DNA of 62,440 bases, the filler included, from Rhabdomonas costata (Eukaryota): the NCBI GenBank assembly GCA_019059605.1. It is 36 parts of 36 records of this genome, joined end to end, with 100 filler letters (N's around TTAATTAATTAA, not from the genome) between each part and the next. Parts side by side here need not be neighbours in the genome. Positions count along the whole stretch, not along the records: positions 59,066 to 60,704 come from JAHMHO010011556.1; 35 more parts are not named here. One strand, written 5' to 3'. The position numbers and the translations under genes are program-made. Below the pieces are notes generated by a model. The model was given only the letters and a program-made list of their open reading frames with translations, did no database searches and was not told where the DNA came from. This document shows, piece after piece, positions 1-62,440 of this stretch. Positions within the stretch are counted from its first letter, which is position 1, and every line of letters begins with the position of its first letter.

Positions 1-23602: not shown

Positions 23603-26497
23603 CCACGCGAAATTTCAGACAATATTTTTCATGCTTCATTTTTTCTCTGCACAACAACCTGAACAAAATACCTGAGAACGAGGTGCACCCCGTTCGGAAG
23701 CACTGCGTTTCGTCCGGCCTTTTAGCCTCGAGCGCTGACCTATAGCCCGCTCTTCCAGATCCATTGTAACGATCTTCTTGCAGATTTCCTCCATGTTCAT
23801 CCCTATAAAGTGCACGATGCATACAAACGCACATCAGTGTGCAGAATGCCATTTTCAGACAGCGTAATTTGTTTCCTCTGCAAAGCGGCCTTGCTTGTGC
23901 GGTGCTTAGCAGCAAGATGCAAACAACAGTAAACAGTGAATAGAAATGGTCCACGAAGAGCGAAAAAAAGAAAAAGAACACCGACGCGACAAACAAGCGC
24001 ACCTATGAATTGCTGGCTCAAAGGTCTGTGATCCGTATCAAAGGATCGAGCCTGGCCTTTATGTGGGCCCAAAATCCGATCTCCTTCTCGCTTTTGCACG
24101 CTGTTGTCTCGCCGAATCAACGTGCTGATGGGAACAGTGCAACCAGCATTCTTGTCCTGAAACAAGCAGCGAGCAAATGAGTGTAAATGCAAACTTTCAA
24201 TTGCAGGCACCAAAAGAAATGAACAATAAACCACAACCNNNNNNNNNNNNNNNNNNNNNNNNNNNNNNNNNNNNNNNNNNNNTTAATTAATTAANNNNNN
24301 NNNNNNNNNNNNNNNNNNNNNNNNNNNNNNNNNNNNNNGTGTGGGTCTGCTACGGCTACTTAATTACATTCAACAAAACATGCTGAATTTGCAAAGCACG
24401 AGCTCCCTCGCTGATTCAAATACAGGAGCAGCGCAGCAGCTCTTGTGAATGAATGAGAACCACTTCTGGAGATCCAGGAGACAGAAGCAACAGCACCAAC
24501 AGTGGCAACGGAAGATGTTGTGTCGGCGATGCTGTAACGGTTCCGGATTCTCATGAAATTCTCAGAGTGGTTACTATTCCTTTTCTGTGGCTCGACCAAT
24601 CTATTTGTGCCCTTCACAATCTGCGCCCAAGCGCGTGAACGTGGCAGCGGTTGGCAGACGCAGCGTAAGTTGTTTCTTACTTTGAACATCGTCCACATGC
24701 TTTCATCAAACACTTGCGCAATGAAATCTTCCTTAAGTGTTGCTTTCTAAAGCCGGCCGACAAGTCTTGATGTTGCTGTTTGGGCCATGAACTGAATACA
24801 CTTCAGCTGTGGCACTGGTACACGAGACCAATCCGCTTTGAAAACTGTAGAACCTCTCAAATATCCAGCTGGCACTTCAGAAGCCCTTTCGTGCGTCAGG
24901 AGCCCTGACAATCAGAGGACTTCGACAGTTCCTTCCACCAGCTTCAGTTCATTTTGTCTGCATACACGGCATCTTTTCAGTTGGATTAAGGGGAACATGG
25001 CACAGCTCTGGCAGGAAGCCGCACAGTGGGCACTGAAGAGCGCCGAAAGAAAAGAAAAAAGAAAAGAGAAGAAAAGAAGAAGTTTTCGGCGACAGCACAG
25101 TAAAAACGTTCTGAAAGACGTCTTGTCCTAATTGCCCACTCCCAAAGCATTTGAGCCTCACACATTACCGCAGGACGCGCGTGTAATTTAACGTTCCTAT
25201 GCCGAGATGATGGCGATGATAAGGTAGTGTCGGGCCTACTTGAAACCCGATCGGCTTTGCCTTCTCTAGTTTCGGAGGTCAATGCGAAGGAACAATCCTT
25301 CAACCGGTTGCCCGCCGTGGTTCGAGTTTCGGTGGTTCCTTCCCGTACTTCCAAAAGGAATCTAAAGAACAACACAATCTCCATAGTTGGGTTCGGTTCA
25401 ACGAATCACTGGAAAGCACAATTGGTGAAAGGATTTTCCTCCAATCCTCGGCTGTCTACTCCGGCCCGCTCAATTGAAACAAGGGATTATTTTTTCCCGC
25501 GCCGCGTTTACTACGAGAGCATCCGCAGGGAAGCTGAAGAACCCCAGAAATAGCGAAAGCAGCAACTGCCACAACCTTTTGCCACCACGAACGTTGGAGT
25601 TTTGGTGCCTCGGGTTTTATTTTTTCGCTTTGTTTTGGAAAGGAACGGGTGGTGAGGGATTTTGTGGCGGTTGTTCAGCAGAACCGTGCTACGCAGACCC
25701 ACGTAGCGGCACATCCGTTGATTCCATTTTAGCCGCATTTATGATCCGCAGGAAAAAGTAAACAATTCGTAACCCATCCTTTTTTTATGAAAACCATCCG
25801 TGTGGAAATGGAACCAAAGGATATTTGATAGTTTGTGCTTCGGCTTTCTGATTAGGGGCTGTAGTACGCGGTCTGCCCGTTGTCCACGTGCGGGGCATTT
25901 TGTGCTTGCCGCTTTTCATTTCGCATTTCGAACTGGATATTTTGGTCTGCTGGGACATTGTCGTGATGTTTCCTANNNNNNNNNNNNNNNNNNNNNNNNN
26001 NNNNNNNNNNNNNNNNNNNTTAATTAATTAANNNNNNNNNNNNNNNNNNNNNNNNNNNNNNNNNNNNNNNNNNNNGGGGGGGGGGGGGGGGAGGAAGAGT
26101 GGAGAGTGGAGGGAAGGAAGAGCATTCGAACGCGCAATGTAACGCGAGAGGAAATCGAAGGGCAGAAAGGAAATGTATATGAAGCAAGCAGCGCGAAGAG
26201 TGAAGAGGCAGAGTGGTGACTCGGAAAATGCACTCAAGGTCATGTGACACTTTGATGAGCCCCGATACGGACCGAGAAAGTATTGACAGGTGGATCTGAA
26301 AAAGCAGAAAACGTCGGAGTGAATGCGGGTTCACAGAGAGGTGGGAGAGGTGGGCGCCTCTCTGCGACGAAAGCCAAAAAAAAAGCAATTTAGGGCGACG
26401 GATGGACTCCCGACAATAATGTCCAAAGGACACCACGTTATCGCCGTATTTGCCTCGTCCTAGGCTTTAGAAACGTTAGAGGCAAAATTGAAAGAAC

Positions 26498-26704
26498 CTT
26501 GAGGATGGCGATTTCGCGCCGCACCGCGTCCAGGCCCTCGTTAGTGGCGCTGCACGGGATCAGCTTTACCGCCACTGTGCCCCCTGTGCTGCGGTTCTGC
26601 GCCCTCCACACCGCGCCATAGGCACCGCGGCCGATCATGTCCTGCAGCTCCAGAAGCTCCTCGGGGTCCCCAGGGCATAGATCGATCCCGGAGTACTCAT
26701 ACAT
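26498..26704 (-). CDS. First exon of a STE20/MST-like Ser/Thr kinase
   Basis: DPEELLELQDMIGRGAYGAVWRA...VAVKLIP...GLDAVRREIAILK shows the DPEE motif, GxGxYG loop, VAVK and the alphaC Glu. A GT donor follows. Confidence 0.92.
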
Positions 26705-27812
26705 TTTTATTTTCCAAACAGCGTAGAAAACAAGCTTTGGTTAAATCATAGATAGCATAGACCCAAGGTGAAACTCACCACGAGTCAAAGATCAGTGCGG
26801 GACAAGATGAGGTGCGACGTCAACTTGTATCAAAAACACCCAGGTAACAACAGTGGGCATTATCGCCTCGATGGCCAGCGCTTATCGCCATCAACTTGCA
26901 CAGGAAAAACGCCCTGGAGGTGTGCAACTGTTCCTGGAGGAGGAACCACAGATTTCACATGCCAATTGCAAAAAAAAACTTCTGCTTAAATTTCTCTGGT
27001 GGAAAAGTAAAACCACTGACTCTGAGGAAACCAATCAGTCAAATGAAGTAAAAGCCGCCACACTTGTGACCCAACTACAAACACAGCAGGAGAGAGAGAA
27101 GGGCAACACTTTGAGGTCAAAAATTGAGCAAAAGGCTCCCCGCCCTCCACGAGTGAGACTTCCTGATGAACTCTGATCGATAATGGAAGCAGAAAAGGAC
27201 GATATCACACACATACAGCATGTTTGCGCCTTTACAGATACCAACACTCCTCCTTCTTTGAAACCGTTCTCTGTGGATTCGCGCGTAATTGTGTGAGTAT
27301 CCGTGTGAATGTCATGTTGTGTAAGTTTGGATGGATGTTATTGGTGTCATCGCAAGCGCAGACCGAGATCGAAGACTCGTCTGTTGCTTACCAAAAATGA
27401 ATACCAAAAACCACAGAGAAAGGCAACAAGAGAAAGAAACAAAACCCAGCAGAACACTTTACACTCAACAGCACTTCTATTTACAAACAGTACAAAGACT
27501 ACACTGCACAGCTTACATGCTGAGATGGACAGATCGCAAAAGCAGCAATGCCGCGCGGAAACTGCCTCGATCCTCAGTCGCACCCCCACCCTCAGCCTCG
27601 CAAAGACAAGGCTGGTTCTGTCACCCTGGCGGCTCCTGTGAAAGCGATGCCCACAGCGGACCCTCGCATGCAACCAGTATATTCACCCAACCCAACCAAC
27701 CACACCGAACACNNNNNNNNNNNNNNNNNNNNNNNNNNNNNNNNNNNNNNNNNNNNTTAATTAATTAANNNNNNNNNNNNNNNNNNNNNNNNNNNNNNNN
27801 NNNNNNNNNNNN

Positions 27813-27921
27813 CCCACGTCCTTGAACATCCAATTGGTGTCGATCTTTCCAATGAAGTGGTTGCTGTCCTCCCCAAAGGCCAGGCTGAACCCGAACACCA
27901 CCCAAAGCACACTGATCAGTC
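27813..27921 (-). CDS. amt: Exon of an ammonium transporter (Amt/Mep family)
   Basis: GLISVLWVVFGFSLAFGEDSNHFIG carries the W...G(Y/F)SLAFG.....IG Amt signature. Confidence 0.9.
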
Positions 27922-28077
27922 CTGCGAGCGAAGAATGCAGAGAAAGGTACAATCTCCAATAAATCGCCAGCAAAGCACAAAAGAGGATGAACCCTCAGCA
28001 AATTGCACCCAAGCAGCCGGGTTAAATCCGTTATTGGTTATAGGGCCCTCCCCTTGGTAGCAGTAGGTACCGAGGGA

Positions 28078-29280
28078 TGGATAGCAAATGTCACCGAACT
28101 TCATTCAAAGCTGAGTGTCCGATAGCAAATGCTACCGAGTGCGAAAACAGTTTTGAGCTAGGTAGCATTTGCGACCAAGGGGTGGATAGCAAATGCTACC
28201 GAGGAAATTACTGGGTCTCCCACCCCACACACAGCGCAGCGGCCTTCGGCCGTGGTCGCGTTGCCCTAAAATAACATCCGGGTGTGTTGGATTTTTCACG
28301 GCCTTAAATCTTCTTGCAAGAACTCTGACCACCGGATCTGTGTGCGGTTATCTGCAAACCTTGATTGAGCTCAGGGGTCAATAGCGAAACCCCCTAGGGT
28401 GCGTGCGGGCTTGTGTGTGCAGGTCTCCCGCCGCGTCTCCTCTTCAGCACCCGCAGCCCACAGCGCTGCGTTTCTCTGTCTCGGGCCTGGGTGAGTGTTT
28501 GTTAATTTGTGCCTCCGGAAGTTCCGAATTGGTGGTGGTCTCACTTCTCTCTGCGGAAATAGAAACCGCGTTGCGTCACTTTGCGGATGCCGTTTGATGC
28601 AAAAGCTCGCAGTGACTAAGGGCCGGGGGTGCGACAACCCAAAGACCCAAAGCGATCTCTCAAAAAAAGAAGCCCCCGTTAAAAAATTAATTAGAAACTA
28701 ATTATGAATATTTTCTCATGTTTACGCTTTCAACAACAATTTTCGACGATCCCGCACCACCAAAAACTACGTCACTTTCCGTTACATAATGAGTCCCAGA
28801 GCTAATACCAAACATCAGAGTAGTGGTATATTTTGTGTTCTGGCTTCCTGAAAGTGAGTACTCCATGCTTATATATCAAACTTTGCTGATCCCTTAAGGT
28901 ACGAACAGAAATTAACCCTTCATCACACGTTGAATAAAATTCCGTCCAAGTATCGCAAACCTAACCCTATATAGCGAGAGAGGAAATCTGGGGAGATTGT
29001 GTCAAGTGAGGACTTACCTGTCAATAAAGAGCTGGCCAACAAACTAAGAGATTATTTTAGGGAAGAGGCGCCCGCAGCCGAAGGCCGCGGTGCGCATTGG
29101 GGTGAGGGTGAGTGGCTTCAGTGAATACAATGTGAATTGCACGATTAGGTGGGCTTGTGTCATTCAGTCTAATGAAGGAAATTGCCCAGCCTGAAATTTT
29201 TTGTAAGCAAACAAAGAGAATATTTTAGGGAAAGGCTCCCACGGCGGAAGGCCGCGATGCGCTCTGGGGGTGGATGGGGC
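28078..29280. mobile_element. Putative non-autonomous DNA-transposon-like region with subterminal direct and inverted repeats
   Basis: GATAGCAAATG..ACCGA occurs three times direct and once inverted (28078-28202). A GC(C/G)GAAGGCCGC motif is inverted at about 28235-28250 and direct at about 29077 and 29244. There is no coding signal. Confidence 0.45.
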
Positions 29281-31283
29281 GGGTCTATGAAAGGGCTTCA
29301 AATATACCTTCAATGACTTGAATTTCTTTGCAAAAGTACCGGCGATGACAATTGCTATCGCCGATGCTTCCATTCTGCAAAAAAAATATCTCCTTAACAC
29401 CCATGACAACTGCTTCCATCTCTATCAAGGGTGAACCCGACCAAAACAANNNNNNNNNNNNNNNNNNNNNNNNNNNNNNNNNNNNNNNNNNNNTTAATTA
29501 ATTAANNNNNNNNNNNNNNNNNNNNNNNNNNNNNNNNNNNNNNNNNNNNTGTGGTGGGTGTGTGTGGTGGTTGGTGGCGGTTCGTTTCACGGTGTAAGGT
29601 CGGGGGGGCCGGCCCGGGACCTCCAGCTCGTTGTCGCGGTGGGTTCCGTTGACAAGCCTCGGACCCGCATCCGGCGGCGCCTTGCCAGGGAAGGCGCATT
29701 TTCGGGAACAGCAGGATGGCGGTTACTGGGTCCGGAAGCGCTTTTTCCTCCAGGCCGAGATGTTTCTCCATGTGTCGGCATGCGGTGTTCCAAACCCCGA
29801 TCGTTTAGTCAGGTGCCTCCGGGCGGGGCATCCAAGAACGTGGCAAAACCAGGCAGACAAACACAAACAGAGAGAAAGGCAGATACGCGCACCATAAAAA
29901 CACAGCAATCTGTTTCCCACGGCCAACGGCCGTTTTCGATGCCCCACGCGTTCTCCACCAGTTTGCCCCGCCATTCCGTCCGCATTATTTTGCTCTTCAA
30001 GTGTTATGTTCCGAAACTTTTTGGGGATGTAGCTCGCCCCAGCCCCTTTCTTGAGCTGGCAGCCAAATGCAGTGCAACGTTTTTAACTCCAATAAGACGC
30101 AAGCGTGGAGTGGACAGTCTCTATCGGATGGAACCTTCGCAGAAATTTGTGGAAATATTTGGAGGTAAAACAGGAAGTATAAGAACCCCTAAATAAACCT
30201 CAGAGGAGCGGAGCAAAGCGAAGAGAGGCATTAACTCCAGCTTCGCCTCAACCAGCCCAAAGAATCTTTTAAGAAAATTCATTAAATGAGTTGGCTCTTA
30301 AGCGCCAAGTGAATTGGCGCCAAAGTGGACCCGCGGACCCGTTGGGGGCAGGAAGGCCTGCGCCATAATCCGGATTCGCAGGATCCACCAAGAGAAAGCT
30401 TACACATGCGAGGACACGAATACGGAGGCGATGCGCACACGCACTGGGGCCCCGCTCAGCAATAAGTACCCTGATATGAAGAAAGACCTTCTCCTGTACG
30501 TACATTGCTATTTCTTGACGGAACCAATATCAAAACTGCGCGTCCAACTTCAACCAGCTATTTGTTGTACCACCGAACAGCTGAAGGAACATATCCTATG
30601 TAGCCTTTTTCACGGCCACAAAAAAGCCTCCATGTTATTTCTGATGGGAGTTTTTTTTTTTAAAAAAGGAGAAATACAAATACAAAATATTAACATCAGC
30701 GAAGAATTTGTACGTTTGACAGAGGTGCATATCACCATCCATCGGACTGGAAAACCCACATCACCACTTCTCGCATAGTACAGCCACAGTTATATGCAAC
30801 CAATGAAGCCCAAGCGCTGTTCTCACTTGCATTTCTCACTTTTGAGAAAAAAGGATCCTTAAAACCGAGAAGTAAATCGATGCACAGAAAAACGATAAGC
30901 TGACAACCTCACCAGTGTGGCATGTGGGGAAATAGCAGCGATGACACACCTCTCAAAAGTCGTGTAAGTGAGACATTCAAGACATGCAAGTGAAGGGATG
31001 AAAAGGAAAAAAAGAAACAAGCACGCACGCAAAAAGACACGAAAGGAACTGCGAGGTCCCACCTTTAACGCAGGAACGCGGAAGAGCGAATCGGTACTCG
31101 GTAGGAAAACCGCAAGCTCTTAGGGGAAAAATCCCCGATGTTCGATTGCCGGACGACTGAAGTCCTTCTTGAGATGCATACATNNNNNNNNNNNNNNNNN
31201 NNNNNNNNNNNNNNNNNNNNNNNNNNNTTAATTAATTAANNNNNNNNNNNNNNNNNNNNNNNNNNNNNNNNNNNNNNNNNNNN

Positions 31284-32790
31284 GGGTTGGTGGTCCAGCA
31301 AGTCCTTCAGCTGAAGCTGTAACTTGGCGAGTTTGCTGGGATCCAATATGGACATGCGCGAAGCTGGGATAATAAACTTCTCTAGTAAATCAATGCGGTG
31401 GTCGGTAGGATGAGCTGGTGGTAGCCATGTGGCAGCTTCTCTGGAAAGAGATCTTTGTACTCCTCGTTGAGCTTGAGCACCTGTGGGGGAATTAGATCTG
31501 TCTGAACTTGAAGGCCATTTCCAGACTTTGGAGGCCAGACATCGGGGAGAGCGGCTCCTCCACTGATCTGGGAGGTATTACCTCAGGTGGTTTTGGTGCT
31601 AGCTGAGGAGGCAGAGACTAAGCATCTGCCATGCGCTCCCAAAATTTTAGCTAATACATCGACAACACAAAATTGCTTGAAATGGCAACTTGTGATATAC
31701 AAAAATGCATTTTCCAATTCCCAAGCGGCCGAAATAGAAGATGCCGCATACCGCACGTCCAATTGCAGTGTGATGTCGGCTTCAAAGTCGATCACTTCTG
31801 TGATTGGCTGCGCTGAAACACCAGGAGCTGCCTGTGGTTCCGAAACCGAACCAACTTCAGAGTATCCAAACCCAAATTCACCTCGCACACTCCCAGGAAA
31901 TTGTGGAACAACACACACGGGTGGTGTCGCAATGTACTCCAACAGCAATTGCGACACCATATCACCTTTCTTGAAGTGGTAGTCACTAATTCCATGGTTG
32001 AACAGCAAGATCTTCACATTCACTCGGTAGTCGGGATCAATTAATCCAGCTACGGCCGAGATGTGGTGCTTCCAGGCCAAAGCACTGCGCGTGGCAATGG
32101 CCCATACATGCCGGTTGGTATGGAAAATACCAAGTCTGTTGGAATGAGCGCATTGTCTCCAGGTGTAACGCCCACATATTCTGCACTGGCCAGGTCCAAA
32201 CCTGCGGAAAGGTGGGTGCATCGGCTCGGCAAAACAGCCTTGATGCTGAGACATTCACCAGTAGAGGTTCCACTTAATAAACCAAAACATTTGGAGCAGC
32301 CGTATGGGTTCCGATCCCGAGATTATTTGGCTCAGGCTCCGCAACCGGTTCCTGAGATGCAGGATTGGGCGCGGGCACAACGGCATTTAGTTTCTGGTTA
32401 TGTATCTTCAGAAGGAGGAAGGAATGGTGGGTGGGAAGGTACTGAACTCCGGATTGATTTAGCAACAGAAAGACGAGTAATCTTCTTTCCCATCCTAATC
32501 TGCACTGTCATCTACACCCATTTAATCAAAGGGTTGAACTGATGAATGAAATAATATCCCAACACAATGGGAAGAGGAGTTTCAATCACACGCAATAAAA
32601 GCCTCATCTTCAACTCCACTACTTTCCTTGCAAGCTAACATAGTGCCCCACTATCATTGTATTCCTATTCGCGACCTTCACCTGAATCCGCGACTTCAAG
32701 GGCAATACTTTTTAGCATGTGTCACGCACAACGTCCGCACTGATGAATGATTCCGAAGCTCACGAGTCCATCAAAGCAAAGTGTGTTGTT
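31284..32790 (-). mobile_element. Decayed Ty3/gypsy LTR retrotransposon pol fragment: aspartic protease - dUTPase - RT N-terminus
   Basis: Protease: ALMDS*ASESFIS (about 32740-32780, DSGA with GGA>TGA) and IVLGYYFIHQFNPLIKW (about 32520-32575). dUTPase: about 31855-32240. RT leader: EEYKDLFPEKLPHG/LPPAHPTDHRIDLL...LQLQLKDLLD (31284-31490). Stops and frameshifts are present. Confidence 0.88.
31855..32240 (-). pseudogene. dut: Trimeric dUTPase domain within the retroelement, frameshifted near 32100
   Basis: All five motifs are recognisable across two frames: SAGLDL, ATRSALA, AGLIDPDYR, GDMVSQL and RGEFGFG. Confidence 0.92.
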
Positions 32791-33507
32791 GCTACAAATT
32801 TCACTGGAAGAAAGAGCAAAGGAATAGGCGCCGGTGGCTGTTACCAGTTATCGTCAAGGTAGATGCCAAGTCACACGGTACGGTGACAGTGTTTGCTGTA
32901 TGCTTCGACGTTTCCGCCANNNNNNNNNNNNNNNNNNNNNNNNNNNNNNNNNNNNNNNNNNNNTTAATTAATTAANNNNNNNNNNNNNNNNNNNNNNNNN
33001 NNNNNNNNNNNNNNNNNNNTTTTGTTTTTTCAGTAGAAGAAGAGGTGAAATTATGGGCGTTGCTGCTGCCTTTTGCTATCAGGGTCTTCGTGAGGTTTTG
33101 CTGCCGATTCTCGAGGGTTTGTCCTCGCAGTTGGTTGTGAGCCATCGCGGCTCCCCGCAGCTGCTGGCCACTCTGAAAGCCTGGCAGGTATGGTCACAAG
33201 CTGCATAGCTGTCGTGATTGACTTCCTTATATATGTGACTGAAACGAACACCACAGCGCAAGACAGAAACGTTGTCTTATGGTCTTACCCAATCATGTTT
33301 CTTTTAGCATTGCGCTAATTCCTAAAAAAAGGATTTAGTTTTTCTCGGGGTTCTCTTGACGCACGCTCCGATGACGATTAAACCCTTCGATGTTGCATCG
33401 GAGCTGTCGTTCGCGCCTTCTGCTGATGCCGTTTAAGTAATAATTAGGAACACGTCTATCCATTCCGTCTTTCTGCGGTGCATATTTTTGTCACTCCTTT
33501 CGACATT

Positions 33508-33543
33508 TACCTCAGTAAATACCTCAGTAAATACCTCAGTAAA
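33508..33543. repeat. 12-bp tandem repeat (ACCTCAGTAAAT) x3
   Basis: Directly visible. Confidence 0.85.
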
Positions 33544-33803
33544 GAGTGAGGCTCCTTTGGTCCTTTGACTTTTGTCCTGAGAGTTATTACGACCCTTGAC
33601 CACCATTTCACCTAACTTGTTCTTATCTTCGCTCCCGCACAAAGAAATAACCGAGTGATTGTGATTTAGTTGTCAGCGGGCAAGTTTGCCCACTGACAGC
33701 GGACGGTCTCTGGTACGTTCCTGTATGAGCTCTGCATCTCATCGGAACGCAGGTCCTGTTGCGGCTGGGCAGCAATGGCCCGGAGGTTTCGGGGGCTCGG
33801 CAG

Positions 33804-34459
33804 ATGGCCGCGAAGGCAGTGGACTTCGCCCAGCGCGCCGTGCTGACGTACTACAGCTCCGTGAGGGAGGCGGGCGAGGACCGGACCACCCCACCATACG
33901 AGTGCCTGGCCTGGGAGGCAGCCATCAAGGCTTGTATCCTGCCACTCCACTCAATTTGCCCCCATTCCGTTCTACCGTGTCAGCGCCTTTGCAGCTAACA
34001 AGGTAAGACTTCTCACCCAAACCTCCTCACAACCCCGGCAGAATTCTTTTTTTCCACGGGAAGCTCTCCAGGATCTTCAAAATGTTGGATGCGTTCAAAT
34101 TCCAGAACCCCATCATCATCCCAATTTAGATGGGCACCCCCGAACACCCAGCCTTTTCAAGAGCAGGTGAACGCTGATTGTCCAGGCTGCACTTGTTTTC
34201 ATTGTGCAGATATGTCCTGCCTTCCTCTTACGAGAGAAATGCTGTGCAGTTTCTTTCTCCCCAGGTTCTTGTGGCCTACGCGCTGTCGCTGGCTCCGGAG
34301 GCGGTGCCCACGGCCGGGGCGGAAGTGGTGCGGGTGTTGTTCCAGCAGCTCCGCGGGGTTCTCAGCGAGGCCGTAGCCTGCCTGAGCACCTCCTTCAAGG
34401 CGGCTGCTGTGGTGCGTGGGGCGGCGAAGTTGATGGCCTCTACCGCCATCCGAAAGCTG
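33804..34459 (+). CDS. Two exons (33804-33929, 34265-34459) of an unidentified alpha-helical protein
   Basis: Two GC-rich coding-like blocks with AG acceptors, joined in frame by a putative GC-AG intron. Confidence 0.55.
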
Positions 34460-37018
34460 GTACGTTTGCGAGGAGGAGAAGGATGCGCGTGACGGCTTTG
34501 TCGTTTATAAGGGTTTATGTTTTTGGATGGTGCACGGCGTGGAGCCATTGATTTTTGTAAAATTTCATTCTCCGGTTGCCACAGACGTGCTGCGGTGCAA
34601 TTTTTGTGACCCCTGGCCTCAGATCCTTCCCAACCACGTGGGCATTCTGGCCACAANNNNNNNNNNNNNNNNNNNNNNNNNNNNNNNNNNNNNNNNNNNN
34701 TTAATTAATTAANNNNNNNNNNNNNNNNNNNNNNNNNNNNNNNNNNNNNNNNNNNNCCCCCCCCCCCCACACACACACATTTTCAAAAACCAAACATCCA
34801 ACCCCAACGTTTTGCAACTCGTTTGCTCACAAAGGAGTTTTTCTGGTCTGAGTCTGACGATCGGCATAGTACCAGTGGAGGCATCACTGTCTTCTTTCAA
34901 TTGCGATGATCCAATCTTTCAAGTTGGCGGGTAGCGTAATCAGCTGTGCTGTATTTTTCAGTGTCACGGATGATCAGGGCGCAATCCGATGGGCATCCGT
35001 TTTTTGATTTCTGTCTGCTTCGGGGATGCCACTAGGCAACTAGGGTAACATCTGACAACGGTGCAATGGGACTCTGCATCCGAGCACCCTTACGTTGCGC
35101 GCGTCTTAGGTTAGGGTTATTATCATCGCTCTGTGTTTGTGTTTTTTATACGTCTTTTCATCATCGCACAAACATCACAAACGCGAATAAACGAACACAA
35201 ACATCCGTAAGTTAAAGAAGAAAACGAGAACTGACTTTGCTTTGTTTCCATGGCTAATAACTTGAGCTGGATAAGGAGGAGGAGAGGGGGATTGTCGGTT
35301 GGCCGTTGGATGGGTGCCGAGTCCTTCCAAAAACCCCCGCCTTCCCCTGCCTGGACACACCGTCGTGGTGAACGCCCTGACGGACTTTCGTGCGGTACGC
35401 TGGCGGTGCCGGAAGGCCGACCGGGAGCTGTGCCTGGGGCCGGTGTTCAGTAACATGCACACCGTGGCCGGGGGAATTTTCGGGTATGTGTATGTGTCCG
35501 TGCCCCATTTTGAGGGAAAGAGCGGGAGCTGACATAGAGAAGTGCGAGGAGTCAGCTGCTGAGGCTAAGCTCGAGGAGCAGCTCGAGCCCAAGAAACAGT
35601 GAAGCCTGACGAGTTCTGCGAAGGCCACAGAGAGCAGCAGAAAGAATCCAAAAAAAAAAAAAGAAAACGACGAGCGTTTGGGACGGTGCCACGGTGAGAA
35701 GAAGATGACCTCAGGATCCCGCATAGAAGAAGAATGGGAAGAATGGGAAGACGCTACCGAGCGACTGGGCTAGCGCAGAGGGTGGGACGTCAGTGAGATT
35801 TCCCCAAAACCCCCCACATTAACACTGCAGGCATGTGAGTTCCTGCGTAGTTGCGTTGATGGGTATTGAACGGTGTTGAAGCGTCAAACTGAGCCATTCC
35901 GTGATCACTCGTTGTTTTTCCGTCCTAAGCATGCCTTAAGGTGAGGTGGGTCATGTAACCCCCCCAAAAAAAAATTTAGTGGCACCGCAGTGGCGATGAC
36001 CCGGTGGCACAAGGTGTACTACAGTGTGCTGGAGAGGTACATCCGCACTGACCGCTTTGCTGGGGATGACCAGTGCGTGATGGCCACGATCTGTGTGCTG
36101 TACCCCAAGCTGGTGTGACGCAGATGCTCATCCGCGCTCCCATTCTATTTCCAGCACAGGGAATTTCAGGAACCGGTTGTCGAGAAAGCTGCATTTCAGC
36201 ATACATTTTTCCTGTACACACCTTCTCCCGCCACGCCCGAGCCAGGGACCCAAGAGGAGGACTCCAAGTCAAGACAAAGTTGCGGTCACAGCCGGTGACC
36301 GGTGGCACCACAGACAGAGGGCTCTGCAGGTGGGGCACCTTATCGCCAGGTGAGCACCTTATCGCCATCGACAAGCGTATGCGTTACACCAANNNNNNNN
36401 NNNNNNNNNNNNNNNNNNNNNNNNNNNNNNNNNNNNTTAATTAATTAANNNNNNNNNNNNNNNNNNNNNNNNNNNNNNNNNNNNNNNNNNNNCTTGCCTG
36501 TTTTTTGTTTTATTCTGGAACCGCTATACCCCTCAGCTGCCCTTCTCATTCGGAACAGTACGCTCCTCTTTTAGGGAGTGCCATGTCTCTCTGTGGACTT
36601 CGATGCCTCTTCTGCATCACAACTCTCACCTTCTTCAGCTTGTCTTTTTCGGGATGAACAGACTCTCCAATCTGGGATCGCCATTTTTTTGGACAGTTCT
36701 CTGTTGCACAATTGTGCGTTCCCAATGGCTGCCGCGAGGCCTGATGATGTTGTACATTGCAGAACCTTTGACGTTTGGTCAGATGGTAGATGAGATAACC
36801 ATATCCGCCCGTCTTCTTGAAGGCTACTTTCGGCGTCCTAGGCCTGGGTCTGCAGAATTCTGGTGACTGTGGAGAAATATTGTATTCGTTGGCGCGATTG
36901 CTGCTTTTTGTTTTTCATTCAATCCCTTTTAACAGCTGAAAGTATTTTTCGTGCTCCCACATTTTTTTGTTCATTTTTATCGTGCGAACCTTGGTGCTTC
37001 AATCCTATTTTCGAAAGA

Positions 37019-37590
37019 ATGTTCGGCTCGAAGAAGGAGCTGCAGAAGGTGAAAGAGATCTTAGAGCGCAAGGAGGAGCTCCAGGCTCATCTCTTGACCC
37101 AGCACAAGGCCGCTCTAAGGTCACTTCTTTCACTTCTCATTTGTTTCGAACATGAGAATGCCTTTCGCTCAACTCCTGAAAGTCCTGAAAGTCGGTTCCC
37201 ATTTCAAACACCACATCGACGCTCAGCAAACGGAAATAATTTCGACCCGACCCATAACCTAAACCGAACCCCACGGTCACAGACTGCGATGAAAACCAAT
37301 CAGGGCAAACATGAGGAATAAGAAGAAGGGTGCCGCAGGTACAGTAGTTGTTGCCCTTTCTATCGCCCCTTCCTTCCGCCCCTACAGCGCTAACTGTACT
37401 TGGCGTTCCGCCGCTGTTTAACTTGTTGATGTCTGTGGTGCCTTTCCTCGGCTTCTGTTGGTTTTGATGAGTGTCTTTGGCGCACGCTGCAGGGAGCTGG
37501 AGGAGGTGAAGCAAGAGCGGGACGCCCTTCTCCGAGACCGGGAGCGTGTCGAGCGAGACCGAGAGTCCTGGCTGAAGGAGTTTTGGGGTG
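37019..37590 (+). CDS. Probable exons of a coiled-coil protein (boundaries approximate)
   Basis: MFGSKKELQKVKEILERKEELQAHLL and RELEEVKQERDALLRDRERVERDRE are heptad-like and charge-rich. Confidence 0.45.
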
Positions 37591-38229
37591 CCGTGCTTAC
37601 AGCGTTGTGTTCATGCAGCCCAGATACTGTGAATGGCAAAAAGATTTACAGACTCTTAGGACCATCATATTCGATGCAGAAGGCCCGTTGTGAACCTGAG
37701 ACTCTTTGATGAAGGAAGGAGAGGATGGAAATTGAATGGCGAAAAAACCCTAGGAGAACATTGGTTCCTTGAGCGTGGTGATTGATCTGCTGCATAACGG
37801 TCATGCGTTTATTATGTGTTATTTTAGCTGTGTGCGCGGTTCATAGAGGGGAGGCCAATCATCGCCGCTCGCATCTCATTCTCAATGACTCAGGTCTGCG
37901 AGTGGGAGAAAGAAAGGAAGCACAGAGGCTCGATCTCAGATCGCAGGTACCCATTGTTTTATTTTTCGCGTTTCTGCCGGAGTTGTCACGTTTTGAGTCA
38001 TATTGGACTTCCTTTGCATTGCCATGTCTGCAATGCCGTTACTGATGATTTTTTTGGGGCAGTAGAAGTGCGAACCTGAACGAACGGCAAGTGGGTTTGG
38101 GTACCCCCCCACCCAAACACACCCACCACNNNNNNNNNNNNNNNNNNNNNNNNNNNNNNNNNNNNNNNNNNNNTTAATTAATTAANNNNNNNNNNNNNNN
38201 NNNNNNNNNNNNNNNNNNNNNNNNNNNNN

Positions 38230-38800
38230 GGAAGGGCCAACACCGGTTTCAGCGTGTATGCCGTGGGTGATCATGGGTGCTTGGTGTGTGTGTGTGTGTG
38301 TGTGTGTGTTGCGAGGTGGAAGCGTGTTCTTTCGGTACTTTGGGTGTCTTGTGCAGGGTTGGTGTTGGTGTCTGGGGTGGATGCTGTGGATGTGAGTTAA
38401 ATGTGGGCGTGTGCTGGCTCATTCGTATGTGAGGTTGCACCCATCTGACTTTGGTTGTAGGTTGTTTGTTGCAGGGTTTGGTGTTAACGGTGGGTTGGTT
38501 GCTGTGTAGTTCGGCGAGGCTGGGTTCGGAGTTGGTGTGCAGATGGTGGGTATGGGTGTGGGTATGGGTTCTTCTTCTTGGGTGTTTCCTCGGCCTTCCA
38601 TGTTTCTGCTTACCCATAGGTGCGTATCGGTGTTGGTATGGTTGACTGCGTTGCCTGTGGGGTTGATGATCGGTTCGGTGTTTCTTCGGCTTTAGTGGGT
38701 CTTGACAGCGGTAACTTGGGGCAACGGTGATGTCTGTGTTGTGTGCTTCTCTGGTGGGTTGTGAGGTGTGGGCTTGTGCAGGTGTTTGTTGTCGTCTGTG
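38230..38800 (+). pseudogene. G+T-skewed mitochondrial-type mosaic: nad5 motif fragment followed by a degenerate nad1-like sequence
   Basis: 38231-38254 encodes EGPTPVSA, the invariant nad5 motif, and then diverges. The frame 38396-38764 has weak nad1-like segments (RLHPSD..LFVAGF..GG..AV*FGE and FPR...WLTALP). The G/T skew is the same as in the nad4 contig. Confidence 0.45.
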
Positions 38801-39474
38801 TTTTTCAGGAGTTTCCTGTTGTTAATTCACTCCCAGGTCGTCGTAAGTGTTGTGCTTCTTCATTGGTAAACACCCAAGCCAATCTATTCTAATGCAACAG
38901 TCATGTCCTGCTGTAAAGCAGTTTCAGACTTTCACTTCGGCATCAACAACAGTATGGAAAACATGTTCGACTACACCAACACTGATGACCGAGATCATCA
39001 AAGCCCAAAGTTCTGAGAAAGACTTTTCTCCGGTGACGAATGCTCGTCACGAATTATCGCCGAAACGGTGATTAACAGGACGTCGCAAGCTGTCGCAAGC
39101 TGCCGCGAGACGTCGCGAACTGTCGCAGGACTCGGCGACGCATGATCTTGCTTAGTGGTACTCACTGAAAAGATCTTGATTATATATCAAAAATAATTTA
39201 AAATATATGATTAAATAATCATAACTTTATTAACACCACATGCAAGTTTATTTAATAGCCAATAAAAAGGATACATTATTAAATAATAAATAAGAATGTA
39301 GACGAAAATCCTATTTTCCATGTAAAATCAGGTTCAGGTGCATTACATTCAGCAGTAGTAAATACACGATGAAATCTATCAAAATAATTTATTTTATTTC
39401 GTCTGACTATTTATAATTGTATAATAATTACAAATTCAAACATAAACTAGAATAAATAGTATTCTATCATTAAA

Positions 39475-39699
39475 ATGGCACTTGAAACATATATGAAACA
39501 TCATTATACACCTAAAAGAGATATTGTCGGTTTTATCTGTCGTGATTTCTTTAATAAAGAATGTACATGTGCATATAATCCATATTCTAAGATATATTTT
39601 AATATTACATCATTAGATGACATGAAAACAATTGAAAAATATTATAAAAATAAACATGAAATTGAGATTTTGAGAAATGTTTTGACTGTAATGATGTAG
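39475..39699 (+). CDS. Short intronless AT-rich ORF of unknown function in an AT-rich island
   Basis: ATG in an AAAATGG context; K/N/I/Y-rich. Composition is unlike host exons. Confidence 0.35.
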   Translation: MALETYMKHHYTPKRDIVGFICRDFFNKECTCAYNPYSKIYFNITSLDDMKTIEKYYKNKHEIEILRNVLTVMM

Positions 39700-40965
39700 A
39701 TTGTATAAAAATTCATTTGTATGATGAATCTATAGCTTGTTCGTTTATTATTATTGATAACAATGAATATATTGAAATTGAAAAAAATTATGCACACTGG
39801 ATGGATATAAATGAATCGAAACCAATCATAAATTTCTGTCTTGATAAAAAGACAGCTGAGCAACACAACCNNNNNNNNNNNNNNNNNNNNNNNNNNNNNN
39901 NNNNNNNNNNNNNNTTAATTAATTAANNNNNNNNNNNNNNNNNNNNNNNNNNNNNNNNNNNNNNNNNNNNTGTGGGGGTGTGTTTGGGGTGTTTTGGCCA
40001 TGGTGTGCGTGTCTTTGTATGTGTGTGTGTCTGCGTTGTTGTGTGTTGTGTGTTGTGTGTTGTGTGTTGTGTGTTGTGTGCATTCGACATGCAGAACGTC
40101 TATGAGTGTGTCTCTGCAGAAAAACGAGCACAAATGGTGAGGGTGGCCCGGATTAGAGGGTAAGAGTTGTCGGTGAACCTAAATTTTAGTGTAACAATAT
40201 TCATGGCCTTGGCCGCGTGGAAAGCAGAGATGACGGCAAAAACGACTTGGATGTTGCGAAGGATATCGGTACATATCGGTAGAGCTCCGAGGGGGGGTCA
40301 ACTGTAAAAAAAGGACTAGACCTCAAGAGAAAGAAAATGGGGGTAGGGTGAAAAACCATCTGACACTCAGAAGAGCGGAGAGTTGAGCGCGTTATTGTAC
40401 TCAAAATCCCTTAGTGGAGGATCCCAGAGGAGTGATTCGCATCCCGGGAAGCGGTCAGGAAGCGGGGGAGGAAAATCCGGCAGCCCTCCGGTCAAAAAGA
40501 ATGCACAACGACGCTGCATTGCTCATGCAGTGCGGGCATATTTCTACGTGTTCTTGTCTCTGGTGCGATCGAGGGTTGAGTGCGTGTAATTATTGTCGGC
40601 GCCCCAAAGCGCCACAAAGGATTCTGACTAGGAGAAGAGCAAAGAGGCCCAACCTTCACATACGTAATACATGTCCGAACTGGACATTTTTATACCGCAC
40701 CCACAGTTCGCAGTGCCAAAGAAAACGTGCACAGGCCGTTTACTACGCATTGTCAGCCCGTTTACACAGTGCGCATCCGACGCCTTACTAATGCCGTTAA
40801 AACCTTGGGCCTTCTTCGACATGCTTCGCGTTTGGCTTTGCAAAATTGTTTCAGGGGCACGGGTTGCTTCCACTTATCAACAGCAACGTAGCGCATCTTC
40901 ATTCTGCTGTGGTGTGACCTTTTGGCGCCCTTTTGGCGCACACCCGCCGGACGCGCCTGCCTCAG

Positions 40966-41109
40966 GTGGACTTCCTGCACAATGGGATGGCCCAAGGGTT
41001 CCTGAAGCCCTTCACCAACAACCCCGAGATGCAGCGCACGGTGGTATCGGAGATTCTCCGCCTGTGCCACGCTTCAATGTTCCGGAACAAGCGGTGGAGC
41101 CACGTTGCA
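40966..41109 (+). CDS. Exon of an unidentified protein
   Basis: cag|VDFLHNGMAQGFLKPFTNNPEMQRTVVSEILRLCHASMFRNKRWSHVA|gtacgc with strong third-position GC bias. Confidence 0.55.
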
Positions 41110-43935
41110 GTACGCCTGCAATTCATCGCGGTGCGTCCCGTGGAGGGGGCCACCGCCGCAACCCCTAGCCGGGGCTGAGGGGGCTGACTCCTTACTCCCT
41201 ACTTAGGTGGACGCCGGAGACAACTGGAGAGAGCATAGTTTTCTCGCCTCTTCTGCGCCGGACTTCTCTTCCCTCTTTTTGCGGTTACTTGCATTGTGTT
41301 TGTGCAGTCCCAAACATCTCTGGGGTGACATTCTTGTACGCTTTCTTTCCAACAGCTGGGCAATCGCAATTTTTAACCCAACTCGTTAATTATTATTTGT
41401 CGTGCGCTCCAGTGAAAACGCAAATAGTTTTTGTCACGTTTGCTTGTCGTGAACTGTCGTGAATGAAATTAGCGATTAATTAGCATTAGTGGGTGTAATT
41501 ATTTTTCGGTGAACCTTTCTCCTCCCCACCTTCGGGGGTAGTCGGAGGCACAAACGAAGTCCAGGTTGTTATACCGCTTTCCGCCAACTTGCTTGACCCA
41601 AACCCCCNNNNNNNNNNNNNNNNNNNNNNNNNNNNNNNNNNNNNNNNNNNNTTAATTAATTAANNNNNNNNNNNNNNNNNNNNNNNNNNNNNNNNNNNNN
41701 NNNNNNNTGTTGTGGTGGATGAGGGGAGTCTGAGCGGGGGTTACCTGCGCCTTCCCCTTGGTCCACAATTTTGATGCCCCACTGGTGGTTGGCTGAAGAA
41801 GAGAGAAGCGGATGTGGAGATGGGGAGTAGAGGCATGGAGTGACTCCGTCAAGGGATCACTTTTTAAATATATATTCGATTATTTACTAGAAAGGAAAAC
41901 CACTCAGTCTCTGTTGTACGTACCGAGACAAAGCATGCAGCGCTAAAAACCGTTGGTTACAAAAACAGGAGTTATCCAAGGGAGGACGTTGGAAACTCAT
42001 GGCTTGGAAATTACATTCTTTCTCTATCACTCCAAAAACTGCTTTCTAGAAGATGCTATCTTCGGGGGGACTGGCACTATTTCAGCAGCGTCTGACTGTG
42101 GGCAAAGGCCCCTTCTGTCTTTCTGCCTCTAGCGGGCTCTTTTCGAATTTCGATTTTCTTTCCGCTCACGGGTGGTTTCTCGACGGAGGCGCAATTACAC
42201 AGGAGGTATGCAATTTGAGGTTCCTCAATGACGCATAAACGCGCACACGAGCGCACTGAAACCCGGGGAGAGAGTCTTCGTGGCTCTTAGGGTGACCCAC
42301 CCCCCGTTGGTCTCCTTGGTGGCAATCCCGTCCTCCACTCGGACTCCCGGGTGGACCACCGAGGAGTCAATTTGAAAGGGAATCAGCATCGGCGGAAAGA
42401 TAAAACAACCAACCGCAGAAACAGAGCTCCAAGACTAAACTACAGGAAAGGTCTGCTGAAACCCCCAGAAGCTCGAAATCGTAAATCGTAACAGCGGGAA
42501 AGCAAGTTCGGTTTGCAGGAAGAAAGGGGCCAAGTGTTTTGACAATTGTGAATTCGGGAGACGGTCCAGATACAAAGCGAAACTGAACCAAAAGTGGAAG
42601 GCTATGTACTGGAATACTTCCAGGACATTCCCGCACACACTAGATCTAGGGTGTCCCCTTGTTGGAAAAAAAAAACACAGGGCAGACCGTGAGGGTCAGG
42701 GCAAGCGATGACGAATCCGACCCCAGTGGAAAGCACGGGTTGTCAACATCCATGGTGCGGCAGGTTGAGTCAGGTGCAAGTCAAGTGCAGCCCAACGACT
42801 GCTTCATTCTATGAACGAGAGAGTCTCCTACATGCTGAGCGGGGAGTACGCAACGGCAGCGCAGCCATTCGAAAAGAGTTCACGGAGCAATTGGTTGTGG
42901 AACGGATGTGAGGTGGCTGTCTTTGTGCCCGTCTTTGCGAGTGACACCAGAGAAAAAGGCAAAATCTCCCACCCCACCAACCCCGTCAAAAACTAGGCAT
43001 TCTGGAAGCTGAAAACACAAAAAAAAAGATTACAGCCTTCACAAGGTGAAGTGCTCATCCACAGCACTGCATGCACATCCACATGCAAAGGGGTTTTGAA
43101 GCCCTTTGCGTTCCTCAAGGGTAGTGAGCGTCAAGTGGTCTTCTCAGTTCATCGCACCGTGGCGGCGCAGAGCCTCACTCACCTGCAAACGCCACGGGAA
43201 AGAAAGCTTGAAGCACCCCTTCCCAAAGCAGAAGCCCATTTGTGCATAAATTTTGGATTCTTCAATTCAGATTTCGGGCGTAGGTGTTCAGAAAGCCTTT
43301 GGAGCCTTTTCGACAGTGACCACTTGGAAAAGGCCCCAAACACCNNNNNNNNNNNNNNNNNNNNNNNNNNNNNNNNNNNNNNNNNNNNTTAATTAATTAA
43401 NNNNNNNNNNNNNNNNNNNNNNNNNNNNNNNNNNNNNNNNNNNNGTGGGGGGGTCAGTAATGTGGCGTTCCTGTGGGTTTTTTGTTTGATGCCAGAGATC
43501 AGTATTCGCCGAGCCCACTGGGCCCAAAGTTCCAAGTTCCCCTCCGACCATTTGTCTGTCGGATGATCTTGAGAAGCCAGTGGGCTCGTCTCTTTTTCTG
43601 GTTTGCCTCTGCCTTTGTGCCTTCTCTCTTTTTCTGATTGCTTGCATTTCCCGTGATTGCTGCAGCGCCAGCCGAGCTGCTGCTCACATGCATCCACTGC
43701 AACCCCCCCCCCTCTCCACCGTTTTTCTTCCTGCGTTTCTCCTTGTCGGTGTTCGCTGACCTTATACATATGGAAACCTGAACTGGCTTTTCTTTTCCTG
43801 CATGGTTGTTATGACCACCGTGTTACGTTGCGACGCTTCCTTAACTCGTTGTCCATGATTTCTTCCGTCTGTATGAGCCGATCAACAGAAATGGATAATA
43901 TGAAGCGCGGATGCCGAGATTTTTCAAGTTAAGCG

Positions 43936-44010
43936 TGACCCCCAGGATGGCTACGCAGCGTTTCGGGAGGGCTGCTCTGTTTACAAAGTCCCCTTCGGCT
44001 TAGCCCTCAC
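43936..44010 (+). mobile_element. Dispersed repeat, copy B (diverged)
   Basis: GACCCCCAGGATGGCTACGCAGCGTTTCGGGAGGGCTGCT...CTTCGGCTTAGCCCTC aligns with 52358-52438. Confidence 0.75.
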
Positions 44011-45904
44011 CCTGATCTTACCTGTCAAATACTGGATTCTTGCAAGGTATATGTCCTGCCTGTGCTTCACAATGAGATGCGGTCCACGTACGTTGAAAAC
44101 GAAGAACAGAAAGCGCACGCCATCCCAATGGTAGAAAGACGCGCTGTTGGTAGACTCGAACCCCGTGCACACTCAACGTTGCGCGAGCGTTCAACCCAAG
44201 AGAAGGACCGCCACTTTATGCACACCAGAGAGTCCTCCTGCGGAGACCTCGATGCTTAATCTGTCCCCTTTTACAACGAGGCATATCGACCCAAGCGACT
44301 TCCTTTGCAGGTTTCTGCTTTGAGTCTTCTCTATGCATTGAGTGTACTCCGTTTTGGACGCACTGCGTCAATGACGAGCATGGATGAACGCGTGCAGCAG
44401 CTGCGAAACGTCATTCAGACGTTGTGTCAGCCCTCAGGAAGCGCTGGCGAAGGCGCCTCCGGCAGCGGGGACCCCCGGGCTGCGCCCCAGATGCTCCCCA
44501 TCGGCATGTCTGCAGAGCAATTGGTTAAGCTGTGGCGCCGTCGCCCGCCGCAGCCGTGCCCCGACCTTAGCCCTGGTATTGCACTCGCTTTGCTTGCATT
44601 AGATCAGATGCGAAGTAGTGACATGTAGTGATTCAAGCAAACGCAGCAGTGCGTTGGACTTCCGCGCTGCCGCGCAGAATTTTATAAGGAGTTGGGTGGA
44701 ATTAGATTGCTCAGACGAATTGATGGAGTGCGGGTTTTGAGACTCACCCCACCGCCAATTTACTACCCCCGCATCGGCAAAACTGATGTTTCACCACCGA
44801 CGTTCTCACCAATTGGTTGGTCTGGCGACGCTTAACGTCCTTAAGAATTGTTCTAAAAAACCCGTTAAGAATCGAAAGATCGCAGTACCGAAAGAGGCAC
44901 AGACAGGCATTTTTCAACCTGTCCAAGTGTTACGGGCGGGCGTCCAAACGTCAAACGAACAACAGACGAACAGTCCAACCGAATCATGGTCAAATTTGTC
45001 TTAGTAAACTTGACTTGTAAATGAGGTGAGCGGTGCAGGACCGCATAATCATTTGAAGCTTGGCTTGAATACACAACACACNNNNNNNNNNNNNNNNNNN
45101 NNNNNNNNNNNNNNNNNNNNNNNNNTTAATTAATTAANNNNNNNNNNNNNNNNNNNNNNNNNNNNNNNNNNNNNNNNNNNNTTTTCAGATGGTATACCAA
45201 ATGAAAACTCATCATTTCCCACCATTTTCCATCCCACAAACTTTCCTTCTCTCGTCTGAAGCCTTCCTCTCTCTTCCCTTCCCTTTGTTTCCTAAGAAAT
45301 CTGTACGATTCTTGGGTCTGTTTTTGCAGGAATATGGCTTCTAGATTCTGCAAACGTGTCATGAAAATATTACGACGGGATTGGTTTTTAGCTGGATTAC
45401 ATGGTGATCGAACCTAAGCAGGACGTTGGCCTTTGCCCCATTCCAGACTCCCACACAAGGGGAACGGAGTGACAGCTTTTATTACATTACATACATTTAG
45501 AAAACTAATTACAGGCAATGCTCATGCAAAGCAGGAGGGAAGGTTCAAAGAGTTATCATGATCGCATTCAGCCCCAAGGCTCAAGACTCAGGGAAGCGGC
45601 AGCGGAAGGAAGCCTTTGCCCGACAGAACCGGGTGGATGGTCTGGGCTTTTCCCGATTGCTGGAAGCTGGAATTCTCAACAAACAAAGCCAAAATTCCGG
45701 GAAAGAACGGGAACCACGAAAGAGAAAGGGAACCAAAAAAATTCAAACGGAAAAATACATCGGCTCGTTTAATTCCCAAAAATTGCGGCCATAAAAACCG
45801 CCTGACGGTTAAGCAAGCTGCCGGATCCATTTCCACAACTGTTGGATGCTGCTCTTCTGCGGGGGGAGGGTGGCGCATATCTGCGAACCTGCCCCGGCAC
45901 ACAC

Positions 45905-46060
45905 CTGGTCCAGCACCTCCAGTAGGACCCTCAGGGAGAATTGGTCCAGCCCCATCAGCCGCGTCGCCACCGCACCGGCAAGCCCACTACGGCAGACGCA
46001 CAGCATGCCCAGAAGAACCTGCAGCAACACTGCAAGGCCGTCCTTGGACTTCTTCTTCAC
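45905..46060 (-). CDS. Exon resembling the HOOK-family N-terminal domain
   Basis: LAVLLQVLLGMLCVC...RLMGLDQFSLRVLLEVLDQ resembles the HOOK pattern L..LLQL.LG.AV.C......IM.L.ES.Q..+M..IQE. Tentative. Confidence 0.35.
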
Positions 46061-48101
46061 TGCGGGGGGAAGACATTAAAGAATGCACGGGGGAACGCAA
46101 AGCGCGAGGCGTAGTACTTGAGCTACAGCGAGCGATAGCCAGTGCAATGGGAGCACACATTTTCTATTGCCGGTCGTGGAACATGCAGCGAGGCAATTAA
46201 CTCATCTTAGAAGTCCGTCTTGGGTAACTATCTTACAAAGGACAGGGGCTTCAGAATTTTTTATAATCGACACACGGGAACCAAATACGCAACAAGAATG
46301 ATGCAAAATGAAGGAAATGATTAGTGTCCGTTCACCATAACGCTCACCATTTCACTCCATGCATACCATACACTTTTTATCCTCCTTCAACCTTTATCCT
46401 CTGCTCATATCGATACCTTGTTTTCCAGGGGAAGCCCTGCAGTAAACATCCCAGCCTGTTTATCAGGAGAAAGGAATGGGAGTCATCTGTTACCGATTGG
46501 GGCGCAATCAAGAAACGCCCCGAAGTGCACCCCCGCGTTGAAGGCGAAGAATTGGCCGTAAAACTTGTCCAGCTCGCCGACCACCCTGATAAATAAGAAT
46601 ATAAGAATAAAGAGGCGCTTCAACCCTCGGCCACCCGGAAACGTAGGCGGCTGGTGATGGGGCTTGAGCCGAAGCCGTTTCGAGGTCTTGACAGACACAC
46701 TGAGACAGGAGAGTGATGGCGCCAGGCAACCACGGTGACAAATGAAACGCGATGCCCCTCTCTGCTCTTCCCGTGTGCAAGAGACAAGCGAACCCTCCTC
46801 CTCTCCCCCACACCNNNNNNNNNNNNNNNNNNNNNNNNNNNNNNNNNNNNNNNNNNNNTTAATTAATTAANNNNNNNNNNNNNNNNNNNNNNNNNNNNNN
46901 NNNNNNNNNNNNNNTTTGTTTCTCTCGAAGGGAATTAGGAAGCCTTGGCTGTGTCCCATAGGACAAGATATTTCTTCTCGCAGGGGGTTAGGAAGCCTTG
47001 CCCGTGTCCCCTAGAAAAAGGGTCACTGCGAAAGGTATGCCATTTACATATTTATAGAAATACAGATAAATGTACGTTTGAATACATACAGTACGCTTCC
47101 CACACAGGAGTTGCTTTTTGCACGGTCTAAAACATGATGCAACAGTTGGGTACGCTACGCAGAAAACTCGGGGTAAAGGATCTCCGCTGCAAGACACCCA
47201 TCTGAGTCCAGCAGCATGAATGCATGGGAAAACGACTAGAAGGAAGATAGGAATGTCACATGCTGATCTCTAGGTTTCCCGGTTGGGGCTTACATTTGAT
47301 AATTAATTTATGACACATACAAAAAACAAGCCAATGGCGAGCAGCACCTACGAGGCTGGCGCCAACAAGCGACGCGCTGCGAAGCGTCGCCTCTCTGCAC
47401 CCACCCCCAAAACACACAGAAATGCAGGAAACTCTGCAAAAAAAAAAGGTTAGCAGCGCCTTCCTCCGGGAGAGAAGTCCCAGAGAAAATTGCGGGGAGA
47501 ATATACAATCCGAAAAGTGCCTACAAAAGAACCCCAACAGGAAAACAGGAAAACAGGAACATCGCTGGACAGTAGGCCCACAGCAACTGATGGGAGGGAT
47601 CCATTACATCGCGTTTCAAAGAAAATCCCCAAATATAGAAACAACGATGTCCAGGGTCCAATTAGATCCTGAGGGCTACAGAGACAGTGAGCATGTGCGA
47701 TAAATGCACCCGTTAAAATTCTCACCAATGGACGGGACTTGGCCATGAAAGCATTGCCAGTAAAAAAAATGGCCGTAGTATGACATCCTCGTTAGCAGCA
47801 TTGTGTTTCCTTGTTTGTTAGTTCATATACTTCGGGGCGGGCGTTCAAGGTGTGTTGTGAAAAACTCCCACACATACAGGGGATGAAGCCAAACAATCAA
47901 GCGAACAAATCTAGTGTCGAAAGAACCAACCGGGGTTGCTTTGATTGATTCTTTGTTCTCTGATCCGATTACGTGGCGAGATGCATAGAAGACCCCGGCC
48001 CGCATCCAGGTGACGAGGAGCTGAAATATCCTCAACCCAAACGTCAAGAGCCCACATATCAAGGCACAGAACAGGGAGTCAGACAGAGGCGGGTGATTTG
48101 C

Positions 48102-48197
48102 CTGGTATCTTCCTGCGCGGGGTCTCCTTCATTGCTCATCAGCAGCACTGTGATGTAACTTTGCCAAAGGTCATTCAGGGGTTGGTAGAGGCGATAC
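48102..48197 (-). CDS. Exon resembling RNase P/MRP subunit p29 (POP4)
   Basis: YRLYQPLNDLWQSYITVLL fits the p29 motif Y....PLH.LW..Y...LL. The downstream D.HG exon was not found. The donor would be GC. Confidence 0.4.
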
Positions 48198-48840
48198 CTA
48201 AGCAGCCGCAACGAAGGAGAGGATGGAGTGGGGTTATAACACACAAATGATGAGTCGAGGATGGGCGAAACCTTCCCTCGAGGTCACAATAAACAGAGAG
48301 ACAAAGATACGACGCAGTGTTACCAAAAGCCCAGTTGGGTTGGAGGGCTTGAAATACCAGAAGTGAGAAGACACCACCAAAGAGGGCGCCCCACGACAGG
48401 AACACTGACAGGTCTACCCAGCTCTACCCAGCCGCCAACTACCACACTTCAGCGGCTTTACAGGCTGAAAAAATTTCCTGTTTCCACAGGGGCATCTAAC
48501 AACTACTGCTACCATTTGAAAAAGTCCATTTATTCGTTTGACCAAAAACANNNNNNNNNNNNNNNNNNNNNNNNNNNNNNNNNNNNNNNNNNNNTTAATT
48601 AATTAANNNNNNNNNNNNNNNNNNNNNNNNNNNNNNNNNNNNNNNNNNNNATTCGCAGGTCTGCATAATGCTGGGCCAAGGGGCCATTTAGCTTATCTTA
48701 GGATAGAGCCCAGGTGAACTTCCCGGGAGTGCGCCGGAGGGCGGTGTAACTCCATTTAAAAGTCAAGCTCCAGTGGCTGTCGCCGTCACTGCCGTGTTCG
48801 TGAAGTGGAGTCAGCGGATTTTGATTCGTCTGTTATTCAG

Positions 48841-50060
48841 GTGGTATTCCTGTCCCACCTGGTGATCTTCCCTACCTTCTCCACGGCCACCTTGCAGGCG
48901 GATGCCCGCCAAACCCTGGAGCTGGTCGCCACGCTGCTGAAGCGGAGGGCTCGGAAGTTCGCCGGGCTAGCCCCTGGGGCAGGCGAGGACCCTCCCCCGG
49001 AAGCACAGGGTGGCGACGCCGCAGAGGAAGACAGGCTGCAGGCCAGTCTGTGGGACAGGCAATTCGATTCCGCTCCCCTCTACCCTCCGCGTTCTTCTGT
49101 GGTGGTTGCTCTTTTGTCTCACCTGTAACAAAATGCAAAAGGGGACGTCTTCAGTGGGAACAGAACCTGCACATTACAACAGTCTGGCGTCACGTGCGGC
49201 CGGTTTCTGTCCCCGGTCCACACACATGGTGCAAGACACAGAGTTCACCCCTACCCACCCATCCGCCTACAAAGTCCTACTACAACTCACCCGGTCTTCA
49301 GCACTGATCGCCAATGTGAGTGCAGCATTTGGACTTACTCCCTGCTGTTTGCGGACAATCCTGCAGCCAGGTTCTCGGGCGCGGGGATGGAGCCTGCCTC
49401 GGACTCAGTTTGTCTACGTCCGCCGTGCATTGCTACATATTGTTTTATTTGCCGAACAGCGGAAGCTGTCACTTTGATCGTCATCGTGAAAATGAGACAC
49501 TGGTTCATCTTCGGTTTTTGAGGGAGAATTTTCTCTTTGTTATGCATATATCGGGTGCGACTCTTTCTTTTGGGGAATCAGGAAACGCCAACCAGGGCCC
49601 AGAGTATGTTTTGAAGTTCCATTACGACATTACAATGGATTTTGCATGGACACTGAAATTGCGGCTGGTTTCCATGGAAGTTGTTCACAACAACGGAGCA
49701 AGTTTAGCCTCCTGCATCCTTGAGTTGGCCAAGTGGAAAGGAAAGTGTCCATCGGGATATAACCCAAGACCATGCGACATTCTTCCATTATTATGGGTTT
49801 TTTGGGGTGAAACGGAGCAGCTTGCTTTTTGGTAGATCGCGGGTTGGGTTCGGTCAGGGCTGCCGCGCTTAGCGCCGCGCTGCCCTTCTGCCAGCTGGAG
49901 CACGCCCTCCTGGTGGCCTCCACAGTGGTTCCCGCTGCTCGACTGGTTCAGCTGCTGGCCGGGCTGGTGCGCAGTCTGCCGCCCTACACCCACACCCTCG
50001 GGCACACCTCCTCGCAATACTCCCTGCGCGCCCCCTCCGCAGCTTGCCGCCAGCCCCGAG
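48841..50060 (+). CDS. Two probable exons (about 48841-49040 and 49858-50060) of an unidentified protein
   Basis: GC-rich, Leu/Ala-rich open blocks that follow cag acceptors. Confidence 0.45.
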
Positions 50061-50797
50061 GTCAGCCTTCCAGCGGGACATCCGAGACGGCGGGGAGCTC
50101 CCACTTCACGCCTGTGGTGCTTTCGGGGGAAGGAAGACCTGCGGGGTACGCCCGGATGACATCGCCGATCATCTCCCCCTTGTTGCCCCCGGGTTGCGTC
50201 GAGGGAAGTGCGGAAATTGGTGCGGGGTCGTCCGAGACAACAATGGGCAAGGGGTCGGCTTAGCTCCCCCCCCCCACACCAACACCNNNNNNNNNNNNNN
50301 NNNNNNNNNNNNNNNNNNNNNNNNNNNNNNTTAATTAATTAANNNNNNNNNNNNNNNNNNNNNNNNNNNNNNNNNNNNNNNNNNNNGGTTTGGTTTGCCT
50401 CTGCTGTCAACTCTCCGTGGATGCCTTCTCTTTTGCGTTTAAATGGGCAATGTTCGGGATCGCTTGCTGTTGTTGGATTTTTGTGTATTATGATTATTCG
50501 CTGTGAAAGGTGGTCGCAAGAGCACAAATTCCTTTCTGGGGGATAAACTTTCGACTATATAGCTGCATAACTCGAATGCAAGATGAAGCGCACCTTTTTT
50601 TGTTCCCTTCTGTGCAGCGTATTCCAGTTTTGCTTTGTCGTGGACCCCTATGTTTCTTTTAGAAGCTTTATGTGAAGTACAATGGGAGATGTGTCTGCCT
50701 TTTTGGTTGCTTCCCACCGAAGTCTTCGTGCCAATGCTTGGTGAGTCCCTATGAAGATGAACAAGCTAGTGGTCGGTTATGGTCGTGGGGTGTGCAG

Positions 50798-51684
50798 GTG
50801 TCGCTGGGCACGGATGGCCCGCTGCACTTCCACCACACCCTGCAGCCTCTGCATGAGGAGTACGGCACTGCGATCAAGCTGTTCAAGCTCAGTGGCACAG
50901 ACATCTGCGAGGTAACCGTGTTTGGGGCGTACCATGGTGTATCAGAACCACACTGCGCCATAATATTGCCGTGGACATTATTTCGATAAACAGAACCAAG
51001 AGGTCAGAAGTTGTTAGTTACTGATGATGCCACAGGAACAGCGACGAACCAACCAGACAATCCGCACTTATTTTTGAGGATGTCTGCTTTGGCATTGATT
51101 GTGCATGCTTCAAGTAAAGTAACTTGTTCATTCAAGAACTGAGCCAAATTTGGGGCAACTTTCGGACATTCCACAGTTATTCACATGAACGTGTCCACAG
51201 ATATCTCTATCCAATAAAATGGTGACACCTCAACAGTGACAGGTAGAGTAAACGAATAGACTAGAGTTTGAAAAAAAACTATCGCTCCTGATATGCTGGG
51301 AGAGCCAGTTTTTTCACCACCCGGTTTGTGCTTAAGCCGAAAATTACTGATTTAGTTTTGGTTGTGACTTGTCTTGAGATGACCCCTCCAATGACGTTGG
51401 GTGTGCCACGCTGAGATGGTACTAATGAAAACAGAAGGCGGGCGTGAAGTTGGTTCTGTTTTTTATTCTTCGGAAAGAATTTGTGTGATCGGGTGGGGGT
51501 GCAGGTCGCGCGCAACTCCGTGCTGATGTCGGGGTTCGAGCACGAGGTGAAGGCGCGGTGGCTAGGGCAATTCTACCACGAGGAGACCAAGCACAACGAC
51601 TACGCGAAGTCCAACGTGCCGCACATCCGCCTCAACTTCCGCAGCGACTCCTGGAATGCGGAGTACGACATCCTCAACCGAAAG
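50798..51684 (+). CDS. AMPD: Two exons (50798-50911, 51505-51684) of an AMP deaminase-family protein, C-terminal part
   Basis: VSLGTDGPLHFHHTLQPLHEEY...KLSGTDICE|VARNSVLMSGF....K..WLG......ND..KSNVPHIRLNFR matches AMPD (SLSTDDPLQFH..EPL.EEY, D.CEIARNSV.QSG, TNV..IR..FR). Confidence 0.93.
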
Positions 51685-52356
51685 GTGTTTTTTCTCACAG
51701 TGCAGCCCTTCTCAATGTACCCTCGTCGTGTTGAACATGTGGGCGCCGTGTGCCAACGATGGCGACTTGAATGATGTAACGGTACGCCCCTCAAGCTCTT
51801 TGACCATAATGAAATTTGCCTGTTTCATTCACAGAGCAAGAAGCACTTTGGCAATTCCAGGACAGCACAAAATGAAGCAAATGGCAGGCGTGAGGGCAGC
51901 GGATGTGCCAGCACTGAACGCAGCCACGCGAAAACAACAGCTCCAAGTTTGCGACAATTATGAAGGCCAGCAACAGCTCTAAATCACTGCAACCCCAGAT
52001 TCCAAGTCAATCGTCCAAAAANNNNNNNNNNNNNNNNNNNNNNNNNNNNNNNNNNNNNNNNNNNNTTAATTAATTAANNNNNNNNNNNNNNNNNNNNNNN
52101 NNNNNNNNNNNNNNNNNNNNNGTTGGGTTGTGAACATGGGGTGCCAGTGATGCAGTGACGCGGTGATTTTTGTGGGCTGCAGGCGGCCATGAGCCAGTTG
52201 CCGAACCCCTTTCGGCGTGGGCGGTTCGTTGTAAAGTACGTTGTGGGTGCTGTCGTATACCCTCCGCTGCGTGGGGCAAGAAGCGGCGCAAAAGGGTTAC
52301 GAAAGAGCCGCCAAGGGGCACCACCACCGGCCGAGGGTGAAAGGTGGGGACTCTCC

Positions 52357-52440
52357 TGACCCAGGACCGGCCACGCAGCGTTTCGGGAGGCCTGCTGTAT
52401 ATACAAAAGACCCCAGGCCTGCTTCGGCTTAGCCCTCTCA
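52357..52440 (+). mobile_element. Dispersed repeat, copy C (possibly extending left to the contig start at 52122)
   Basis: Shares its sequence and right-hand end with the copies at 23536 and 43936. Confidence 0.8.
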
Positions 52441-52769
52441 TTATAACAAGTTTTTGGCGTCCTTTTTTGTATATTTTGTACTACTTATTCAATTTTGTCA
52501 GGGCACCGTAGTCCATGTGTTGACCTGCACACGTCTCGACAGCTGCGCGCTTCCCTAACACCAGGGCACTGCATACTGCATACGGAATGCTCAGTTTCCG
52601 GAGCCCACACGCGTGACGCACGTTGCGATTCCATTGGTTAATTGTGATTAAACGAAAGATTGAAATTTAATCCATCACCCCAAATTAATGCGTCTGGAGA
52701 ATGTTTATTTGCGTTTTTGCGGTTCGCGCGTTCACGTGTGCTTTTGAAAGGGAGGGCGTTACACACACT

Positions 52770-53680
52770 TCCGCCCTGGCGGTGCTGACGGCTCCGCACT
52801 GATCGATTTCTGCCCTCCTCTCGAGGTCCTCTTTCTGCAGCCGAAGACTCTGAAGTTGCTTCGCGAGCCGGTCGGACTCCTTGGAAAGCCGCACAGAGAA
52901 ATGAGTTCAAACGTCCGAGGAGACCAACAGATTCCAACTCAGTGGGGTAACATGAGATAGAAACCCATGAGTAACAATCGAGGGAGTGTGGGTAGTAGGG
53001 TGCATATTCGGGTCTGCAACTTTATAGCGTTGAAATTAAAATTTGCACCATGATGGTGGGCAGGGAACAGGCACTTCTTGGCCGCTGGCTCACTTCAGTA
53101 CTTCGGCAGATAGTTTAGCCCTCGCTCCTAGGGTTTTGAGAGGTCACGTGACGTTCATCCGAACATTGCGAACACACCCGGAGGCCAGCGGTGGTGCGTA
53201 CCCACAACCTTGACTACCTCCACCCCAGTCCACGTCTGCCAGTCTTTTTTGTGGCGTGGTACTTCGTTGATGTTTCGATGTGATAGTTTCACCTGCTCGG
53301 CGCGCTGAACTGTGTTTCTGAGCACTGGGGTGAGAGAATGATGTGCATGAACAGGCAGTCAGGTCTTGAACATAGAACTCCACACCAGCCATCGGCAGAG
53401 TCATCCCATCATTGTTTTTCCCCACTCCGCTGAAGAATGTTGGGTTTGACTCATCAATAGCCTGGATTCAGGGACGCAGACGAGAGTTACGGAAGAGGGA
53501 TACCTTTTGCACAGCCTGCAGCTCCTCGCGGCAATCCCGCAGGTCGGCCTCCGCCTTTTGAAGCTTGCGCTCGCGCTCGCAGATCGCGTTGCGAAGTTGC
53601 TCCACCAAAACCTCGTGCTCGCGGTCCTCTCTCTTGTGGCGGTGAATCTCATTGTCCAGCCGGCGGGCGAACTGTCCCGG
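52770..53680 (-). CDS. Probable exons (about 53504-53680 and 52770-52895) of a coiled-coil protein
   Basis: RRLDNEIHRHKREDREHEVLVEQLRNAICERERKLQKAEADLRDCREELQAVQK|gtatcc and LSKESDRLAKQLQSLRLQKEDLERR. Confidence 0.5.
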
Positions 53681-53859
53681 TGCATGCAAAAAGAAGTCGA
53701 CAAACACTCAAAATCACTCATCAACAAAATTCCTTGATTTCAGATTCAGACAAAAACACNNNNNNNNNNNNNNNNNNNNNNNNNNNNNNNNNNNNNNNNN
53801 NNNTTAATTAATTAANNNNNNNNNNNNNNNNNNNNNNNNNNNNNNNNNNNNNNNNNNNN

Positions 53860-55074
53860 TTTCGGGCGCCCCGAGGAAGGATCAATCGTCAACTTTGGAT
53901 GACGAATCGCGGCAACTGCAATGCAATCCAGCAGGGTTACCGAAGGTAACATCGGGTATCCCTCCGACTCGACTCCACGAAAAAAAGCAACCCTGGGAGA
54001 ATATATCCCACCGATCTCAGGCAGGGGATAAAAAACGTCACTTTCTTCGTTGAGGAGATTCGCCGTGGCTCGGAAATAGTCACTTCGGTAGTGAAGGTTC
54101 TCCTCCTGCGCTCCGTCGCCAGATTGAAACCCGCCCCCAGGGCTGGTGGCACTGGCCATATTCAGCACACAAGGTCTGCACCCCTCGTTTTGAAGACGGA
54201 TAGCTGCCTTCACGCAGTCCATGTTCCAAACCTCAATTTTCGGAGGTACGGCTGAACTCTCTCCAAGCACTGGCGGAGGACAAACCTCGTCGAAAAGAAC
54301 AGAATCTTTGGCTGGACTTCGAGAATTGTCCGCAAGCTCAGGATAGCCTGGATCCTGCTCGCGGCACTTTTGCAACGTTTGCGCCATGATAATCACCCGC
54401 ATGCTGTGACATGCAGCGTTATTCTGAAGGGCCTGGTAAAAGCGAAACCAACCAACCCATCGGGAGGCACAGGGGAAGAATTGTATGATATCACCCAGTC
54501 TCAGTGGATTCTCCTCAAGACCCGCCAGGAAGGCGGTTTCCGCGTCCACCGAGTCCCGCTGACATTCCTGAAAATGCACGGGCAAAGCGCTAGGAAGTAC
54601 TGGGGTGCTGCACATTGGGCAAGGCAACAATTGATCCGGGTTTTCCTGCGGGGTCAAATTCAGGTTCTCTCCCCCAGCGGCCTCGCTCTCGCTGTCACTC
54701 TGGATGACTTCTGCGCCTTCATCATCATCTTCTTCTGAAAGCTCTTCTATGGAGCGCGCTTGAGGCAAATCATTCCGAGCAATACCGTCGAAGACCTCGG
54801 ATCCACCCACGGAGCTTGAAGAAGGTCCGCCTTGTTCCAGCGAGGAGCTGTGCGAGCCATGAATAAACTGGCACCGAGTTCCATTTCTGCAACCCAAGGG
54901 GGTGTTGAAGTACTTGCACGGAACCTTTGAGGGACCTTCGCCTGTGCTGCTAGAGGAGCCACACTTGGGAATGGAAAAGCTAAGTGAACCGTGCTTGAAA
55001 GGACATCGGGATCCATCTCTGCAGCCCGAAGAGGTGCTGAAATACCTGCACGGAGTCTTTGATTTGTCGGCCAT
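53860..55074 (-). CDS. Intronless gene: two CCCH zinc fingers + C2HC (UBZ-like) finger + microbial-type PARG macrodomain (TIGR02452/DUF2263-like), 3' truncated
   Basis: CRYFSTSSGCRDGSRCPFKH and CKYFNTPLGCRNGTRCQFIH are CCCH fingers. CPMC...LPVHFQEC is the C2HC finger. VLNMASATSPGGGFQSGDGAQEENLHYRS contains the PARG GGG-x6-QEE signature and is followed by GIYSPRVAFFR and CIAVAA. Confidence 0.92.
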
Positions 55075-55595
55075 GTTGCAAACAATAGTCAACAAAGGGC
55101 AAGGCGATCACTCCTTCATAAGAGGGTGTGTGCAAGGGTGTGCGGCCGTAGGGAACATTATTTTCTGCATCACTCCCAGTAAATGAGCACACAGGCCGCT
55201 TTGCTCACGCAAACGGAACATAAAACTATTCAACGTGCGACACTCCCATGATCTAGGTAGGACGAAAGCTTCTCACGACAGCCCAATTGCGCACCCTCAC
55301 CCATACCTCCAGGGCTGTACAAAATCCTTTTTTCCTTTGATGATACTCTCCCTTTGAGGATAAGAGAGACCAGAGGTCAACAATGTCGGGTCTCGTGTCA
55401 CAAGCAAGCTCGCTGACTGCTGCGCTGCACGACGCGTATACCCAAGCCCGCACCTCCTTGCTGACACACCGGTGCTTTAAGCAACGAGCCACAACNNNNN
55501 NNNNNNNNNNNNNNNNNNNNNNNNNNNNNNNNNNNNNNNTTAATTAATTAANNNNNNNNNNNNNNNNNNNNNNNNNNNNNNNNNNNNNNNNNNNN

Positions 55596-57159
55596 TGTTG
55601 ATCTTGGGGTGGTGCTTGAAGTGGTCCAGCACGGACATGCGCTCGCTCTGCACCACCTCTCCTGCGCGCAGAGTGCATCCCAAAGAGACCTTTGGCTCAG
55701 GCAAAGATGAATCAGGTAGCCATCGCCCAGCACCGTTTTTCGCGCTCCCCAATCTGCAAGTGGATTAGAACCAAACCCCAACGTCGAGGGCAATCAAGGT
55801 CACCATTCTGGTCCCCCCCCTCCCATGAAAGCGGGTGTGCGTGCTCAACTGGGAAGAAAGGGAAGGGTGTGTCTAGCAGTAATCCATCAGGTGATCCGCC
55901 TGTCATCGGCTATTGCTGGGGTTTCTGTCGGGTAAGAGTGTAGTATTTCACGTGAGAATGGAAGGAGGTGGGCTTCACAGGATGGGCAGCGCCAGTGGGG
56001 ATCAATCGGGCACCTTCAATGAAAGGCCTCTTCAGGACGGTCGCGTAGTGCCGGAGTGCGGCCACGGAGTCCGAAAACACGATCACTTTGTCCCCTCTCT
56101 TCTCGTGGTACTCAATCAGTGCCTGGGCGTGAAGTGGGAAGTGCCTCCATTAGCGTAGGGGGGGGCGGAAGGGTATTGGTGGTGGTGGTGGTCGTGGGCT
56201 TGCTACCAATGTTTCCCTGCCCAAGCATCCGAAAGTTACACCAACCCCTTTCTCCCCTTACTTGCCAACGCCCAAGATGCAATACCTAAACAAAACAGTG
56301 AGATCGCGCAGAAGGGCTTTCACCAGAAGCTGGTTCAGATGGCTTCAGAGGGGAGGGCAATTAGGCGCAAAAGGGAGGGGGTGTTGACAAGGCATGCCTG
56401 GGTGCACCAGAACTTGTAGGGGTTGAAGATGTACAGCTGGGTCTGCCGGCTGGGTGCGCTGCTGCAAACAGGAGAACGCATACATGCACAGGATGCAGCG
56501 GCACAAGCATTGGTGCAGACAGATACACAGGTTGGGTGTCACTCCTTCGCGCGCAGTCATAATCGGGAAAACAGTTCGAACATTACATGGCATGAGTGGA
56601 TTTGAACTTTTTTTGGGGGGGGAGGATATCAGTGGAAAAAATATTCTTCCTATTGGACCATGCAACACCAGGCTGGCTTACCCCCGCCCAAGAACTCATA
56701 GAACTCGCTCGTCCCCAGCAACATTTTTTTACAGGGGAGGGGGGTGCAGTGCCAACCTCATGACATCTAAACGTCTCTCCCAAGCGTTCATCTAAGCTAC
56801 ACTAGCATTGGCAATGGCCTCCACTACAATGCACTCTTTCAGGTTGACGCAATTCTGGTTAATAACAATTTCCAATCTGCTTTCCGTCAGTGCTGGTGGT
56901 TGCCTCACCCCAACGGTCAGTACTTGCGCCCCGGCATCCTCGCGCAGTCGAACGGAAGGATCAATAGGTGCGGCAACAGCCTGCTGGGGGAACGGAAGAG
57001 GGACGCGCAGACTCACTTGAGGTAGGCGTCGTAGAACTCCTTTGTCATCGGGCAATGGACCTCCACGCAGGTCACGGTGGCCAGGGAGCCCTCGCGGCTA
57101 AGCTCCAGCCAGTTGGCCTCGTACAGCTTGGGGCCCAGCAGGAACTTCAGGTCGTCGAT
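55596..57159 (-). CDS. XPB: Four exons (57017-57159, 56398-56461, 56014-56122, 55596-55661) of the TFIIH helicase XPB
   Basis: [20 protein letters not shown]...[17 protein letters not shown]|...[31 protein letters not shown]...[27 protein letters not shown] is colinear with ERCC3/Ssl2. Confidence 0.96.
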
Positions 57160-58285
57160 CTGCGTGTTGGGCGAAAGCCCACCGAAAGTGAAGGAAACAG
57201 TTGACCCACAGGAGTGCGGTGTGACCCCCCNNNNNNNNNNNNNNNNNNNNNNNNNNNNNNNNNNNNNNNNNNNNTTAATTAATTAANNNNNNNNNNNNNN
57301 NNNNNNNNNNNNNNNNNNNNNNNNNNNNNNGGTTGTTGGTCTTTCTTGGTAGCTGCCACCCCTCCGCTTGCCATGTGTATCCCGTTCTGGCACCTCAGTT
57401 TTGGTTCTGCTTCTCTGCCTCACCCTTCGCGAAACTGCTTTCCAGGACCTTGTGTTCCCCTTTAGTCTGTTGTGGTGACCTTCAGCGCGTGGGGCGTTGA
57501 ATGTAGTAGTGTGAGGGCAGCGGACAAGAACCATCTGCGTTTTGTCAGGAGCATTGCTTTTGCTGTTGTTATGTTCGGTGATCTCAAAGGGAACGCTTCA
57601 CTTCAAAAATGAGCACTTTACGCTCAAAAAACCTAAAACAGACACCAATATTTCTGAAATAAAACAAAAAAGCAAAACAAAGCAAAACAAAATAAAACAA
57701 AACGGAATGATCTCATGGGAATTAAGGGAAGATTTGTAAAAGCGTTGCTCAGCGAGTGAGCAGCTGCTGGTTGGTATGGGGTTGGGCCAGTCATGTTGGT
57801 GAGGCCGGGCCATTTTACCTACCCAACTCTCCACGTATCGGTCGCAGCTTGGATGGCGGGTGGCACCCGTCGATGGCATTTCGGTTGAATCTTCTGTTCG
57901 GCTTCAATTGATTGAGGTCCGTGGCATGCGCACCTTTGTGGGTCCGTAGTGGTTGGCAATGCTTCTTGGGTTTGGCACCCTCGTGCTTGTGGTGACGCAG
58001 TCGTTGGAACCGATGAACTCTCGATTTGCAGCATCACCGTTTCACTATCAAAGCACGCGCTAGATTATAACATGCTCCTTTACTAAGAGCTAAGAGCATT
58101 GAAACCACCAGCGAGGTGAACTCTCATTTCGGTCTTTTATCCGTCATGTCACTTCGGGGTTAGCAGCTGGCAGACCGCTGCGGATCACAATGCGCACTAA
58201 CATCGGAATTTCTTTTCTTTCTCCTCTGCCATTTCGCCTCAGTGCATTTTCTTTTTTCCGCTTCTTCTGTACAAAAACAAGAAAC

Positions 58286-58965
58286 ATGCAGAAAGCTGGA
58301 GAGATTGCCGAAACTTCGAAACAAGCTTACCTCGCTACCCTCGCCTGGTTCAGGCCCTGGCGTGGGCTGCTCCTGTGCCTCAGCCTCTACCTGCTGGGCC
58401 GCGCACTGCTATCCCTGGGATGGCCCCTCGCCCTTCTCAGCGTAGCAGTGGGGACACCCTCCCTTGTCCTGTGCATCCTCGCAACACGAACCTCCTGTAG
58501 CCTTGCCGACTCCCGTGTTCAGCTCTACACTACCTGTGCGCACAGCCTCATTGTCATGCAGTTCGCTCTACTTTTCCCGTGTACTTCGGGGTCCTCGGCA
58601 GACCTCCCATCGATCCTCCCCAGCACCCTACTGCTGGTCTCGATGGAGTTTCAGGACCCCAGCCTTCTTCAGCTGGTGCCAGCCATTTTCACGTTTGCGG
58701 TCCCCCTGGCTGCCTGCCCCGCCGCCTTCCTTCTTCCCGTGCCAATCGGAACCTTCCTTGTGACCACAATTCTGCTGCTCCGGCGGCTCCTCCCATTGCT
58801 GCAGTCCAACGCTACAAAGTCATCCCACGTAGACACACCCTCTCCGGTCCCTCCAGAGAAATCGGAGGACCAGTCCCAAGATCCACTCGTCACCAGCAGC
58901 CCTTCCATCCCATCTTCCAATGCGCACCCTTCCCAACCACAACCCCCCCACCCACACCCAACACA
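58286..58965 (+). CDS. Unidentified multi-pass membrane protein, N-terminal part
   Basis: Long open frame from an ATG with several hydrophobic stretches followed by a Pro/Ser-rich segment. Confidence 0.55.
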
Positions 58966-59065
58966 NNNNNNNNNNNNNNNNNNNNNNNNNNNNNNNNNNN
59001 NNNNNNNNNTTAATTAATTAANNNNNNNNNNNNNNNNNNNNNNNNNNNNNNNNNNNNNNNNNNNN

Positions 59066-60434
59066 AGACCAACGAATACCCAGCACACACTTCCACCCAG
59101 AACAACACAGTACACGGAAACGCAGCATTAGCCAAGCACAAGCACAACAGCACTGAACCCACACCCGTAGCACTACAAAGCCCTCGCAACCCCACCAGCA
59201 ACCGTTGATTAGCCACCTCACACAGCAAGCCCACACAAAGGAACATCAAGCCCGCAATCAAACTATGACCCCACATGCCTACGAGCAACACGACCAACGA
59301 CACCCCACCGAGACACAGCAACGCCAAACCCGTCATATGCACCACCGACTACAACGCCACCCACCGCTTCGAATCCACAGCACCCAGCAAGCTAACCGAC
59401 AACACACACCCCGACGTCACCAAGAACCCTGCACACACCACGAGCCACGCACAATCCATAGCACCACAGAAGCCACATACCCAAACCAACACCACCCAAC
59501 CCAACTTCAACCCCACACCAGCCAAGAGCACCGAACCCACCGTAGAAGCCTCAGAATGCACCTTACCCAACCACACATGCAACGGAACCACAGAAAGCTT
59601 CACCAACCCACCCACCACCATCAGCAACGCACCACACGACACCTCCACTGCACCCACCTCACCCCACATCGCAACCCATCCACTGACATCCACCGAACCC
59701 AACCCACACCCCTGCAACATCAAGCAACCCGTCACCATCGCAACCCCTGACACCACGCCCTACCCACACAGCAATCCAACCGCAGCAGCCCAACCCTTCA
59801 AACTCCCCGACCCACCACCCGACAGCAACACCCCAGGACGCAAACACAACAAACCAACCAAAGGCACGTTCACCAGTTCGAAGCACAGCAACAAGCACAC
59901 CACATCTTGACACCACAGAAATCCCATCGAAGCCACGCACAACACACCTACGCACACATCGGCCCCCAAACCCTACCCCATACAGCGATTCTACAGCAAG
60001 CACAAACCACCAAGCAATACCGTCACACACCCACAACCCGACAGCAACACCCCAGGACGCAAACACAACAAACCAACCAAAGGCACGTTCACCAGTTCGA
60101 AGCACAGCAACAAGCACACCACATCTTGACACCACAGAAATCCCATCGAAGCCACGCACAACACACCTACGCACACATCGGCCCCCAAACCCTACCCCAT
60201 ACAGCGATTCTACAGCAAGCACAAACCACCAAGCAATACCGTCACACATGCAAACGCCCACGCACCTACGAACCCGGCACCGATCGAACCCACACATGCT
60301 CCACACCACGCCAGCCACGCACTCAACCCTGCAACCCCCATATGCAACGCAACACCACCCGAACCAAGCCCACCTGACACAGACGAAACCAACGCACTAG
60401 AACCCACGACACCACCCAAGGAAGACCGGAGCAA
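59066..60434 (-). CDS. nad4: Mitochondrial-type NADH dehydrogenase subunit 4 with in-frame TAG codons (start uncertain, first ATG at 60341; 3' truncated)
   Basis: A single frame carries, in the correct order, D......CFELVNVPL, VKLSVVPLHVWLGKVHSEASTVGSVLLAGVGLKLG, DSKRWVAL*SVVHM, MWGHSLIAGLMFLCVGLL....QRLL..LRGL and LANAAFPCTVLFWVE. Confidence 0.93.
59810..60248. repeat. 219-bp in-frame tandem duplication inside nad4
   Basis: 59817-60029 is identical to 60036-60248. The period is 219 bp, or 73 codons. Confidence 0.95.
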
Positions 60435-60704
60435 TCACGGTAGCTGACCGACACCAACACCCACACCACTGTAGAGAAGCGAACCCGCCCAACTAGGGTC
60501 ACCGACCAAAGGAAAACCCACCACACCAAGGATCACGCCGGAGGCTTCCACAAACAACACATCACCCACACGCAAAGCACCGAGGATCACACCGAAGTCA
60601 TCTTGGAGACACGAACCCTGCACCACAAGTAACGTCAACGAACCGGCACCACACAACAAGGAATCCCCACACCCAACCCCAATGCACTCACTCGGCTGAA
60701 ACAG
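60435..60704 (-). CDS. nad4L: Probable nad4L (5' truncated), in the same frame as nad4 and ending at TGA 60435-60437
   Basis: LQDDFGVILGALRVGDVLFVEA aligns without gaps to the nad4L consensus LDD..G.LFAL.VLTVAAAES, with DD, AL, V, V and the conserved E at identical spacing. Confidence 0.55.
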   Translation of the reverse strand: MFQPSECIGVGCGDSLLCGAGSLTLLVVQGSCLQDDFGVILGALRVGDVLFVEASGVILGVVGFPLVGDPSWAGSLLYSGVGVGVGQLP

Positions 60705-60804
60705 NNNNNNNNNNNNNNNNNNNNNNNNNNNNNNNNNNNNNNNNNNNNTTAATTAATTAANNNNNNNNNNNNNNNNNNNNNNNNNNNNNNNNNNNNNNNN
60801 NNNN

Positions 60805-60893
60805 TTCCCCGCCGCCGGGTCTGGGGGCTTGCCCAGCACCCGAAGCACCTCTTGGTAGGCATCGTTGATCTCCTTAAACCTCAAATCCCCTCC
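60805..60893 (-). CDS. Exon with the C-terminal half of a J-domain (DnaJ family)
   Basis: GGDLRFKEINDAYQEVL matches the J-domain helix III pattern F.EI..AY..L. Confidence 0.65.
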
Positions 60894-61061
60894 CTTTGAG
60901 TGTGACCATGTGCTTGTGTGTGCGTGTGCGTCGGGAAAGCGGCGAACGTTTCCCACTCAGAGGAGCACTTGGAGCACTGCGATGATGGAGATGATGCTTG
61001 TGCCACCACAGCTCCGGGTGTCCGGGTGTCCGAGTGTCGAACGGATGATACCTTACTGACT

Positions 61062-61250
61062 TTATCTTATCCTATCCTGTCCTTTGTCTTGTCTTGTCTT
61101 GTCTTATCTTATCTAATCTAATCTAATCTTATCTTATCTTATCTTATCTTATCTTATCTTATCTTATCTTATCTTATCTTATCTTATCTTATCTTATTTT
61201 ATCTTATCTTATCTTATCTTATCTTACCTTACCTTACCTTAACCCTATCT
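61062..61250. repeat. (TCTTA)n pentanucleotide satellite with TCTTG/TCTAA/CCTTA variants
   Basis: About 35 units, directly visible. Confidence 0.97.
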
Positions 61251-62440
61251 TGCACAAGTAAGTCGGATTAGAAGACAGACGAGAATAATGGCATGTCATA
61301 TTAGAAGATTTTCCCCACAAATCATCTGGACAAATCTTATAGGTTGACAACAATAACAGGTAACATTTCAATATCCCACCAAGGTAGCAGCAATGACGTT
61401 TCAATTTCCTATAATGCTCATTTTTGCAAACGCATTATAGGTGTAATTTGGACCGCCAACGATTACTGCGAGCTTGTACTGCACAACAACATGACCCGCA
61501 ATTTATGCAACTTAAACAACATGAGAACCATGAGCGCTGGCGATTGTGATAATAGCGAATAGCGCAATCTTTCTGAGCCATCATTAAAACTCAGCAACAC
61601 CCATATCTAGTTCGCTCAAGCTGACGCAAAAACACCAAAAACAAACAGCATCCTAGATAATGATCCATTTTCAGTCATAAGTACTCGAACTGAAAACAGC
61701 AAGCCCTCTCGCTTTGAAAGCACAGATTCACAAGCATCACGAAACCCCAATTAGTGTGCGTGTTTTTTGTTCCTTCCTTCATTTCACCTATTGAGGACTT
61801 GGCTGGCATTGTTCCTTTTTGTTTGTGTGTCTGCGCCTTTTGGGACCTGCGAGCTTAATTTGATGGAACTCGCAAAACCGCGTTTCGAGGCACCTCTTCT
61901 TATTGAGGCACTTGCGCTTCACCTTTTGTTTGGTGTCTTCGTCGGTTACTTCGGTTTCTGCGTCGCACGTTTCTTTACTGTGCACGTTGCAAAACCCGTT
62001 GAACTTTTTTTCTCGCGCACGGATGCCTCTGTCAACGTGAGAGCAGTAAGGCCACGGATTGGGTGCGATTGACGAGGAGGAAGGAGGTAAAGACTGAACG
62101 GGGATATTCACATCTTCAGAAACACACGCATACCCTTCAACACCACCCTCACAGTAGATGATACCAAAGAGCCCATGGAGGAAGAACTCTCTAAAGCCGT
62201 ATTTACAATTGTGCTATAATCTCTGGGAAGGGCTGTACAGAAAGACCTCTGCCTTACAGGGGTCAGCTGTTTTATATTTTCCATCAGGTGCGGCGACCTC
62301 ATCACATGCTCCAAGTTGCTACAGGTGTACGGGATGATGAGCATCTTTCCCGAAACAGTCTCAGCATCAACGTCTCCGAGCAGATACTAATTAAACAAGG
62401 CATGCCAGAATAACCACATCGCATAATTTAACAAACAAAA

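Follow-up and report, generated by a model that had tools for sequence, protein, structure and literature searches.

In-frame TAG codons at tyrosine positions in a partial mitochondrial nad4 of Rhabdomonas costata and in environmental relatives

The nad4 contig

The window analysed is a 62-kb stretch of the Rhabdomonas costata assembly, in which 36 contigs of ~1636 nt each are joined by spacers of the form N44-TTAATTAATTAA-N44. The contig at 59066-60704 stands out by its composition. Its minus strand is 43% G, 36% T, 13% C and 8% A, and this G/T skew runs through the whole contig with no nuclear-like flank, while the remaining contigs are balanced. The other low-C contig (38230-39870) gave no Pfam match, and the window holds no mitochondrial gene besides nad4. 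On a further contig of the window, an ORF at 53815-55107 has 99% identity to the R. costata protein RCo038838 over 94% of the length.

Read on the minus strand from 60704, the contig holds 546 codons in a single frame free of frameshifts, in which TAG occurs six times, TGA once and TAA not at all. A preliminary description had dealt with the part of this frame from 60434 to 59066, as 456 codons of nad4 free of frameshifts, TAA and TGA, and the codon count bears this out for the partial nad4 frame (59066..60434, minus strand), whose 456 codons include a duplication taken up below. The frame is also open upstream, as far as the contig end, save for the lone in-frame TGA at 60435..60437 (minus strand). 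Third positions in the 456 codons are G-biased, as had been pointed out (54% G, 30% T, 10% C), and the only standard Tyr codon among them, likewise counted as one, is a TAT at 59076..59078 (minus strand).

Identification of the gene rests on domain, structure and alignment searches. The Pfam domain Proton_antipo_M (PF00361) matches residues 202-448 of the 456-codon frame (59091..59831, minus strand) with E 3.9e-21 and 75.9 bits, against a curated cutoff of 21.5. In a search of solved structures at E <= 1e-5, all 20 of the 20 matches are ND4, Nad4, NuoM or NDH chain 4, so that the gene is nad4 and not nad2 or nad5; the top structure for the contig ORF is Euglena gracilis ND4 (8iuf_N4, E 3.8e-29). 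The source-given names among the protein matches listed are all subunit 4/M or 'complex I subunit 4 family'. That the nad4 motifs all lie in this frame agrees with the PF00361 match and with the nad4 core block K..P.H.WL.K.H.E..T.GS..LA...LK.G, which is present. In an alignment of 15 sequences, the invariant columns include K369, P374, H376, W378, L379, K381, H383 and E385, followed by T388, G390, S391, L394, A395, L399, K400 and G402.

The gene is incomplete. The contig stops at 59066, ~75-90 residues short of the C-terminus expected from homologues, and the N-terminal region of the frame is not conserved among relatives, with the start codon undefined. The C-terminal 90 residues of the contig frame are identical (90/90) to a R. 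costata protein in EukProt, EP00906_Rhabdomonas_costata_P015078 (P0003 in what follows). On this match and on composition, the whole of 59066..60704 (minus strand) is annotated as G/T-rich mitochondrial DNA of R. costata.

Tandem duplication

According to Tandem Repeats Finder, a 219-nt unit occurs 2.0 times at 59810..60248, with 99% matches and 0 indels; on the minus strand this is an in-frame tandem duplication of 2 x 219 nt (73 codons). A pair of TAG codons had been described as occurring twice in this part of the frame, and its second occurrence is accounted for by this exact duplication. Because two of the six TAG are duplication copies, the independent TAG sites number four.

The 73-codon duplication was found in none of the four metagenome nad4 loci discussed below (L001, L002, L003 and L007) and in no protein homologue, so the contig is not a clean gene copy. 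The R. costata DNA used for assembly was whole-genome amplified (Soukal et al. 2021, PMC8219788). For this reason we consider the duplication most likely an artefact of amplification or assembly, or else a feature of a non-functional variant copy; in either case it would lie outside the working gene. The available part of the text of that paper makes no mention of it.

In-frame TAG codons

The six TAG codons, all on the minus strand, lie where the preliminary description had placed them. Site 1 (60210..60212) and site 2 (60192..60194) are in the first duplication copy, and the tandem repeat and the codon count agree on their counterparts in the second copy, at 59991..59993 (site 1) and 59973..59975 (site 2). 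Site 3, at 59760..59762, has the context GLLCG-TAG-GVVSG, and site 4, at 59349..59351, the context KRWVAL-TAG-SVVHM.

It had been argued that stops all of one type would not be expected from random decay. They are indeed of one type, but the argument is weak when taken alone, as composition predicts 5.7-7.7 TAG in 456 codons, along with 3.0-5.7 TGA and 0.8-1.0 TAA. The number of TAG codons in the frame is therefore unremarkable, being what composition alone predicts. The probability of finding neither TAA nor TGA is 0.015 by position-specific shuffles and 0.0006 by mononucleotide shuffles. Long open frames come cheaply here because the DNA is A-poor; a second minus-strand frame contains a 245-aa run free of stops. 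We therefore put the weight on where the TAG codons are placed.

Relatives were collected by a search of 5.8 billion proteins and a scan of metagenome contigs, which gave 29 loci with DNA. The closest TAG-free relative, L001, is identical to the contig nad4 at 202 of 318 aligned columns. All four unique TAG codons are TAC in L001, and these are four of the five L001 Tyr in the 318 columns (hypergeometric P 1.2e-8). In L002 and L003, metagenome loci with the same G/T skew, all four sites are TAG; L007, equally skewed, keeps TAG at sites 1, 3 and 4 and has GGG at site 2. The sole TAT of the contig frame falls in column 810 of the alignment, which is TAG in L003.

The preliminary description had proposed tabulating the residues at TAG columns of the mitochondrial contigs; for nad4 and its homologues, three of the four sites come out Tyr-dominated. 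Among distant TAG-free homologues, site 1 is Tyr in six of the nine that have a residue there, site 3 is Tyr in 9/10 and Phe in 1/10, and site 4 is Tyr in 8/10 and Phe in 2/10. Site 2 depends on the alignment, with Tyr in several distant homologues in one and in none in another. The claim that the 59760 TAG sits on a conserved Tyr is upheld both by these counts and by the TAC of L001; two relatives known as proteins, P0002 and P0011, have Trp at this site.

For the 59349 TAG, the assignment to the conserved K..IAYSS..HM motif stands, and the statement that it is adjacent to the usual Tyr needs correction. Aligned with E. gracilis ND4 (8iuf_N4), the codon falls exactly on the Tyr of KRWIALYS, and more generally it occupies the Tyr of the euglenid-type nad4 motif KRW[VI]A[LMV]YS. 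The earlier wording can be traced to plant ND4, where the Tyr is one position earlier than the TAG column. The form KRW[IV]ALYS is shared by the contig and by the ND4 of structure 8IUF, whose chain N4 is from E. gracilis (He et al. 2024, PMC10884005).

Environmental relatives

In the sequences that use TAG, hardly any standard TAY codons are left: the contig nad4 has four unique TAG and one TAY, L002 five TAG and no TAY, L003 11 TAG and no TAY, and L007 ten TAG and four TAY. The tally for L001 is one TAG and six TAY. Ten distinct TAG columns have a residue in L001, which is Tyr in five, Phe in two and Asp, Leu or Met in three, and the non-aromatic L001 residues are confined to variable stretches.

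Pairwise dN/dS among the contig, L001, L002, L003 and L007 is 0.18-0.30, with dS > 1, which marks them as working genes under purifying selection and not as decaying copies. In the four metagenome loci, too, nad4 is contiguous on the DNA. A Pfam scan of all three of their forward frames, in which TAG, TGA and TAA were rendered as Y, W and X, gave nad4 only, so no second gene was found in any of the four. The viral and genome contig collections gave 12 and 13 pattern matches, respectively, and no confirmed relative.

Called proteins on further contigs are cut at the same places. P0004, P0011, P0124, P0125 and P0134 end directly before the site-4 codon, with KRWVA[LV] as the terminal motif of P0004, P0011, P0125 and P0134, and P0123 and P0127 break off just before site 3. 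From this pattern we infer that the stop at which these proteins break off is probably TAG.

In a maximum-likelihood tree, the contig, L001, L002, L003, L007, P0002, P0004 and P0011 form one clade (99/99), which may be partly a composition effect, since strong compositional heterogeneity was flagged. The TAC-using L001 is nested in this clade, beside the contig and L003 (100/99).

Transcript evidence

The R. costata protein set was predicted from the transcriptome (PMC8219788). P0003, the one R. costata protein that the hits include, has as its start the first Met downstream of the 59349 TAG, five codons past it, although in-frame Met codons exist upstream. ORF callers behave in this way when they meet a stop, so the start of the protein shortly after this TAG points to a stop in the transcript there, and suggests that UAG persists in R. 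costata RNA. No TAG-free R. costata nad4 occurs among the hits in either protein length class, and the 20 hits among shorter proteins include no further R. costata fragment. The ORF between the 59760 and 59349 TAG codons (59352-59738) has no exact protein in the collection. For R. costata cox1, cox2, cob and partial nad4, Soukal et al. state that they saw no sign of RNA editing or introns (PMC8219788).

Termination

An in-frame TAA is missing from all five nad4 sequences (contig, L001, L002, L003 and L007), and whole frames of 800-2255 codons have 0-1. Where homologues have a called end, it lies 52-63 residues past a GLWV-type motif. Counted from GLWV, TAG codons are found at +49 in L001, at +51 in L003, at +43 and +60 in L007, and at +10 and +73 in L002; the R. 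costata protein P0003 continues for 216 residues past GLWV without any standard stop. With TAG near the expected end in relatives and TAA absent, UAG might also terminate. Translation of nad4 might end at a UAG whose meaning depends on context, at a stop created by 3′ tailing, or after a long tail.

Reading of UAG

It is highly probable that the contig truly derives from the R. costata mitochondrial genome and carries most of nad4, and that UAG is read as Tyr there, the four unique TAG being ordinary Tyr codons. The preliminary description had favoured a sense codon for Tyr, and this view is strengthened by the match of all four sites to L001 TAC and by the retention of the sites in relatives. 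On a coding strand pushed towards G and T, TAG behaves like the G-ending synonym of TAY that strand bias favours. Four TAG and one TAT are close to what synonymous use would give when third positions are 54% G, 30% T and 10% C.

In molecular terms, a tRNA-Tyr would pair with UAG on the mitochondrial ribosome, and the mitochondrial RF1-type release factor would presumably be inactive on this codon. A tRNA with a CUA anticodon had been proposed as something to look for; ARAGORN found no tRNA genes in the 62-kb window, and Rfam gave no matches over the whole window. Because the window holds no tRNA genes, import is presumed for tRNA-Tyr, and the one that reads UAG would presumably be encoded in the nucleus. 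To our knowledge, euglenozoan mitochondrial genomes are without tRNA genes. The mitochondria of Clathrina and Labyrinthulea, to which we return below, have their own tRNA genes, of which none was found in this window. The tyrosyl-tRNA synthetases of R. costata are unrelated to those of euglenophytes (PMC8219788).

Diplonemids, the sister group and likewise Euglenozoa, edit nad4 by substitution, both A-to-I and C-to-U (PMC4889940, PMC7049700), which raises the question of whether TAG is corrected in the RNA. A-to-I editing, the alternative named in the preliminary description, would give UGG (Trp), and some other change would have to give UAY. We know of no editing type that converts G to a pyrimidine. 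Editing of the diplonemid kind would raise G and U in the mRNA, and P0002 and P0011 carry Trp at site 3; sites 1, 3 and 4 nevertheless suit Tyr far better than Trp. The start of P0003 after the 59349 TAG also speaks for a stop that is still there in the assembled transcript, and Soukal et al. state that they saw no sign of editing across these R. costata genes (PMC8219788). Diplonemid genes, moreover, are modules on separate chromosomes that are joined as RNA, unlike the nad4 described here, which is unbroken on the DNA over ~1.4 kb; a fragmented gene of the diplonemid type is ruled out by the 546 codons of one frame on one contig. With the gene contiguous and Trp fitting the columns worse than Tyr, correction in the RNA appears very improbable. 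The contig might instead be a dead copy, whether inserted in the nucleus as mitochondrial DNA, left as a decaying fragment or formed as a chimera during amplification, and its TAG codons would then be real stops. Such an origin would accommodate the 73-codon tandem duplication, missing from all homologues, together with the use of whole-genome amplified DNA (PMC8219788) and a TAG number equal to the composition expectation. It would not account for the recurrence of these TAG sites among three environmental relatives that are diverged yet show dN/dS of 0.18-0.30, nor for the coincidence of 4/4 sites with L001 Tyr codons (P 1.2e-8), and it sits badly with the contig-wide G/T skew lacking a nuclear-like flank, the 90/90 identity to a transcriptome-predicted protein and the 0 frameshifts across 546 codons. 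We reject a pseudogene or nuclear insertion on the L001 Tyr coincidence together with dN/dS of 0.18-0.30 at dS > 1, and judge a dead copy of any kind extremely improbable.

A dual role, with UAG read as Tyr inside genes and as a stop near the mRNA 3′ end, or with incomplete read-through, draws on the lack of in-frame TAA in the five nad4 sequences (0-1 per whole frame) and on the TAG codons of L001, L003 and L007 that lie near the called homologue ends, 52-63 residues past GLWV. In R. costata, however, no terminal TAG is seen, as P0003 runs 216 residues past GLWV, and the TAG codons of L002 at +10 and +73 are away from the expected end. The terminal TAG positions are not homologous between lineages, and with TAG at ~2% of codons, a 17-codon window would contain one by chance in about a quarter of cases by our estimate. 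We regard the dual role as quite improbable. Under the preferred reading of UAG as Tyr, a wider proposal can be framed, namely that a Rhabdomonas-like clade would be without a DNA-encoded terminator, with UAA almost absent and both UAG (Tyr) and UGA (Trp) sense, that the end would be set by a UAG in context near the mRNA end or by an RNA-processed 3′ end, and that the code change would extend beyond R. costata to a wider uncultured clade from the environment. We offer this proposal as speculative and on balance unlikely.

Relation to published work

Contigs with R. costata cox1, cox2, cob and partial nad4 were reported by Soukal et al. (2021, Sci Rep 11:13070, PMC8219788). When translated with code 4, the mitochondrial genes showed many UAG at positions where homologues have Tyr, and those authors proposed that the R. 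costata mitochondrion uses UGA=Trp plus, probably, UAG=Tyr (PMC8219788). UAG=Tyr in nad4 was thus already published in 2021 for the same organism and the same gene, and the preliminary description, which knew of no such change in euglenozoans, was mistaken on this point. To obtain their nad4, Soukal et al. joined two nodes of the assembly and curated the result manually (PMC8219788). Environmental relatives and missing TAA terminators, both found here, are absent from the available text of PMC8219788. A full-text literature search for Rhabdomonas with UAG gave no report beyond PMC8219788, and for euglenid mitochondrial stop codon reassignment the literature since 2021 held nothing further among the matches listed.

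E. gracilis, which shares the site-4 motif with the contig, differs in that it follows code 4, where UGA=Trp and UAG is a stop (PMC8219788). Its ND4 has a make-up of the A/T-rich type (rich in I, L, N and Y), unlike the product of the G/T-rich contig. Mitochondrial UAG=Tyr is otherwise known from a calcareous sponge, Clathrina clathrus, and from some members of Labyrinthulea, with both of which Soukal et al. compare R. costata (PMC8219788). In Clathrina it occurs together with UGA=Trp, as in the proposal for R. costata, but Clathrina also reads CGN as Gly, and both Clathrina and Labyrinthulea are unrelated lineages (PMC8219788).

Mitochondrial codes that combine UAG=Tyr with UGA=Trp are very rare, and within Euglenozoa the combination has been reported for R. 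costata only; for R. costata itself we add nothing to what is in print. Modestly new here, and leads only, are the environmental relatives with TAG at the same sites (at least three), the further called proteins cut at these sites, the TAC-using lineage nested among the relatives and the missing TAA terminators. These leads could seed follow-up work on how such a code originates under extreme strand bias and on how mRNAs are terminated.

Structure and end of nad4 in related loci

Two of the diverged metagenome relatives that carry TAG at the same sites as the window nad4, L003 and L007, have nad4 broken between its conserved blocks by long in-frame insertions rich in G, S and V: one of ~230 codons in L003 (region about 1100-2500) and two in L007 (region about 540-1750). 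These insertions hold additional TAG, and TAA and TGA are absent from them; they may be translated, or else removed by splicing or in another way. In L001, the closest TAG-free relative, which has TAC at the TAG sites of the window nad4, the reading frame changes at about 1609-1690, where the FWVELL block lies in frame 0 and the GLWVW block in frame 1 with several codons absent between them. This change of frame may be a genuine frameshift, but an error in sequencing or damage to this copy could equally account for it.

A TAA terminator was not found downstream of nad4 in L001, L003, L007 or L002 (the third diverged TAG-bearing relative), nor for P0003, the R. costata protein EukProt EP00906 P015078. 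Counted from the GLWV motif, TAG occurs close to the expected C-terminus at +49 in L001, +51 in L003 and +43 and +60 in L007, and P0003 runs on for 216 residues beyond this motif with no standard stop met. The flanks of nad4 in L002 (1-5285) and L007 (1-6767) extend for kilobases and are A-poor and G/T-rich, with a Pfam match in none of the forward frames; both loci seem to carry a single recognisable gene in several kb.

Other contigs of the window

The window (1-62440) is composed of 36 contigs of 1633-1647 nt each, seemingly ordered by size, with N44-TTAATTAATTAA-N44 as the spacer between each pair, and stop-to-stop ORFs of at least 250 aa number three across its entire length. An open frame of 431 aa on the minus strand (53815-55107) matches R. 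costata RCo038838 at 99% identity, a match used solely as confirmation of the organism; RCo038838 has domains PF10021 and PF18044 and bears a TIGR02452-family label in some sources.

The low-C contig at 38230-39870 splits by composition into three parts: ~600 nt (38230-38830) that are G/T-rich, resemble the nad4 contig and hold a (GT)n run; a middle part of balanced composition; and a last part, ~740 nt long, with an A/T-rich make-up (A 41%, T 33%). It has no Pfam match in six frames and no Rfam match, and could represent either a chimera or mitochondrial DNA that is non-coding.

Duplication and upstream edge of the window nad4

Within the window nad4, 219 nt (73 codons) are duplicated in tandem, exactly and in frame (59810-60248). 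This duplication was not found in L001, L002, L003 or L007, nor in any protein homologue, and is possibly an amplification artefact, an assembly artefact or a variant copy.

Directly upstream of 60434, where the preliminary description began the minus-strand frame, lies a single in-frame TGA (60435-60437), beyond which the frame is open up to the contig end for 90 further codons that include no Met. If the coding region reaches that far, this TGA would be read as Trp, like code 4.
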